DNA of 64,000 nucleotides from a virus, in the UHGV virus genome UHGV-0211740; one strand, 5' to 3'. The notes below the pieces were generated by a model. That model saw only the letters and a list, made by a program, of their open reading frames with translations, had not been told where the DNA came from and ran no database searches. The stretch's first letter is position 1. The number at the start of each line of letters is the position of its first letter. The translations under genes and the position numbers were made by a program. Positions 1 to 64,000 of this stretch are shown here, piece by piece.

Positions 1-63
1 TTGAGTGGGAGAACAGTAAAGATATCAACTTTATGTCCACAGATCTTTGGTAATTAAACTATG

Positions 64-90
64 TGGGGGGGCTCTGGCCCCCTTTATTTT
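64..90 (+). terminator. GC-rich hairpin followed by TTTATTTT; probable terminator of an upstream gene outside the window
   Basis: G-run / C-run inverted repeat then T-rich tract, read directly. Confidence 0.4.
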
Positions 91-97
91 ATCAGTG

Positions 98-126
98 TTG
101 TAAAAACGGCTATTTTATGATACAAT
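98..126 (+). promoter_or_regulatory. sigma70-like promoter TTGTAA-17-TACAAT
   Basis: Hexamers with 17-nt spacer about 35 nt upstream of the first ORF. Confidence 0.45.
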
Positions 127-159
127 ATCTAAATGGTATCGGAGTGTCCTGGAGAGGTT

Positions 160-1044
160 ATGCCAAGTAATATAGTTGATGAAAAAGACCTGTACAAGCC
201 TCAAGAGGTTAAATCTCCAAAGGCTGAAAAGGCAGAGCAGCAAACTGAAAGTGATGTAAAGTATACTATGTTTGTCAGCGGTCTTAACTACGGCGGTCGC
301 AATATAGAGATGAAGGGTAAAAACTTCACTAACGACCTTGCCATTATCTTCGATCAGGTTGAGAATTATTCTTTTAAACAAACGGTCGATAAGTCAGATT
401 TTGCAGTAGAAGATAAGTCTACCCTGTCAGATCATGCAGTGGTTAAGGATGGGGTATTTTCTTTCACTGGTCGGGTAAATACATCCCCTCATATAATTTA
501 TGAGCAAAACTACATTGATAGAAACACTGACTCCAAAAACCCTGCAGCGTCTATGCGACCTGGTGCGGCATTAGAAGCTTTGACAGAGATCATTAATAAG
601 CGACAGTTGGTTTCTTTAGTTACCGAGGAGAGACTCCTTGAAAACTACATTATAACCAGTCTTTCTGCCAACAAGTCTGTTGGTGAAGGTGCTGCAATGG
701 TGTTTGATGTGGAACTTACAGAATTCCGCACATTCTACTTGAACAAGGTTGTTAATGCAACTGTATACAGCAATCCTAAGAAGGTCGGCAAGACTCAGCA
801 AAAAGGTGCTGTCAACGATTGCAAGAATGGTAGTAACGTAGGTAACAAGAGAGACACAGGGGCATTTGCAGACACCGCGTCCACAAATGCTGCAGAAGAG
901 TGGCAGCCATACAAATCTATGATGTGGACAGATGAAAACGGTGTTACCCAATCGGCTGCAGATTGGTACTATCAGGAATATGGAAGACCTTCCACCATAG
1001 TCCCATCTGAGCAGGGAAACTACAACAAAGTTAACGGAAAATAA
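160..1044 (+). CDS. hypothetical virion-associated protein
   Basis: ORF track 133..1044; in-frame ATG at 160 preceded by GGAGAGG; first gene of a same-strand structural block. Confidence 0.55.
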   Translation: MPSNIVDEKDLYKPQEVKSPKAEKAEQQTESDVKYTMFVSGLNYGGRNIEMKGKNFTNDLAIIFDQVENYSFKQTVDKSDFAVEDKSTLSDHAVVKDGVFSFTGRVNTSPHIIYEQNYIDRNTDSKNPAASMRPGAALEALTEIINKRQLVSLVTEERLLENYIITSLSANKSVGEGAAMVFDVELTEFRTFYLNKVVNATVYSNPKKVGKTQQKGAVNDCKNGSNVGNKRDTGAFADTASTNAAEEWQPYKSMMWTDENGVTQSAADWYYQEYGRPSTIVPSEQGNYNKVNGK

Positions 1045-1056
1045 GGGGAGCGTGTA

Positions 1057-1437
1057 ATGGAGCTTAAAGATTGGTGCGTAATCACCTTTGTGTGGGACAT
1101 TGACGGCTTTCCTGATCAGACTATGCGTGTGGTTTTAGATAATGAAACCTATGAAATGCGTATGCAATGGAACGAGAGGGATGAGTCCTGGTGGTTATCT
1201 CTTGGTCCAGTAGGCGACAGTCCTTTAGTAACCAGAAAAGTAACAGCTTGTCAAGACATTTTAGACGGGCTGCATTACAGAGACGATTTACCGAAGGGTA
1301 GGCTAATGGCTCTGTCGTTTAAAGACGATCAATATTGGGGCAGGGTTGGAAGATACAACCTTGGGGCCAGATCTGAGCTACAACTTGTATACGGCACCCC
1401 GGTTGATCTTTACAAGGAACAGCAAGGGTTAGACTAA
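1057..1437 (+). CDS. hypothetical protein
   Basis: ORF track; AAGGGGAG RBS; tight packing. Confidence 0.55.
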   Translation: MELKDWCVITFVWDIDGFPDQTMRVVLDNETYEMRMQWNERDESWWLSLGPVGDSPLVTRKVTACQDILDGLHYRDDLPKGRLMALSFKDDQYWGRVGRYNLGARSELQLVYGTPVDLYKEQQGLD

Positions 1438-2441
1438 TGGCAGAGTATAGACGTAGAACATGGCGATTGTTGTTTGGTCGCCCTGTAGAACATGGCGGAA
1501 AATCAAAAACCAATATCCCAAAATCTGTTGAAAAGAAAGGAGAAAGTGATTCTGGAGTTTATGAGGTTAGCTCAGACACAGGTGCTGCCAATATAGAGTT
1601 CGACATACAAAAGGATAACACCAAAGAGCCAAACAAAGGCTATGTGATAGTTTACAACCTGTCTGACGATACGGTTAACTATCTGGACATGCACCAAGCT
1701 GATGCTCTTGCAGTGATGTTTGAGGCTGGCTATGATAATGAGAACCAGTTGATATTCTCAGGAACTGTAGAGTTTGTTGAAGATAGGTGGGAAGGCCCGA
1801 CTAGGAAAACTAAGTTCATCTTCGGAGACGGCACTGAGAATATCATTAAGTGCCAAAGCACCAGATCTTATCAGAAAGGCACACCTCTGGACTCTGTGCT
1901 TAATGACCTCCTGAAGGATATGAACTTACCAAAAGGTAGGGTTGTTGGTTTTGGAAACCAAACTTTGCAATACTCTATGGCTTTCTCTGGGAACACTGCA
2001 GAGAACCTCCGCAGATTTGCAAGACTGACCAACTCAACATTTAGCGTTCAGGATGGGGCTTTGTATTGGACCAAGGTTGGGAAAAGGTTCAAGGACTCTG
2101 TATTTGAAATCAGTGCAGAGTCTGGGATGCACGGATCGCCCACCCCTAAAAACCCAGAGCCTGCGAGAAAACGAAAAGCTAAAGCTGCTGCAAAAGGCGG
2201 TTCAACATCTAAAAAGAAAAAGAAAAACCCGAAAGAGGACGTTGGTCTTACCGTGACAACATGTCTTAACGGGGCTATCCTCCCAGAGTCAACCATCTAT
2301 CTTAAGAGCAGGCAATATACAGGCTTCTACAAGGTGATCACAGTGCACCACAAGGGCACCATCGAAGGAGGTGATTACATTACAGAGCTTGGACTTGGGG
2401 AAGCTGTTGGTGGGGTTGTTGACAAAACTGAGGAGGTATAA
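1437..2441 (+). CDS. hypothetical structural protein with lysine-rich segment
   Basis: ORF track; start overlaps upstream stop (TAATG); KRKAKAAAKGGSTSKKKKK tract. Confidence 0.55.
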   Translation: MAEYRRRTWRLLFGRPVEHGGKSKTNIPKSVEKKGESDSGVYEVSSDTGAANIEFDIQKDNTKEPNKGYVIVYNLSDDTVNYLDMHQADALAVMFEAGYDNENQLIFSGTVEFVEDRWEGPTRKTKFIFGDGTENIIKCQSTRSYQKGTPLDSVLNDLLKDMNLPKGRVVGFGNQTLQYSMAFSGNTAENLRRFARLTNSTFSVQDGALYWTKVGKRFKDSVFEISAESGMHGSPTPKNPEPARKRKAKAAAKGGSTSKKKKKNPKEDVGLTVTTCLNGAILPESTIYLKSRQYTGFYKVITVHHKGTIEGGDYITELGLGEAVGGVVDKTEEV

Positions 2442-3118
2442 TGGCAATAAACAGGAAAGATGCTGCTGTAAGATCCTTTATAGAAAAGATAATGAGGGAC
2501 TACCACACCAGTATTAGAGCCAGAGTTGTCAGTGTAGATTACAGTATCCCCTCTGCAGCCGTGCAGCCAATAGCCGAAACCATGTTTGACGATGGGGATG
2601 TAGAAAGGTACCCTCTTATCTATGATGTCCCAATTCAGGTGATGTCTGCAAATGGTGGTAAGGCAAGGTTAACACTTCCTATTAAAGCTGGTGATGTTGT
2701 AGGGCTGCAATTTTCAGAGAGAAATGAAAACAATAACGATGACCAGCAAACCCACGGCCTGTTTCCAGGATGGGCTATCACCTCTGTTCATTCTGACTCT
2801 AATGCCTTGCAGATCGACCCTGATAATGTAGAGTTATGGAACGACAGGGTTTATTTTAAACTAACACCTTCTGGTGATTTTGAGCTTCAAACACCGGGCG
2901 GAACATTACGGTGCGACAGTAGCGGGGAGTTTTCTTTTACTAACGGAGCTGCCAATTTACGCGCTGCCGTAGATGGGAATATTAGAATGAATGGTGCCAC
3001 AATAGATCCGTCAGGTAGAATCATAACGGCTGCTGGTGTGGATTTGGATTCATTCTATGCAGAATATAAAGGTCATACTCACTCTTGCCCTGATGGCGAG
3101 ACCAGTGGACCGCACTAA
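2441..3118 (+). CDS. putative baseplate or tail spike-like protein
   Basis: ORF track; GAGGAGG RBS; position ahead of baseplate-like gene; assignment tentative. Confidence 0.4.
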   Translation: MAINRKDAAVRSFIEKIMRDYHTSIRARVVSVDYSIPSAAVQPIAETMFDDGDVERYPLIYDVPIQVMSANGGKARLTLPIKAGDVVGLQFSERNENNNDDQQTHGLFPGWAITSVHSDSNALQIDPDNVELWNDRVYFKLTPSGDFELQTPGGTLRCDSSGEFSFTNGAANLRAAVDGNIRMNGATIDPSGRIITAAGVDLDSFYAEYKGHTHSCPDGETSGPH

Positions 3119-3130
3119 TAGAGGGCTTGC

Positions 3131-3847
3131 ATGGCTACGCTTTATAGTGATATATTGATGGACCCGCAGACAGGCGATTTGGCAATAGACAACGGTCTTG
3201 AGTTGATAGATTCAAACCAAATAAGTCTGCGCCAGCGCCTGTGGATGAGGTTTAACACATGGAAGGGGAGCTGGTACTTTGACGAGTTGTTTGGCTTCCC
3301 TTATATGGACTTTCTTAGTAAGAAGGTCATGAAGACTGTTCTTGATAACAAGATTATGGAGGTGGCAAGACAGGAGCCTGATGTGCTAAACATCATAAAC
3401 TTCCAGTCTACCATGGATCGAAGATCGAGAACATACCAGGCGTTCTTTGAGGTTGTTACCAAGGAGAACGAAATTGTAAGACTGGCCTTCGTAGGTCTTG
3501 ATCAGTTCACTTACCCACAACCTGATGATGGAGCAACTTCTCTTTGTGATGATGAAGGCTGGATTAAGTGGGCTAATAAGCTGTACTACCTAATCAACTT
3601 CAGACTACCGAGGACAGGTGATGCCACATGGTGGAACCAGTATGCTGGCCCTGAGATGGAAAACCCGATCCCTGTAGGCTCTTTGTTGACTCAGGATAAA
3701 GATCTGCTGATGACTGAGGCAGAACAAACCATTAACCGTAATACCTGGACGCTTGCTCCAGATGAGCGCGAATACTCTGGCGTTATTGCTACCTCTAATG
3801 ATGAGGCTATTGCCAACCAGTCTGGTCGTGCTATTGATGTTAACTAA
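3131..3847 (+). CDS. baseplate wedge-like protein (gp25/GPW-like N-terminal motif)
   Basis: N-terminal LYSDI...QRLWMRFNTWKGSWYFDELFGFPY resembles the gp25/GPW signature as recalled; no search run. Confidence 0.4.
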   Translation: MATLYSDILMDPQTGDLAIDNGLELIDSNQISLRQRLWMRFNTWKGSWYFDELFGFPYMDFLSKKVMKTVLDNKIMEVARQEPDVLNIINFQSTMDRRSRTYQAFFEVVTKENEIVRLAFVGLDQFTYPQPDDGATSLCDDEGWIKWANKLYYLINFRLPRTGDATWWNQYAGPEMENPIPVGSLLTQDKDLLMTEAEQTINRNTWTLAPDEREYSGVIATSNDEAIANQSGRAIDVN

Positions 3848-3856
3848 GGAGAAATC

Positions 3857-4525
3857 ATGGCTGTAGCTTATCCTACAATACCAATTCCAGATCTTGAAGA
3901 TGCAGAAACAGTCTTGAGCGATGACTTCTTGGTTGTCAACCAGACTGATGGGACAAGAAAGGCTAAGATTGATGATGTTGTCAATGATCTTAGTATTACT
4001 AAGATAGTTTATTTCACAGAGGGTGGTTATCTTAAAAGTAAGAAAGATTTTGCCTACGATCCTGAGACTAAGCGCTACTACACGTGGAACGGGGATTATC
4101 CTAAAATAATCCTTCCTGATTCCACTGTGGAGGGGGCAGGAGGGGTATCTGCAAAAGCCTGGTCTGTTTTTGGAGAGCTTGCTGCAACTTCTTCAGGCAG
4201 GATAGTTGACTACGGGTCTATCGGCGGTCAGTTGGACATGGATCTTAACGTTGCAGACACATTTAAAGTTAGGCTTACTTCGAATACCACAATCTCTTTT
4301 GAAAATCAAACAGAGGGGCTTAACGAGGTGGCAAGAACTGTGACTGTATGCATTACCCAGTCCTCTGGCGGCAACAAGGTTTATTGGCCTGACAATGTTA
4401 AATGGGCCTACGGAAGAGATCCTATCCTAACATTCACAGCTGGTGCAACAGACATTTTCAAGTTAGAAACCTACGATAATGGACTAACTTGGTACGGGGC
4501 ACTGATTATAGCAGGAGCTATCTAA
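3857..4525 (+). CDS. tail fibre/spike protein with shared N-terminal anchor domain
   Basis: AAGGAG RBS; N-terminal ~70 aa homologous to N-terminus of the 7160 gene (DDxLVVxQxDxTRxxKIxDVV ... FxEGG ... DFAY). Confidence 0.5.
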   Translation: MAVAYPTIPIPDLEDAETVLSDDFLVVNQTDGTRKAKIDDVVNDLSITKIVYFTEGGYLKSKKDFAYDPETKRYYTWNGDYPKIILPDSTVEGAGGVSAKAWSVFGELAATSSGRIVDYGSIGGQLDMDLNVADTFKVRLTSNTTISFENQTEGLNEVARTVTVCITQSSGGNKVYWPDNVKWAYGRDPILTFTAGATDIFKLETYDNGLTWYGALIIAGAI

Positions 4526-4526
4526 G

Positions 4527-7124
4527 ATGCGTATTCAACACAACATTGATAACGTATTTCAGATGATTGAGGGGCACAGGAAGTGCCTCGATAATAACAC
4601 AGGTATTACCAACACCACTACACAAAATAAGCTAGTAAACCCTGATGGTCTTATAGCTGCAGGGTGGGCAGGTAATAAGATAAACAATGATTGGGCAATG
4701 CATGAGGCCCAAGCTGTGTTGATTCTGGGGTACATTGAAGCATATAGGGCATCGAAAAGCGATTTCTATCTGGACAGGGCAAAAGAGGCTTGGGAAGCTT
4801 ACAATAGTCATCTCTTGGGAGTATACGCAGTAGAAAGTAAAATGCAAAGACTATCCCACTACCCGTTATCTACTGATGGGGTTCCATCCCATGGTGGGTT
4901 TAAAGATGTGGTGGTGTCTTTTAACAAAGGTAGAGGAAAAATTCCGGCGGGATCTCCGACATGGGGTGAATACCTGGATAAAGCATTCCAGGCGTATAAC
5001 GGTGTGTTGGGAAGAAACACAGTTGATGCGGATGTTTACGGCGGCACAGATGCTAACCCCAACTGGACAACATCCGGATTAAGTTGGTGGGTTGAATGGT
5101 ATATAGCGTGGGACGGTAACCGCTATTGGGCCAACGGCAGCATAGCTGACAGTGGGCACACATCTGCAGAGTTTGGCACAATACAGCTGCAAGATAAGGG
5201 CGTTACAGGTAGCCATAAGGTAACCTACTGTGTGAGATTGCCTCAAGAGCAAGGTGGATCTGTGATACCTTCAGGATCTCCAGTAGTTGTAAACCCTATA
5301 AACGTGGTTGCAGATAATCAGGCTCCGGAATTGGACGGAGAAGAGATGTGGTGTGACGCTTGTTATCAACTCTACTCTTTGACAGGCGAGGAGAAGTATT
5401 ACACTGCGTTTAAACAGTCTTACGACAAGCTGCTTAATTTCAGTGATATAAACGCCTACGACAAACTGTTTAGAAAGACCACGTTGATTAAGGCACCGTT
5501 TACAGATGGTACTTGTCTTGTTGCAGGAACAGTTCCTGCTATGAGCAGGGACAGTGACGGATATATCAACTTTAGAATGAACGCACGCCAGCCCTGCGAG
5601 ATAATTCAAAAAGGTACCACCTACAAAATAGGTAGAGATACTGAAATTGTTATGAATTTCGGGGGAGAAGGTGTTCTGTTCCAGCCTCATTTCATCATTA
5701 ACGATGGCAACAATAATAAAAAACAATACAGAATAGGGGTTCCTTTTGGTGCGGCAGATGTAACAGAGGTAGTTGCCAAAGTTACTGATTTCGTCGAGGT
5801 GGTGGGGAAGGATGGTAACCCGTACCTCCTGCCTGAGGAGGAGAACATTGTCGTAACTGGTGGCGCTAGTGTTAGTATGCAATACGCTACTGACATTTAC
5901 AACCACTCTGACAACTTCTCCCGTTGCAATATAGCAAAAGGTAAAGTAACTTTCAATTTCGGAAGAGAGATTTCTTTAAACTCAGTGACTTACCGATCAG
6001 ATGATGAAATGGTAAGAGTCAAATTCCTTGACAAAGATCGTTGGTTATGGTATGCTGATCTATATGCTACTAACGGACAATGGGTAACAGAAACTCTTAC
6101 TTTAGGGGATTTCAAACTAGACCCAACACAACCTCATCACACCGAGGAGGAGATTAAGCCTTTCTTTGCTAACACCAAAGGTATTACCTCTGTAGATTTC
6201 AGTCTGAGCGATAGACAGATAGGAAATGGCCTGTTTGATCTGTATTGCGTCAATACGCTGCCTCAATTCTATATTGCAGATATGGATGCTTACCTAATCT
6301 GGTTTAGTGTATGGATGGCAAGCAAGACAGAATCGGTTGCTAAAGTTGGCGATTGCTATGTCAGAAACTACAAGCAAGGGGCATACAGACACACTCCAGG
6401 TGTGTTCCCTGCAGGGAAGGTGATAGATAAGGAAAGTTATCTTCTGGAAGAAAAGCCAAATTGGCCCTACCCAGGCATGCAATACCCAGCGGTATATTGT
6501 ATGGGCGCGGAAAACATAGATCGCCTCAGGTTGTCAAATACAATTGGGTTTATGTACGACTCTCAAGTTTGGTATAATAACACATTTAAAACCGAAGGAC
6601 CAGTCGCATCCCGCTACGTGTGGCAGAGAGGTAATGAGGGATTGTCTGGTTGGTGGGAGATGGTAGATAACTCTAAACTCCAGTCAAGATCTTTTGTTGC
6701 TGCGTGCCGCACAATATATGAGCTCAAGAAACATAAAGAGCCTGTTGATGAAAAACTTTTCCTGTTCTGCCAGAGATGGGCATGGTTCCTCAACAGATTC
6801 CAATCATCTCATTCTGGAAATCTTCCCACAGACTTTAACACCTCTGGAGGATATTCTTATCAAGACAGAGGAGACAGGATGTGGGTGGTCGGTGAGTGGC
6901 TTGCAGGTTGCTGCTGGTTAGGCTTGTGTGGGTATTCAGAGACAATACCTCAAATAGATATTGTTGTAGAAGCTTGCATGAAGCTGCTGCAAAAGCACCA
7001 CTTCATTAATGGCGATAATGTTTTAAACGGCTGCTGGGCAGTTTCTGATCCGGTAGGCTATCACTCTGGCGAAATCCTTCGCGGTCTAGGCCTTTATGCT
7101 CAATACCGTGGATTGTACCTTTAA
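4527..7124 (+). CDS. large virion/tail protein, function unknown
   Basis: 865-aa ORF, Trp/Tyr/Gly-rich; GGAG RBS; sits between two anchor-domain proteins. Confidence 0.55.
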   Translation: MRIQHNIDNVFQMIEGHRKCLDNNTGITNTTTQNKLVNPDGLIAAGWAGNKINNDWAMHEAQAVLILGYIEAYRASKSDFYLDRAKEAWEAYNSHLLGVYAVESKMQRLSHYPLSTDGVPSHGGFKDVVVSFNKGRGKIPAGSPTWGEYLDKAFQAYNGVLGRNTVDADVYGGTDANPNWTTSGLSWWVEWYIAWDGNRYWANGSIADSGHTSAEFGTIQLQDKGVTGSHKVTYCVRLPQEQGGSVIPSGSPVVVNPINVVADNQAPELDGEEMWCDACYQLYSLTGEEKYYTAFKQSYDKLLNFSDINAYDKLFRKTTLIKAPFTDGTCLVAGTVPAMSRDSDGYINFRMNARQPCEIIQKGTTYKIGRDTEIVMNFGGEGVLFQPHFIINDGNNNKKQYRIGVPFGAADVTEVVAKVTDFVEVVGKDGNPYLLPEEENIVVTGGASVSMQYATDIYNHSDNFSRCNIAKGKVTFNFGREISLNSVTYRSDDEMVRVKFLDKDRWLWYADLYATNGQWVTETLTLGDFKLDPTQPHHTEEEIKPFFANTKGITSVDFSLSDRQIGNGLFDLYCVNTLPQFYIADMDAYLIWFSVWMASKTESVAKVGDCYVRNYKQGAYRHTPGVFPAGKVIDKESYLLEEKPNWPYPGMQYPAVYCMGAENIDRLRLSNTIGFMYDSQVWYNNTFKTEGPVASRYVWQRGNEGLSGWWEMVDNSKLQSRSFVAACRTIYELKKHKEPVDEKLFLFCQRWAWFLNRFQSSHSGNLPTDFNTSGGYSYQDRGDRMWVVGEWLAGCCWLGLCGYSETIPQIDIVVEACMKLLQKHHFINGDNVLNGCWAVSDPVGYHSGEILRGLGLYAQYRGLYL

Positions 7125-7127
7125 CAT

Positions 7128-7147
7128 AAGGGGGCTGTTTGCCCCCT
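7128..7147 (+). promoter_or_regulatory. intergenic GC hairpin (GGGGGC-loop-GCCCCC)
   Basis: Inverted repeat between stop of 4527 gene and RBS of 7160 gene; no T-tract. Confidence 0.35.
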
Positions 7148-7159
7148 TCAGGAGAAAGA

Positions 7160-9640
7160 ATGGCTGATATTAAAGTTGTCAGAATTGAATCTCTTCCTGC
7201 CACCACAGCAGTGGCAGAGGATGATTACCTGGTTGTTCAACAACCAGACCTGACCCGTCGTGTAAAAATTGGCGATGTTGTCCATGTGGATGGGACTGTT
7301 TCTCATGTGATCTCCTTTAAGGAAGGTGGTAAGTTAAATGGCCCAATGGATTTTGCCTACTTCGAAGAGGAAGACCTCTACCTGCGTTGGAAGGGCGAAT
7401 TCCCGCACACTGTTCCTGCACTGTCCTCACCATACTCTGATGGCGGTATTACTGATGCCACATGGATGGTATATACAGACCCTTCCTTAAGAGAGGAGCT
7501 GGAATCAACAATTGGCGCATCCATGATTATGACAGCCGAAGGGCAGTCTGTCCAGGATGTAATGGATGTTACAGTTAAGACAGCCAACGATGCTAAAGCG
7601 CTTGCACAGCGGGTGGATTTTGGCACTGTGCACACAGTGGGTGATGTTATTCACCTGGATAATTTTGTTGGCCCTGCAGTTATTGAAGAGGGAAGAACCA
7701 CCAACTATCCTTCTGAAGCCACTGGTGAAAAATTTCTGAACGGTGTGGTATCTCGTCGTGATACTACAACTGTTGATGGCATTTTCCGTGGCGCTACCTC
7801 TGGAGCTATGTACACCATTGCAGTAACCAACGGTGTCGCAACAACAAAAAGAATAGCCCTTCGTGATGAATTTAAACGCCTGGAGGCAAGCAACCCAACA
7901 AGAACAGTTATCCGTGCTGGAGATGATTTAAACACGGCAGGGTACTTGCAGCTTGATGCAACAGGCCGTTGGGGTATGTGGAACCAACAAACAGCTTCGT
8001 GGCAACCTCTTGCTATAGAGCAAGGCGGTACAGGGGCCAGAGATGCCGCAGGTGCACGTATTAACTTAGGGGCTTTCTATAAGCAACGTGCAGCCCTTGA
8101 GCCAAATTTCAATATCAATAACTTGACTGGTAATCAGGATGGTGTATACTACCAGCCGATGACTGCTTATGCAACCGAGGCAAATGGTTACCCTGCAGGT
8201 TCTGGTGCTGGTCACTTGATTGTTTGGCAGAACAATGCTAACGGCGGTACAGGTTGTCGTCAGGAATACTACCCGTTCTCTAACGTGGATGTTTGGTATC
8301 TGAGAACCTACCAAGCCAACACAAACCAGTGGACTGCATGGCAGCCGATGGTCAGACCTCGTAACGATGATACCTTTAGAGCGCACATCGGTCTTGGTTC
8401 CAGAAATTCCCCTACCTTCGGGCACCTTTACCTGTCTCAAAGCTCTGCGGATGTTAAGTCAGCATCAGGTATTGTTCACGGAGACAAATACAGTGCTGAC
8501 GGCGTTCTTGAGCATGGGTATAGAATTTACTCCGAGGTAAGAAACGACAATAAGGCTTGGTTGACAATCCACCTCCACAAAGGTGCAAAAGGGTCTGAAA
8601 CTCATAGATATTTAGGCTTCCGTGAAGACGGTGTGTTAGATTGTCCTAAATATATGCAGGTTGGTGATCTGAACGGTCAGCTGGCAAACTGGGGACTTGG
8701 AGAATGGATCCGCAGTTCAGGAGCAGAAAGAGGTTTCTGGGGATCCAAGAAAGCCGCCAAGATGGTCATCTGGGATGGCGGTATGGATGAGCAAGGTGAA
8801 GGCACTCTGGAATGGGGTGTTTATAACAACCGCAAGGCTAAATGGGAACCTTTGCCGATAGGTTGCGGTGGCACCAGTGCTAGGACTGTGGGAGATGCCC
8901 AGGCACAATTCAGAATCCCTCTTGCAGCAGGTGTCAGACCATATATAAACCTGCCTAGAACTGCAGCGATGCAGGATGGCAAGTATTATCCGATTATTGT
9001 CAGAACAGATCCTAACCATGCGCCAACAATCGGGACAGATTTAACCATCGTTACCAGATCTTCTTCTGGCAGCGATCCTATGAACTGTGCTACACTGCAG
9101 TGCCACTACAGAACTGGTGGCTGGACTGATCGTGGTGACTTCTTTACCGGGTCGATAAATTTCTACCAGAAGGAGAAGGCGATACTTGGGTGCGTTGCTC
9201 CAACAAGGGGTAAACAAGAGTATGTTGCGTTCTATGTAGAGGCACGTGCCTTCCCTGTAACAGTGTATGCCAGCGCTGACGTAATAGAGGTGTCAACAAG
9301 AGAGGCAGACTGGCAGGTTGGCAATGTAACAGACAACCAAGACGGTGTTAAATTCTGTGCACCTCTAGCATCTGCTGACTTGAATCTAGCAATCAAAGGT
9401 GACAATGTAACAAACACTCGACCTCTGGCTGAATTTAATGGTGTAACAGGTTTCTACACCAATCAGTGGATGTATCGTGGGTCTTCTGACAGATATTTCC
9501 TGTCCAATAAAACAGAGTTTGGCCTGACAGAGTTATGGTGCAACGGTCTTAACTACATCTGCCCAGGTAGTCAGACTACTCGAAAAGCACTGTTCTCTAA
9601 CGCAGGGTTCCAGGCTGATAGGAAAGAACAGAGGATCTGA
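7160..9640 (+). CDS. tail fibre/tailspike protein, N-terminal and central part
   Basis: ORF track 7139..9640; ATG at 7160 after AGGAGAAA; N-terminal anchor domain paralogous to 3857 gene; ends at TGA 9638-9640. Confidence 0.65.
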   Translation: MADIKVVRIESLPATTAVAEDDYLVVQQPDLTRRVKIGDVVHVDGTVSHVISFKEGGKLNGPMDFAYFEEEDLYLRWKGEFPHTVPALSSPYSDGGITDATWMVYTDPSLREELESTIGASMIMTAEGQSVQDVMDVTVKTANDAKALAQRVDFGTVHTVGDVIHLDNFVGPAVIEEGRTTNYPSEATGEKFLNGVVSRRDTTTVDGIFRGATSGAMYTIAVTNGVATTKRIALRDEFKRLEASNPTRTVIRAGDDLNTAGYLQLDATGRWGMWNQQTASWQPLAIEQGGTGARDAAGARINLGAFYKQRAALEPNFNINNLTGNQDGVYYQPMTAYATEANGYPAGSGAGHLIVWQNNANGGTGCRQEYYPFSNVDVWYLRTYQANTNQWTAWQPMVRPRNDDTFRAHIGLGSRNSPTFGHLYLSQSSADVKSASGIVHGDKYSADGVLEHGYRIYSEVRNDNKAWLTIHLHKGAKGSETHRYLGFREDGVLDCPKYMQVGDLNGQLANWGLGEWIRSSGAERGFWGSKKAAKMVIWDGGMDEQGEGTLEWGVYNNRKAKWEPLPIGCGGTSARTVGDAQAQFRIPLAAGVRPYINLPRTAAMQDGKYYPIIVRTDPNHAPTIGTDLTIVTRSSSGSDPMNCATLQCHYRTGGWTDRGDFFTGSINFYQKEKAILGCVAPTRGKQEYVAFYVEARAFPVTVYASADVIEVSTREADWQVGNVTDNQDGVKFCAPLASADLNLAIKGDNVTNTRPLAEFNGVTGFYTNQWMYRGSSDRYFLSNKTEFGLTELWCNGLNYICPGSQTTRKALFSNAGFQADRKEQRI

Positions 9641-10959
9641 TCAACAACACCTTTACCTCTAAATGTGGCAATGGTGCCGCGCTGAAAGGTCAGGCAGAGT
9701 TCAGATCTACTCCAGAGGCTGGTCAGGTTATTGTTCGTGATGTTGTAGGCACAGCCCATAGATTCTACAATTTCAACAAAGATGGCACTTTCTCAGCCCC
9801 TGGTGGTTTTGTATGCCACACGGGTGGTGACTGGAACAACCAGTTTGGGCCTAACAACCCGTCAAAAATAATGGCTGGTAATGTCAATGGGCCTGAGGGT
9901 TCGATGGTCGTTGGTGGATTGTCTGTGGCGTTTTCTGGAAACTATGCTTTCCAAATGGCTGGTCGCCTTGATCGATTATACACCAGGTCTATCGAGGGAG
10001 GTAACCATAGGGCGTGGAACAAAGTCATACAACACAGAGGCCAGGGTCTGGGGACAGACGATCTTAATAGCTATGATGGAACTCGTGACGGTATCTATCA
10101 TCAGGGTGCAAATTCTGACGCACTCACATCCCGTCATTATCCTGCTCCGTACGCTGGTACGCTGATTGTTTATCAGAACACTGCTAACCAGTTGACAGGG
10201 TGTGTGCAGGAGTATATAACCTATTTTGGTGACAGGTATACTCGTGCTGGCAACACGAATGGTGAAGATTTTGTTTGGGAAGAGTGGAGACACGATGCGG
10301 GTAAGGGAATCCAGTTAAGACCTAATTACACTTTTGGTGAAACCAGTAATCAACTGGAAATTCATGTCGGTGCTAATGGTCTTCCCTCCAACGCAGATGG
10401 CTTACCTAAGAATGATGCTGTACTCCATTATTGGGGTAACGGCAGCACAGGGGATCGTCCAAACGTGTTAGAGTTTAAGGTTCGTGACGAGTCTCAAGCA
10501 AATTGGGTATGGCATTGCGGTACCTTGCCAGATAACTCAAGATATCTTTCTGTAAATGGTGCTGTGAATTGCACATCTGTCAATCAGAGTTCTGACAGAG
10601 ACCTGAAAGATAACATATCTGTTATTCCTGATGCGTTAGAAGCTATCCGGAAGATGAAGGGTTATACTTACACTCTTAAAGAGAACGGTATGCCTTATGC
10701 AGGTGTTATAGCACAAGAGGTGCTTGAAGCGCTGCCGGAAGCAGTTAGCTCTTTCGTGCAAAGAAAGGAAATCCCAAACCCTGATCAAGATGGAACTCCT
10801 TTGATAACAGAGGAAAGATTCTACAGCGTGGATTACGCAGCCGTAACAGGCTTGCTTGTCCAGGTTTGCAGGGAACAGGATGATAAAATAACCGCCCTTG
10901 AGGAGCAGGTTAAAAAATTGACAGAGGTTGTTACTGGGTTGCAAGAGAAATTGAAGTAA
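9622..10959 (+). CDS. tail fibre C-terminal part with intramolecular chaperone (peptidase S74-like) domain; -1 frame relative to 7160..9640
   Basis: Frame open from 9622 with no start codon before ATG 9871 and no RBS there; C-terminus has SDRDLKDNI...GVIAQEV...coiled coil. Confidence 0.55.
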   Translation, partial: ERTEDLINNTFTSKCGNGAALKGQAEFRSTPEAGQVIVRDVVGTAHRFYNFNKDGTFSAPGGFVCHTGGDWNNQFGPNNPSKIMAGNVNGPEGSMVVGGLSVAFSGNYAFQMAGRLDRLYTRSIEGGNHRAWNKVIQHRGQGLGTDDLNSYDGTRDGIYHQGANSDALTSRHYPAPYAGTLIVYQNTANQLTGCVQEYITYFGDRYTRAGNTNGEDFVWEEWRHDAGKGIQLRPNYTFGETSNQLEIHVGANGLPSNADGLPKNDAVLHYWGNGSTGDRPNVLEFKVRDESQANWVWHCGTLPDNSRYLSVNGAVNCTSVNQSSDRDLKDNISVIPDALEAIRKMKGYTYTLKENGMPYAGVIAQEVLEALPEAVSSFVQRKEIPNPDQDGTPLITEERFYSVDYAAVTGLLVQVCREQDDKITALEEQVKKLTEVVTGLQEKLK

Positions 10960-10966
10960 CTGTTTT

Positions 10967-10996
10967 GCCCTCGCTTCGGCGGGGGCTTTTTGTTTG
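10967..10996 (+). terminator. rho-independent terminator
   Basis: 8-bp stem with TTCG loop followed by TTTTTGTTTG. Confidence 0.6.
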
Positions 10997-10998
10997 TA

Positions 10999-11027
10999 TT
11001 GCGTATTAACTTAAAATCTGGTAAAAT
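10999..11027 (+). promoter_or_regulatory. putative promoter with extended -10 (TGG TAAAAT)
   Basis: TAAAAT preceded by TG; weak -35 TTGCGT at 17-nt spacing. Confidence 0.35.
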
Positions 11028-11058
11028 AACTATCATACTTGTTTAACCTGGAGGCACA

Positions 11059-11649
11059 ATGTTTTTATGGGAAAGGCCTAGATACCTTCCAGATATTAGA
11101 TTAGAGTTGCTGGCAGATATTGTCACGTTTAAAAGCCCGTTTACAGGTAAAACGCAAAAAGTAACCTATGCCACACCTAACTGGAAAGGCACTTTGACGG
11201 TTTCCAATATTAGCGAATCGCAGTTGCTTGAGCTCAAGAGTTTTGTTGACCAAGTTTACAAAGATGGGAATATCTTTCTTATCAAAACTTATGGTCATTC
11301 GGTGACAGCCAATGAGCCAATCGCTCTCGGACCGACTGGTAACGACGATTTTTTGAAGACGGTTGGTTGGGAGCCGAACAGGGATATAGCCAGAGCTGGG
11401 GATAAGATATCTGTTAATGATGAGTTGAAAGTGGTAACAGCTCCAGTACGTAGTGATGGTGTTGGGGCCGCTGTTATAAACATATCTCCAAGACTTAGGA
11501 AACCTATTGCAGCAGGGGATACTATGAAGATAATAACTCAATCCCCGAAGGGTAGGTTTCATATCAGAGATATTTATAAAATTAAGCAAAAAGTTGATGC
11601 TATGCAAAAAGGCGATAATATAGTTATCAATTTCTTTGAGGATTTCTAA
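11059..11649 (+). CDS. tail tip module protein (distal tail/minor tail-like, tentative)
   Basis: GGAGG RBS; first of three small genes before the J-like gene. Confidence 0.5.
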   Translation: MFLWERPRYLPDIRLELLADIVTFKSPFTGKTQKVTYATPNWKGTLTVSNISESQLLELKSFVDQVYKDGNIFLIKTYGHSVTANEPIALGPTGNDDFLKTVGWEPNRDIARAGDKISVNDELKVVTAPVRSDGVGAAVINISPRLRKPIAAGDTMKIITQSPKGRFHIRDIYKIKQKVDAMQKGDNIVINFFEDF

Positions 11650-11650
11650 G

Positions 11651-12202
11651 ATGATCAGAGCTCCATTAGATAATTTATTTATTGAAAATATAGAGCTTGA
11701 TGGCGTTGAGATCTTAATTGCTGCAAAACTGGAGCTACCAACAGGAACTGTCAGGGTGTGCTCAGGCACTGGTGTTGTAGTAATTGAAGGGCAACATTTT
11801 ATAGGTATAGGTGGATCAGCTACATTAACTGCTGTGTCGGAGAAAGATGCCACCAACTTCGGATCTGTGGTAGCAACATTGAACGGGTTTGACCCTAAAT
11901 ATGTTGGTGATTTGTTGAAGACTGAGTATTCAGGTTGTCGTGCCACGTTATACATTACAGCCATGGAGAATGGTCTGCCAGTAACCACTAATGGCTTGTT
12001 TGACGGACTTATAACAGATATGGCTATTCAGACAGGAGAGAATAGTGCTCTATCTATATCCATATCTTCAATCTTCAACAGCTGGCTAAGAGGGTTCCCT
12101 TATCGCTACACAGAAGAAAGTCATAGCTCAAGAAACGACAACGATAGATTTTTTAAATATGTGGATCAGGTGGCTAGTCGCCCGATCATTTGGGAGGTTT
12201 AA
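11651..12202 (+). CDS. tail tip module protein
   Basis: ORF track 11636..12202; ATG 11651 right after upstream stop with GAGGA RBS. Confidence 0.5.
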   Translation: MIRAPLDNLFIENIELDGVEILIAAKLELPTGTVRVCSGTGVVVIEGQHFIGIGGSATLTAVSEKDATNFGSVVATLNGFDPKYVGDLLKTEYSGCRATLYITAMENGLPVTTNGLFDGLITDMAIQTGENSALSISISSIFNSWLRGFPYRYTEESHSSRNDNDRFFKYVDQVASRPIIWEV

Positions 12203-12630
12203 TGAGTATCATACATCCTCGTTTAGTAGACTGGCAAGAAAGATTGTTGAAGGTGTTTGACGAAGAGTCAGCCGTTCCGTTCGAGTGGGGATTTCACGAT
12301 TGTTGCACTTTTGCAGCCAAGTGTGTTGATGCTCAGTATGGAACAGATATTCTCTCTAACTTCGAAGGCACGTACAAAACAGAACTGGAAAGTAAGAGAT
12401 GGTGTATGTTACATTTCAAAACCACCAACTTGCCTACCATTTTTGATCTCTTTATGACCAGACTGGATACTCCTAAACAGGTTCAGCGTGGAGATATTGT
12501 TATTTTCAAAGGTCTGAACGGACTTACCGCTGGCGTGTTTTGGAACAATCAGATTTGGTCAAAAGGTGATAAAGGGGTCTTTATGTTTGACATGAAAGAT
12601 TCTATCGTTGTTGATGTCTGGAGGTATTAA
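12202..12630 (+). CDS. putative tail-associated cysteine peptidase (NlpC/P60-like, tentative)
   Basis: ORF track 12190..12630; ATG 12202 with GGGAGG RBS; FHDCCTF motif; position like lambda gpK. Confidence 0.35.
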   Translation: MSIIHPRLVDWQERLLKVFDEESAVPFEWGFHDCCTFAAKCVDAQYGTDILSNFEGTYKTELESKRWCMLHFKTTNLPTIFDLFMTRLDTPKQVQRGDIVIFKGLNGLTAGVFWNNQIWSKGDKGVFMFDMKDSIVVDVWRY

Positions 12631-15600
12631 TGCCAATTGCAATGATTGATAACATCGTTGCTTCTGCAAGATCTTCGAGCTATGACTGGAACGCATCCAA
12701 GGCGGCTCTGGCTGACAGTCTGAACACTGTTACCACCAGAACTCTGGATAAGATTTTTGAGGGCAACAAATCTTACAGAGGCCAGCAAGATAGACAAAAG
12801 CTTCTCAGATCTTCAGCTGCACCTTGTTCTGTAGTGTATGGGAAGACACGCACATCGGGATTGCTTGCGTTTTTGGAGCAGGACAGGGACAGAACCCTCC
12901 ATTGTGCCATTGTTCTTGCCAATCACCCTCTGGAAGGTGTAGAAGACATACTTATCGACGGTAATCCTATTTCTTCATATGGAGATTTGGTATCGTGGGA
13001 GCTGCATAACGACAGAAAAACATCTGATCCTTTCATGGGGACACACTGCCCTTCGTGGTCACCAGACATGATAGGTAGAGGGATCAGTTGGCTGCGTGCC
13101 AGCTTCAAATTTGACCCTAACAAGTTTCCTTTTGGGTTGCCAAACGTTACACTCGTCAAGGTTGGTAAAAAATGCTATGATCCTCGCATCAGCAAAGAGG
13201 TGTATACCAATAACGCGGCCTTGGTGATTCTGGACTATTTAAGAACATACCTTAAATGTCCTGACGAAACCATCAACTGGGAGTCCTTCAAGGAAGCTGC
13301 CAACATATGTGACGAGGCTGTAAGAAACGCTGACGGAACCAGTGAGCGTCGTTACACCATCAATGGTGAGTTCGACATGGATGAGGCTCCAGCAAGCATC
13401 ATGGCAGAAATGCTGAAAGCCTGTGGTGCAGATCTTAGCTATGTGGCTGGTAAGTATGGATTGCTGGTTGGGGCCTATTATGGACCAGCAACAATGACAC
13501 TGGGTGAGGATTGTGTTTGTGGTGAAGTCAAGATCTATCCAGAAGCTTCCTTTGACAAAAGATCCAACACAATAACTGGTAGATTCACCAGTCCTGCCAA
13601 AGGATACTCTGAAACAGATTTCCCATCAGTGTTTGTTCCAGAGTGGATAGAGAAGGATGGGGAAAGAAAGATAATCGATATAGATTATCGTTTTGTCACC
13701 AGTCCTTATCAGGCCCAGCGTGTTTCCGCGATATTCTTAAGACGTGCCAGAGCTGGTAGGATTATTGAAGTCACGTGCAATATGCGTGGTTTTAAATTTA
13801 AGCCTGGACGCTACGTCACAATGAACCTCCCAAGTATTGGCATAGTAGGCCAAGAGATGAGAGTTCTTGAGTGGGAGTTCACTAAAAAGGGCGGTGTTAA
13901 GGTAAAACTTCGTCAAGATGCGAAAGAGTGGAATGATGCCACAGGTCAACTTCCTGACTCTGGTGATGTAGATATTCCTGTGTCCCCATCTGGTGTGGCT
14001 CAACCGCAAAACTTCAGATTCTCTGTTCTTCAAGCTGGAGAAGTAACTCATGGTGTTTTAGCTTGGGACAACGTTGGGACTTACGCTCAAAACATTGTGC
14101 AGGTCAGGAAAAATGGAGAGATTGTCTGGACAGCACAGACAGTTGAGCAGTTTGTCCGTGTTGAAGGTCTGACTAAAGGGTCTTACACAGCCACTGTTGT
14201 TGCAACATCTTATAAAGGCGGTGTATCTCCAGAAGCGTACTGTGAGTTTAACATTCAGGCACCTGAGGCTCCGGTTTCTGTAGAAGTTAAGCAGGGATAT
14301 TTTGCTATCACCTTAATTCCGCACAGCAGGGATTTAGCAAGTGTCAGCACCCAGTATGACTTTTGGACATCCGGCATGACAAGGTTGCCTGACACTAGTG
14401 ATGCAACCGTCACTTCAAAAGCTACTCGCATGGGTGTTGGTTCAACTTGGACATCTGAAGGTCTGCAGAACGATAAGGTTTATTATTGGTATATTCGAAC
14501 CACAAACGCTTTTGGTAGTTCTCAGTTTGTAGAGTGTGCTGCACGCTGCTATACCTCTATTGAAGATTTGATGCCTCAGATAGATGCTGAATTTAAAAAG
14601 ACAGAGACTTATAAAGAGTTGATGAGCACTTTAGATTCTTCTATCGAAGAGGTTGAAAATCGGGTCACAGAACTTAACAAGTACATGGATGGTAGAGTTG
14701 ATGAAGCTTTTGATCACATGGAAAGTGAGTTCTCTAGAGTAGACAAGCTGTATGCTCAGCTGGGAGATAGGGTAGGGGTATTCATCCAAGAAACCAGTGA
14801 AAACTTCCAAGATGTTAATGGAACGCTTACCGCTCTCGACCAGAAACTGGTAGCCACTCAGAACAAGTTTACAGATGATCTCTCTAAAGAAAGTGGCAAG
14901 CTAACCTCTCTGATCCAGACCACTAACAAAGCTACAACTGATCTTCTTAATAAGAAAACAGAAGCTTTGGACGAGAAGATTGTTTCGACCAGGGGCGAGT
15001 TGGAAGATGCTTTAGCACAGGAAAGCGCTGAGCTGAACTCTCTGATTGTATCTACCAATAAAACGACTACAGATCTCCTTAATCAGAAAACCGAGGCACT
15101 GGACAATAAGCTGACGGCAACGAAAGGTGAGTTGACCAACAACTTGAATAATGAGAGTGCTAAACTGTCGTCGTTGATTGAGACAACCAACAAATCCACC
15201 ACTGATCTTCTTAACAAGAAAACAGATGCGTTGGATGAAAAACTGGTTGCTGCACAGGGTGAGCTAACTGAGCAGATTGGCGATGTTGAAAAAGGTTATC
15301 TGGCTGGAGATAAGAGCCTAGAAGGTAAGTTGAATACTCAGAGATCTGAGTTGGATGCAAGCATTCTGAGTACTAATCAGGCTACTGTGGATTTGCTGAA
15401 TAGAACTTCTCAGACTCTTGACCAGAAGATTAGCCAGACTAACGCCACGGTATCTAAAAACTACACCACTCTAGATGGCAAGATCAACACCACCAAATCT
15501 GATCTCAATACGTTGATCTCTACCACCAACAAGGCCACAACGGACCTGCTGAATCAGAAAACTGCAGCCTTATCTGAACAATTAACCTCTGCTAAAGGGC

Positions 15601-16775
15601 AGATTACAACCAACACCAATAATATTACGGGGTTGGATAATAAGCTTACCCAAGCTAAGAAAGATTTGTCTGCAAATATTTCTGAAACTAATCAGGCCAC
15701 TGTTGACCTGATTAACGGAACAGCGTCAGCTATTCGTCAAGAACTTGCTGTTGCTAAGCAGGAGATCATTGATGATGTTGGAGATGTGTCCGAGATCAGG
15801 GCTGCAGTAGCTACAACATCTAAGGCTGTAACCGACTTAGAGGGCAAAGTAAACGCTCAGTGGGGCACAAAAATACAGGTAGACTCCGCAGGGAATAAAT
15901 ATGTTGCAGGTATCCAGTTGGGGATGGAAGGGTCTGGGGGCCAAGTTCAATCCTACTTCATGGTTAGTGCAAACAATTTTGCGGTATATAACCCTGGGAA
16001 TGGAACAGCAACCCTTGCCTTTGCAATCAAGAACAACCAGGCGTTCTTGAAAGATGCCTTCATAGAGAATGGCACAATCTCTTCAGCCAAGATTGCACAA
16101 GAGATTTCGTCAAACAACTACGATGGCAACGGGTACCACAAATACGGCTGGTATATTAACAAGAATGGGCACGCCCAGTTTATGGATGTGTGGGTGAAAG
16201 GCAACATCAACGCTAGTGCAGGTAACTTCACAGGAGCAGTTAACGCCACCAGCGGTACCTTCCGTGGCGATGTTTATGCCAACAACGGTAGTTTTAGAGG
16301 TACCATAGACGCAACAGGTGGTACTTTCCGTGGGCGTGTAGAAGCTTCTGTTATCCGTGCCAACCAGTTTGAAGGTGCAATTGTTGCACACAGGACCTAT
16401 GGTGACTGTCCTCCGGTATATAACTCCCAGCAGAGGGTTTGCCGCTGGAAATGGAGATATGTGGATAACGTGCAAGGCCAAGGTAAGAACGTAACATTCT
16501 TCTTTAAACTGAACGGTACGCTCGCCAGCTCCCAGCTTAACGTTTGGATAGCCGGACATCAAATCCTTGCAGGTAAGAAGTACGGAAACGACAACAACGG
16601 CATGTGTGCGGTAGGGATAACGGGTCTAGGTGAACAGACCATAGACATTATCGTTGAAATTTACACACCATGGTCAACGTCAAGCGTGACAGGAGTTACA
16701 ATATCTTGTCCTACTGTTGTGGTGAGCCGATCCAACTCAAGTTTCCAAGGCCCTTGGAACGAGTCTCACGACTAA
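12630..16775 (+). CDS. host specificity / central tail fibre protein (lambda gpJ-like)
   Basis: 1381 aa; N-terminal region with gpJ-like motifs (VILDYLRTYL); six ~44-aa coiled-coil repeats; C-terminal GxFRG repeats. Confidence 0.6.
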   Translation: MPIAMIDNIVASARSSSYDWNASKAALADSLNTVTTRTLDKIFEGNKSYRGQQDRQKLLRSSAAPCSVVYGKTRTSGLLAFLEQDRDRTLHCAIVLANHPLEGVEDILIDGNPISSYGDLVSWELHNDRKTSDPFMGTHCPSWSPDMIGRGISWLRASFKFDPNKFPFGLPNVTLVKVGKKCYDPRISKEVYTNNAALVILDYLRTYLKCPDETINWESFKEAANICDEAVRNADGTSERRYTINGEFDMDEAPASIMAEMLKACGADLSYVAGKYGLLVGAYYGPATMTLGEDCVCGEVKIYPEASFDKRSNTITGRFTSPAKGYSETDFPSVFVPEWIEKDGERKIIDIDYRFVTSPYQAQRVSAIFLRRARAGRIIEVTCNMRGFKFKPGRYVTMNLPSIGIVGQEMRVLEWEFTKKGGVKVKLRQDAKEWNDATGQLPDSGDVDIPVSPSGVAQPQNFRFSVLQAGEVTHGVLAWDNVGTYAQNIVQVRKNGEIVWTAQTVEQFVRVEGLTKGSYTATVVATSYKGGVSPEAYCEFNIQAPEAPVSVEVKQGYFAITLIPHSRDLASVSTQYDFWTSGMTRLPDTSDATVTSKATRMGVGSTWTSEGLQNDKVYYWYIRTTNAFGSSQFVECAARCYTSIEDLMPQIDAEFKKTETYKELMSTLDSSIEEVENRVTELNKYMDGRVDEAFDHMESEFSRVDKLYAQLGDRVGVFIQETSENFQDVNGTLTALDQKLVATQNKFTDDLSKESGKLTSLIQTTNKATTDLLNKKTEALDEKIVSTRGELEDALAQESAELNSLIVSTNKTTTDLLNQKTEALDNKLTATKGELTNNLNNESAKLSSLIETTNKSTTDLLNKKTDALDEKLVAAQGELTEQIGDVEKGYLAGDKSLEGKLNTQRSELDASILSTNQATVDLLNRTSQTLDQKISQTNATVSKNYTTLDGKINTTKSDLNTLISTTNKATTDLLNQKTAALSEQLTSAKGQITTNTNNITGLDNKLTQAKKDLSANISETNQATVDLINGTASAIRQELAVAKQEIIDDVGDVSEIRAAVATTSKAVTDLEGKVNAQWGTKIQVDSAGNKYVAGIQLGMEGSGGQVQSYFMVSANNFAVYNPGNGTATLAFAIKNNQAFLKDAFIENGTISSAKIAQEISSNNYDGNGYHKYGWYINKNGHAQFMDVWVKGNINASAGNFTGAVNATSGTFRGDVYANNGSFRGTIDATGGTFRGRVEASVIRANQFEGAIVAHRTYGDCPPVYNSQQRVCRWKWRYVDNVQGQGKNVTFFFKLNGTLASSQLNVWIAGHQILAGKKYGNDNNGMCAVGITGLGEQTIDIIVEIYTPWSTSSVTGVTISCPTVVVSRSNSSFQGPWNESHD
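14900..15770 (+). repeat. in-frame tandem repeats (~132 bp units, degenerate later) encoding coiled-coil segment
   Basis: Repeated L(N/S)SLIxTTNKATTDLLNxKTxALDxKL units visible in DNA and protein. Confidence 0.7.
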
Positions 16776-16783
16776 CCTTTAAA

Positions 16784-16810
16784 GCCCCGCTTCGGCGGGG
16801 TTTATTTTTA
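16784..16810 (+). terminator. rho-independent terminator
   Basis: GCCCCGC-TTCG-GCGGGGT hairpin followed by TTTATTTTTA. Confidence 0.65.
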
Positions 16811-16818
16811 TGCTCAGA

Positions 16819-16847
16819 TTGACTATTGTTACAAAATTTGGTAAAAT
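16819..16847 (+). promoter_or_regulatory. sigma70-like promoter TTGACT-17-TAAAAT with TG extended -10
   Basis: Read directly upstream of GTG 16881. Confidence 0.5.
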
Positions 16848-16880
16848 ACCTTGTAGAGATTTTCATACCGGAGGAGTGAA

Positions 16881-18371
16881 GTGGCTAAGTATGGATTGAC
16901 AGAGGCTGGTTTCGTTATACCAACCCTAAATGACCTGATCGTTGAAACTAAGCAAAGCCTGATCCGTGCTTTTGGCGAAAACTTCAACGTACAGAGTAAC
17001 TCAGTTGCAGATAAGCTGACCACTATCTTCAACGAGCGAGAGTATCAACTTATTCTTATGGCAGCGTCTGTGTATGCATCGCAGACACTGTATGGGGCAG
17101 AGGGTATTTACCTTGATGAACTTCTTGGAAGACAAGGTATTTACCGAAGAGGTCGTTCTAAATCATCAGGTACCTGCCAGTTGACAATTAACACAACTGT
17201 GCCGTACAATATGATTTATGATTCCAAAACTTACACGCTGGACAGTGGCAACTTTGTCCTCAGTAATGACGTGCAGGTAGCTGGGAATCTGATTGCTCAC
17301 AGAATAAACGCTCCAGACCTAAGAATTGGGAAATACAATTTTCAAATTACCAACCAGACAGATGGAAGTATCAAAACAAAAAGTCTGGTTTTAACAGATA
17401 AGGCCCTGGACTCTTCTGATCTTCCCAGCTTTTACGGGGAGATTAAGCAATTTATTGTCGATAATACAACCCTGTTGAACGACGATTTGATCCAGATCGA
17501 TATGTTGACAGGTACGTTGTGGATAGGTTACAATTCTAACCTTGATCAAGTTGGGCTTAATAGTAGGGTGGATTTCAGAGTATCTCCGATTGTAGGGGAA
17601 AGAACTATCACCCTGGATGTTATCGCTAACGAGGCTGGTGAGCTGTCAAGAGAGGCAGAAACTGTAACAACAATGTCACCTACCCCTAGTGGGTTTATTA
17701 AACTCACCAACCGAGAAAGATTCAATGAGGGCAGGGATGTTGAGAAAGACTCTGAGTATCGCTTAAGAGCTACCAGCACTAAACAGCTGACATCTAAAGC
17801 TACTCGCCCTGCAATCCTTAGCGCCGTAAGCGAGGTGAAAGGTGTTGAGAAAGTGAGAGTGTTCTCTAACAACACCGATAAAACGGATGCGAAAGGTATA
17901 CCACCTTACAAATTTCAAGTGGTGGTGTTTGGTGGTACAACAGAGGATATCTGTCAAGCATTGTATCAAACCATAGCTTGCACAAACAGAACTTATGGTA
18001 ATATCTTCTACGATATTAATACATCAGACGGTCAAACTGAAAGGATTTATTATTCTAAGGCAAACACTTACCGTCTGGATATGAGGATTACCTACTCAGG
18101 TGCTGCGCTTTCCACGACTGAAAAAGATGCTATTACAGAGGCCCTTCTGCAGGTTGTTAATGGACTAGATGTTGCCGATACGTTGTATAATATCCAATTG
18201 GTTGGTGCTGCATCTGCGGCTGTTTCTATAGGCAGATTTAACAGACTGGTAATTCAAGTTAAACCTGTAGGGGCTTCTGATGAAGCTTACACCACAAACG
18301 ACATTGTTGCAAACATGACCGAGGTGTTTGACCTCGACGAAAGTAATATAACTTTCCAACAAACTATTTAA
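16881..18371 (+). CDS. structural protein (possibly baseplate-associated), function unknown
   Basis: GTG start with GGAGG RBS; 496 aa; no recognised motif. Confidence 0.5.
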   Translation: MAKYGLTEAGFVIPTLNDLIVETKQSLIRAFGENFNVQSNSVADKLTTIFNEREYQLILMAASVYASQTLYGAEGIYLDELLGRQGIYRRGRSKSSGTCQLTINTTVPYNMIYDSKTYTLDSGNFVLSNDVQVAGNLIAHRINAPDLRIGKYNFQITNQTDGSIKTKSLVLTDKALDSSDLPSFYGEIKQFIVDNTTLLNDDLIQIDMLTGTLWIGYNSNLDQVGLNSRVDFRVSPIVGERTITLDVIANEAGELSREAETVTTMSPTPSGFIKLTNRERFNEGRDVEKDSEYRLRATSTKQLTSKATRPAILSAVSEVKGVEKVRVFSNNTDKTDAKGIPPYKFQVVVFGGTTEDICQALYQTIACTNRTYGNIFYDINTSDGQTERIYYSKANTYRLDMRITYSGAALSTTEKDAITEALLQVVNGLDVADTLYNIQLVGAASAAVSIGRFNRLVIQVKPVGASDEAYTTNDIVANMTEVFDLDESNITFQQTI

Positions 18372-18382
18372 GGCGGCGAGAT

Positions 18383-19069
18383 ATGGCAGAGATTAAGTCG
18401 GATGTCAACCACATCCACACTCTGCCAGATTTTGTTCAGGGAGGTCTTGACTACCTGCCTGGAGATTTTCTGGCTGAGAAGGTTAATTTGGTCACATTCT
18501 TAACCGTGTACCTTAAAAGGTTGGAGGATGTTGATAAGATGCTGGTAGGTTTGGCTGAAGGAAGATTGCTTAACAATGCCAGCGGAAGATACCTTGACGA
18601 GGTAGGAAATCAGCTTGGCATTCTTAGGAACGGGCTTTCAGATGCCGATTTTCGTGCCACACTAATTATTCAGCAGGCAGCATCCTCAAGGGGTGGGACT
18701 AGAGAAGATGTCATCTCCACTTTGCGACAATTGTTCGGAAGAAATAATTTCGATACGTGGAAAGGTGACAACTTCAGGTTTGACATAAATATTAGAAAAA
18801 CTTGCTTTGATATACTGCAGTCTATCGATCAGATCTTAGATATGCTACCGCTGCCTTGCCATTTGCGGCTTACAGAGTCGCAGGGGCAAGCTTTTGGCTT
18901 TGAAGGGGACTCAACAGCTCTCGGTTTCGGATCAGTGTGGGAAGAAAACCAGTTCGGAGTTGGTGGATTGGCTACTTTATTGTACGTTCCTGACGTAAGA
19001 CCTGATTGGGACACCACAACCATTTATTGTGAAAGTATTACAGTGAACGCAACTAGACAGGAGGGTTAA
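18383..19069 (+). CDS. hypothetical structural protein
   Basis: ORF track; operon context. Confidence 0.5.
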   Translation: MAEIKSDVNHIHTLPDFVQGGLDYLPGDFLAEKVNLVTFLTVYLKRLEDVDKMLVGLAEGRLLNNASGRYLDEVGNQLGILRNGLSDADFRATLIIQQAASSRGGTREDVISTLRQLFGRNNFDTWKGDNFRFDINIRKTCFDILQSIDQILDMLPLPCHLRLTESQGQAFGFEGDSTALGFGSVWEENQFGVGGLATLLYVPDVRPDWDTTTIYCESITVNATRQEG

Positions 19070-21141
19070 TGGCAACAGCTATTTTTAAACCTTACCGTGA
19101 TTACTCTACAATGGCTGCACGGTTTCATTACCGCACAGTTCAGGATACTGCCGTTCCAGGTAGGGATTATGATCATGTTGAGGGAGATGTAACTATTCCG
19201 GTTGGAGCAACCAGCATTGAGATCCCAGTAGAAATTGTTGACAAATTGCCCAACAGGTTGCCAAGAAGCTTCTTCATGGAGTTTTCATCAGAGTCTCAAG
19301 GGGTGATGATCGGGACGCAAAAAGCAAAATGCACAATAGTCTCGGATGAGAATCTTGACAGATTATCCTGGGATACTGTTGAGGAGAGAATGTTCCACCC
19401 AAGGTATTGGGTTACAACCACTCAACAAACTGAAAGTACCTGTATTGTTGCAGATAACAACTGTTGTATTAACCGTTTGGTGTCAAGAACGTATGGGGGT
19501 ATGGCAGGTTGCATTTGGGAAACAGTTGACAAGTATGACCATTTCGGTATTGGATTTGATGATCATTATGAAATGAGAAACACCAAGCTTTGGTTCAGAA
19601 TGTCAATAAACAACGCCACCAACTTCTCCACCCCTGAAAAGATGATTATGACTGTGGACCTTGTTGATGGCACAATCATCTATGTTCCTTTAGCTCAATA
19701 TGCCGCCAGCATTTCAGAAGATAAAAATGTTGCAGAGATTCATATTGACTTTGAGGATTGCATTGGGATGGACCAGCACAACAACATGATGGGTGTTGAT
19801 CCTCGGCAGGTGAGAAGGATTCTAATTCCGCTTATGCCTAAAGATTGGGTAAGCAACAGCACAGACCCAAGGACGGAAAATGTAGAGTGCGAGTTGCGCC
19901 TAGACCTGCTTCAGCCAGACACAGGCTGGAAAATGATGCAACTTAACAATATTCAGGTGAAAGAGCACGACGTCGGGATCTGCACTGCATATGATGATAT
20001 GTGGAACGTATCACCTTTGAGAGTGTTGAACAATATTAAGCGTTTGGGCTACACGGGGATCATAAATCACTATGTTGGGATGAGTCATTACTATGACTAC
20101 ACGTGGACTGGTACTCAATGGTCTATAAACAAAACAGGGGCCTTGAACGCAGCAGCTTATAAATGGCATGATGACTTTATGTATAATGCCAAACAGCATG
20201 GCTTCGAGGTTATGCAATCTGTAAGTTTTGAGCTTTACAGTGATGCCTGCCCGTTAGAATGGACCCAAAGAGATTGGAATGATAACTATGCTAAAACAGG
20301 GTACACCCCTTGCAGCTACCTTCTATCTCCGACCATTGAAGAGGGTATGAATTTCCTTACGGCAGTGTTTAAGAATTTTGCATCGGCAGCTATGCGAAAC
20401 AATCTGCCAGTGATTATGCAGATCGGGGAGCCGTGGTGGTGGTTCAACACCGACACTCGTAAACCTTGTATTTATGATTATCCTACAAAACAAGCGTTTT
20501 ATGACGAGACTGGAGAATATGCGCTAGATATTGGAACTATTGACGATCCTAAAACTGGCGGGGTTTACGACAAGTATGTAGCATTTTGTCGTGGCAAGCT
20601 CGGAGCTCGTATTGCAGCCATTTCAAAAGCAATCAAGGCACACGCTGCATCGGCTCAGATGACAGCTTTGCTGTTTTTCCCAACCATTATGGAAACCGAG
20701 CTTACGCAGAAACTGAACCTTGCTGACCAATATAAAAAGGAAGCAGGAGCTCTTGATTTCTTCTGCACTGAGTGCTACGATTGGGTGATGCAGGGCGGTA
20801 TTGAAAAGGCAAAAGAGTCTGTAAACATACCTATCGTTAAGTTAGGTTGGCAACCGTCTGAAATACAATACCTTGCAGGGTTCGTTCCTAGTAAAGAGCT
20901 TGCTCCGGTATATGGCTACGACCCAACCAGGAATTACCAAGAATTTTTATGGAGATGTATTTGCGGAAACATGGCAACCATAGAGTATAGATACCCTGAG
21001 GTAAAACAGTATGTGTGGGCATACCCACAAGTGATGTCTGATAGTATTACTGTTACTGCCAGGGAGTCTACTGTGCTTCATATGGGGCAGGTTGCTCTGA
21101 AAGGGTATGTAGAAGATGTTGTTCCGCCAGACTTCTCATAA
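19069..21141 (+). CDS. hypothetical large structural protein
   Basis: ORF track; AGGAGGG RBS; start overlaps upstream stop. Confidence 0.5.
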   Translation: MATAIFKPYRDYSTMAARFHYRTVQDTAVPGRDYDHVEGDVTIPVGATSIEIPVEIVDKLPNRLPRSFFMEFSSESQGVMIGTQKAKCTIVSDENLDRLSWDTVEERMFHPRYWVTTTQQTESTCIVADNNCCINRLVSRTYGGMAGCIWETVDKYDHFGIGFDDHYEMRNTKLWFRMSINNATNFSTPEKMIMTVDLVDGTIIYVPLAQYAASISEDKNVAEIHIDFEDCIGMDQHNNMMGVDPRQVRRILIPLMPKDWVSNSTDPRTENVECELRLDLLQPDTGWKMMQLNNIQVKEHDVGICTAYDDMWNVSPLRVLNNIKRLGYTGIINHYVGMSHYYDYTWTGTQWSINKTGALNAAAYKWHDDFMYNAKQHGFEVMQSVSFELYSDACPLEWTQRDWNDNYAKTGYTPCSYLLSPTIEEGMNFLTAVFKNFASAAMRNNLPVIMQIGEPWWWFNTDTRKPCIYDYPTKQAFYDETGEYALDIGTIDDPKTGGVYDKYVAFCRGKLGARIAAISKAIKAHAASAQMTALLFFPTIMETELTQKLNLADQYKKEAGALDFFCTECYDWVMQGGIEKAKESVNIPIVKLGWQPSEIQYLAGFVPSKELAPVYGYDPTRNYQEFLWRCICGNMATIEYRYPEVKQYVWAYPQVMSDSITVTARESTVLHMGQVALKGYVEDVVPPDFS

Positions 21142-21153
21142 TCAGGAGATAAA

Positions 21154-22194
21154 ATGTCAAAACCTAGTTTTCCATTAGAGATTTGGGCAGAGGAGGATCA
21201 GGTTCTGCCTAACACCCACAGACAGAACAGGCTGCGCCCGATTGATGATTTGTGGAGAAAAGGTTGGGATCTTGGTCAAAAGCCCTCATGTGAAGAGCTT
21301 AACTATATTTTTAATATGCTTGGAACTTGGGCAAAATATATTGCTGACGAGCAGATCCCCGCTCAAGAAGGTCGCTATCTGGTACGGGATAATAACTTGA
21401 GCGATCTTTTGAACATCCCTGTTGCCCGTAAAAACCTTGGGATTATTACTAAGGAAGAGGCAGATGCCCGGTATGTAAAAGTTACAGGGGATACAATGAC
21501 AGGCCCTTTAGGTCTGCAACGTATCAACTTTAAAGCTGCCGAGACGGACAAGGCTTGGATAGAGACAACCATTGGTCCAGACAAGACAACTCTTGATTTT
21601 GGTTTGAGTGACAATACAGGGTCGTTCGATGATGGTGGAACATCTACAGTAGACGCATTCCGCTGGAGATTTCAACCAACTCAGCCGGACATTAACCCTG
21701 AGTTTACCTTGATGTACCTGAATGCCATCACAGCTAACCGTGCACTGCTGAAAGTGATAGGTAATGTTGAAATTGTAGACAACATGAGGTGCAATAACCT
21801 TACCATTACCAGCACAGCAACATTCACCAACTGCAATGTGGGAAGCCAGTTAACTACAGGGTCACTGTATGTCAATGGAGGCACCAGCTGCGATAGTTTG
21901 GTTGTGAGAAGTCAGCACTGTGTTGTTGGTAACCGAAATGTGGTCCGCTCTGTGAACGGTGTAACCGCCAACGGCAACGGCGATGTGACGATCACTATTC
22001 CGCAAACAGGTGTGCAAGACATCAGAATTGGTGCAAGACTTGTTGACGGTGTTTCTGAATCTCCAGTCCGCAATGGCTACGTTGTCACAGGATGGCATTT
22101 TGGTGATAAAAAAGAAATGCGTGGTTCAACTTACTGGGCAGGACCTTTACAAAAACTTGTAAACGGTCAATGGATCACTGTTAATTATGCGTAG
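21154..22194 (+). CDS. tail fibre / receptor-binding protein, paralog A
   Basis: AGGAGA RBS; N-terminus and C-terminal 14 aa (QKLVNGQWITVNYA) shared with 23209 gene; followed by Tfa-like chaperone. Confidence 0.6.
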   Translation: MSKPSFPLEIWAEEDQVLPNTHRQNRLRPIDDLWRKGWDLGQKPSCEELNYIFNMLGTWAKYIADEQIPAQEGRYLVRDNNLSDLLNIPVARKNLGIITKEEADARYVKVTGDTMTGPLGLQRINFKAAETDKAWIETTIGPDKTTLDFGLSDNTGSFDDGGTSTVDAFRWRFQPTQPDINPEFTLMYLNAITANRALLKVIGNVEIVDNMRCNNLTITSTATFTNCNVGSQLTTGSLYVNGGTSCDSLVVRSQHCVVGNRNVVRSVNGVTANGNGDVTITIPQTGVQDIRIGARLVDGVSESPVRNGYVVTGWHFGDKKEMRGSTYWAGPLQKLVNGQWITVNYA

Positions 22195-22208
22195 ATCGGA
22201 GGACTAGC

Positions 22209-22793
22209 ATGAAAATACTTCAAGAGTTTAAGCTTTACCAGCCAGGATCTGGCGAATACTCCGCCAATGAGGAAACCAAAGAGTTGACCCCTCAAGAGGT
22301 TGAGGATTACACTGCATACACAGGGTATTTTTTACGTAATGATGATGGAGATTGGTATGTGCAGTCCAGAACATTACGACAAGAAAACCCAGGGTGTATC
22401 TTCCTACTTGTTGACGAGAAGGGTATTCTTAAGACATCTACAGAAGAGCCTGATGCCTTATGGCCTGCTCCAGGTCTTCGTGTGGTTATCGCCAAAAAAG
22501 AAGAGGTACCAGAAAACATTATGCTCCACCACGACGCTTTGCGTTTAGTTGGTGATGAATTTGTCACAGATAATGAATTCTTTGTTCAACAGGCAGAGGG
22601 TGTCATAGAGACAGAACTTGCTTGGGCTACTGCTAGAATTGGTGCCTATCAAGACATGATTGACCTTGAATATGATCTTACTGATGACCAAAAACGCAAC
22701 ATCAGAGATTTGAAAATGTACAGGGTAAAACTTCTTGAAATAGATACATCTAAAGCCCCTGACATTTTCTTCCCGGAACGACCTACCCTCTAA
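22209..22793 (+). CDS. tail fibre assembly chaperone (Tfa/Caudo_TAP-like)
   Basis: C-terminal W..YR..LL..D...APDIFFPERP motif; immediately downstream of a fibre gene. Confidence 0.55.
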   Translation: MKILQEFKLYQPGSGEYSANEETKELTPQEVEDYTAYTGYFLRNDDGDWYVQSRTLRQENPGCIFLLVDEKGILKTSTEEPDALWPAPGLRVVIAKKEEVPENIMLHHDALRLVGDEFVTDNEFFVQQAEGVIETELAWATARIGAYQDMIDLEYDLTDDQKRNIRDLKMYRVKLLEIDTSKAPDIFFPERPTL

Positions 22794-22804
22794 GAGGAGG
22801 TGTT

Positions 22805-23119
22805 GTGGAGTTGGATTTGGCGGCGTTGTACGGTATCTGCATGGGTACCGTTGTCCCGATCTGTGTATGGGCTTTCAACCAGTGGCACACCAAATGGAAA
22901 GGTATTTCCAAGAGGTTGGATGAGCTGGAGAAAGACCTCATCCTAGTGAAAAATAGCATGGTTACAAAAGATAGACTTGATTCCATTATCGAGACCCGGT
23001 TAAGTAAGCTAGAGGCCGATATTAACGACCTTAAGCAAGATGTCAGAACAGATGTCTCCGGTATCCGAGCTGACGTGCAAAAGATTTTGCACATGCTTGT
23101 AGAGCATAGTAAAAGGTAA
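22805..23119 (+). CDS. membrane-anchored coiled-coil protein (possible i-spanin-like or assembly factor)
   Basis: GTG start after GAGGAGG; N-terminal hydrophobic helix then charged coiled coil. Confidence 0.4.
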   Translation: MELDLAALYGICMGTVVPICVWAFNQWHTKWKGISKRLDELEKDLILVKNSMVTKDRLDSIIETRLSKLEADINDLKQDVRTDVSGIRADVQKILHMLVEHSKR

Positions 23120-23129
23120 ACAAAGGTCA

Positions 23130-23160
23130 GGACGGAAAGGACTCCGTTCTTGCATTTTGT
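23130..23160 (+). terminator. hairpin plus T-rich tract, weak terminator
   Basis: GGACGG-loop-CCGTTC then TTGCATTTTGT. Confidence 0.35.
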
Positions 23161-23178
23161 TCTCTAAAGTGTTAAAAT
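23150..23178 (+). promoter_or_regulatory. sigma70-like promoter TTGCAT-17-TAAAAT
   Basis: Read directly upstream of the second fibre paralog. Confidence 0.45.
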
Positions 23179-23208
23179 AGTCCTAAGGAATTTTCTCAGG
23201 AGAACGTG

Positions 23209-24252
23209 ATGGCTAAACCAGTTATCCCTCTTGATATTTGGGCCAATCAGGATGTTGTGCTTGAAAATACAGGAGAGTTGAATAAGTCTCAACCAAAAAA
23301 AGAAGAGAGACTGAAAGGTTGGGATATGACACAAAGGGTGGCATGTGAAGTTGTTAACTTTGAACTTCACATGCTCTCTGCGTGGTTAAGACATTTAACA
23401 GAAGATGTTATTCCAGGGTGGGATAATAGATTTTTAAGGGTTACCAATAATCTAGCAGACGTTCCAGACAAAGCTGCTGCACGCCAAGTCCTCAATGTAT
23501 ACTCCCCTGAAGAAATGGACGACCTATATGTTGACAAATCTGGGGACACAATGACCCAAACTCAAACTTTAGGTCTTCAAAGAATACAGTTCGCATCTGC
23601 GTCCACAGATAGTGCGGCAATATATACCACTATAACTCCAGACAAGACGCTGATGGATTTCTGGATTATGGACAATATTGGTGGTGCAGACGGTGCAGAT
23701 CTTGATGATTCTTCTAATCAAATAGATGGGTTTCGTTGGAGATTCCAGCCTTCTGGTGGACAGCCTGTATTTTCTGCCATGAAGCTTAATGCTATAACTG
23801 CCAATCGTGCAAGACTGGCTATTCAGGGGAATCTTGAATGCAACGACGCAAAAAGTTCCTCTGCAAATGCTAATGCGGTCACGATACCAAGAGCTACCGT
23901 CAATGGACAACAATCTTGCGGTAATGCCCAAGTTGGTGGAAGATTGGATTGTAATGATGGAACTGTACGAGGTCAGTATTCGATAGTCGGCGGTAGAAAC
24001 GTGGTTCGTAGGGTGAACGGTAATAGTGCAGACAGCAGCGGTAACCTTACTATTCCTATGCCAAGTAGGGGAGTTGACGATGTAAGGATAGCAAACCGCT
24101 TCAGAACCACCTACAGAGAATCAAGAGTCTACGTAGGACATGTAATGTGTTCTGGTAATTACGCTTACAAACACCCATATCAAGGCGACTATTGGACAGG
24201 TGCTATCCAAAAACTTGTAAACGGTCAATGGATCACTATATCTTATGCTTAA
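23209..24252 (+). CDS. tail fibre / receptor-binding protein, paralog B
   Basis: ORF track 23206..24252; ATG 23209 after AGGAGA; shares conserved N-terminal motifs and C-terminus QKLVNGQWITISYA with paralog A. Confidence 0.6.
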   Translation: MAKPVIPLDIWANQDVVLENTGELNKSQPKKEERLKGWDMTQRVACEVVNFELHMLSAWLRHLTEDVIPGWDNRFLRVTNNLADVPDKAAARQVLNVYSPEEMDDLYVDKSGDTMTQTQTLGLQRIQFASASTDSAAIYTTITPDKTLMDFWIMDNIGGADGADLDDSSNQIDGFRWRFQPSGGQPVFSAMKLNAITANRARLAIQGNLECNDAKSSSANANAVTIPRATVNGQQSCGNAQVGGRLDCNDGTVRGQYSIVGGRNVVRRVNGNSADSSGNLTIPMPSRGVDDVRIANRFRTTYRESRVYVGHVMCSGNYAYKHPYQGDYWTGAIQKLVNGQWITISYA

Positions 24253-24263
24253 AAAGAGGGTAA

Positions 24264-24530
24264 ATGAAACTAACTCAGTTTTTATGGGGACTGGTTGCGG
24301 CATCTGATGACCCTACAAAAGTGTCCCAATCTAAGCTATGGTCGAACATCGGCATGGCAGTGATGACTGGGGTGTTTATTCACATGGGGTACAATGATAC
24401 ACTTCCTGAATGGTATGCGTGGATATACGCACCATCGGTAGCCTGTCCCCAGCTTATTAGCAAATTCATCTCGCTCCGGTGGGGTTGCCAGCACCCTGAC
24501 CACGTTAAAAGCGAAGAGCAAAAAGCTTAA
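24264..24530 (+). CDS. small protein with hydrophobic segments
   Basis: ORF track; AGAGGG RBS; function unknown. Confidence 0.4.
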   Translation: MKLTQFLWGLVAASDDPTKVSQSKLWSNIGMAVMTGVFIHMGYNDTLPEWYAWIYAPSVACPQLISKFISLRWGCQHPDHVKSEEQKA

Positions 24531-24539
24531 GGAGAAATC

Positions 24540-26285
24540 ATGGCGCAAGACATGACAAGCTTCGAGCAGGCGGTAGATCAAGTAATTGTGGATTCTGAAC
24601 GTCTGCACTTGGTTGTCAACGGTAACGCTGTGGATGAAGTTGTCGTAGAGGATGGTACCACCATCCCTACGGTACGGAAAGCCATGCTTGACAACCTTTA
24701 TTTTAAAACGCCACCGATTCCTTGGGCGTACGGGGCATCCACAACAGTTTTTAACCAACTTTATGAGTTTAAAGGTGACACAGGTCCTCAGTGGTGGTAC
24801 GCGCCTGCGGCATCAAAAGCTAATCCGGTTAGAATGCCAGCAGACCCTTCACAATCTGCAAACTGGAGATTGTATACCGACTCTGCAGTAATGGCAAAGT
24901 ACTATGCAAAACTTAACAGCCCGAGGTTTGAAGGTGACCCGCGAGTACCTACACCTCCAATGGATGATAAGTCAGAGTCTATAGCAAACACGGAGTTTGT
25001 TGTTGACTACGTGGATAGTATATTTGAAGCTATGGAGGGGATGAAAGTTACCGTAGGTTCTTTGGTGGTAAAAGGTCTTTCAGAGCTTGCCAATACCATA
25101 GTTGGAGGGACTCTTACCTTACAAGGGCCTGTCAACGGAGCAGACTCTACGGCACGCTTCAGAAACCTAATCCTCACGGCAAATACTTCTACACTTACCT
25201 TCGCTTGGAGCGATCCTAAGCATACGGACTGGAAAAGCACAGAACTGCAGCCTCACGAGGTGTCAACGCACAGGGTTATAGCTGACACTATAACATCTGG
25301 AAAACCTGTGGCAAACAACAATGATGTGCATTTTAATGGTCTTGGAAACAACTTCTTTGACTATGTGTATATCCGTGGTAATGCCATGAAGGCGGCGACC
25401 GAACCAACACTGCAGGTTGATGGTATCACCAGGGTTAAAAACCTGGAAGTGACAGGCACTGTTACAGGGATAACCTACTCTGTTGATGGCACCATGATTT
25501 ACCCTAGCTACATCGAAAGCACAGGGGATGCACTGATCAATGGAGATTTAGAGGTTGGCGGGGCAATAGTTATTCGTGGTACAGCCTCTGTGCAGAACTT
25601 GTCCTTAAACACTCTGAGTGTGAACGAGCGTGCCACTTTTGAAGGAGAAGGAATTACAGCCAATAAGGGTGCAATTACCTCCCTGACTGCCACCACTTTA
25701 ACGGCAACAACTGCAAACGCTGAAAACTGCAACGTTAGCAGAAACTTGCAAGTTAATGGGGATGTGAGTTTGAACGCAGCAGGGACTGGAACTACCTACC
25801 TCCACAACCTTGAAATATCAGGTGCCGTCACCGGGTGGTTGCCAGACTTCTCTAATGTTAACTTTGTCTGTAATGGTATCAACTCTAGTGGTAAGATAAC
25901 CACCTCTCAAGGAATTGAGGCTGGTAAAACTATCACTGCCCCTGCTTTCCACGCAGGAAAAGTAGACTTTGACTTAGAAGAGGTTGATGCATCCAGTGGG
26001 ACATGGACACCTAACGGGCAGGCCAATATGTATGTTGTCCACGCAAAAGGTGACTTTACAATAGGTCAGTGGCCTGGAACATCGGCTGAAGATAAACCTT
26101 ACCCGTTCACTGCAATCATCTATGTCATTCAGGATGCTGTAGGTCACAACGTGACTTTACACGATAAGTATGCCATCTTGTCGGCAACGCCTGTTATTAA
26201 CAACAAGGCCAACAGCGTCACCTTACTACAATTGACATATTGTGGTGTTGGTGATATTGTGGATGTGGTTATTGCACAACGTTAA
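24540..26285 (+). CDS. tail fibre protein
   Basis: AAGGAG RBS; N-terminal region ending SIANTEFV as in long tail fibre proximal domains; Gly/Thr-rich body. Confidence 0.6.
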   Translation: MAQDMTSFEQAVDQVIVDSERLHLVVNGNAVDEVVVEDGTTIPTVRKAMLDNLYFKTPPIPWAYGASTTVFNQLYEFKGDTGPQWWYAPAASKANPVRMPADPSQSANWRLYTDSAVMAKYYAKLNSPRFEGDPRVPTPPMDDKSESIANTEFVVDYVDSIFEAMEGMKVTVGSLVVKGLSELANTIVGGTLTLQGPVNGADSTARFRNLILTANTSTLTFAWSDPKHTDWKSTELQPHEVSTHRVIADTITSGKPVANNNDVHFNGLGNNFFDYVYIRGNAMKAATEPTLQVDGITRVKNLEVTGTVTGITYSVDGTMIYPSYIESTGDALINGDLEVGGAIVIRGTASVQNLSLNTLSVNERATFEGEGITANKGAITSLTATTLTATTANAENCNVSRNLQVNGDVSLNAAGTGTTYLHNLEISGAVTGWLPDFSNVNFVCNGINSSGKITTSQGIEAGKTITAPAFHAGKVDFDLEEVDASSGTWTPNGQANMYVVHAKGDFTIGQWPGTSAEDKPYPFTAIIYVIQDAVGHNVTLHDKYAILSATPVINNKANSVTLLQLTYCGVGDIVDVVIAQR

Positions 26286-26293
26286 TATATCTG

Positions 26294-26320
26294 ACCGCTC
26301 CTGACGGGGCGGTTTTCTTA
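26294..26320 (+). terminator. rho-independent terminator
   Basis: 8-bp stem with TGAC loop then TTTTCTT. Confidence 0.55.
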
Positions 26321-26333
26321 TCTGGAGAACACA

Positions 26334-29300
26334 ATGCTTCCAATCCCTTTGCTAAAACTTGGTCGTCATTTCCTCGATAAGAGGGGTGGAGTTAAGGAAC
26401 TTGCTGTTCTGTCATACCCAATAGACAACAGTGACGGTACAAGCACTACAGTAGCCTATGTAAATAGCTTAGCTATACTTTTTGATAACGGTCAACTCAA
26501 TATTACAGGTTACAACAGGTTCGGGGAGTGCAGGACTGGAGATCTTGACACGATAAACTACCCAAATGAGGCTGCCTGGAACGTTGACCATGTGTGGAGA
26601 GCAGACCGTGCGTTTGTGATCCGAACTTTTGATAATCAGTTTTTCTACATCGGCTGCACTGCAGGGCTTATTGGGTCTGATGCTGCAGGTGGTAATGATG
26701 TTTGTGTAAGGGAGTGGACACCTCTTCCTGAACAGATTGTTAAAGGATTGCACCTTGACACCCACCCAGAGCGCCTTGTTGAGGTGATGGGCGGTATTAA
26801 CAACACCGTCTGGGTTATGGCAGAGGCAGAAGGCACTGGCATTTTACACCTGTACGGATCTGGTAACAACACCTACGGATCTTTGCATGTGGATAAAAAC
26901 CAGCATGCAACCCCTGTAAAGATTGGTGAAACATCGGAAAATCCTGAAACAGGTCCTTGGAAAAACCCAAGCATCAACTGTGAGGTGCATGATAACTCTG
27001 TTATTTTCGGCGGTCCTAGAGGTTTCTGGATTGCGGGATACGACTTTCTGAGAAACAACAGCAGAAACGACCTTGTTTGGCCTCCTGCTCAGATTACCCG
27101 TGACGATTTGAGAGGTATTCCTGCAGATGAGGAGTGGAAAGGGTTCATGTGCGGTCCGAACGGGGCAGTGGTTGTAACACAAAGAATGCACAGACCTGAT
27201 GACCAGCAACTTGTTAACGTATTCTACGGGCAAAACATCTGGGGAGATGATACATGGCGTTCCTTAAATCTTACCTACACCCATGAAGTAATAATGGCGC
27301 GTGGGTACGGAACAAGCGGCATTTTCTTCAATAATGGCACTAAGCAGTATCGTGGATTCTCTCGCAACTTATGTAATGATATTGGTGCACAGTCTGCAAA
27401 CAATAGCCCTAGGGATAATTTTATCCACTATCAAGCCCTTGCCACAGCTAAATATGTTGAGCAAAGACTGCCAGTCAGCTGGACAGAGAGTGTTTATTTC
27501 CAGGGCATTCACAGAGAGGGTTTTTTAGGGACCTTTACTGTTGTTAATGGTAAACTTTGGTGGTCAGGTATCCCAAGGGGAAGTTTTGCAGGCTCTAATA
27601 ACTTGTTTGGGGGTAGACTTAATAGTCAAGGGTTCACAGAGGTTCCTGAGAATTGGTATAAAAATGTTCCAGTAGACAGTTGGGATATTGAGGATATTTT
27701 TGACGTTAACGGTGTTAGCAGCGTTAGCAATATTTACATTGGTGACACGGTCAAGATGAAATTGAAGCCTCAGCCAGAGGGTGCTACGTTCATTATTGAC
27801 AAGATTGAACTGGTAAATGCTGCAGGCACGGTTGTTACAGATGCAAATTATCAATTCTCCACCAACTGGAACCACGGTGGTGCCAACGAAGTTATTGTTA
27901 CCCAGTATAACAGGAATGTTAACAGACGTGGCCTGTACTCTGTAAAAATAACCTATCATGACAAGCATGGCACAGGTAGAACTCACACGACAAGGACTTT
28001 GAACTGGAACACCATAGTTCCTGCGTATCCGTCTAACGGTAAGTGGCATACTGTCGGTAGAAACAAGCAGTTCCATGTTAACGATACTGTGTACTTTGGG
28101 CTGAATGGTACTCAGCCTGCAGTAGAAGGGGATACATCGTATATGGTCAGACTCCATAGAATGGATGCTGGATCAGTAACTTATGATGTTACCCAAGAGA
28201 TTTATGATCAGCGACGAAATACCTACAATAACTTGGTGCAGACACAGGCCTTATGGGAGTTCAACCCCAACGGCAGAGGTGGTAAAATGTTGCAGGTCAA
28301 CGAACAAAACGGGACATCGTTGACTGTACACGAACATTCAGATCCTTGGCCTGATCCTGGAAAACCTCACCCAGGCGCTCGTACACTAAAAATTGTCAGC
28401 CATGACGTAGGATATTTCGGAATACGCTGGGAAGCTACGGTAAGATATGCCGACGGGACGACAAACAATATTGGGATTACTCTTGGCGGCACCAGTGAGG
28501 ATAACTCGCTGAAAATTGCCTACACACCCAGAGGCATCTCTATTGACAATATGGATGTTGTTCGCAATGGTTACGGAGATGTAAACATCAAAGTTACTCT
28601 TGGTGAGCATCTCGGCGGAGAGAGGATCATTATGTATGCCTTTGATCATGACCCGCGAACCAACGGAACTTATGCGAATCAGGCCTGGAGTTACCTGATA
28701 AGTGCGCCTGAGCCAAATACTAAAGAATTCTACTACGGTATGAAGCGAGATGTGTGCAAGAAAACAGGAACACATGACTGGATTGCTATCTGCGTTAAAG
28801 ATGAGAGAACAGCTTGGGATGAGCCTGTTAACAGATGGTTCATAGGTATTCCCACTCGAAGTGATAAATACGTTGAAGAATATATTGTGTGCATGGGTGG
28901 CACCAACCTCAATATGTGTTGGAACGAGGATGCAAACAAATACTCTGATTATGACTATATGAGGGACTACTCTTGCAATCAATGGTTTAACCAAACCGGG
29001 TATGCTAATCGGCAGTCAAGAGTAAACCCTGCAATCTTTACAGATACGCAGGTTTTCTTGACAAAACAGGCAAACGAGGTTCAGACCTTCAAGAACAACT
29101 ATGACCCTAACAAGTGGTTCTATAACTGCTATGGGGCATTTTTCTGGGGACCCGGGGAATTACCTGGTGGTGGCTCTTGTTTTGAGGCTGCAACTTACGC
29201 CAGTGACAGATTTATGGGCCAGGTCAAGAAATACAAGATAATTCCAGGGCCTGAAACTTTAGGTAACGCTGTCGACCCCTATATCATCATGAGTGATCTA

Positions 29301-31967
29301 AGATCGAACATGGATGGAACATCCATATCTATGCAAGTTCCGGTAACAAACGGATACAAGCGTGTTGTGATGATCATTAAGTGCGATCTGATAGGTAAGC
29401 AAGTTCTTGCAGAGAACGGAACTTCCACCCACCTATTTGAGACTGCTCTGCACTATCAGTTTGCTGATTCCCCTTTTGCAGGGGATAAGAGAATATCTGA
29501 CACAGACGCTGTGCGATGCAAGAAATTTATGCTAGGTGGTGGGTGGTGGTGGTATGAATTTGACTTAACAGACAAATTCACCGACACGTCTAAAGTAGTG
29601 ACGGGGCTTCGTCTAGACCTTGGCGAAAACATGCACAAAAGTGTTTGTGATGGCACCTACGGTGACCCAACAATCTACTTAAAGTATGTCTCTTTTGAGC
29701 ACCCAGAGGATGTTGTTTATGGTCCAAAACTGAGACTGTTTGGCAATTGGATTGCTAAAGACAGGGTAGGTATGGGCAAGAAGGTAAGAGGTTTCTTAAT
29801 GGATGCCGGTACAGAGGACATGCTAGTTAATGCAGTGTGGCCTGAATTACCCGGAACTCAGTGGAACAACTCCGCTAAATCTATAAACTGGTTCAATATC
29901 CACAGGGCTATGTGGACAACCAACTGTTATCTGTGGAAAGAGCTGAATGACGGCGCTTTCGGGTTCACAGGTGGCAGAAGAATGGCAATCATTTGCTGGA
30001 CAACGTTGCAAAGATGTTATGAACATGACTACGAGATTGGAGGTAGGGCATGGAAAAATATTAGGGATAGAATCATAACCAACTTTGCAGATCCTAACGG
30101 TGGTGGAGCGTATGGCTTTGACTGCAGCAGGCTCATCCATTTGAACGGATCCTCTGCCTACAAGAAAGAAGGTTACTCTGGGTCTATGATAGAATGGGGC
30201 CTGGTGAAAGATGCTCGCGTGCTGATGGGTCAACAACTTGCTGCTGCAATAGGTCCTAATGCAGTGCAATCTGTTAAACCTGCGTGGTTTGATATCCCAT
30301 TGTGGTCATCCGGTACACCAGGGACCGCTGCAATCAACCCGACCACGGGGGATCTGGAAATATCTTGGGAGGACTTGAAGCAGGTTGGAGGCTGGGATAA
30401 AACAGGGTATCAGGTTCAGTGGTGGAGGGCTGACGGATCTTTAGCTGCTGATGAGTTTGTTAAGGACAACTTCTACACCATGTCCTCTGCAAAAGCACAG
30501 CAACTGTTTGGTCAGGCTACTCCGTCAACGATTACCATGTCCATGTGCTGTAAAGACAACAGGACTGGAGCTTTGGGGCCAAGGGTTGCTAAAGTTTTCT
30601 CAGGTATTAAATGGAATCTCCCTGTTCAAAGTGTTTCATGGAAGCAAATAGGTGATAACAAGCTACTAGTTACTCCTGCCTGCCAGTTCAACGCAACCCT
30701 CAACGTTGATCCGGCTGTTGCAGCAAACTCAGCTAAAGCTTCTGACTTCTCTGTGTCTAACACTGCCATGGCAGATGTGAGAAAGATTGATACACTGAAT
30801 GCCAGAATTACCTGTAAAAACACTTACGGCACATTCCAGATCATCAACAACTTCACAGATACTGATTCTAAGGTAGTGAGGACAGCAAGCCAGACTATGC
30901 AGTTGGGAACTCTGGCATACTCTGCCCTGATCACTGAACAATCTCCTACCCTTCAGGGTGGAGGTGTTGGTAAGTTGATCACAACACCTGTGTGGAAGCC
31001 AAATGAGTGGGTTGTGTTTGATTTGACTGTAGACTTCTCCAGTGACAATAACTGGACATGGGTAAGGAATTGCTTGTCACAGTTGATGGGTGGTCCAAGC
31101 TCTGTTAGTGATAGCCACGACTCTACGGACCCGAGCGTGTTCCAGGTGGGTAAAACTCATCCAGAAACTGGGGCACAGTTGCCTGACAGGAAGTATGCTT
31201 TGGTTTGCATCTCCAACGGCAAGGCAGATGTAACCTTCTCAGGGACACACGCATATAACGGCACTTACAACTTCTCTAAAAAGTACAGCCTCAAGGCAGG
31301 TAACATTGTAGATGAAGTTGGTGCGTTGTATAATCCAGGTAACGGCATAGGGATTGTGGGTGGTAAACTGCAGATGCAGGAACCTTCTATTACCCCTTCC
31401 AATGTGCCAGGGATTAGAAAGACTTGGGAAAGTAGTAATACTAACATTGCAACAGTGGATGCTACCACAGGATTGGTAACATTTAAAGCCCCTGGTAATG
31501 TCACTATAAAGTTTGTAGTTACGGATGATGCAGGCCGCAAAACGTCTTCAACATCTTTCACTGTAAGACAGATGGCACCTCAGTGGAGAATGTGGATAGG
31601 CACAGCAACAAACGGGGCATACCCTAATCCGGCAGGGACTTCTGGTATGAAGACTTTCTCTACAAGCAAGCCGATGGAGTACGGCAGCGGTCCTAAGGTA
31701 GGGCAGATGGTGTACTTTGGTGCATATATTCCTGAAATTATAGGGCTTCCGAGAAGTCAGCTTCAGTTGCTGTTTGGGGCTGGTGTTGACGATCTTGCCA
31801 CTTTCGGGTATAGCGACAACATCGAGGCTGCAAGAAGTTCAGGATGGGTAGGGTTCAGAATGGAGTCTGGAAAGGAAGGCAGGATTCTAGGGACAGCCTC
31901 TATAGGTGTTATGTTCCCTGGTGACCAGCAGTATCGTCTGGGAGCCTACGCAACTTTCTCTCTTTAG
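26334..31967 (+). CDS. giant virion protein (1877 aa) with C-terminal Big_2-like Ig domain
   Basis: Single uninterrupted ORF; segment IRKTWESSNTNIATVDATTGLVTFKAPGNVTIKFVVTDDAGRKTSSTSFTV matches Big_2 pattern. Confidence 0.6.
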   Translation: MLPIPLLKLGRHFLDKRGGVKELAVLSYPIDNSDGTSTTVAYVNSLAILFDNGQLNITGYNRFGECRTGDLDTINYPNEAAWNVDHVWRADRAFVIRTFDNQFFYIGCTAGLIGSDAAGGNDVCVREWTPLPEQIVKGLHLDTHPERLVEVMGGINNTVWVMAEAEGTGILHLYGSGNNTYGSLHVDKNQHATPVKIGETSENPETGPWKNPSINCEVHDNSVIFGGPRGFWIAGYDFLRNNSRNDLVWPPAQITRDDLRGIPADEEWKGFMCGPNGAVVVTQRMHRPDDQQLVNVFYGQNIWGDDTWRSLNLTYTHEVIMARGYGTSGIFFNNGTKQYRGFSRNLCNDIGAQSANNSPRDNFIHYQALATAKYVEQRLPVSWTESVYFQGIHREGFLGTFTVVNGKLWWSGIPRGSFAGSNNLFGGRLNSQGFTEVPENWYKNVPVDSWDIEDIFDVNGVSSVSNIYIGDTVKMKLKPQPEGATFIIDKIELVNAAGTVVTDANYQFSTNWNHGGANEVIVTQYNRNVNRRGLYSVKITYHDKHGTGRTHTTRTLNWNTIVPAYPSNGKWHTVGRNKQFHVNDTVYFGLNGTQPAVEGDTSYMVRLHRMDAGSVTYDVTQEIYDQRRNTYNNLVQTQALWEFNPNGRGGKMLQVNEQNGTSLTVHEHSDPWPDPGKPHPGARTLKIVSHDVGYFGIRWEATVRYADGTTNNIGITLGGTSEDNSLKIAYTPRGISIDNMDVVRNGYGDVNIKVTLGEHLGGERIIMYAFDHDPRTNGTYANQAWSYLISAPEPNTKEFYYGMKRDVCKKTGTHDWIAICVKDERTAWDEPVNRWFIGIPTRSDKYVEEYIVCMGGTNLNMCWNEDANKYSDYDYMRDYSCNQWFNQTGYANRQSRVNPAIFTDTQVFLTKQANEVQTFKNNYDPNKWFYNCYGAFFWGPGELPGGGSCFEAATYASDRFMGQVKKYKIIPGPETLGNAVDPYIIMSDLRSNMDGTSISMQVPVTNGYKRVVMIIKCDLIGKQVLAENGTSTHLFETALHYQFADSPFAGDKRISDTDAVRCKKFMLGGGWWWYEFDLTDKFTDTSKVVTGLRLDLGENMHKSVCDGTYGDPTIYLKYVSFEHPEDVVYGPKLRLFGNWIAKDRVGMGKKVRGFLMDAGTEDMLVNAVWPELPGTQWNNSAKSINWFNIHRAMWTTNCYLWKELNDGAFGFTGGRRMAIICWTTLQRCYEHDYEIGGRAWKNIRDRIITNFADPNGGGAYGFDCSRLIHLNGSSAYKKEGYSGSMIEWGLVKDARVLMGQQLAAAIGPNAVQSVKPAWFDIPLWSSGTPGTAAINPTTGDLEISWEDLKQVGGWDKTGYQVQWWRADGSLAADEFVKDNFYTMSSAKAQQLFGQATPSTITMSMCCKDNRTGALGPRVAKVFSGIKWNLPVQSVSWKQIGDNKLLVTPACQFNATLNVDPAVAANSAKASDFSVSNTAMADVRKIDTLNARITCKNTYGTFQIINNFTDTDSKVVRTASQTMQLGTLAYSALITEQSPTLQGGGVGKLITTPVWKPNEWVVFDLTVDFSSDNNWTWVRNCLSQLMGGPSSVSDSHDSTDPSVFQVGKTHPETGAQLPDRKYALVCISNGKADVTFSGTHAYNGTYNFSKKYSLKAGNIVDEVGALYNPGNGIGIVGGKLQMQEPSITPSNVPGIRKTWESSNTNIATVDATTGLVTFKAPGNVTIKFVVTDDAGRKTSSTSFTVRQMAPQWRMWIGTATNGAYPNPAGTSGMKTFSTSKPMEYGSGPKVGQMVYFGAYIPEIIGLPRSQLQLLFGAGVDDLATFGYSDNIEAARSSGWVGFRMESGKEGRILGTASIGVMFPGDQQYRLGAYATFSL

Positions 31968-31980
31968 CAAGCAGTAAATA

Positions 31981-32010
31981 AAAAAGGGGCCGTTTGGCCC
32001 CTTTCTTTTT
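31981..32010. terminator. bidirectional terminator between convergent gene blocks
   Basis: AAAAA-GGGGCC-GTTT-GGCCCC-TTTCTTTTT between + gene ending 31967 and - gene ending 32015. Confidence 0.65.
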
Positions 32011-32014
32011 ATAG

Positions 32015-32215
32015 TTAGTAATACTCCCAACATGCCCCATCTTCAGACGGCTTGACTCGCTTACCCTTGTGGTCCACATAGGTGTAACCGCAACCTTCAC
32101 AAATAACAGGTGCTGCATAACCTTCTTTCCACTGATCCTCAGTGATCAGACCTTCCAAATCTTTGCAGTCAAAGCCAAACAACTCTTCAGAACAATTTTT
32201 GCAAAAATCAGCCAT
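32015..32215 (-). CDS. small zinc-ribbon protein (CxxC...CxxC)
   Basis: ORF track; GAGGA RBS; four-cysteine pattern. Confidence 0.5.
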   Translation of the reverse strand: MADFCKNCSEELFGFDCKDLEGLITEDQWKEGYAAPVICEGCGYTYVDHKGKRVKPSEDGACWEYY

Positions 32216-32218
32216 TTC

Positions 32219-32626
32219 TCAGTCCTCGCATTTAACAAATTTTTCTACAGATCCACCAAGCACAGCTTGTTGTTTGATGGCACTTTCTTCATCATAGTGG
32301 ATAGACTTATGTTCCGTACCTCCGAACTTACCTGTGTGGAAGGTGTGCACCCAAATCTCTTTGGGAAGGGATTTATTCTCTTCTTCCACCAATTCCCACA
32401 TACCCCACAAGTGATCTGTGATATCTTTGATGAAATATCCCTCGCCGAGGTTTGTATTCACACTATAGGCCGATTCGTGATCTCCGTGAATATAACGGAA
32501 GGCAGTATACTCTTTCCCTGGCGTGAAGTGGGTATCCATCAGTATGGCTGTTAAAGAATTAGGGTCTCGAAATCCCAAGAACTTTAGTTTAACAATTTCG
32601 ACGTTTACACTTGCAAGATTCTCCAT
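32219..32626 (-). CDS. hypothetical protein with metallophosphoesterase-like motifs (MDTH, GDHE)
   Basis: ORF track; GAGGAG RBS; motif assignment weak. Confidence 0.4.
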   Translation of the reverse strand: MENLASVNVEIVKLKFLGFRDPNSLTAILMDTHFTPGKEYTAFRYIHGDHESAYSVNTNLGEGYFIKDITDHLWGMWELVEEENKSLPKEIWVHTFHTGKFGGTEHKSIHYDEESAIKQQAVLGGSVEKFVKCED

Positions 32627-32656
32627 GACAGTCTCCTCTGTTTGGTAGGTGAGAGA

Positions 32657-32685
32657 ATCATATACAAACCCGGTGTCGGTGTCAA
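32657..32685 (-). promoter_or_regulatory. sigma70-like promoter on minus strand, TTGACA-17-TATGAT
   Basis: Reverse complement read directly upstream of the 32219..32626 gene. Confidence 0.5.
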
Positions 32686-32762
32686 GCTTAATTTTAAGGG
32701 ATCTGAGAGGGTATTTTATTCAGGAAGGTAATCACACAGGGTGGGGCAATTTATGAAGGCAC

Positions 32763-32780
32763 AGGCCTCGTTTGAGGCCT
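32763..32780. promoter_or_regulatory. intergenic hairpin AGGCCTC-GTTT-GAGGCCT
   Basis: 7-bp stem just downstream of the 32790..33170 stop; T-rich on the plus-strand side only. Confidence 0.3.
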
Positions 32781-32789
32781 TAAATTTTA

Positions 32790-33170
32790 TTATGGCACCT
32801 TGACATAGCGCTCTGACAAAGCTGGGAAGCCAAAAGTGGTGCCTATACTGCCGTACGCTATCCACCATTGAAGTTCATCGTGACACCATTTTCCGATCAG
32901 AAAGGTGCTGGGGTATCGGGTCAGTATTTTGGCATAATCTTTAGGATCTGCACCTTCTGGGATAATGATGCTTGGAACATCTTTGTTATGACCGCAGCAG
33001 CAGTTTAGCGTTTTCAAACCTGCTGCCCACAAGCTCATGATAGGCTTAGCCATACACTTATCAAGGCACACACGTTTTTTGCCGTCACGAAGATTTTTAG
33101 GCACATCAACGATAACATTTGGGCGCTTGGCACCTTTCACTTTCCAATTGTAGGATTTACACTTACACAT
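32790..33170 (-). CDS. cysteine-rich hypothetical protein
   Basis: ORF track; GGAG RBS. Confidence 0.5.
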   Translation of the reverse strand: MCKCKSYNWKVKGAKRPNVIVDVPKNLRDGKKRVCLDKCMAKPIMSLWAAGLKTLNCCCGHNKDVPSIIIPEGADPKDYAKILTRYPSTFLIGKWCHDELQWWIAYGSIGTTFGFPALSERYVKVP

Positions 33171-33220
33171 TTCATTAGTCTCCGTCTAGAAAGCCGCACT
33201 ATATGTTTTTGAGGTATATT

Positions 33221-33391
33221 TTACTTAAAGTCTTTATCACCTGCCACGATTGCATGAATCCACTCGTTGTGATGCTTAATGGCGGTGAGGTGTAGCATAA
33301 TGTAGTGATTGTCATTACCAAGCATGGTGAGATAAGCTTTAGCAGCACCATGATATAACTTCCACATTAAGTAATGATACCTTCGTTTCAT
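33221..33391 (-). CDS. small ORF (56 aa), hypothetical
   Basis: Not in ORF track (below 60 aa); ATG overlaps stop of upstream HAD gene (ATGA); fills an otherwise empty 217-nt gap. Confidence 0.3.
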   Translation of the reverse strand: MKRRYHYLMWKLYHGAAKAYLTMLGNDNHYIMLHLTAIKHHNEWIHAIVAGDKDFK

Positions 33392-33867
33392 GGCTCTTTC
33401 TCCGGTTCAGGATCTGGGTAATCTTCAATAATAAAAGGCCATCCATTACGCTTTGCGTCAGACTTATACTTAATCTCCTTCATTGCGAACTCTAACTGAT
33501 TTTTAGCAGGAATGCAAGCCGGAGAATCATCCACCCAGATGTCAGGGTAGATATCGAACTGTGCCAAGTAGGCTGCCTTTTGTACACCGCCTGTGTAGAA
33601 CACACCTACATCCAACTCCTTGCGCCAATACTCAATGTCCACGTTGTCTTGAGTGATGAACCGAGAAGTCACAAGGTATACTGTCCACCCTTCCTTTTTC
33701 AAGTCCTTAATCAGGCGGGAGAAGATGAAAGGACTCGCATTAAACGTTCCATCAAAGTCAATGGCAATGATGTGTGTGCCGTGGCGAGTCTCATATGGAT
33801 TGCTCGTGGTGAGATTGCTGTAGTTAAAAGGGACCTCTTCCCCGCAGTAGCTGTAGTCCATATTCAC
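33388..33867 (-). CDS. HAD-superfamily phosphatase / nucleotidase-like
   Basis: Motif I IAIDFDGTF and motif IV WVDDSP. Confidence 0.6.
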   Translation of the reverse strand: MNMDYSYCGEEVPFNYSNLTTSNPYETRHGTHIIAIDFDGTFNASPFIFSRLIKDLKKEGWTVYLVTSRFITQDNVDIEYWRKELDVGVFYTGGVQKAAYLAQFDIYPDIWVDDSPACIPAKNQLEFAMKEIKYKSDAKRNGWPFIIEDYPDPEPEKEP

Positions 33868-34193
33868 ACCTTCTCGTTGATAAATTTACGGGCGGTTTGG
33901 TGAGTTGTTTCTGCTGTCTTCAGGATGATATTAATTTTATCGTCAAGATCATTCATCTCAGCAGTTAATTCAGGAATCTCTCCGGCATGCATGGTGAAAT
34001 CATACATAGACATACCCAGGATCTCGTTGATTCGGCGGTTGCATTCTGCAGCACGCTGGTTCATTTTCCAGGCTAACACTAAAGCCTCTTGTGTAGCCTC
34101 CAGTGCAAAGTCTAATACGTCAGCTTCTTCTTTCGTCATCTCAGTCTCTCTTGTTGTATTTGTTGGTAGGTGCATGAACACCTTATATCTCAC
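33864..34193 (-). CDS. hypothetical protein
   Basis: ORF track; true start may be the internal ATG at 34139. Confidence 0.4.
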   Translation of the reverse strand: MRYKVFMHLPTNTTRETEMTKEEADVLDFALEATQEALVLAWKMNQRAAECNRRINEILGMSMYDFTMHAGEIPELTAEMNDLDDKINIILKTAETTHQTARKFINEKV

Positions 34194-34195
34194 TT

Positions 34196-34768
34196 TTATT
34201 CAAACTGCAATAGCAAGTCCACCACCGCACTAGGCCTGTCAACAAATTCCCCAGGTCCACATGCCCATAGAGGGTATCCGTCAACATACCTCCATATCCA
34301 ACCTGCAGTGTGGAGCTCAAGCAGGGCAGTGCCGTCCTTACTGTCAACCACTCTTTCCCACAGTGTTGGGCAGCGAAGCTTGAGAATCGGGTCCCCGCCC
34401 TTATACCCGTCCATGTAGATACCCATTGCAAAGTTCAGCATCATCTTTTTGTGCATAGATCTTTTACTGAGGGTGCTCATCACTTCCTCTTTGTGAATGC
34501 TTGTAAGCTTCTCCTTAGCTATCCGTAGATCGTTGCAACCATTGTTCAGCAGATCTTCCAGGCACTTGATCCGAAGGTCGTGAATGTCTTTGTCGTGTAC
34601 CGTTGGCACAGGGTCGTAGCGATATAGCACTGTTGATACAAGGTTGCTAGGGTGTGGGTCTGATAGCAACCCATACCCCCAGTACTCTTCTGTATCTGAA
34701 AGGACAAGACACCCAATGTCTCTGTCAAGCTTTCCTGTGTTGTAAGCCACATTGACCGCCATGATCAT
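34196..34768 (-). CDS. hypothetical protein
   Basis: ORF track; overlaps neighbours by 4 nt. Confidence 0.5.
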   Translation of the reverse strand: MIMAVNVAYNTGKLDRDIGCLVLSDTEEYWGYGLLSDPHPSNLVSTVLYRYDPVPTVHDKDIHDLRIKCLEDLLNNGCNDLRIAKEKLTSIHKEEVMSTLSKRSMHKKMMLNFAMGIYMDGYKGGDPILKLRCPTLWERVVDSKDGTALLELHTAGWIWRYVDGYPLWACGPGEFVDRPSAVVDLLLQFE

Positions 34769-35010
34769 AACTCCACTAGCAAAGTACTTTCAAAATGCCT
34801 CTCATGTAGACCATTATAAGGAACCACTTCCACAACACCATCACGGATATATGGAGTCATCATAGTGATATAATCCCCGAACGGGTTGGTATTATCACTA
34901 ACCACAACAACATGCTGCCCTTCCTTGGCAGAGTGCCAGATAGATCTGCACTTCATCATGTGCTCTAGGGCACCTGGTAAAATTTTGTTACGTTCTTTAC
35001 GAGTTTTCAT
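34765..35010 (-). CDS. hypothetical protein
   Basis: ORF track; operon context. Confidence 0.45.
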   Translation of the reverse strand: MKTRKERNKILPGALEHMMKCRSIWHSAKEGQHVVVVSDNTNPFGDYITMMTPYIRDGVVEVVPYNGLHERHFESTLLVEL

Positions 35011-35453
35011 AATAGAAATAGCTCCTTATGAAAATGGGCTTTCAATTTCTCACCAAGAAACTTCTTAATGCCTTCTTCAAGGGTGTTCTCGATGTAGTCC
35101 AACTTAACCGCTTCGATGGACATATCATAGATCGCCAGCTCTAAGCTGTCAAGCCCCATCATAGCATGAACCATAAGATTTTCATCTTCAGATACGTTCA
35201 GTGGGCTACCTATAACATCTGTAGGTAGAATAGTCTCCCAGTTATTCTGGGAGGTTCTATCACCATCCACTTTACGGCGGAGCTCGAAGGTATTCTTAGT
35301 GTAAAACACTTCATAAGAAACGATACGGCTGTCGCTCTCGTAATAAACGAAGTTCAGGTAGGAGCCGAGCCGCAGACGGCAAACTTCTACCCCAAACCAT
35401 TGTTTCTTATAGGAATTCAGGCTAATGCTGTCGCATTCACGTTTGCTCAACAC
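35007..35453 (-). CDS. hypothetical protein
   Basis: ORF track; operon context. Confidence 0.5.
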   Translation of the reverse strand: MLSKRECDSISLNSYKKQWFGVEVCRLRLGSYLNFVYYESDSRIVSYEVFYTKNTFELRRKVDGDRTSQNNWETILPTDVIGSPLNVSEDENLMVHAMMGLDSLELAIYDMSIEAVKLDYIENTLEEGIKKFLGEKLKAHFHKELFLL

Positions 35454-35469
35454 GGCTCTCTCCTTTTTG

Positions 35470-35703
35470 TTAATCTTCGTAAATAAGGATTTCTGCTTTA
35501 GGTTTTCGTGCTTTCAGGTCCAGCTCTATCCAGTGTACCATAGCTGTTTCAAGAAAAACAGCCTGGATACATCCGTCCTCAGCGTGACCAACCAGCATAA
35601 CAAGATCTTCAACTTCATCATCTGCATCACGAACATACAGAATCTCTCCAGATTCAAAGTCTTTCACAACCTGATTGTTGGATAATTTACGAATTTTTGC
35701 CAT
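35470..35703 (-). CDS. hypothetical small protein
   Basis: ORF track 35470..35754; internal ATG at 35703 has GGAGGG RBS and avoids overlap with next gene. Confidence 0.45.
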   Translation of the reverse strand: MAKIRKLSNNQVVKDFESGEILYVRDADDEVEDLVMLVGHAEDGCIQAVFLETAMVHWIELDLKARKPKAEILIYED

Positions 35704-35704
35704 A

Positions 35705-35968
35705 TTAGAAGCCCTCCAGGAAGCTTTTATAGAGGATGATTTCAGTGTCAACACCTGTTACAATCTTATCGTTGCGGATCTCGTCGGTAAGATAGGTGTC
35801 GAAACGCAGCACCTGTGTGGTATTGTCACACATCCACTCTGAGGTAACCATAGCGAAGATTTTGGTGTCTTCGTTGTCTGGTGTGAATGTTACAACTTCA
35901 CCACCCTTAAATTTTTCAATAGGTTGTGTGTTGGCTTTCGGTTCTGCTACAGTGATTTTCGTGGTCAT
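35705..35968 (-). CDS. hypothetical small protein
   Basis: ORF track; operon context. Confidence 0.45.
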   Translation of the reverse strand: MTTKITVAEPKANTQPIEKFKGGEVVTFTPDNEDTKIFAMVTSEWMCDNTTQVLRFDTYLTDEIRNDKIVTGVDTEIILYKSFLEGF

Positions 35969-36225
35969 TACTCTTCCTCCGTAGTTTCACCAAATACCTC
36001 GATACGAGCATCAAGCTCAGTTACTTTCAGCTCTCCAACAAAATCTTTCAGTTCTTTCTCGTCCAGATCGTAAGCCCATACACAAGAAGAGCATGCAGAT
36101 TTCACAATCAGTAGAGTAGATACACGGCCTGACTCTGTAATCATGCTCACAATGGTTCCAACAGGGAACGTGTTGATGGCCTTTTTAACTGGACGTTCAG
36201 TTTTAATTACTACCTCTGTTGCCAT
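35968..36225 (-). CDS. hypothetical small protein
   Basis: ORF track; operon context. Confidence 0.45.
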   Translation of the reverse strand: MATEVVIKTERPVKKAINTFPVGTIVSMITESGRVSTLLIVKSACSSCVWAYDLDEKELKDFVGELKVTELDARIEVFGETTEEE

Positions 36226-36236
36226 AAAATCCTCTC

Positions 36237-37697
36237 TTACTTAGCATACTCGATTAACTCTACAGTTTTCCCAAAGCTTGGGATATAATTTTTATTATAC
36301 CCCTCTGTGAGAACCCACAAAGTATCGTACTTTTTCCACTTGTTGTCAACAGCCTTTTGTTCAAAGTTATGCTCAAAGTATAGGTCGGTCAGGACGATGA
36401 CATCTTTTGCATTTGGTATGTTGGCATCCAGATACTCGAACACGCAAGCGGCTGTTGTGCCCCATGTTGAGTGGACCCCATAATTAATCATCTCGTCGAT
36501 GTTGCCACGAGTGTATACTTTGACCTCTCCAACCTCAGTTGACCAACAGAACATCGTAACCTTAAACTCTTTATACAGATTGCACAATCCAGTGATCTCA
36601 TTGAACATTTTCTTTAAAGTTCTTTGAGAGATCGAGCCAGAAACGTCTAAAGCCACCACAATATCTATCGTGTTTTCCGGATTACGCCCAGGAACAATAA
36701 CGTGCTGATTCTTGTTTATAGCTCCAACTTTCCGCATTGTGCTGGTCAAAGATCCGGATCGGCGACCAGGCTTTCTGTAGGTCAGTTCAGCCTTTCGTTT
36801 AGACAACATACGTTGCTTAATGATGTCTATATAGTTGATTACAGGCTTACCTCTATTCTTGACAAACTCTCGCACAGCCTCAGGGCAACGACCTCCGGAA
36901 GCTTGCATTGCTGCCTCCAGCATGTCACCAGAGTCCTGCATGGCCTGATCTTTATCAGATTGGCTAATTACAGGTTGTGGCTGATCATACCCCATAGCCT
37001 TTCCGAGATCATCACTGGCCCCACCGTTTCCACTCATGTGATCATCGGTTTGTCGCTTATCTCCTTGAGGGTTCTCACCTTTGCCATTCTTACTTTTACT
37101 GTTATTCTGGTCTCTTTGCTTGTCAAGAACTGCATAGACGTTCTCAGCAATCCATCCATGAAACCTCATATCACAGTAGCAACTGGCTAAGAAGCCAAAA
37201 GGCTTACCTTTTACGAAGGTAGTGCTTTTCCCCTTCGGGAAGAAAACACAAGGTGGCTTGCTAAAGTCAACCACAAGACCTGTATTGATAACGTGATCAC
37301 AAGCAATATTGAACAGTTCCGGTTCAAAGCTTTTACCACGGACCAGATGATCACAGATAATATGTCCAACCTCATGCGACAGAAGAAAGGCCACCTCTTT
37401 CACAGATTTTGGGGAATAGAAAACCTCAGCCATCTCAAACTGCTCGTCAGTAAGAGAGGCTTTAAGAATAGCCCTGCGCTCATCAGCCAACCCCATAATG
37501 AACTCAGGGCTGTAATAGATGCGTTTATGGTCGGTTGCCATGGTGGAGCACCATGTGTGGTTTTCTACGAACTGCAACCCTGACAACAGTGTGCCATAAA
37601 ACGGCAGCTTTTCAAGGAGATACATACGTGCAGCCTGCAACATTCTCAGGGCATCATCTTTTTGCGAGGCAATGATTTCTGAACTTCTGCTATCCAT
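36237..37697 (-). CDS. putative metallopeptidase (HExxH) fused to von Willebrand factor A domain
   Basis: N-terminal LSHEVGHIICDH; C-terminal DIVVALDVSGSIS (MIDAS DxSxS); GGAG RBS. Confidence 0.6.
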   Translation of the reverse strand: MDSRSSEIIASQKDDALRMLQAARMYLLEKLPFYGTLLSGLQFVENHTWCSTMATDHKRIYYSPEFIMGLADERRAILKASLTDEQFEMAEVFYSPKSVKEVAFLLSHEVGHIICDHLVRGKSFEPELFNIACDHVINTGLVVDFSKPPCVFFPKGKSTTFVKGKPFGFLASCYCDMRFHGWIAENVYAVLDKQRDQNNSKSKNGKGENPQGDKRQTDDHMSGNGGASDDLGKAMGYDQPQPVISQSDKDQAMQDSGDMLEAAMQASGGRCPEAVREFVKNRGKPVINYIDIIKQRMLSKRKAELTYRKPGRRSGSLTSTMRKVGAINKNQHVIVPGRNPENTIDIVVALDVSGSISQRTLKKMFNEITGLCNLYKEFKVTMFCWSTEVGEVKVYTRGNIDEMINYGVHSTWGTTAACVFEYLDANIPNAKDVIVLTDLYFEHNFEQKAVDNKWKKYDTLWVLTEGYNKNYIPSFGKTVELIEYAK

Positions 37698-37710
37698 TAA
37701 AACTCCAGAA

Positions 37711-37725
37711 GGGGCCGTTGGCCCC
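37711..37725 (-). promoter_or_regulatory. intergenic hairpin GGGGCC-GTT-GGCCCC
   Basis: Between the stop of 37731..38717 and the start of 36237..37697; same motif family as the 31986 and 7130 hairpins. Confidence 0.35.
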
Positions 37726-37730
37726 TGTCA

Positions 37731-38717
37731 TTATTTAACGTGTTTGAAAATACTCGCCAACTCGGTCATCGTCATGCGGGTAGTCTTCATAAGGTCTGTC
37801 ATAGCTTTTTCCATAATCGGTGATACTACCATGAAGTTGCCTTTAGCGAAACCTTTGTTCCAGTCGGTCACCAACAGAGGTTTGATCCCAGCCCCAAGAC
37901 GCTCACCAGTTAAAGCACAGTATTTGCGAATATACGAACTCTTGAATTGGCTAAAGGATAGATCAACTTTCATACCTGCATCGTAGAATGTTTGGCAATA
38001 GAAAGTGTAAGCCTTGGCAATCTCAACATCATCAGGCAGTGCAGGAACCTCTTCTGCAACCTCCTCTTCGACCTCCTGAGGCTCTTTTTCCTCTTCAGAG
38101 GTCTGTTGCACCATTTCTTCAATTTCTTCTGCCACAGGCTCGTTTACGATGTCTGAAATGTGTTTGTTGGCTGCACGCTCTGCCATAAAATTCTTAAAGT
38201 CCTGCATTGGTGACATATCTTCCTCCTCTTCGTCAAATAGTGCTAGTTTATCTTCTTCTGTCCCATATTGCAAGATGAAATCTTCAAAAGTATATTCATC
38301 TTTTAATTCCTCCATCCTCTCTTCGCTCAGGTGGAGCATCATTTGTTGGACAATTTTTCGATCAGTTTTGTCCTTAATCAAGATTGCGGTCGTTTTATCT
38401 ACCAGACAATCCTTAAGGGAGTTGCACCGAAGTCCAACCACACAACAGTTATCGATTGCATAAGGACCTTCATCGTTTATCCGCTCCAAAGATGGGTAGA
38501 ACGGATTCCCCAGTCCGTTTTCATCTGTGTGCATGTCAAAAGGAATAAGGGTGTAGTCGCACACCCCCTCTCCTAAAAGTTTTTTACCAAATAGGAGGTA
38601 TTCTTCCCATGACAGGTTGAACTCTATATCTCGTTTCCGTGCATTATTCTGTTTACGTCTATATTTTTTGAGCAGGCGCTCTAACTCTTCTGGTGTATAA
38701 TATTTTTCAAGATTCAT
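37731..38717 (-). CDS. hypothetical protein with acidic glutamate-rich central region
   Basis: ORF track 37731..38912; start placed at ATG 38717 so the gene does not run through the divergent promoters. Confidence 0.45.
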   Translation of the reverse strand: MNLEKYYTPEELERLLKKYRRKQNNARKRDIEFNLSWEEYLLFGKKLLGEGVCDYTLIPFDMHTDENGLGNPFYPSLERINDEGPYAIDNCCVVGLRCNSLKDCLVDKTTAILIKDKTDRKIVQQMMLHLSEERMEELKDEYTFEDFILQYGTEEDKLALFDEEEEDMSPMQDFKNFMAERAANKHISDIVNEPVAEEIEEMVQQTSEEEKEPQEVEEEVAEEVPALPDDVEIAKAYTFYCQTFYDAGMKVDLSFSQFKSSYIRKYCALTGERLGAGIKPLLVTDWNKGFAKGNFMVVSPIMEKAMTDLMKTTRMTMTELASIFKHVK

Positions 38718-38748
38718 GAGTTGTCTCTTGTGCTCTGTAGGTGAAGAA

Positions 38749-38777
38749 ATCTTATCAAGTGCCTCGACAGATGTCAA
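38749..38777 (-). promoter_or_regulatory. sigma70-like promoter on minus strand, TTGACA-17-TAAGAT
   Basis: Reverse complement read directly; drives the leftward block. Confidence 0.5.
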
Positions 38778-38790
38778 CCTCAAAAACGTA

Positions 38791-38819
38791 TTGACTTTAC
38801 TATAAATCCACGATATAGT
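38791..38819 (+). promoter_or_regulatory. sigma70-like promoter TTGACT-17-TATAGT
   Basis: Back-to-back with the minus-strand promoter; drives the rightward block. Confidence 0.5.
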
Positions 38820-38859
38820 GCACCCATTCGAAAGAAAACGAACACAGGAGCACTTAATC

Positions 38860-39759
38860 ATGGCAAATCTTAACAGCTTTAGCACTCGGTGGAAACAAGA
38901 TATCACAACCAATCTCTCAGCAGGTGATATCCTTTCTGCAATTTACGAGGCTTTGGATGATAAAGCTACTTCAAAATCGGTTTGTACCAACCCGCTAATT
39001 CCTATAGTAATGAAGGTTATTGAGCGTAGACTGGTATCCGGATCTGATAAGTGGACATATCTGGATAATGGAGGCCACACTTACTCCAACGGCTATGTCG
39101 ATATAAAAGTAGAATATGCGGTATCATATCGCCGGAGCGGCTCTGTAACTTTCAACTTCTCTGGTGGTTTCCGATCTCTGGCAACTTCACCTTTTGTTTC
39201 CTCAGAGGAGAAGTTTGAACTTCCGTTCCTTTGGATGATGGCTAACGCGACAGGCAAAACCCCCGTAAGCATTCGCGTAAAATACAACTACAACGGATCT
39301 AGTAAGATCTATGCCGAGAGTGTCTCAGCAAGTTTTTATTTTGTGATGGGGGATGGAATCCTCAAACATATAAAGATGTGCGATATGCATGATGTTATAA
39401 ATGAAGTGACTGATAAGAATGTTCTGGTGAAGGATCTCAACAATTTTTATACACCTGGGGACTATTACGTCAACCGTCCACTGTGCATCTTTAATGCCGC
39501 ACACCCTTTAGGTGAGTATTTGATCGCCAATAGCGATATTGCCAATAACCGCTTCGAGGTAGCAAGAGTACAGAATGAGGTGTTGACATCTTGCAAGAGC
39601 GGTGATAAGTTTACCGAAGAGGAGATGGGTGTTTTAGAAATGATGGGATATAAGTGTAGCCTTTGGGTAGATGAGGTGTTTAATGACGGCATCTATGGAC
39701 AGGATATTTACCCGTTAAAGAAGTATACTGATTCCAGTTTAATTTACGCGGAGATTTGA
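38860..39759 (+). CDS. hypothetical protein
   Basis: ORF track 38818..39759; ATG 38860 with AGGAG RBS downstream of promoter. Confidence 0.55.
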   Translation: MANLNSFSTRWKQDITTNLSAGDILSAIYEALDDKATSKSVCTNPLIPIVMKVIERRLVSGSDKWTYLDNGGHTYSNGYVDIKVEYAVSYRRSGSVTFNFSGGFRSLATSPFVSSEEKFELPFLWMMANATGKTPVSIRVKYNYNGSSKIYAESVSASFYFVMGDGILKHIKMCDMHDVINEVTDKNVLVKDLNNFYTPGDYYVNRPLCIFNAAHPLGEYLIANSDIANNRFEVARVQNEVLTSCKSGDKFTEEEMGVLEMMGYKCSLWVDEVFNDGIYGQDIYPLKKYTDSSLIYAEI

Positions 39760-40034
39760 CTATGATGAAGGCATGTGGTAGTGTATATTACGTCGGTGAA
39801 CATGTTCAGGCAGACAGTGTGTGGAAATCTATTAAGTCTACCACTGATGATGCCTTTCTGAGTAGCCTATGTTTCCCCAACCCTGGGGACATCCTTCCCC
39901 ACCAGGGGGATTTCGTTGTTAACAAAGCGGATGGCTATACTGTGTGCCTGATGGTTGAAAAAATCTTTTTAGACCCTCGACACAATCACCGTCTTGTGTT
40001 AAAATTCCAAGAATGTAAAATGACAGTCGCCTAA
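39756..40034 (+). CDS. hypothetical small protein
   Basis: ORF track; 4-nt overlap with upstream gene. Confidence 0.45.
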   Translation: MTMMKACGSVYYVGEHVQADSVWKSIKSTTDDAFLSSLCFPNPGDILPHQGDFVVNKADGYTVCLMVEKIFLDPRHNHRLVLKFQECKMTVA

Positions 40035-40046
40035 GGAGGCCTATCA

Positions 40047-40385
40047 ATGTCAAAAGTTACTTACCGTGCAGCTATTTACTGTAACGAACACCGTGTGAAG
40101 GACGGCGAAGTATGCCTGTTTGAGGAAGGTCAATTGGGGTGTGTCGCCTTGCCGGAGGAAGGAGAGGGCTACCTGATAGCCTTAACAGGTTTTGATGCAG
40201 ATGCCTTAGAGGATAACTTAGATTACCTCGTAGAGAAAGGGGCTGCAGATATCATTGCCAATGGATGCTCACGCAGTCTAGATGAAATTGTTAATTTCAT
40301 GGGCGACTATAAGGTTGTACGTGAATTTACCGTAGAGGTGGAAACCTCAGAGTGGGGTAGTGCAGAAGAAGAGGAGGCAGAATAA
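40047..40385 (+). CDS. small acidic protein (C-terminal EEEEAE)
   Basis: AAGGAGG RBS; strongly acidic composition. Confidence 0.5.
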   Translation: MSKVTYRAAIYCNEHRVKDGEVCLFEEGQLGCVALPEEGEGYLIALTGFDADALEDNLDYLVEKGAADIIANGCSRSLDEIVNFMGDYKVVREFTVEVETSEWGSAEEEEAE

Positions 40386-40642
40386 TGAAAGTACAGATCT
40401 TGACTAATGCCGAGAAGATGTTTATTGAAGATACACCTTTCGAGGCTGGTGAGCTGCAGTTTGTATATTTTGTTGAGGCAGATAAGGTTTTCCCTGCACT
40501 GAATCTGGGACTGGATGAAGTCCCTTATAAAGTTCTACGCCAAGTTGTCCGTGCCCTGGCGGCAGACGGGGAGTTCCACACCCTTGAAGATGTCCAGGCT
40601 TATGGGTATCTTGAGCTGCAGCGAGAAGAAGAGGTGGACTAA
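40385..40642 (+). CDS. small acidic protein
   Basis: ORF track; start overlaps upstream stop. Confidence 0.45.
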   Translation: MKVQILTNAEKMFIEDTPFEAGELQFVYFVEADKVFPALNLGLDEVPYKVLRQVVRALAADGEFHTLEDVQAYGYLELQREEEVD

Positions 40643-40644
40643 TA

Positions 40645-41025
40645 ATGGCACAGTGGAAGACGACAGTCGATCTCCATGAGCAGTGGTTAGGACGCATCGC
40701 CGAAGACGGGAAACTGGTGGATTGGGATAATAAGCATGTTAGTGAGCTGGCAAGTATCGTGGCTGAAAAGTTACGTGCCAAGTTTCCTGAGCAGCTGGAT
40801 CCTGATAATTCAAAGTTTGATCCTGAATTGGAAGATGTTGTATATTACTTCGACACTGTAGATGATTATGATTCGTGGTTTGCAGCAATGAATCATTTTC
40901 CTCAGGGTTCTGCCATGCGCCGGATGGAGGAGGACTATCCACCGTCCGAGCAATTCAATAGTGCAATGACTTGCCTTTATGATTGGGCAGATAAAAACCT
41001 TGTTTGGATTAGAACTGCATTCTAG
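40645..41025 (+). CDS. hypothetical protein
   Basis: ORF track. Confidence 0.45.
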   Translation: MAQWKTTVDLHEQWLGRIAEDGKLVDWDNKHVSELASIVAEKLRAKFPEQLDPDNSKFDPELEDVVYYFDTVDDYDSWFAAMNHFPQGSAMRRMEEDYPPSEQFNSAMTCLYDWADKNLVWIRTAF

Positions 41026-41043
41026 CAGGTGGTGGTGGCAAGG

Positions 41044-41334
41044 ATGCCGCTTAAAAGAGTAATAAATATGTTATATCAGAAACACGTAACGCGTGCAGAA
41101 AAAGAGTTAAATTTTGACAAAGTTATCCACAGATGTTGTTATGGAAAAATCGGAAGACAGTTAAGAGGGTGCCCCACATTCTTTCACTCCAGTAGACGGC
41201 TAAGTCCTGAAGAGGCAACAGCAGAAATGGTTGCATATAACTGGGAAGTTGTGTACGATATTGACAGATCCGATGTGACATCTGTTTTGGAAAACTTTGA
41301 AAACACTTACACACAAGTAGAGGACTTTTACTAA
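41044..41334 (+). CDS. hypothetical small protein
   Basis: ORF track 41029..41334 (GTG); ATG 41044 chosen. Confidence 0.4.
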   Translation: MPLKRVINMLYQKHVTRAEKELNFDKVIHRCCYGKIGRQLRGCPTFFHSSRRLSPEEATAEMVAYNWEVVYDIDRSDVTSVLENFENTYTQVEDFY

Positions 41335-42518
41335 TGTCAAGAAACGTATTTGAAAGTGGTCAAATTACTGTCCGCGAGTTGCCAGCTATTATTAAGTTTG
41401 CCCAACGGCATAATCGATCTGTTCTGATTTTAGGACCGATGGGTGTTGGGAAGAGCCAAGTGATGAAGCAGATCGCTGACAGCATGTTCGGTGAGCGAGA
41501 TGACAACCTGGTTGATGTTCGGCTGTCAGATAAAGACCCTGCTGACTTGTCTGGGTTACCTATCCCTGTAGAGTCGGATGGGACTACACGCACAGTGTTT
41601 GCAATTCCAGAATTTTGGCCTGCAGATCCGGACTGGAGCGGAATTATCTTCCTAGATGAGCTTACTCATGCAGATAACTACCTGCAGAAGGTTGCAATGC
41701 AAATTATGCTCGACCACAAGTGTGGCACCTATGCATTCCCTAAGAGTTCTGTTTTTGTAGCTGCAGGAAACCGTGCTACAGACGGTGCTGTTCTTTCGGC
41801 GCTAGAAGCTCCTCTAGCTAACCGCTTTATCATTGTAGAAGTTACAAGCAATGCAGAGGTGTTTATTGAGGACTATGCATTCCTTAATGGGGTGCACTCC
41901 TCGGTAATTGGATATCTGAAAAGAGTCCCATCAGCCATCGATAATTATGAGGCCATGGCTGAGATTAATTGTCCAGCTTTTGCTACACCGCGATCTTGGG
42001 TTGCTGCATCTGACATCCTGCACGATTTTGACAGCGGTATTATTTCTGACGCTATGGCTCGTGTTCTTCTGCAAGGTGCTATCGGTCACACTGCAGCGGT
42101 AGAAATCTGGACCTACCACACCAAGAAACGAAACTTGCCAGAAATCGGTCGGATTATGGCAGGGGGTTGCAAAGAGTATGTAGGTCCTAAGCAGCCAGAT
42201 ATTTTGTGGATTCTGGGGTCTGAAGGGTGTATCGCTATTCGTAACATGATGGAAAATGCAAGTATCTCCGACGAAGATCTTGTCAGCTGTGTGGCAAACT
42301 TCCTTGATTTCCTTTGGGAAAATTTCAAGGATGAGAACCGAGACTTTGTATTCTCAGTCTTTATGGCGATGATGAAACCCAACGCCCTAGGAAATGCCTT
42401 ACTTATTGGTAAAGGCCGGGACAAGATCGTTGCTCAGCTGATCAAAGCATACCCGAACCTGATGAAGATTGTAAAAGAGTTTGGTGAAGAGTTTAGCGCC
42501 ATTTTAGCTAAAGCTTGA
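41334..42518 (+). CDS. AAA+ ATPase, MoxR/AAA_5-like
   Basis: Walker A GPMGVGKSQ; Walker B IIFLDELTHA. Confidence 0.6.
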   Translation: MSRNVFESGQITVRELPAIIKFAQRHNRSVLILGPMGVGKSQVMKQIADSMFGERDDNLVDVRLSDKDPADLSGLPIPVESDGTTRTVFAIPEFWPADPDWSGIIFLDELTHADNYLQKVAMQIMLDHKCGTYAFPKSSVFVAAGNRATDGAVLSALEAPLANRFIIVEVTSNAEVFIEDYAFLNGVHSSVIGYLKRVPSAIDNYEAMAEINCPAFATPRSWVAASDILHDFDSGIISDAMARVLLQGAIGHTAAVEIWTYHTKKRNLPEIGRIMAGGCKEYVGPKQPDILWILGSEGCIAIRNMMENASISDEDLVSCVANFLDFLWENFKDENRDFVFSVFMAMMKPNALGNALLIGKGRDKIVAQLIKAYPNLMKIVKEFGEEFSAILAKA

Positions 42519-42527
42519 GGAGGTTGT

Positions 42528-42908
42528 ATGGCTAAAGTAGGTAAGCGGGGAAACTACTTGGTGGTATTGACCGAGGAGCCGGAGAAGGAGTACGAATGCA
42601 GCTCCACTTGCGTGATCGATATCCGAGAAAAAGATGTAGATGAAATCTGGTTTAAAATATTGGACGCTTGCGACAGCAGTGACTATTTCTTCATCTATGT
42701 CAACGATAAAGCGGGGTTCTTCCATGACGATGGAGAGTTACCGTATGAAATCTATGAACTTGTAGAGGCTTGCCATCGTGGAGATGCGGAGTTGTTTGGT
42801 CTACGGCTGAAAAGCGGTAAGTTCTTCTACCAAGACGAATGCATGAATCTTCACAACTTCGTAGAGGGAACTTGCAACGATGGAGAGATTCTGGCACACT
42901 ACGACTAA
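42528..42908 (+). CDS. hypothetical protein
   Basis: ORF track; GAGGAGG RBS. Confidence 0.5.
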   Translation: MAKVGKRGNYLVVLTEEPEKEYECSSTCVIDIREKDVDEIWFKILDACDSSDYFFIYVNDKAGFFHDDGELPYEIYELVEACHRGDAELFGLRLKSGKFFYQDECMNLHNFVEGTCNDGEILAHYD

Positions 42909-42922
42909 TTTCTAAGACCACC

Positions 42923-42950
42923 CCCCGCTTCGGCGGGGATTTTCTATTTG
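42923..42950 (+). terminator. rho-independent terminator
   Basis: CCCCGC-TTCG-GCGGGG then ATTTTCTATTT. Confidence 0.55.
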
Positions 42951-42958
42951 GAGTTATT

Positions 42959-43459
42959 GTGAAAATTAAAATCTTTGCTATTATTTTGAGCGCATTTTTA
43001 TCGCTGCCTGTTGTTGCAGCACCAAAACAAAAAGTATATCACACCTGCAAGCCATCGGATACTAAGGAAAACATTCTAGCATGCAATATCTACAGGGAGG
43101 CTAGAGGGGATGGCACGATGGGTATGCTGGCATCAGGGTTTGCCACACTAAACAGGAAATCTCACCCCAAATACCCGGACACCATAAGAAAGATTGTCTA
43201 CCAACCTAACCAGTTTTCGTGGACAAACCACGGCAAAACTTTTAAGGTGATAGAAAAAGATTCATGGGATCACGCTAAAAGTCTTGCAAAGATGCTTCTA
43301 AAGGTCTATAATAACAACCATGTTGCATACATGGCTATGGATATAACAGGTGGAGCAACACACTATCATACAACAAAAGTACGACCGAAATGGGCAAAAA
43401 AGATGCAGAGGACAGCCCAATTCGGGAGTCATATCTACTACAAGGAGCGCAATAAATGA
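42959..43459 (+). CDS. SleB/CwlJ-type cell wall hydrolase with N-terminal signal peptide
   Basis: ORF track 42839..43459; GTG 42959 after GGAG; signal-like KIKIFAIILSAFLSLPVVAAP; motifs NIYREARGDG...LNR...QFSW. Confidence 0.65.
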   Translation: MKIKIFAIILSAFLSLPVVAAPKQKVYHTCKPSDTKENILACNIYREARGDGTMGMLASGFATLNRKSHPKYPDTIRKIVYQPNQFSWTNHGKTFKVIEKDSWDHAKSLAKMLLKVYNNNHVAYMAMDITGGATHYHTTKVRPKWAKKMQRTAQFGSHIYYKERNK

Positions 43460-45438
43460 TTGTAAACAGTAATGAAACTAAAGCAGTGCTAACTGGGAAT
43501 TTGGAGGTCACAAGGGGATCAATTTCTCTGAACAAAGAGACTTTTGGGTTAATCATTAAAGGGATTTATGAAGATAAGGTGCTGGCAAGCTGCCGTGAAC
43601 CAATCTTCAATGCTGTGGACTCCCATGTTGAGTCTGGACGTGGTGATGTTCCGATCATCATTCACTCCCCTACAGATCTTGAACCATACTTCTTTGTGCA
43701 GGACGTTGGCCTCGGTATGTCAGAAGAGATGGTCCGCAACACTTTCATGAACCTCGGTGAGTCAACCAAGCGCAACAGCAACGCTCTGGTAGGCAATAAA
43801 GGTGTTGGTTCAAAGGCCCCGTTCAGCATGGTAGACACTTTCGATGTAATCAGTGTGCACAATGGTGTGGAAAGCACATACCTATTGTTCTTGGATCAGG
43901 GCATCCCAAATGTCACCAAGATCCGTGAGCGGAAGACTGAAGAGCACAACGGGGTAAAAGTTCAGTTTCATGTTAAGAAAGAGCATGTTCTGAAATATCG
44001 CACTGCTATTGCATCATGTCTGCGCTATGCAAAATTCCCGTTCACCGTCACCGATCCAATGACGAGCAAAATGCTGGAGGGGGATAAGGTAGAGGCGCAG
44101 TATTATTATGAAAAAGATGGTTGGAAGATGACCATCCTGAAGGGCTATACCAGCTCTGACGAGAGTCGTGTGGTAATGGGTCACCAACCTTACCGTTCTA
44201 AGTTCCTGGAAACACTAACAGATTATCCTGCAATTTGTGTAGAGATCCCTATCGGAGACTGCAATATTAACCCAGGGCGTGAATGGACCATAGAAGGTCA
44301 CGATGATGGTGGATTCCAAGAGCGTTTGGAAGCTTTTGTCAAAGAAGGTATTCGCCTTCGTGGAGCAGAAGTTGTTGCAGAACTGGAGACAGCAAAAACA
44401 TCCTCAGAAGCACGCGAGATGATGAAGAACAGTGGAGTGTTCGGGCACATTTTCGGTAAGAATTTTATGTATAACCGTTGGGAAGAAACAGGGTTAGGTA
44501 GTTTGGGGGACTGCGAGATCTTCGCGGGTGGCTTAAATAAAGGCCGCATAGGCTACGCTTGTTACGGAAAGGTAGAATTCTTACGAGGAGTCTATTTAGT
44601 ATTTAACGACGGAGACGGTAAATATAACCGAAATAAGTGTAACTACTTAAGCGAGATCACCGGACGCAACGTTTTCTATTGCCGGAACACGGATCTGGTA
44701 AAAGAGTTTAAAGAGGCGGCACACCATCCGTTCTTTGCAGATACGGTCAAATTGTTATCAGAGCTCCCTCGCCGACCTGTGAAGAAAGGTGAAACAAAAA
44801 CTCGTTATGAGCCCGGTTATTGGGTTAAAAAACTTGAGAAGGATGGTTACTTCCGTCGTGAGCGTATTACCAAGGCAGAGTTCAGGAAGATTAAGCACTG
44901 CATACCGTATGAGGGGGATATCCAACGTGGAAGTTGTTGGCTAGGTCAGATGAGCAACATCTACCAGCAAGATTATGACCGTGTGCGTGCAGCACTTCAG
45001 ATCCCTGAAGGGGAAGATCTGTACCTGGTATCGGAATCTCGTCTGCTTTGGACTGATCCTAATTGCCAATATGTTACAGAGAAGAATGTGGAACATTTGT
45101 TGAAAGAGGATGCTTGGAAATTCTTACTGACTCGCGCAGCAAATGAAACTTCATACGACAGCCTGTACAGACAGTTAGGTAAAATTATACCCATGCAGGA
45201 TTTTGGAAATTATCGGCCACATTTCCACAAGTGGGAAGGTAGCACCACGTGGAAGTACGGTGAGCTGAATCATCGTGCCAAAGTCTTAATCGCCAACCGA
45301 GTTAAGTGCGGGAAGGCCTATATTGCAAGATTGGAAAAGAAATATCCACTTTTAAAGCATGTGGGCTTGAAATATTGGGACACTCCTGCTATGATTGAAT
45401 ACCGTGAACTGATTGATACAAAGAATAACATCAAATAA
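43456..45438 (+). CDS. GHKL-family ATPase domain protein (Hsp90/MORC/histidine-kinase-like fold)
   Basis: Bergerat-fold motifs in order: EPIFNAVDS, DVGLGMS, GNKGVGSKAPFS. Confidence 0.5.
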   Translation: MIVNSNETKAVLTGNLEVTRGSISLNKETFGLIIKGIYEDKVLASCREPIFNAVDSHVESGRGDVPIIIHSPTDLEPYFFVQDVGLGMSEEMVRNTFMNLGESTKRNSNALVGNKGVGSKAPFSMVDTFDVISVHNGVESTYLLFLDQGIPNVTKIRERKTEEHNGVKVQFHVKKEHVLKYRTAIASCLRYAKFPFTVTDPMTSKMLEGDKVEAQYYYEKDGWKMTILKGYTSSDESRVVMGHQPYRSKFLETLTDYPAICVEIPIGDCNINPGREWTIEGHDDGGFQERLEAFVKEGIRLRGAEVVAELETAKTSSEAREMMKNSGVFGHIFGKNFMYNRWEETGLGSLGDCEIFAGGLNKGRIGYACYGKVEFLRGVYLVFNDGDGKYNRNKCNYLSEITGRNVFYCRNTDLVKEFKEAAHHPFFADTVKLLSELPRRPVKKGETKTRYEPGYWVKKLEKDGYFRRERITKAEFRKIKHCIPYEGDIQRGSCWLGQMSNIYQQDYDRVRAALQIPEGEDLYLVSESRLLWTDPNCQYVTEKNVEHLLKEDAWKFLLTRAANETSYDSLYRQLGKIIPMQDFGNYRPHFHKWEGSTTWKYGELNHRAKVLIANRVKCGKAYIARLEKKYPLLKHVGLKYWDTPAMIEYRELIDTKNNIK

Positions 45439-45448
45439 GGAGACCAAG

Positions 45449-46654
45449 ATGATTTTCATCTACGAACATTTCAAAACCCGTAAAGAAGCACGAGACCGCC
45501 GTGCAGAACTTGAGAAGAAGGGTTTCACATGTGCCATTGAGAAAGGAGACACAACCTGGACACTGGCAGTGGGTGCCCCAGAGTTGTTCGATCCTGACCG
45601 TGACAGCGTCTGCTACACCCGTGAGGATTTTGAAACCCGTGAAGAGGCCCGTTTATTTCGATATGGACTGGAAGATAACGGTAAGTACGCCATGATCTTA
45701 GACTTAGGCGAAGGTTCCGTTAAACGTTGGGGCGTGGTATACCCACTGTGTGTTGTTCACGGTGTGGGGTTCACTGGGGTAGCAGTTAAGTCAGAAGAAC
45801 CTTCGGTAGAAGTCAAAGACCCGGTGCTGGAGGTGGTGAGCAGTGTGTCTCAGCAACAGACTCGAAGCATCGAGCCTTTGGTAGTTATTTGTGGAGAACT
45901 CCTCCAGATCACCTGCAACGAAGGTATTTTTGAAATTCGCCGTAGCGAAAGTGAGGAAGTTTACCAGAAAGTCTTCGACCATATCTCTGTTCAGGAATAT
46001 GACGAGGCAATTGGTGAAATCCTTATCTGGCTGGAACGCAAGAATGAGTTCACTACACTGGCAGACAACCTGATCATGAAAGATGGTAAGCTCTACTACT
46101 ACGGTGTAGAGATGCGATCTACCATTGCAAAGAAAATTGAGAAAGATTATGCAGATGGAACACTGGATGACCGCTATGTGAAATTCCTAGTTCGCCTGTT
46201 ACGCAATCCGTCTGCAAAATCTGTAAACATGCTCTACGATTTTATGCAGGCAAACGACATTCAGATTGCAGAAGATGGTCGAATCATTTGCTACAAAGGG
46301 GTTCAGTTTAACGGCGACAAGTGGGTGGATTGGCACAGTGGTAAAGTCCCACAATACCAGGGAGCTTTTGTATCCATGCCTCGTAACTTTGTAGAGGATG
46401 ATCCGGAAGCTGCATGCTCTTATGGTCTGCACTGTGCCAGCAAAGAGTATGCAAAGAGCTACGGCACTGTGATGACGGTTATGGTTGACCCTGCCGATGT
46501 AGTCAGTGTACCTTACCAACACAACAGCGCTAAGTGCCGTGCATGCCGCTACGAAATCGTAGTAGCTCCAGAATCGCGCAAAGATGGAGACCCAATCGAG
46601 TACGTGGTTGACCGCGACGGTAACACTATCGACATTATCTACGAGGAGGCGTAA
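45449..46654 (+). CDS. hypothetical protein with two N-terminal ~45-aa repeats
   Basis: ORF track 45413..46654; ATG 45449 after AAGGAG; repeated FKTRKEARDRRAELEKKGF / FETREEARLFRYGLEDNGKY modules. Confidence 0.5.
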   Translation: MIFIYEHFKTRKEARDRRAELEKKGFTCAIEKGDTTWTLAVGAPELFDPDRDSVCYTREDFETREEARLFRYGLEDNGKYAMILDLGEGSVKRWGVVYPLCVVHGVGFTGVAVKSEEPSVEVKDPVLEVVSSVSQQQTRSIEPLVVICGELLQITCNEGIFEIRRSESEEVYQKVFDHISVQEYDEAIGEILIWLERKNEFTTLADNLIMKDGKLYYYGVEMRSTIAKKIEKDYADGTLDDRYVKFLVRLLRNPSAKSVNMLYDFMQANDIQIAEDGRIICYKGVQFNGDKWVDWHSGKVPQYQGAFVSMPRNFVEDDPEAACSYGLHCASKEYAKSYGTVMTVMVDPADVVSVPYQHNSAKCRACRYEIVVAPESRKDGDPIEYVVDRDGNTIDIIYEEA

Positions 46655-48024
46655 TGGAAAAAGGGCAGTACGATGTAGGCACAGATGCTGCCCTTGTTGC
46701 AATCATGAGTGGTGAGAATGTCTTCGTAAGTGGACCTGGTGGAACCGGGAAGACATATCTTATCAACATGATCCAGTCCATGTATGGAGACTCTTGCATA
46801 ACGGTTGCCCCGACAGGGGTAGCCGCTTTAAACGTTAATGGAGCAACAGCGCACCGAACTTTCGATCTTGCCGCAGGTGTGAGCATGGAGTCAGACTGGA
46901 CAGCAATAAGGGCAAAAACAGCAAAGCCTCTGAAAAGCAAGGCATTTACCATCCTAATTATCGATGAAATCTCTATGATCCGTGCTGACAAGTTCATAGA
47001 GATGGATAGAAAACTCCGCTTTCTTCGGAAAAATGACAAACCTTTCGGAGGCATTCAGGTGTTATTGTTTGGAGATTTCTACCAAGCTCCTCCAGTTGTC
47101 TCTTCTATGGAGAAAGAAGCCTACTTCAACTTCTACCACACAGATCTGTGTTGCTATACAGAGTCTTGGGAGGATCTTAATCTTCACAATATAGCTTTAG
47201 TAGACCAGTTCCGTCAGGAATCTGTTCGCTTCGCCACAATGTTGAACTGTGTTCGTGAAGGTCGTCGCATAAAAGAGGTTGTAGCAGAGCTTAACACTCG
47301 TTGCTATCATGGTGGTGTCCCAACAGATGCCTTGACCATCTGTGCCACCAATAAGCAAGCAGAGGAGGTGAACAGACGTTTCTATGATGCCATCAAGGCT
47401 CCAGAGAAGACCTACATTGGTAAAATGAAAGGTAAGTTCCCCTCCACACTGCCTGTGGAGCAGGAAATGAGGCTGAAGATAGGGATGAAGGTTATGATAA
47501 CCTCAAACGATGTTGACCCGACACACAAAGTTCCGTACTATGTCAACGGGACACGCGCCACAGTGGTAAAATTCAAGACCAAGTCTGTGGTGGTTGAGCT
47601 GGAAGACGGGACACAGGTTGAAATTGAGCCGAGATTGTGGGAGAATAACGAGTACAAACCTTCCCAGAGGTACAATATTGCCGAAAGGAAGATGGAGAAG
47701 TTCATAGAGAGGGTTGTGATCGGGTCTTATGAGCAACTTCCTTTGAAATCTGGGTACGCAGTAACATCGCATAAAAGTCAAGGACTTACGTTAGATTGTT
47801 ACAACCTAGACCTCGGAAAGAACGGAGCTTTCTCTCCCGGAATGACGTATGTTGCCTTGAGTCGGGTTAAGACGATACAAGGAATAAACTTGTTGCGTCC
47901 ATTAAGAGAGGTGGATATTATTGTTGACCCGAGAGTCGTAGAGTTTTATAATACAACTTTCCCTGGCTTAGACGAGAAAGTCAGGAAAGATTTTGAAACT
48001 AGAGCAGAAAAGGGGGACGTATGA
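46654..48024 (+). CDS. SF1B helicase, Dda/RecD/Pif1-like
   Basis: Walker A GPGGTGKT; Walker B ILIIDEISM; GDFYQAPPV; VTSHKSQGLT. Confidence 0.75.
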   Translation: MEKGQYDVGTDAALVAIMSGENVFVSGPGGTGKTYLINMIQSMYGDSCITVAPTGVAALNVNGATAHRTFDLAAGVSMESDWTAIRAKTAKPLKSKAFTILIIDEISMIRADKFIEMDRKLRFLRKNDKPFGGIQVLLFGDFYQAPPVVSSMEKEAYFNFYHTDLCCYTESWEDLNLHNIALVDQFRQESVRFATMLNCVREGRRIKEVVAELNTRCYHGGVPTDALTICATNKQAEEVNRRFYDAIKAPEKTYIGKMKGKFPSTLPVEQEMRLKIGMKVMITSNDVDPTHKVPYYVNGTRATVVKFKTKSVVVELEDGTQVEIEPRLWENNEYKPSQRYNIAERKMEKFIERVVIGSYEQLPLKSGYAVTSHKSQGLTLDCYNLDLGKNGAFSPGMTYVALSRVKTIQGINLLRPLREVDIIVDPRVVEFYNTTFPGLDEKVRKDFETRAEKGDV

Positions 48025-48362
48025 GTTTGTGGAGAAATATAGTTAACTACGTGTGCGGTAATCCAAATCCTGAAGAGAAGGATGTTGTGATTCACGATTT
48101 TACTAAAAGATCTCGTGAAAAAGACCTACTGCTAATGAGAGTTGTTGATAAAGATCCTGCAGTAGGGGACTGGGCAGGTTTTGCGTTCACATCGGACAAA
48201 TATACCTTTAACAAAGGTGACTATCTTGTTGTGGATTTTAACGAAGACATCGAGGGTGCTGAACCTTACTACCAAACCCTTATTGTTGCAGAGTGTATCG
48301 AGCTCTCTGCAACCGCGCACAGTTTAATTCTTTTTGAGCTTGACTCTGAAGATCTTCAGTAG
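48021..48362 (+). CDS. hypothetical protein
   Basis: ORF track; 4-nt overlap with helicase. Confidence 0.45.
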   Translation: MSLWRNIVNYVCGNPNPEEKDVVIHDFTKRSREKDLLLMRVVDKDPAVGDWAGFAFTSDKYTFNKGDYLVVDFNEDIEGAEPYYQTLIVAECIELSATAHSLILFELDSEDLQ

Positions 48363-48379
48363 TAAGATGTGAGTATAAA

Positions 48380-48397
48380 GGGGAGGAACTCCTCCCC
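48380..48397. promoter_or_regulatory. intergenic hairpin GGGGAGG-AACT-CCTCCCC
   Basis: 7-bp perfect stem; no T-tract; same GGGAGG...CCTCCC family as the hairpin before the polymerase gene. Confidence 0.35.
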
Positions 48398-48422
48398 ACA
48401 AAACTAAGGAGAGCACCAAACG

Positions 48423-48725
48423 ATGAAGCGTTATAAACCCTATACTTTTGAAATCGATTTCGAACTGGATGATATGTTTACTGTGGAGGCTCAGGCGGTT
48501 GTCCAGTTGCCAGACCCTGAGTGTCATGATTCCGATGTTGATTATTATGGATTTAGACAGATCACGGATGTGCATGTTTACCACAACGGTGAAGAGATTG
48601 ACTTTCACCAACTACCAAACGATCTGCGCCACTCGATTTACAAACGTGCAGCCCGTGAACTGGAGTCTTATCTAGATGCAGCGACAACAGCGGCTGCATT
48701 TGCTGAAGAGGTAGGAGGTTTCTGA
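48423..48725 (+). CDS. hypothetical small protein
   Basis: ORF track; AAGGAGAG RBS. Confidence 0.5.
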   Translation: MKRYKPYTFEIDFELDDMFTVEAQAVVQLPDPECHDSDVDYYGFRQITDVHVYHNGEEIDFHQLPNDLRHSIYKRAARELESYLDAATTAAAFAEEVGGF

Positions 48726-49120
48726 TGATTACTGATGTGAAGATTCTCCAATACTCCTTAACCAAGCTAGAAGATGCTGAAAAAGAGCTTGCAGAAGTCC
48801 TTAACAACGGATACACTATGCTGACCTGCTCCTGCTCAGACTCCTACGCCGTGTGGACACTTATTAAGAAGGAAGAGCCTGCAGGGATCTTGGTGTCTAA
48901 CCCCAAGATTATTAGCGAGATGGATGAATACTCTCAGGACGGGCTGCCAGAAGGCTGGGAAGTGTGGGAAGGTGGTGAAAACCCTGCGCCAGGTAAGTGG
49001 GTAAAATACAAGCTACGGAGTGGTGCACAGTACGCTGACTTCTCCGATGATTTGGACTGGAGTCATTCCTCACCTGGATCATCTGCAAGTTTGTACGATA
49101 TCGTAGCTTTTCAAGAATGA
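48725..49120 (+). CDS. hypothetical protein
   Basis: ORF track; start overlaps upstream stop. Confidence 0.45.
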   Translation: MITDVKILQYSLTKLEDAEKELAEVLNNGYTMLTCSCSDSYAVWTLIKKEEPAGILVSNPKIISEMDEYSQDGLPEGWEVWEGGENPAPGKWVKYKLRSGAQYADFSDDLDWSHSSPGSSASLYDIVAFQE

Positions 49121-49132
49121 GGAGAAGGAGTT

Positions 49133-49615
49133 ATGTCGGATTTTATGTGGAAAGTAGGTTACGCTTCTCCGGAAATGTGTGAGGCCTGTTTTGTAAAAAT
49201 AGGACGAGAAGATATTGACAAAGTGATCCTTAAGTTTCGTGATGTAGCTGTGATCGGCAACCGAGTGCTTAAGCACTTAAAGAATCTGAAGCTCACCAAA
49301 AAGAAGTTCTTTGGGCTTTTCGAAGAAAAAGTCGATGCTTGGACCCATTGCATCCAGGAAGCTAAATCTCACTACAGTGCTATCGTTACTCCAGAACGGG
49401 TAGCCAAGATGGAAGGATTTATCAACAGCACAGAGTTTGAGTGCCTAAAGGCTGCCCTTAATAGTTATCCAAAATGCCTCAAACACCTTGACAAATATGT
49501 AGAAAAGGATGGGGAAATGTATCTCACCCTTGACGCATACTATGAGATGCAAGAAATTTTAAATTTAGATTTGACATTGGTATCCACCGAGTATACAATA
49601 GGTATCCGGGTTTAA
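49133..49615 (+). CDS. hypothetical protein
   Basis: ORF track; GAGGAGAAGGAG RBS. Confidence 0.5.
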   Translation: MSDFMWKVGYASPEMCEACFVKIGREDIDKVILKFRDVAVIGNRVLKHLKNLKLTKKKFFGLFEEKVDAWTHCIQEAKSHYSAIVTPERVAKMEGFINSTEFECLKAALNSYPKCLKHLDKYVEKDGEMYLTLDAYYEMQEILNLDLTLVSTEYTIGIRV

Positions 49616-49620
49616 CACTA

Positions 49621-49648
49621 GGCCCTGCCCGAAAGGGTGGGGCTTTTT
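49621..49648 (+). terminator. rho-independent terminator (GGCCCTGCC-GAAA-GGGTGGGGC-TTTTT)
   Basis: GNRA-loop hairpin then T5; near-identical copy at 60037. Confidence 0.6.
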
Positions 49649-49666
49649 GCATTAGGAGACAGCAAA

Positions 49667-50431
49667 TTGAAATTTATCTATAAAGAACACTACCACAAAG
49701 GTGTTGTGTGGAGTCTATTTGACGGGTCTGGCGGTGCAGTCATTGACTGGGCAAAAGCTGGGTATCTGTGCCTGTGCTTTAACGCAGAAGGTGCTGACCA
49801 CGGCAGTTATGCAGAGGTGATAACCGATCATCCAAATATTCACTATGTAGATTATTGGATTGATCCATGGTTTCCTCAGGAAACTTTCTGCATGTACCCA
49901 GCTCCGGACTTTGTTCTTGCATTTCCTCCGTGCACTCACTTAGCGGTGTCCGGTGCTGCACACTTTAAGAAGAAACTGGCTAAGGATCCGCTGATCCAAA
50001 TTAATGCTGTAAAGGATGCTCGGGTTGCGGAAGAGTTGGGAGAGATTTACGATTGCCCGTGGCATGTAGAGAATCCTGTTGGAGTTATGTCCACATTGTG
50101 GCGCAAACCTGACTACCGTTTTCACCCTTCTGATTATGGCGGGTATTTACCGGAAGATGATGTAAACCCATGGTTTCCTGAATTTATAGCTCCACGTGAT
50201 GCCTATCCAAAAATAACTTGCGGATGGATAGGTAATGGATTTATAATCCCAGCCACAAAACCTGTCCCGCAAATAGTTGATGTGGTTAGCGGTTATTCCA
50301 TGCAACACGCTAAGCTAGGTGGAAAAAGTGCAAGGACGAAGATGATTCGAAGCCTTACACCACGTGGCTGGGCAAAAGCAGTATTCTTAGCAAACGAGCC
50401 TGCAGTAAGGAGCAGAATTAATGGGAAGTAA
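49667..50431 (+). CDS. DNA cytosine-5 methyltransferase-like protein (short, atypical)
   Basis: ORF track 49637..50431; TTG 49667 after AGGAG; motif I LFDGSGG, motif IV-like FPPCTHLAVSG, motif VI-like VENPVG; start uncertain. Confidence 0.4.
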   Translation: MKFIYKEHYHKGVVWSLFDGSGGAVIDWAKAGYLCLCFNAEGADHGSYAEVITDHPNIHYVDYWIDPWFPQETFCMYPAPDFVLAFPPCTHLAVSGAAHFKKKLAKDPLIQINAVKDARVAEELGEIYDCPWHVENPVGVMSTLWRKPDYRFHPSDYGGYLPEDDVNPWFPEFIAPRDAYPKITCGWIGNGFIIPATKPVPQIVDVVSGYSMQHAKLGGKSARTKMIRSLTPRGWAKAVFLANEPAVRSRINGK

Positions 50432-52499
50432 ATTCATGGCATCTGCATATAACCGTTTCGGTGAGCCAAACCCGAAAGCAACTAAGTATAAAAGTGGGGG
50501 AAGTGTGAAACGAGACTATCGTGATGAAAAAGAAGTTGAAACTGTAGAGACTGTTTTAGAAAATACTAAAATTGTTCCTGTTCCACAACAAAATATCGGA
50601 CTGATGGCTGCACAGTATTTCGGTGTACGATCATCCCTATCCCAAGAGGATGGTGTAACTGTTACTGCCACCTACTTCCCGTATTATGACCGCTACGGGA
50701 ATCTATCTGGCTTTAAAAAGCGCGACTGGACAATCCCTAAAGAGCAAAGGGGCCATTTCTCAGTTGTTGGCATAGTAAAAGCCAACTCCCAGATGTTTGG
50801 TCAAAAGCTGTGTGCATCCTCCAACAACCGTAAGCAGATTAACGTTTGTGAGGGGGAAGGTGATGTTATTGCAGCGTGGCAGGCTGCATATCAGATACAA
50901 GTAAAAGGAATTCTCACCAATGCCAAGGCCCCAGCAAAGGTTAAGCAGTGGGCTAAAGAGGTCCAGGACGGGATCGATGCAGTTATCAACGGGGGTGATC
51001 TGGCAGGAAAACCATGTCTACCTTTTGTTGGAATTAACTGTGGGTGTGCAAACGCAGTAGATACTTTTGCAAACAATGAGAAATTTATCCGTAGCTACGG
51101 AACAGTGGTCCTTGCAATGGACAACGATGCAGCTAACGAGGTAGAGAAGCAAAAACACGTTATCAAAGGTGTTGAAGCCACACATAATATTGCAGCATTT
51201 TTGATGGCTGATAATGTTTACCATGTGGAATACCCTGGTGAGGTGAACGACCCTGACGGTGTAAAAGATATCCGTGACATGCTGAAGGCTAAAAAGCTGG
51301 AAGATATTGTCAACATGTTCCGTCACCCAGTTAAATATGTGCCTGATGCTGTATCTGATTTAGAAGACTTTTCCATTGAATCTCTTCGTAAGAAGACTTC
51401 CAATGGCGTGGATATCAGTGCAGAGTTCCCTAAACTACAGAAGATGCTGAAAGGACTCCACAAAGGCACCTTGATGATGCTGACAGGCCCATCTGGTGGT
51501 GGTAAAACAACTGTAGCCAAGAAACTGGAACACTGCATTGCAAGATATTTGATGGATCCGACATGCCCTAAAGCCGATGATTATGAAGAGGATGATCGCC
51601 TGTGTATGATCCACCTTGAAGAGGATCCTGAGGAAGCAATAAACTCTCTATACGCTAACCAGTTGGGGTTTGATGTTAAAGAGTTTGTTGAAGACCCTAG
51701 TCAGTTCCTGACCGATCAGGAGCATGCTGAGATTCACCAATCTTGGGCCAAAGCTGGAAAAATCAAAGTGTTCAAGCATTTTGGTTCTATCCCTGTAGAT
51801 GAGCTGATCACTAAGCTTAAACAAATGGTGTGTCTGTATCACTGCCGTTACATTGTGCTGGATCACCTGTCCATGGTAATTTCAGGGCTTAATGTTAAGG
51901 ATGAGCGAAAAGAACTTGACATGGCTATGACTCAACTAGCCGCGTTCTGTAAGCAGTTTAATGTATTTATCTTGGTGATCGCTCACCTGAAACGCACAGA
52001 GATTGTGCCTCCAAAGGACAAGGATGGGAATCCGTTACCTTTCTGGTATCCTGTACGAAAAGAGAACCTTCGAGGTAGTGCTGGATTGGAACAACTTAGC
52101 TGGGTAGTTGTTGGGGTAGAGGCAGAAGAGATGGTGGATCGTTCCCGTGGACGTGTCCGGCTGGTAGGTCTTAAAAACCGCCCAGCAAAAACGTTAGGCA
52201 TTGCGGACACCTTAGTTATGGATCCTCACACAGGTAAGTTCCATGATGCCAGCAATTGGTACTGGGACAAAGAAATGCAGATGTTCACAGACGGCGAAGG
52301 TGGGGAGGTTGTTTGGAGACCTCAAGCTATGTTTGAGGATCAAGAGCACGCAGTTGTAGAAACACCTGTAGGCAGGGTTGTGGCTGATAAGGTTGTAACT
52401 CCTACTGTTAACCCTGTTGACACACAAGAAGACCTTCCGTATGATGATCCGTCCTCTGACCCTGTTCCCGGTTTTGAAGACGATGAAACACCTTTTTAA
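50421..52499 (+). CDS. primase-helicase (TOPRIM plus DnaB-family SF4 helicase)
   Basis: TOPRIM CEGEGD and MDNDAANE; helicase Walker A GPSGGGKTT, Walker B IVLDHLS. Confidence 0.7.
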   Translation: MGSKFMASAYNRFGEPNPKATKYKSGGSVKRDYRDEKEVETVETVLENTKIVPVPQQNIGLMAAQYFGVRSSLSQEDGVTVTATYFPYYDRYGNLSGFKKRDWTIPKEQRGHFSVVGIVKANSQMFGQKLCASSNNRKQINVCEGEGDVIAAWQAAYQIQVKGILTNAKAPAKVKQWAKEVQDGIDAVINGGDLAGKPCLPFVGINCGCANAVDTFANNEKFIRSYGTVVLAMDNDAANEVEKQKHVIKGVEATHNIAAFLMADNVYHVEYPGEVNDPDGVKDIRDMLKAKKLEDIVNMFRHPVKYVPDAVSDLEDFSIESLRKKTSNGVDISAEFPKLQKMLKGLHKGTLMMLTGPSGGGKTTVAKKLEHCIARYLMDPTCPKADDYEEDDRLCMIHLEEDPEEAINSLYANQLGFDVKEFVEDPSQFLTDQEHAEIHQSWAKAGKIKVFKHFGSIPVDELITKLKQMVCLYHCRYIVLDHLSMVISGLNVKDERKELDMAMTQLAAFCKQFNVFILVIAHLKRTEIVPPKDKDGNPLPFWYPVRKENLRGSAGLEQLSWVVVGVEAEEMVDRSRGRVRLVGLKNRPAKTLGIADTLVMDPHTGKFHDASNWYWDKEMQMFTDGEGGEVVWRPQAMFEDQEHAVVETPVGRVVADKVVTPTVNPVDTQEDLPYDDPSSDPVPGFEDDETPF

Positions 52500-52514
52500 T
52501 GTTTAACCAAGAGT

Positions 52515-52540
52515 GGGAGGGGTAGTACAACCGCCTCCCC
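52515..52540. promoter_or_regulatory. intergenic hairpin GGGAGG(GG)-loop-(CC)CCTCCC
   Basis: Between primase-helicase stop and polymerase RBS. Confidence 0.3.
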
Positions 52541-52557
52541 TTTAAGGAGAACTGTAT

Positions 52558-54981
52558 ATGAGTATGTGGTCTTTCGACCTGGAGGCCTCTGGTTTACTAG
52601 AAGACCTAGATCTTTATTATCACTGCGGCTTGTTTAAAGAGTTGAATAAGAACCGTTTTATGCTGTTCCTTCCTCTAAATGACCGCACACACTACTCTGA
52701 AGAGGATATAGAGAAGGCTAAGAACTTTATTCTGGCAAAGAAAACTCTTTATAAAGATTTTGAAGTTCGCATAGCAGATTTTTCAGAGTTGGAAGGTTGG
52801 CTTACAGGCAATTCTGACTGGTCACCCACAGCTTTGAACTGCCACAACTGCTACAGCTACGACTTTATGCTGATGGAGAGATTGTCCGGTATTCATTTTG
52901 ATATGTTCCGTGATCCTAAGTGTATGGGAACTATCAACGACCACCAGGTTAATCTGTTTGATACATTGGCTATGAGCCGAATCTTGTGGCCTGACCGACC
53001 TTTGCCAAAAGGTTGTCCAGACTCAGTATTCAACCCAGTTACTAAGAAAATGCAACCTGTTGGACCTCACGGTCTTATGGCATGGGGCTATGCTCTTGGT
53101 AACCAAAAAGTTCAAATTGATGACTGGCGCGAGCTTCCGTTGTGGAAGTATGTGGATCGTGTGTTCGAGGACGTTATCATCCAAGAGCTACTCTGGAAAG
53201 AGTTGGTAGCGGAATCAAAAGGTGTATTCTACGGCAAATCTGACATGCAGAACTTTATGTACGATCCTGCCAAAGAGAAGCCGAAAGGGTTCAAAAAGAT
53301 CACCTGGAAGAATGCATTGCGTCGAGGCATGCTGCAGCACTTCCTGATGGAGCTGCAGGCCCGTCAGGGTGTGTATTTTGACATAGACGGGGCTATTGCT
53401 TTACGTGACCGCTGTGATGCGTGGATGAAGGAGATCGCTGATCGTGTTGAACCTCAACTCCCTTTAAAAGAGTTATCAATATCTCAGCGGCCTAAATTCC
53501 CTGAAAAGCCGTTTAACCAAGATGGGACAATTTCCAATAACGGCTGGAAATGGTTAAAAGATAAACTTGGCTATCCTGTGGACATGAGCGCTTTAGAGTT
53601 CAAAGCCCCGCCTAAGCGAGCATTTACCTCCACAGGAGATGTCAGTAAAATGGGGATAAAATGGTGTGAAGAGATGGGCTGCAAAGACCCAGACAAGATG
53701 GCTGATTTCTTGAGGGGGTATATTAAAGGCACCTCCACACCACACCCTTTACCTAAAGAGCTGATGGATCAGGCAATAAGTGATCTGCAGCAGAAGCGAA
53801 TGCCGGAATGCAAGATACCTATGAAAATCAGCAATCAGGACGATATTAAGCGATACCTGATCAGTGCTGGTTGGCTTCCAACAATGTGGAGAACTAAAGA
53901 TGTAACTAAAGACAGTAAGAAGAAAGCTTTACCTGATGCAGATGTTGATGCACGAGTATATGCATATATGGACGAGCTTTTAGAGTCAGAGTATTGTGAC
54001 CTGATTATCAACTTCTGGAACAAAACTGATGCTAAGTTCCAGACAACTGTGCACAAGTTCCGAAGCTTCCCTAACTCCGAAAGGATTAAAAAAGAAGTAT
54101 TCGGGAAAATACGTAGAAAAGCCAGGGCACTTATCACTTCTCCACAACTGAAAGATACGTTTGGGCACCTGTGCCCGAATCTTGAAAAATTGAACGGAGA
54201 AATGGCTAAGGACATCGTCTTGTGGTTATCCTTGCGAAACCGCAGGTCGGTCCTTGATCCAATCAAGGAGGATAAGGTTGATACTGGTCTTCTTAATCAT
54301 CCACGTTTGAAGATTGACCATAAGCTTCCTGCTAAAAGCTCTGGATTAACAAACACTTCCAGACAGAAACACAGTATTTGTGCAAACATGCCTAAACCAT
54401 CTCCGAAAGTGGTTATGGGTAAAGAGATGCGTAGTCTGTGGGGTGTTCCTCCTGGATACTTTGAGATCGGTATTGACGGGTCCAACTTAGAGCAGCTTAT
54501 CGGGGCTTGGGGTGCCTTTGAGTTCGACAACGGCCTGTATTATGATGTTGTAAGTAACGGGGACGCGCACCAAAACAATGCTGAGGCGTATACAAAAGTA
54601 GCAGGAAGAGAGGTATCTCGTAATGACGGTAAACCTATCACGTATGGGGTTATGTACGGGGCACAAAAAGATAAAGTTGCAGACATGCTGGATATCTCTC
54701 CAGAATTGGGACAAAAGGTAATCGATGCTCTCTGGGATGCTAACCCCGGCCTTAAGGGGCGTAAAGAGGACTTGGAGAAATTCTGGGAAGCAACAGGTAA
54801 GAAATTTATCTACTCTTTTGATGGTCATGCCATCTGGACCCGCTCTAAACACTCTTTGCTTAATGCATACCAACAAAATGGCGGTGCATCGTTGTGTGAC
54901 TTGGTTGGGATACTCATGCACCACCAGATGGTGAAGCGTGGGTGGTATGATGAAGGTGTTCGTCGTATTATTTATTACCAT
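52558..54981 (+). CDS. DNA polymerase, family A, exon 1 (3'-5' exo domain to first half of motif C)
   Basis: Exo I SFDLEASG; motif B RNDGKPITYGVMYGAQ; ends ...RRIIYYH then an in-frame stop. Confidence 0.75.
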
Positions 54982-55257
54982 AAATAACATTGTGGCTTCA
55001 TAGAGCAATCTATGTCGAATAACCTCTTTAACTGCGGGAAGCCTAAACCTTATGGCAAGGTAATCCGCAACGAAGCGCTCAAAAGAGCGAACGCTCAGAG
55101 GCCATTCCGAAAGGAAGTAGACCAGCAAGTGCGGTCGAAATGGGAGGGTTCCTATGGTTGTTTACCCTAGGAATGTGAGATGGTCCGATCCTACGTGAAA
55201 ACGTATGGCTATGCACGTAATGGTGCGGGGTAGCTTAACGACCTACCTGAACTATTG
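54982..55257 (+). other. putative group I self-splicing intron (276 nt, no ORF) in the DNA polymerase gene
   Basis: Exons in the same frame; joining gives RRIIYYH-DEYQLQV (motif C); 5' exon ends in U, intron ends in G; IGS GUGG; P-like ACUGCGGGAA and Q-like AAUCCGCAAC. Confidence 0.6.
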
Positions 55258-55611
55258 GATGAGTACCAACTTCAAGTACCTGATACACCTAAATATAAAA
55301 CTGTGTACACCTTCGACACAATTGAAGAGTTGGAGGAGTTCAAAGCCAAGCAGGAAGCCAAACTTCATGTGTTCGACGGTCATAAGTACAAAAAGGCACG
55401 CAAGGATGAGGATGGAAACGAAGTAGTTGACAGTAATGGGAATACGGTATACGATCCTATCCTGAACGATGACGGAAAGCTTGAACTTATCTGGAGCCCT
55501 GTGGGTGAAATGGTGGTACATTGCTTCTGGCAAGCGTCTAAAATGATGGGAGTCCCATTCCAGATCACAGGTGAGTACTTGTGTGGTCGTAACTGGGGTG
55601 ATTGTCACTAA
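55258..55611 (+). CDS. DNA polymerase, family A, exon 2 (second half of motif C to C-terminus)
   Basis: In frame with exon 1; begins DEYQLQV; ends GRNWGDCH, like the Pol I terminus. Confidence 0.65.
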   Translation, partial: DEYQLQVPDTPKYKTVYTFDTIEELEEFKAKQEAKLHVFDGHKYKKARKDEDGNEVVDSNGNTVYDPILNDDGKLELIWSPVGEMVVHCFWQASKMMGVPFQITGEYLCGRNWGDCH

Positions 55612-55660
55612 TGTAAACTATCAGCACAGGGAGGTGCTGTTGAGCAGAGAGGAGACTTTT

Positions 55661-55945
55661 ATGGTAGTAGAACCAACAAAAACATTTACATCCATGACTA
55701 TTCCTGTTATTATGCAGGTGAAATGCGTTCAGGTGTCCCAAGTATGGCCAGGTACTAAAATACCAACAGGGCCAGATTTCTTTCAAGTTGACAAAGTGTA
55801 CAATGTCTGGAAGGCACCAGACTGCTACCCTTTCATTAAAGATGACCGTGGAATGCTGTGGTATCTGGGAAATGATTTGACACTACATCTCGGAAATGCT
55901 ATTATTGCAGTGTTCCAGCTTAATAAGAAGGAGACAGATCAATGA
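55661..55945 (+). CDS. hypothetical small protein
   Basis: ORF track 55571..55945; ATG 55661 after GAGAGGAG. Confidence 0.45.
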   Translation: MVVEPTKTFTSMTIPVIMQVKCVQVSQVWPGTKIPTGPDFFQVDKVYNVWKAPDCYPFIKDDRGMLWYLGNDLTLHLGNAIIAVFQLNKKETDQ

Positions 55946-56169
55946 TAACTTTTGTTAAAGCTACGTTTGTAGAAGAAAAGATGACAGACCTATCGTTCTT
56001 TAAAGAAGGTAAGGTCTACAAGGTTTATTACGACAAGGATCGCAGAAACAATATGATCGAAGACGAGGAAGGTATCGCCTGGTTTATCTCCCATCTGGCA
56101 AACGGTGAGTATCATATCTATGGGACCACCCTGCTTGCCAAGTTTGTAGCTGTGGAAGAGAGCCTATGA
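55942..56169 (+). CDS. hypothetical small protein
   Basis: ORF track; AAGGAGA RBS. Confidence 0.45.
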   Translation: MITFVKATFVEEKMTDLSFFKEGKVYKVYYDKDRRNNMIEDEEGIAWFISHLANGEYHIYGTTLLAKFVAVEESL

Positions 56170-56360
56170 AAGTAAAGTATCTGGCTGAGGGCATGAGTAG
56201 GTATTTTACCCTTGGAGAGGAATATTGGCCCTTTACAAGTAACGGCGATGTCTACGTGAAAGATAATTTCGGCACGCCGTGGTTTCTGCACTCTAATGGG
56301 CTGGGATACTCCATTTACTGCGGTGCAGTGAACAACACAACTCTTGCAGAGTTTGTATAG
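56166..56360 (+). CDS. hypothetical small protein
   Basis: ORF track; 4-nt overlap. Confidence 0.4.
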   Translation: MKVKYLAEGMSRYFTLGEEYWPFTSNGDVYVKDNFGTPWFLHSNGLGYSIYCGAVNNTTLAEFV

Positions 56361-56370
56361 AGGAGGTAGA

Positions 56371-56742
56371 ATGTTAGTAAAAGGTACCCACACAGTCAAA
56401 CAACGTATCGAAGTTGAGATCGATGACTGCGAGCTGAAGCATATTTTACGGTCATGCTCCAACGTTTTGCTCCTTAGTATTCTCCAGGAGCGAGCGGAGA
56501 ACGAGTTCTTAAATGCACTGGCAGGCCGCCCTGGTGACTTCTGTGTGCGTAAGCGTGGTGACAACAAGTCATGGTTGTGGGAAATCGATGCCGACTGGGA
56601 TTACCACAAAAATGAGGGTATAGATGAGCCTATTCGTGAATTGACAGACAAAGAGGTGCAGATGTACAATGAAGTTTGTCATTGGGCAACACGCCAACAA
56701 ATTTACCTCGACCCTGTGTGGCTGATTGAAAATAGCCATTGA
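56371..56742 (+). CDS. hypothetical protein
   Basis: ORF track 56344..56742; ATG 56371 after AGGAGG. Confidence 0.5.
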   Translation: MLVKGTHTVKQRIEVEIDDCELKHILRSCSNVLLLSILQERAENEFLNALAGRPGDFCVRKRGDNKSWLWEIDADWDYHKNEGIDEPIRELTDKEVQMYNEVCHWATRQQIYLDPVWLIENSH

Positions 56743-56767
56743 CAAGAAGTAAGATTAGATATAAGAT
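56739..56767 (+). promoter_or_regulatory. sigma70-like promoter TTGACA-17-TAAGAT
   Basis: Read directly; -35 overlaps upstream stop. Confidence 0.5.
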
Positions 56768-56818
56768 GCTTCACACAAACAGAGCGTTGATTTTTAAATA
56801 ACCAAGGAGACTGCCAAG

Positions 56819-57001
56819 ATGAAAATTACTTTGAAGCCAGAATGCGTTGCAAATGACCGAGCTTTTAAAGATTGCACAGTCGGTGCAATTTATGAAGCAG
56901 AGTTTTGTGAGAACCCTCTGGTAAAAGCCCTTCTGGAAGAAGGGGCCCCTTTATCACAAGAAGAGATTGATGGAAAACTCAGCACAGTGCCTTACCTTTA
57001 A
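56819..57001 (+). CDS. hypothetical small protein
   Basis: AAGGAGA RBS; downstream of promoter. Confidence 0.45.
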   Translation: MKITLKPECVANDRAFKDCTVGAIYEAEFCENPLVKALLEEGAPLSQEEIDGKLSTVPYL

Positions 57002-57071
57002 AGATGATGAAGGAGACTCTGTCTGGTGCACTGTTAATGAAGTAGTTTTTGTAAAACCTGAACATTAATAC

Positions 57072-57100
57072 TTGACAACAGTGATGGGGCCTAATATAAT
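57072..57100 (+). promoter_or_regulatory. consensus sigma70 promoter TTGACA-17-TATAAT
   Basis: Perfect hexamers with 17-nt spacer. Confidence 0.6.
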
Positions 57101-57131
57101 GGCCCTATCAAAACGAAAGGGGACCACAGCA

Positions 57132-57392
57132 ATGACCAAACAATATCAACGAATTAAAGCCAAGGTTAAGCCAGACTATCTGGAGAAGGACTCTGCTTTT
57201 CGGGACTGCACAGCTGACAAAGTTTACACAGGGGCCGTCCTGTTGAACGATGAACTTGAAGTAGGTGTGCTTGGCAAAGAGGCCGTCATCGAGGATGACA
57301 AAGGGGACTGTGTTTTCTGCACCACACGTGAGCTAGAAGTCTTAGAATACTTCGGTGAAATCTTCAACTCCTTAGATGACGAGGCAGAGTGA
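57132..57392 (+). CDS. hypothetical small protein
   Basis: ORF track 57072..57392 begins inside the promoter; ATG 57132 with AAAGGGGA RBS. Confidence 0.5.
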   Translation: MTKQYQRIKAKVKPDYLEKDSAFRDCTADKVYTGAVLLNDELEVGVLGKEAVIEDDKGDCVFCTTRELEVLEYFGEIFNSLDDEAE

Positions 57393-57793
57393 TGAAAAAC
57401 ATTTGGGATATTAATATCTTTGAAGCCTCTGAGCTTGACGGTGCTGATGGGGTTATTATGGTTTCTGATGGAAAGGCCACGCTGACCTCTGGACTGACCT
57501 ATAATGACACTACCTACGTACTGGGAGATCTTGCCTTGTTGAAATCGACAGGTGACTCTCTGGAAGAACGTCTGCAAGGATTTGCCTTTAAAGAAGGCAC
57601 AAACACCACGCTAATGTGCACCACACGCACTGTTCAGTTGGGCAACGGGGTATATATGGTCATTGCAGTGTGTCCTAAATTCAGCAACGTCAACAAAGAT
57701 GATGCTGACGCTGTCAACGATGTGGTTGTTCTCTTCGTGGGTGACGCTATGGCAGATTTGATGAATGCAGGAGAAGCAGCAAATGAAGACTGA
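57389..57793 (+). CDS. hypothetical protein
   Basis: ORF track; 4-nt overlap. Confidence 0.45.
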   Translation: MMKNIWDINIFEASELDGADGVIMVSDGKATLTSGLTYNDTTYVLGDLALLKSTGDSLEERLQGFAFKEGTNTTLMCTTRTVQLGNGVYMVIAVCPKFSNVNKDDADAVNDVVVLFVGDAMADLMNAGEAANED

Positions 57794-58085
57794 AAACATC
57801 ACCCCCGCAGGGTTCTTAAAAGTATACCGTGAACTGCTATATACTACAGAGGACAGTGTTCTAGAGTATCCAGAATATCTTTTGCTGTATAAGTATCTGC
57901 AGGAGGCGGGTGAAAATTTGCCAGTTAGTGCAGAAGGTGGTCCGAACTGGGTATACAGCGCATGGAGAAAGGTTGACATTCTCCCAGACCCAGGTAAAGA
58001 TATGGTAGTTTGGCAGCTAATTAATAACATCGGGGTTCCAATCTTCGATGAGGCTGTTAAGATTTATTTTGAACTTGACGATTGA
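57783..58085 (+). CDS. hypothetical small protein
   Basis: ORF track 57765..58085; ATG 57783 after AGGAG. Confidence 0.45.
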   Translation: MKTENITPAGFLKVYRELLYTTEDSVLEYPEYLLLYKYLQEAGENLPVSAEGGPNWVYSAWRKVDILPDPGKDMVVWQLINNIGVPIFDEAVKIYFELDD

Positions 58086-58102
58086 TATCAGGAGACCTTA
58101 AG

Positions 58103-58348
58103 ATGGCTGAAGTAGTTGCTCGCGCAGGACAGAAAGTACGTTGTGTTGAAGTAGGTTTCGGCGGTAAAGGTTGCCAGAACCTGACACAAGATAAGGAATA
58201 TACTGTTATTGCTGGAGGTGGTGACGAAAGCATTGTGTTTGATGACCACATTCTTGATGCTGAAAACTTTGAAATACTTGACGACGATGGTGATCCAATC
58301 ACCTGCCTGTTGGATGGCTCTTGGGGCACTTTTGAAGTAGTCGGTTAA
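58103..58348 (+). CDS. hypothetical small protein
   Basis: ORF track 58082..58348; ATG 58103 after AGGAGA. Confidence 0.5.
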   Translation: MAEVVARAGQKVRCVEVGFGGKGCQNLTQDKEYTVIAGGGDESIVFDDHILDAENFEILDDDGDPITCLLDGSWGTFEVVG

Positions 58349-58357
58349 TAATAAATG

Positions 58358-58386
58358 TTGTAATTTACAGAAGGGGATGCTAAAAT
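58358..58386 (+). promoter_or_regulatory. sigma70-like promoter TTGTAA-17-TAAAAT
   Basis: Read directly; -10 overlaps the first ATG of ORF 58385. Confidence 0.45.
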
Positions 58387-58429
58387 GGTATCTCCTTTAT
58401 GTTGTTCAAATAAAATCGGAGATTCCACA

Positions 58430-58795
58430 ATGGAACAAATGAACGATCAAGCGTCGGTTGCGATGAACGAGCAAGAACAACCTCAAGAATTTTTCTTAGG
58501 GTTAAGCAAAGATCAAGTGTCTCTTCTGCTGGTGCTTTCCTCTTTCATGGGAAGACTACAGGAGCTCACACAACAACCAGAGGCTGAACAATTATTTCAG
58601 GCTCTGCGTGAAGAAGAAAAATATCGTCGTTTGGACTATGCCTTGGGTTGGGTAGCTCAACAACGGGATATGCTAATGGCCCTCTCTGGGACCACAAGTT
58701 TTGCAATGGGCCTGTTGGCTCAAGTCCAGGACAAATTGATTCAAGCAGGGTTTGCACACACGGCAAACACCAATGAAGAACAAGGAGACAAATAA
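58430..58795 (+). CDS. hypothetical protein
   Basis: ORF track 58385..58795; ATG 58430 with GGAGA RBS lies downstream of the promoter. Confidence 0.45.
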   Translation: MEQMNDQASVAMNEQEQPQEFFLGLSKDQVSLLLVLSSFMGRLQELTQQPEAEQLFQALREEEKYRRLDYALGWVAQQRDMLMALSGTTSFAMGLLAQVQDKLIQAGFAHTANTNEEQGDK

Positions 58796-60021
58796 TGAGC
58801 GTTATTCAGCAATTTGCTAACCCGATGAATCCACGTGAGACTGTTTTACTGGCTCACGGTATGATTAAACGTGTCAGCATCAAGCCTATCAAAGGTGCTG
58901 ATCCCACAACAGGTATTAAAACCACTGTGTGGCAAGGTAAGAAAATTGAATCCAGCCACACCGTCTCTTTACTTATTTCTGAACTGGACTCCTCCGATAA
59001 CCCGCTCCAGGGTGGTGAAGAAATCTGGATCAGCATGGGAGATAAACTGCTTAAACCAGGTCATCAAGACTCTGTTTCTGTCAAAATTGATGATAAGTGG
59101 GAAACCGTAACGCCGGGATGGATCGTAAATATCCCTTTGAAGGCAAACGAGCATAATGGTAAGACCTACTACAAAGGCTCGCTGGCTAAGATGGTTAAAC
59201 TGGGGGCAGGAGAGGCTCCAGCAGCTACTCAGCAGCAAAAACAGCAACAAGGTGCACAATCACAAGGCCAGAAGCAGAAACCTCAGCAGAATGCCAATCA
59301 GGACGTTTTACGCATCTATGGTGATGTAACTCAGATTGTTGGCAACGTGGTTACTGTTAACGACCACAAGATTGGCGAAGGTGCTATGGTTGTCTCTGAT
59401 GAGCAGCTTAAAGACCTGGTGGTGGGTGGTCGTGTTGCAGCTATTGTTGACAAAGACACTGGTAACATTATTAGTGGTTTTAAAGCCTACCCACCTAAAG
59501 CAGAGAGCGGCACCCAAGGCTCTGGTGGCAAGCGTAAATCCTCTTACGATCCTATTGGTGTAGAAACAGGGCATAGTATCAATGCGTTGCAAATCATCTT
59601 GGATCGCGGGTTTAAGGTAGATAGTCCTTTGGATGTGGCTAAAACACTGCACGTGGTCACTATTGAGCTTAAGAAAGAGTATGCTCAAGCCACCAACCGA
59701 ACTGAGGATGAAGTAGGTGCCAGTGTCGGTAATGCTGTGTTGAACGCTTGTCGCCGTATTGACAAGAAAACGAAAGTTGATGATTTTGCAGTGGCAATTA
59801 CTGCAGAAGCAAAAGATGTCTTGACTAATCTGGCTGAGCCGTTGTACGATTGGATCAAGAACGGTGCTGGGTCAACTAGCTATCAAGAACCTCAAGCTAC
59901 CAAACAGGAAGCCGCTCCACAGCAAAACACTGTAGACGCTCCCCCTGTAAGTGATGGGGAAGATGACCCGATGGATCAGAATCCGGCGCAATATGCCTTT
60001 GATGATGACATACCTTTTTAA
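58795..60021 (+). CDS. putative single-stranded DNA-binding protein with SSB-type C-terminal tip (FDDDIPF)
   Basis: C-terminal ...AFDDDIPF; Gln-rich linker; body not recognisable by eye as canonical OB fold. Confidence 0.45.
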   Translation: MSVIQQFANPMNPRETVLLAHGMIKRVSIKPIKGADPTTGIKTTVWQGKKIESSHTVSLLISELDSSDNPLQGGEEIWISMGDKLLKPGHQDSVSVKIDDKWETVTPGWIVNIPLKANEHNGKTYYKGSLAKMVKLGAGEAPAATQQQKQQQGAQSQGQKQKPQQNANQDVLRIYGDVTQIVGNVVTVNDHKIGEGAMVVSDEQLKDLVVGGRVAAIVDKDTGNIISGFKAYPPKAESGTQGSGGKRKSSYDPIGVETGHSINALQIILDRGFKVDSPLDVAKTLHVVTIELKKEYAQATNRTEDEVGASVGNAVLNACRRIDKKTKVDDFAVAITAEAKDVLTNLAEPLYDWIKNGAGSTSYQEPQATKQEAAPQQNTVDAPPVSDGEDDPMDQNPAQYAFDDDIPF

Positions 60022-60036
60022 CATTTAGTTAACATG

Positions 60037-60066
60037 GCCCTGCCTGAAAGGGTGGGGCATTTTTGT
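60037..60066 (+). terminator. rho-independent terminator (GGCCCTGCC-TGAAA-GGGTGGGGC-ATTTTTG)
   Basis: Near-identical to the terminator at 49621. Confidence 0.6.
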
Positions 60067-60083
60067 ATAAGAGGATCTGAAAA

Positions 60084-60500
60084 ATGACATTAGAAGATAT
60101 TATTGTTAAACCTGAGAACTATGACCAATACAACCTATCAACTCAATCTGTAGACCTAGGATGCGCCACAGTCAGTGCATGGCTGGTTAACGGAAAAGAG
60201 CTTGACGCGTGCCTGGAAGCACACATGTCGGTGAATAAATTTCTCGATGAAAATACCCACTGGCTAGAGGGTGCAGGTGTGTACGCTTCGTGGCTGGAGA
60301 GCATGGGATTTGACTACCAATCTGAAGAGGGATGGTGGAGCTATTTAGCTGTCTGTCCAGAGACGCTGCAATGCTTCATGAAATATTCTGAAGATTTGGA
60401 GTATCGCGAGGTGGTTGACGGAGCTATCGCTCGTTATAGTCGTAAACCTTTTTCCCACGACATCAAAACTGTGGAAGAATTTATTGAAGTTTTCTGTTGA
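60084..60500 (+). CDS. hypothetical protein
   Basis: ORF track; AAGAGGA RBS. Confidence 0.5.
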   Translation: MTLEDIIVKPENYDQYNLSTQSVDLGCATVSAWLVNGKELDACLEAHMSVNKFLDENTHWLEGAGVYASWLESMGFDYQSEEGWWSYLAVCPETLQCFMKYSEDLEYREVVDGAIARYSRKPFSHDIKTVEEFIEVFC

Positions 60501-60525
60501 CACAGGCTGAAAGGTGTGCCATTAT
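60497..60525 (+). promoter_or_regulatory. possible promoter TTGACA-17-CATTAT
   Basis: Good -35, weak -10. Confidence 0.3.
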
Positions 60526-60596
60526 GGCTTAATAAAACGGGAGGATGTGATGAACGAAGAAAACTGGGATGTATAACTGACAGGAGACCGCTGCCC

Positions 60597-60794
60597 ATGA
60601 TTTATCGAATCCGTGTAAGAGAAGATGCACCAGGTTGTTACTTTGACTGGCGTGGGTGGTGGTTTCTCCACCCAATGGATGGACTCACAGATAGAATGCT
60701 GGATGCCGCCATTTATACAGATACCGACATAGAGTATAATCTCTATCTGAAGGACGGTATAGATAACGGTCTGTTTGAAGCAATTCCTGTGTAA
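60597..60794 (+). CDS. hypothetical small protein
   Basis: ORF track 60516..60794; ATG 60597 after CAGGAGA. Confidence 0.4.
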   Translation: MIYRIRVREDAPGCYFDWRGWWFLHPMDGLTDRMLDAAIYTDTDIEYNLYLKDGIDNGLFEAIPV

Positions 60795-60861
60795 GAGACT
60801 GTATAACTATGTTTTATGATCTTCCTGTAGCACCACCACCTGTTGAACCCGGAGAACTAAG

Positions 60862-61287
60862 ATGATCTATGAAATGCCAAAACTGATTCGTGACGATGCC
60901 CAAAACGCTCACACCATTATTATGGGCAAACGCATGGATATTATTTGTCATAAAGATTTCTGGGAAGGAAGTTACTTCACAGAGTATTTTGGTAAACTGG
61001 ACAATGGTCTGCTGATCCAGTTCTACACCGATGCGGAAAACAACATTCACTGGGAGTTCGAAACTGAAGATATCCATAAACTTTTCACCTTCCTCGGTAT
61101 TAAGGTTGAGGCCAAGTTTGAAGAAGGTGAGTGCGACGATTGTGGATTCTACGAGGTAACAGATTTCTATCTTCCAAGTGGTAAAAATCTCTACTACGAA
61201 AGCCACTTCGGTAACTCCAATATGCCACAGTGCTGGACTGAGTTTTTGGAAATTGCAGAAGAGGAGTTGTCATACCATGATTATTGA
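60862..61287 (+). CDS. hypothetical protein
   Basis: ORF track; GGAGAA RBS. Confidence 0.5.
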   Translation: MIYEMPKLIRDDAQNAHTIIMGKRMDIICHKDFWEGSYFTEYFGKLDNGLLIQFYTDAENNIHWEFETEDIHKLFTFLGIKVEAKFEEGECDDCGFYEVTDFYLPSGKNLYYESHFGNSNMPQCWTEFLEIAEEELSYHDY

Positions 61288-61735
61288 TACTGTAGAGGGA
61301 GATCTAATCTCCCTTTTCAAGAAAGGGGCAGGACACATGATCCACGGTTGTAACTGCTTTCACACAATGGGGGCAGGTATAGCGAAAGATATTGCCCGTG
61401 AGTTCCCTCAAGCATTGGCAGCCGACAAAGAGACTGCTTATGGCAATCTGGACAAGCTGGGCATGTTTTCTTGTTGGGAGCATTTTGCCAAGAACAGGGT
61501 TGTATATGGAATCAACCTGTATACTCAGTTCTACCCTGGGCCCAATGCTGAATACTTCTCAATCATGAAAGGTTTTGAGCGAGTCAACGAGGTATTCAAA
61601 GGTGTGTCATTGCCGTTCTACATTCCTAAAATCGGATGCGGTATTGGTGGTCTAAAGTGGGAACACGTAGAAGATGTCATTAATCTTGCAACCACGGATA
61701 TTGATGTGGTTGTAGTAGAGTACAAAAAGTGTTGA
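61277..61735 (+). CDS. macrodomain protein, TARG1/DarG-like (putative ADP-ribose glycohydrolase)
   Basis: ORF track 61178..61735; ATG 61277 after GAGGAG; GDLISLF...MIHGCNCFHTMGAGIAKDIAREFP resembles the TARG1/DarG macrodomain signature as recalled. Confidence 0.5.
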   Translation: MIIDTVEGDLISLFKKGAGHMIHGCNCFHTMGAGIAKDIAREFPQALAADKETAYGNLDKLGMFSCWEHFAKNRVVYGINLYTQFYPGPNAEYFSIMKGFERVNEVFKGVSLPFYIPKIGCGIGGLKWEHVEDVINLATTDIDVVVVEYKKC

Positions 61736-61760
61736 CGACCATCTTCTGAGGTGATATAGT
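61732..61760 (+). promoter_or_regulatory. sigma70-like promoter TTGACG-17-TATAGT
   Basis: Read directly; -35 overlaps upstream stop. Confidence 0.5.
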
Positions 61761-61799
61761 CTCCACAACAACTAAGAGAGGAGAGCACTGTGGAGACTA
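61757..61799. promoter_or_regulatory. 11-bp perfect inverted repeat (TAGTCTCCACA ... TGTGGAGACTA, 21-nt spacer), operator-like
   Basis: Left arm overlaps the -10; right arm overlaps the GTG of a small ORF. Confidence 0.45.
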
Positions 61800-61960
61800 A
61801 AATCTTAATTCTTGCTGTGGTAGATACAACCGAAGGAGCTATATTCGAATCTGCAGGAGGGTATTTCTACCTACCATACGGAAAAAGAACTTCCGAGCCA
61901 AGTAAAGATTCAATCCTTGAAGTGTTCCCGTGCGCTTTCTGGCTGGAGATTTTGGTATAA
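61790..61960 (+). CDS. small ORF (56 aa), hypothetical
   Basis: Not in ORF track (below 60 aa); GTG start after AGAGAGGAGAG. Confidence 0.3.
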   Translation: METKILILAVVDTTEGAIFESAGGYFYLPYGKRTSEPSKDSILEVFPCAFWLEILV

Positions 61961-61986
61961 GATTACAGAGGATTTTGGAGAGAATT

Positions 61987-62181
61987 ATGAGAAACAAGAG
62001 AGAGCTTTACTCTGGCGAGTGGATAAACGATCAACAGGTTGGAGAGGTAACCTGCTTCCGGTGTTTTACTCGGTACAATCTTAAAACTGCACCAAAAAGT
62101 GTTCCAAAGACTGACGGTTATTACATAAAAGAACCTCATTGCCCAAAATGTAAATGCCGATTATACTGGAGTAACCTGTAA
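61987..62181 (+). CDS. small zinc-ribbon protein
   Basis: ORF track 61930..62181; ATG 61987 after GGAGAG; CFRCF...CPKCKC. Confidence 0.45.
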   Translation: MRNKRELYSGEWINDQQVGEVTCFRCFTRYNLKTAPKSVPKTDGYYIKEPHCPKCKCRLYWSNL

Positions 62182-62185
62182 AAGA

Positions 62186-62213
62186 TTGACATCTGAAAAC
62201 TGCGGTGTATAAT
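62186..62213 (+). promoter_or_regulatory. consensus sigma70 promoter TTGACA-16-TATAAT
   Basis: Perfect hexamers with 16-nt spacer. Confidence 0.55.
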
Positions 62214-62244
62214 ACAAGCATAGACTGGCAGAGAGGGATATATT

Positions 62245-62436
62245 ATGGTAATTTTTAATCGAGACGGTATCATAGTTAGACAGCACCCATTCCTTGAATA
62301 CTACCAAATTGAGCAATGGTGCTACGGAGATTGCAGTCACTCCTATGGGCAAAGTTGGGGATATCGCACAGTTTTTGAATCAACAGATCTTGATAAAGTA
62401 AGACAGAAAGTTTTAGAACTTCTTAACAACAAGTGA
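62245..62436 (+). CDS. hypothetical small protein
   Basis: AGAGGGA RBS; downstream of promoter. Confidence 0.45.
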   Translation: MVIFNRDGIIVRQHPFLEYYQIEQWCYGDCSHSYGQSWGYRTVFESTDLDKVRQKVLELLNNK

Positions 62437-62446
62437 GTATCGTGCC

Positions 62447-62779
62447 ATGGTAACATTAGAAAGACGTAAAGCTAACGCCGCTACACTGGCAGACATCTTT
62501 TGGGATTGCAATTTAAAAGATACCCGAAATTGTGGCGCATCTGTAGATGTATTATTTCCACGACCTACCATTGTTGCGATGGGTAACCTGCTGGATACAG
62601 TTACAGGTGCATGGGATAAGGAGGGCGGTTTCTATATCTGGCAACCTGTCTACGGAGCCTGGAAAGAGGTAAGGGGTGCTGACGACTTTGGGCCTACAGC
62701 TGCTAAGATGGATGGCTGGAAAATTTATGTTGGAAACGATATGAAGCTGAAAGGCGAGATTGTTTATTGGTTACCTTAA
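62447..62779 (+). CDS. hypothetical protein
   Basis: ORF track; weak RBS. Confidence 0.4.
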   Translation: MVTLERRKANAATLADIFWDCNLKDTRNCGASVDVLFPRPTIVAMGNLLDTVTGAWDKEGGFYIWQPVYGAWKEVRGADDFGPTAAKMDGWKIYVGNDMKLKGEIVYWLP

Positions 62780-62799
62780 TAAAACGCAGGAGATAAAGT

Positions 62800-63045
62800 A
62801 TGAACAAAGAATGGACATTAGTAGACGGCGTTAAAAACATGCCTCTTGGAAAGTATATCGTAGCCATGGCTGATGAAGATGGTGATATCGATTTCGGAGC
62901 TTGTGAAGTTGTTCTTGCAGGTTCAGGTGATCATATGTGTAAAACTGGGATAATTAACGGTCAGTTCTACTTTGATCACAACCCTGTTGTAGCGTATATG
63001 GCTATGCCAGAGTTCAAGCTCCCAAAGGAGTGCGCCAATGTTTAA
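62800..63045 (+). CDS. hypothetical small protein
   Basis: CAGGAGA RBS. Confidence 0.45.
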   Translation: MNKEWTLVDGVKNMPLGKYIVAMADEDGDIDFGACEVVLAGSGDHMCKTGIINGQFYFDHNPVVAYMAMPEFKLPKECANV

Positions 63046-63232
63046 GCTAAAATCCGCATGGAACATTGCTGTAGGAGATGAGATCCGCATCCCAGGCGGG
63101 AAGACCATTATGAAGATATCTCGTATTGAGTACGAAGGTGACCGTGTATTCCACATCTTTGCAGAAGATGGTCGAGAAATTTATATACAGGCAGGATCAC
63201 ACATCTATATTCGTAAAGGGGATGACAAATGA
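63038..63232 (+). CDS. hypothetical small protein
   Basis: GGAG RBS; overlaps upstream gene. Confidence 0.4.
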   Translation: MFKLKSAWNIAVGDEIRIPGGKTIMKISRIEYEGDRVFHIFAEDGREIYIQAGSHIYIRKGDDK

Positions 63233-63558
63233 CAGAGATCATCATTTCAACTGCAGGGTATGTATTCCTGACAATCATTGCGCTGATCATCTTGGTGGTG
63301 GTGTATGGATTTGTTATCCTGCCTATTCTTGAGACATTTAGTTTGTGTCGGTGTTGGAGAAAGGCTTACGGTCCACAGCCGTGGAAAGACTGGCCCCATC
63401 TGTTACGCATAGCGTTCTCTTATGCCTATGATCACTCCAGCAGTGCATGCATAACCGGATACCACGCCCACAATTGGAGCTGGGAAGGGTTGAGGAAGTG
63501 GAATGTTACAAAGACTATACCTCTCCGCATGTATAAACCTAAAAACAAAGATAGCTGA
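63229..63558 (+). CDS. small membrane protein (N-terminal transmembrane helix)
   Basis: AGGGGA RBS; hydrophobic stretch YVFLTIIALIILVVVYGFVILPIL. Confidence 0.45.
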   Translation: MTEIIISTAGYVFLTIIALIILVVVYGFVILPILETFSLCRCWRKAYGPQPWKDWPHLLRIAFSYAYDHSSSACITGYHAHNWSWEGLRKWNVTKTIPLRMYKPKNKDS

Positions 63559-63561
63559 TAC

Positions 63562-63590
63562 TTGAAAATTTCTGACATATCAAGTATAAG
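63562..63590 (+). promoter_or_regulatory. possible promoter TTGAAA-17-TATAAG
   Basis: Read directly at the start of the terminal non-coding region. Confidence 0.3.
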
Positions 63591-63869
63591 GGGGATTTCT
63601 AAAATGGATTTCCCCCTTTTTGATATTTTACCCAGCCAGATATTTTAAAATTCTTAGAAAATCAGAAAATGGATCGAAAACTAAAATGGATTTTTTCAGG
63701 ACGGGCGTGGCAAATTGTGCCAATCTCTCCAGCCATTTGCACCATATCCGAGATCACCATTTCAGATTTCCCACACATACACACCTCTCCCCACTACCTT
63801 TCTCTACCTGCTCTTGGTGCTTTATGACGGAAAGCTCATCACTGTTAGTGAGCTGCGGTACAATCTTTC

Positions 63870-63981
63870 CAGTACTCGATCTACTTTTCATTTCAGGGCT
63901 TGGATTTTCTGAAAATTTTTCTCGATAGATTTCTCAGTACTCGATCTGTTTTTCGTTTTCTGAATTGGATTTTCTGGAAAT
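63870..63981. repeat. two imperfect ~47-bp direct repeats in non-coding DNA
   Basis: CAGTACTCGATCT...GGATTTTCTG(A/G)AAAT at 63870-63916 and 63935-63981. Confidence 0.55.
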
Positions 63982-64000
63982 CCAAGCCCCCCAAACACAC

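What the first reader, a model, noticed from the sequence alone, without database searches (positions are those of the whole stretch)
63560..64000. Iteron-like direct repeats in the non-coding end of the window
After the last convincing gene, ~440 nt hold two ~47-bp imperfect direct repeats 65 bp apart, three AAAATGGAT motifs and a GGATTTC direct repeat in G/C runs. This could be a replication origin, packaging site or genome end. The window ends here, so the element may be truncated.
Basis: seen in the sequence. Interest (0 to 1): 0.5.

Follow-up and report, generated by a model that had tools for sequence, protein, structure and literature searches.

The report
Conserved non-coding repeat module in phage
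The repeats are real; they open a roughly 1-kb gene-free stretch that rV5-like phages have kept across several genera and that barely tolerates transposon insertions in a close relative, so it is probably a DNA control site for copying or packaging the genome, not a genome end.

Summary
The window is a Vequintavirus (rV5-like E. coli myovirus). They are not one thing.

- 63588-63630 is the Rho-independent terminator of the preceding operon. The "GGATTTC repeat in G/C runs" is its hairpin.
- 63638-63699 is an invariant block, 78% A+T, the least stable 60-mer class in the window.
- 63700-63868 is a fast-evolving, C-rich spacer of fixed length.
- From 63869 the two 47-nt repeats open a non-coding block of about 560 nt that is conserved as well as or better than the genes.

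Relatives carry three such units. Three units of 63-78 nt recur in Certrevirus, Mydovirus and Henunavirus, followed by Fur-box-like palindromes and a GC-rich core.

No ORF here is conserved. In phage Bas54 (transposon sequencing) the homologous stretch takes almost no insertions, while the flanking genes do.

"Genome end" is refuted. "Origin or packaging site" stays open and gains indirect support, but the geometry is not classical iteron geometry. A second insertion-free region in Bas54 looks more iteron-like.

My best reading is a cis-acting DNA element for replication (confidence about 0.4).

The parts
63229..63558 (+). Last gene before the non-coding stretch (109 aa, N-terminal hydrophobic segment; homologue of rV5 gp195 and bas54_0099; PHROG 2531, function unknown)
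   Evidence: ORF list; rV5 annotation; PHROG hit at 1.3e-31. Its Bas54 homologue is non-essential, with 18 of 21 TA sites hit.
63588..63630 (+). Rho-independent terminator of the operon that starts at the consensus sigma-70 promoter at 62186-62213. The hairpin GGGGGAUUUC...GGAUUUCCCCC is followed by UUUUUGAUAUUUU and contains the first AAAATGGAT and both GGATTTC copies.
   Evidence: MFE -17.6 kcal/mol, z = -2.7. Found by the terminator scan. The stem covaries among relatives: GGGGG/CCCCC (window), GGAGG/CCTCC (most relatives), GGGGG/CCTCC with G.U (rV5), AGGGAAAAT/ATTTTCCCT (241Ecol014PP).
63622..63646 (+). Two GATATTTT octamers 17 nt apart (63622, 63639). GATATTTG/T repeats occupy the equivalent place in CR3 (three copies) and in 241Ecol014PP and EC22.5-2. 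KpS8 has GATATTTTAAAATT.
   Evidence: KpS8 repeat D4.
63638..63699 (+). Block A, a 62-nt A+T-rich element that is nearly invariant. It holds the palindrome ATTTTAAAAT, an inverted copy (63647-63663) of the unit palindrome, and two AAAATGGAT boxes 17 nt apart (63666, 63683).
   Evidence: Mean pairwise identity 0.97 among 11 relatives, against 0.63-0.72 next door. At 78.3% A+T it ties for the highest 60-mer in the window, and only 0.01% of 60-mers are less stable. Inverted repeat I3 (same in rV5).
63700..63868 (+). Variable spacer. The sequence is free to change (62% identical to Bas54), but length is kept at 169-171 nt and composition stays C-rich and G-poor, with (C-G)/(C+G) of +0.27 to +0.47 in all 12 genomes. 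That is the opposite skew to the flanking genes.
   Evidence: Single-nucleotide indels break every ORF that crosses it.
63860..63924 (+). It contains GATC and the palindrome ATTTTC-T-GAAAAT (63904-63916).
   Evidence: It is the more variable of the units among relatives.
63925..63982 (+). It is almost invariant in all relatives and opens the ~560-nt ultra-conserved block.
   Evidence: identity 0.92-0.98. Units 1-2 correspond to the annotated 'bas54_0100', where 1 of 3 TA sites was hit at a mean of 5 reads against about 200 in neighbouring genes.
63983..64000 (+). 18 nt unique to this genome (CAAGCCCCCCAAACACAC), replacing the start of unit 3. It turns the unit-2 palindrome into a perfect 8-bp hairpin and makes a 21-nt inverted repeat with 63896-63916.
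   Evidence: No match in phage records, IMG/VR, metagenome or genome contigs, or in the fetched loci. Fold with z = -3.9. Unexplained.

Best explanation
After the terminator of the preceding operon, the window holds the left third of an ancient non-coding module of about 1.1-1.2 kb found in rV5-like phages. I read the module as a cis-acting DNA element needed to propagate the genome, most likely a replication-origin-type assembly site. In this reading Block A (63638-63699) is the easily melted stretch. The GATATTTT pair and the three 63-78-nt units (two of them in the window) are repeated binding or architectural sites for an initiator. The part beyond the window adds host-factor and transcriptional control: an array of Fur-box-like palindromes 29 nt apart, overlapping a TTGAAT-18-CAGAAT promoter-like site, then a GC-rich core. 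Shown: the terminator, the non-coding nature, the conservation profile, the repeat architecture across genera, the extreme A+T content, and intolerance to insertions in Bas54. Inferred: that the function acts on DNA, that it is replication, and the role given to each sub-element.
For: (1) Selection. Block A and the block from 63869 onward are 0.92-0.99 identical among 11 genomes whose neutral-looking spacer is only 0.63-0.72 identical and whose genes are 0.8-0.96 identical. (2) Not protein-coding. ORF calls are inconsistent, there are frameshifting indels, and the ORF corresponding to the annotated essential gene bas54_0101 has a TAG stop at codon 12 in L005. (3) Architecture kept over long distances. 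Three tandem units occur with spacings of 65+74 (Vequintavirus), 78+63 (CR3), 74+67 (KpS8) and 76+69 (Hena1). They share the core CTCGATC..GTTTTTC(G)TTTT and/or TGGATTTTC, and are followed by 2-4 palindromic boxes spaced 29 nt. (4) Unique in the genome. The unit motifs and AAAATGGAT occur nowhere else in 64 kb. (5) Block A is the most A+T-rich and among the least stable 60-mers of the window. (6) Experimental data from others. In Bas54 (92-97% identical in the conserved blocks) the annotated 'genes' over the module take 1/3, 0/11 and 5/15 TA insertions, while the 12 genes upstream and 6 downstream are hit at 73-100% of their TA sites. The transposon has its own promoter, so the gap is not a selection artefact (bioRxiv 10.1101/2025.11.20.689424). 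(7) The locus sits at the end of the replication gene cluster (primase/helicase, DNA polymerase, SSB-like protein). (8) Free-standing HNH endonuclease genes have inserted immediately upstream of the module in three lineages, as expected next to strongly conserved DNA.
Against: There is no direct evidence for replication. The geometry is not that of classical iterons. There are no DnaA boxes or IHF consensus, and the resemblance to the oriC 13-mer is at chance level. No initiator gene is adjacent. The rV5 authors found no GC-skew change here, and I saw none either. Bas54 has a second insertion-free intergenic region, 2.5 kb between convergent units, that carries a more iteron-like array (TGTGTAAAC about 6 times) and could be the origin instead. 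From established knowledge, phages with T7-type replisomes usually tolerate loss of their primary origin. The GC-rich core downstream has a conserved loop closed by differing stems in different genera, which hints at an RNA. The insertion data cover only three TA sites inside the window's own repeats, and the per-site table for Block A and the spacer was not available.
Confidence: 0.4

Rival explanations
1. Regulatory or ncRNA locus. The module is the control region and body of one or two small RNAs transcribed rightward from Fur-repressible promoters (TTGAAT - Fur-like box - CAGAAT). The repeats in the window are upstream regulatory sites or part of a leader. They act through transcription, not replication.
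For: There are two matches of 15/19 and 17/19 to the Fur consensus in the 1.2-kb region of rV5 and Bas54, against none at 15/19 or better in the whole 64-kb window, and matches of 14-16/19 in five other genera. The box lies between conserved -35-like and -10-like hexamers (my reading). The segment just downstream...CCGGTGATTGTCTCC..., is 70-92% identical in 263 phage records of several subfamilies. It folds into a hairpin with a conserved loop and differing stems: CCGG/CCGG, CCCGG/CCGGG, GCG/CGC. A strong leftward promoter-like site also exists (TTGACA-17-TGgCACAAT).
Against: No Rfam family matches. RNAalifold finds no convincing consensus structure or covariation on seven sequences. No sigma-70-like promoter lies inside 63560-64000, and neither Block A nor the individual units fold better than shuffles. 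The most insertion-intolerant part in Bas54 (0/11) lies upstream of the boxes, not in the putative RNA. Fur-repressed RNAs should be off in LB, where the screen was done.
Confidence: 0.25
2. Packaging initiation (pac) site. The repeated, partly palindromic, GATC-containing units are terminase recognition sites from which headful packaging series start.
For: The genus is reported as circularly permuted with headful/pac packaging, so one essential cis site is expected. The locus is unique, conserved and intolerant to insertions. GATC is enriched in the units of CR3 and KpS8, which recalls the P1 pac site from established knowledge. Two assemblies break or change inside the unit-2 palindrome.
Against: The known pac sites (P22, SPP1, P1 pacA) lie in or next to the terminase small-subunit gene. 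Here the terminase operon is about 80 kb away in Bas54 coordinates. GATC is not enriched in Vequintavirus or Hena1. The contig breaks are just as well explained by assembly-graph branching at a boundary between conserved and variable sequence. No termini data were available.
Confidence: 0.12
3. Ordinary intergenic DNA. It is a terminator plus leftover duplications, and the conservation reflects recent recombinational spread rather than function.
For: The two haplotypes of the conserved block are shuffled among genomes, so recombination is frequent. Only three TA sites fall in the window's repeats.
Against: The same three-unit architecture and boxes persist in genera whose DNA is otherwise not alignable. 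Conservation exceeds that of the flanking genes, while the spacer between the blocks diverges freely. Across the module, 6 of 29 TA sites are hit, at low counts.
Confidence: 0.06
4. Physical genome terminus or terminal repeat.
For: The window ends here, and the last 18 nt are unlike any relative.
Against: The locus is internal at many different coordinates in nearly all of the 117 related records, genes continue on the same strand beyond it, and the genus is reported as circularly permuted.
Confidence: 0.01

Closest known systems
Iteron-type replication origins (lambda ori, P1 oriR, iteron plasmids)
   Same: It has several direct repeats next to an exceptionally A+T-rich stretch, it is unique in the genome and conserved, and it does not tolerate disruption.
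   Different: The units are 47-60 nt at 65-74 nt spacing, not 17-22 nt at about 22 nt. There are only three. There is no adjacent or overlapping initiator gene, no DnaA box and no IHF site.
Satellite phage P4 ori plus crr (two separated cis sites bound by the primase-helicase alpha protein; from established knowledge)
   Same: Bas54 has two separate insertion-free non-coding regions about 11 kb apart that share a TGAKAAT..TTCTCA-type box. The phage encodes a fused primase/helicase.
   Different: There is no sequence similarity, and binding by the primase/helicase is untested. The parallel is an analogy only.
Transcription-activated origins of T7 and T4 (promoter followed by an A+T-rich unwinding region; from established knowledge)
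   Same: The phage has a T7-type DNA polymerase and primase/helicase. Promoter-like sites flank A+T-rich conserved DNA. For the leftward promoter-like site, the transcript would be G-rich across the C-rich spacer, a composition that favours R-loops.
   Different: No transcript has been mapped. T7 and T4 origins are dispensable, whereas this locus appears not to be.
pac sites of P1 and SPP1
   Same: These are repeated short motifs, some containing GATC, in bent A/T-tract DNA, and they are essential in cis.
   Different: This locus is not in or near the terminase genes, and no cleavage or termini data exist.
PhiTE pseudo-ToxI (non-coding tandem repeats in an rV5-like phage that mimic a type III antitoxin; PMC3475682)
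   Same: Both are tandem repeats in a non-coding gap of a phage of the same subfamily.
   Different: The genomic site differs: pseudo-ToxI lies next to tRNAs and the terminase. Its repeats are 36 nt, head to tail. There is no ToxI match in Rfam and no sequence similarity.
Fur-repressed promoters of enterobacteria (for example ryhB)
   Same: In relatives, just beyond the window, there are 9-1-9 palindromes matching the Fur consensus at 15-17/19, placed between -35-like and -10-like hexamers.
   Different: These sit in a virulent phage, occur as arrays with 29-nt spacing, and lie next to an insertion-intolerant region. Fur binding is untested, and the boxes are not inside the window.

Membership tests
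Rho-independent terminator (63588-63630) | G+C-rich hairpin directly followed by a U-run, downstream of a gene | tested here: met
   MFE -17.6 kcal/mol, z = -2.7. Found by the scan. It starts 30 nt after the stop codon.
Rho-independent terminator (63588-63630) | Stem kept through compensatory changes in relatives | tested here: met
   G-C to A-U, a G.U intermediate, and a wholly different stem in 241Ecol014PP.
Iteron-type origin | Three or more direct repeats of about 17-22 bp in helical register | tested here: not met
   Units are 47-60 nt at 65 and 74 nt spacing. The 9-mers are spaced 65 and 17 nt.
Iteron-type origin | Adjacent A+T-rich unwinding element | tested here: met
   Block A is 78% A+T and lies 3.5 sd less stable than the window mean.
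Iteron-type origin | Initiator gene adjacent to or overlapping the repeats | tested here: not met
   The neighbours are a 109-aa protein of unknown function or, in other lineages, HNH endonucleases or a NADAR protein.
Iteron-type origin | Host-factor sites (DnaA box, IHF) | tested here: not met
   Only chance-level one-mismatch DnaA matches; no IHF consensus.
Iteron-type origin | Supports initiation of replication | not testable with these tools
   Needs marker-frequency mapping or a plasmid amplification assay.
Cis-essential element (generic) | Disruption is not tolerated although the flanking genes are dispensable | tested here: inconclusive
   Gene-level HIDEN-SEQ data for Bas54: 1/3, 0/11 and 5/15 TA sites hit, against 73-100% in neighbours. 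Per-site data for Block A and the spacer were not retrievable. The data come from a relative, not this phage.
pac site | Located in or beside the small-terminase gene | tested here: not met
   The terminase operon is at 1-3 kb and the locus at 81 kb of Bas54.
pac site | Packaging series start here (read-coverage step) | not testable with these tools
   No read data available.
Type III antitoxin-like RNA repeats (ToxI / pseudo-ToxI) | Head-to-tail repeats of about 36 nt matching a ToxI-type family | tested here: not met
   No Rfam match at E <= 1. The units are 65-74 nt apart. The locus is not syntenic with the PhiTE locus.
Protein-coding gene | ORF conserved in frame, with start and RBS, among relatives | tested here: not met
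Known RNA family | Match to an Rfam covariance model | tested here: not met
   Only E > 0.5 noise in the window and rV5; nothing in five other genera.
Genome terminus | Sequence ends here in related complete genomes | tested here: not met
   Internal in nearly all of the 117 related records.

The most novel reading that the evidence does not exclude
The repeats are the entry part of an undescribed, ancient control module shared by Vequintavirinae, Stephanstirmvirinae and an Aeromonas phage genus. In this module an indispensable cis site (three ~70-nt units plus an unwinding block) is physically coupled to an array of host Fur boxes and a conserved structured RNA. Genome replication or packaging of these virulent phages would then be licensed by the host's iron status, or would depend on an essential phage non-coding RNA.
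Probability: 0.15. Interest if true: 0.8.

Novelty: new variant of a known kind. Interest (0 to 1): 0.55.

Why it matters
rV5-like phages are widely used as therapy and biocontrol candidates, yet neither their origin of replication nor their packaging site is known. This work pins down a compact, conserved, apparently indispensable non-coding module and dissects its parts, which gives a concrete fragment to test for origin or pac activity. It also argues that three annotated 'hypothetical genes' of Bas54 are not protein genes: one scored essential, one scored as a strong fitness defect and one left unclassified. If host Fur really binds next to an essential cis site, that would be an unexpected link between iron sensing and the development of a strictly lytic phage.

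Tried and rejected
1. Genome end: rejected, because the locus is internal in relatives.
2. Coding region: rejected.
3. Known RNA families: none found.
4. ToxI-like decoy, following the PhiTE precedent: a different locus and different repeats.
5. Host-derived sequence: no match in 5,426 E. coli genomes.
6. General phage promoter motif: the unit motifs occur nowhere else in 64 kb, and no sigma-70-like site lies in 63560-64000.
7. DnaA boxes, IHF sites and oriC 13-mers: absent or at chance level.
8. GC-skew switch: none here (rV5 paper).
9. Extending the window: the last 25-28 nt were not found in IMG/VR, metagenome or genome contigs, nor in phage records.
10. Selection artefact in the transposon screen: rejected, because the marker has its own promoter.
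11. The per-TA insertion table was cut in the stored file, so fine mapping failed.
12. Two IMG/VR scans with short patterns returned mostly unrelated Fur boxes and chance 15-mers and were not used.
13. CRISPRi-ART data for the Vequintavirus EdH4 are not genome-wide.
14. A literature search with loose terms was uninformative.
15. CsrA-sponge and other host-regulator motif ideas were dropped, because the GGA and other motifs are not kept in CR3.

Full report
IDENTITY AND CONTEXT

The window is a Vequintavirus, an rV5-like myovirus of E. coli. The last 8 kb are 91-95% identical to 120 phage records, and the + strand of the window is the minus strand of rV5. All genes around the finding run rightward. 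The last operon starts at a perfect sigma-70 promoter (TTGACA-16-TATAAT, 62186-62213) and ends with a 109-aa gene at 63229-63558.

In rV5 and the other relatives, convincing genes resume on the same strand about 1.2 kb further on. The gap carries only small ORFs that each annotator calls differently. The rV5 paper describes the genome as circularly permuted, and PhageTerm reports for the genus say permuted with headful packaging.

THE OBSERVATION

All listed features are present.

- The 47-nt repeat (63870-63916 and 63935-63981; 81% identical, 65 nt apart) scores 20, against 9.1 +/- 1.3 in shuffles.
- The three AAAATGGAT copies are the only ones in 64 kb.
- GGATTT is about 20-fold enriched.

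ANATOMY

An alignment of the window with 11 related genomes and its conservation profile split the 440 nt into four parts.

(1) 63588-63630 is an intrinsic terminator. Its fold is -17.6 kcal/mol with z = -2.7, and a T-run follows. The stem is kept by compensatory changes: GGGGG/CCCCC, GGAGG/CCTCC, a G.U intermediate in rV5, and an unrelated perfect stem in 241Ecol014PP.

(2) Block A (63638-63699) is nearly invariant (0.97). At 78% A+T it ties for the highest 60-mer in the window, and only 0.01% of 60-mers are less stable. It contains the palindrome ATTTTAAAAT and two AAAATGGAT boxes 17 nt apart. It also holds an inverted copy of the 15-17-nt near-palindrome GATTTTCTGAAAATT that recurs in each repeat unit. 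Two GATATTTT octamers lie 17 nt apart, at 63622 just upstream of the block and at 63639 at its left edge.

(3) 63700-63868 is a spacer that diverges freely (0.63-0.72; 62% identical to Bas54). It nevertheless keeps a length of 169-171 nt and a C-rich, G-poor composition in all 12 genomes.

(4) From 63869 the two repeats open a block that stays 0.83-0.99 identical for about 560 nt in the relatives. That is as conserved as, or more conserved than, the neighbouring genes. Relatives have a third unit, with spacings of 65 and 74 nt.

The window departs from every relative at 63983. Its last 18 nt match nothing anywhere.

NOT CODING, NOT A KNOWN RNA

- ORFs crossing the spacer are broken by 1-nt indels in relatives.
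- The stop-free stretches over the repeats lack start codons and ribosome-binding sites.
- The ORF annotated in Bas54 as bas54_0101 has a TGG-to-TAG stop at codon 12 in a 137-kb IMG/VR genome.
- Rfam gives only noise.
- Neither Block A nor the individual units fold better than shuffles. The one strong fold, z = -3.9 over 63869-64000, depends on the window-specific last 18 nt.

DEEP CONSERVATION OF THE ARCHITECTURE

A search with the continuation of the block found 263 records. These include Certrevirus, Mydovirus, Henunavirus, Phapecoctavirus and an Aeromonas phage genus. In each, the match lies in a 0.7-1.3-kb gap without convincing genes.

- CR3, KpS8 and Hena1 each have exactly three tandem units of 40-64 nt, with spacings of 78+63, 74+67 and 76+69.
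- The units share with the window's units the core CTCGATC..GTTTTTC(G)TTTT and/or (A)TGGATTTTC.
- CR3 has three GATATTTG repeats upstream, and KpS8 has GATATTTTAAAATT.
- Downstream follow 2-4 palindromes of the form AATGAGAAT-N-ATTCTCATT, spaced 29 nt.
- In rV5 and Bas54 two of these palindromes match the Fur consensus at 15/19 and 17/19, while the whole 64-kb window has no match at 15/19 or better.
- Then comes a GC-rich core (..CCGGTGATTGTCTCC..) whose loop is conserved while its stems differ between genera. RNAalifold on seven sequences was not convincing.

The window's repeats are therefore the entry part of an old module, most of which lies just beyond position 64000 in relatives.

EXPERIMENTAL EVIDENCE FROM THE LITERATURE

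A transposon-insertion screen of the Vequintavirus Bas54 (MaxBurger, MZ501093; bioRxiv 10.1101/2025.11.20.689424) lists results for each annotated gene.

- The homologue of the last gene is dispensable (18/21 TA sites hit).
- 'bas54_0100', which is exactly units 1-2 (window 63855 onward), has 1/3 sites hit, at a mean of 5 reads against about 200 nearby.
- 'bas54_0101' (unit 3 and the A+T-rich stretch after it) has 0/11 and is scored essential.
- 'bas54_0102' (both Fur-like boxes) has 5/15 and is scored as a strong fitness defect.
- The next six genes are dispensable.
- The transposon carries its own promoter, so the gap is not a failure to express the marker.
- The per-site table that would resolve Block A and the spacer is cut in the stored copy.
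- The authors themselves highlight another insertion-free region, 2.5 kb between convergent units. It has no tRNA genes. It does have an array of TGTGTAAAC-like repeats and two boxes resembling the Fur-like ones.

INTERPRETATION

What is shown is a unique, strongly selected, non-coding module that is sensitive to insertions and is kept across genera. It begins right after a terminator.

The function is inferred. I favour a cis-acting DNA element for replication (0.4), with Block A as the unwinding stretch and the repeated units as an initiator-binding array. The reasons are the composition, the repeat architecture, the position at the end of the replication gene cluster, and the apparent indispensability.

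Several points count against this reading:

- The geometry is non-classical.
- There are no DnaA or IHF sites.
- No initiator gene is adjacent.
- There is no skew signal.
- The second region looks more iteron-like and could be the origin itself.

The rivals are as follows:

- A Fur-controlled ncRNA or regulatory locus (0.25) is supported by the box/promoter arrangement and the conserved hairpin. It is weakened because the most sensitive part lies upstream of the boxes, and the screen was run in iron-replete medium.
- A pac site (0.12) is expected to exist but is normally found beside the terminase genes.
- Ordinary intergenic DNA (0.06).
- A genome terminus (0.01), which is contradicted.

COMPARISON WITH KNOWN SYSTEMS

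The element works most like an origin-type nucleoprotein site, but it fails the defining tests for iteron origins except for the A+T-rich element. It is not a member of the ToxI/pseudo-ToxI class or of any Rfam family. P4 ori/crr (two cis sites) and the transcription-activated origins of T7 and T4 are analogies from established knowledge, not tested memberships.

NOVELTY

I found no description of this module in the rV5 paper, the BASEL paper hits or the other papers searched. The screen's authors treat its parts as hypothetical genes. I rate it a new variant of a known kind (cis-acting phage control region), of moderate to good interest. The most novel reading not excluded is an iron-gated (Fur) or RNA-dependent essential control module shared by several phage subfamilies.

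Noticed in passing
L001 14953-15240 (rV5), L014 21757-22040 (Bas54); also L016 1450-1560, L017 1437-1555, L018 1498-1549, L019 1504-1525, L020 1489-1537: There are arrays of 9-1-9 palindromes (AATGAKAAT-N-ATTCTCRTT) spaced 29 nt that match the E. coli Fur consensus at up to 17/19. They lie between TTGAAT and CAGAAT hexamers 18 nt apart. They are conserved in virulent phages of Escherichia, Cronobacter, Klebsiella, Erwinia and Aeromonas, and begin about 170 nt beyond the window end in relatives. The 64-kb window has no match at 15/19 or better.
   Followed up: partly
L001 15000-15090; L016 1560-1640; L017 1555-1630; L018 1550-1625; L019 1528-1605: A GC-rich segment just after the boxes is 70-92% identical across 263 phage records of several subfamilies. 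It folds into a hairpin with a conserved loop GUGAUUGUCUC and stems that differ between genera. There is no Rfam family and the covariation test was inconclusive. It is a candidate conserved phage sRNA.
   Followed up: partly
L014 32787-35298 (Bas54 92786-95297): This is the 2.5-kb insertion-free intergenic region between convergent units that the HIDEN-SEQ authors remarked on. It has no tRNA genes. It does have about six TGTGTAAAC-like direct repeats within 100 nt, two copies of GGCAACTATGCAAACGAATGGCATGG-like sequence, and two tandem TGATA..TTCTCA boxes resembling those of the module. It is a rival candidate for the origin.
   Followed up: partly
L006 1794-2438; L019 426-992; L020 540-1211: Free-standing HNH endonuclease genes (PHROG 953; weak AP2-domain match in Hena1 only) sit immediately upstream of the non-coding module in three separate lineages: a Vequintavirus, Hena1 and Aeromonas phage 2L372D. 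This suggests repeated homing next to this conserved DNA.
   Followed up: partly
window 63983-64000; L015 3520-3547: The window's last 18 nt are unique and extend the unit-2 palindrome into a perfect hairpin. An unrelated SPAdes contig (OR845172.1) stops inside the same palindrome. This is either an assembly-graph branch point or a real rearrangement hot spot.
   Followed up: partly
L001 15233-15205 (minus strand): There is a strong promoter-like site (TTGACA-17-TGgCACAAT) preceded by an A/T-rich stretch. It is conserved in all Vequintavirus genomes examined and points leftward through the Fur-like boxes toward the repeats. A transcript from it would be G-rich over the C-rich spacer.
   Followed up: no
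rV5 gp194, gp193, gp192 (L001 14422-15557); bas54_0100 to 0102 (L014 21476-22065): The annotated small ORFs over the module are probably not genes. They lack ribosome-binding sites, their frames are inconsistent between records, and there is a stop codon in one genome. Bas54_0101 is listed as an essential hypothetical gene.
   Followed up: yes
window 62186-62213: A perfect sigma-70 consensus promoter (TTGACA-16-TATAAT) heads the last operon. It corresponds to P205 in the rV5 annotation.
   Followed up: no
phage records MG0656xx: Sixteen or seventeen records labelled 'Campylobacter phage', with host C. jejuni, are 85-95% identical to E. coli Vequintavirus over this region. The label or the host assignment looks doubtful.
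   Followed up: no
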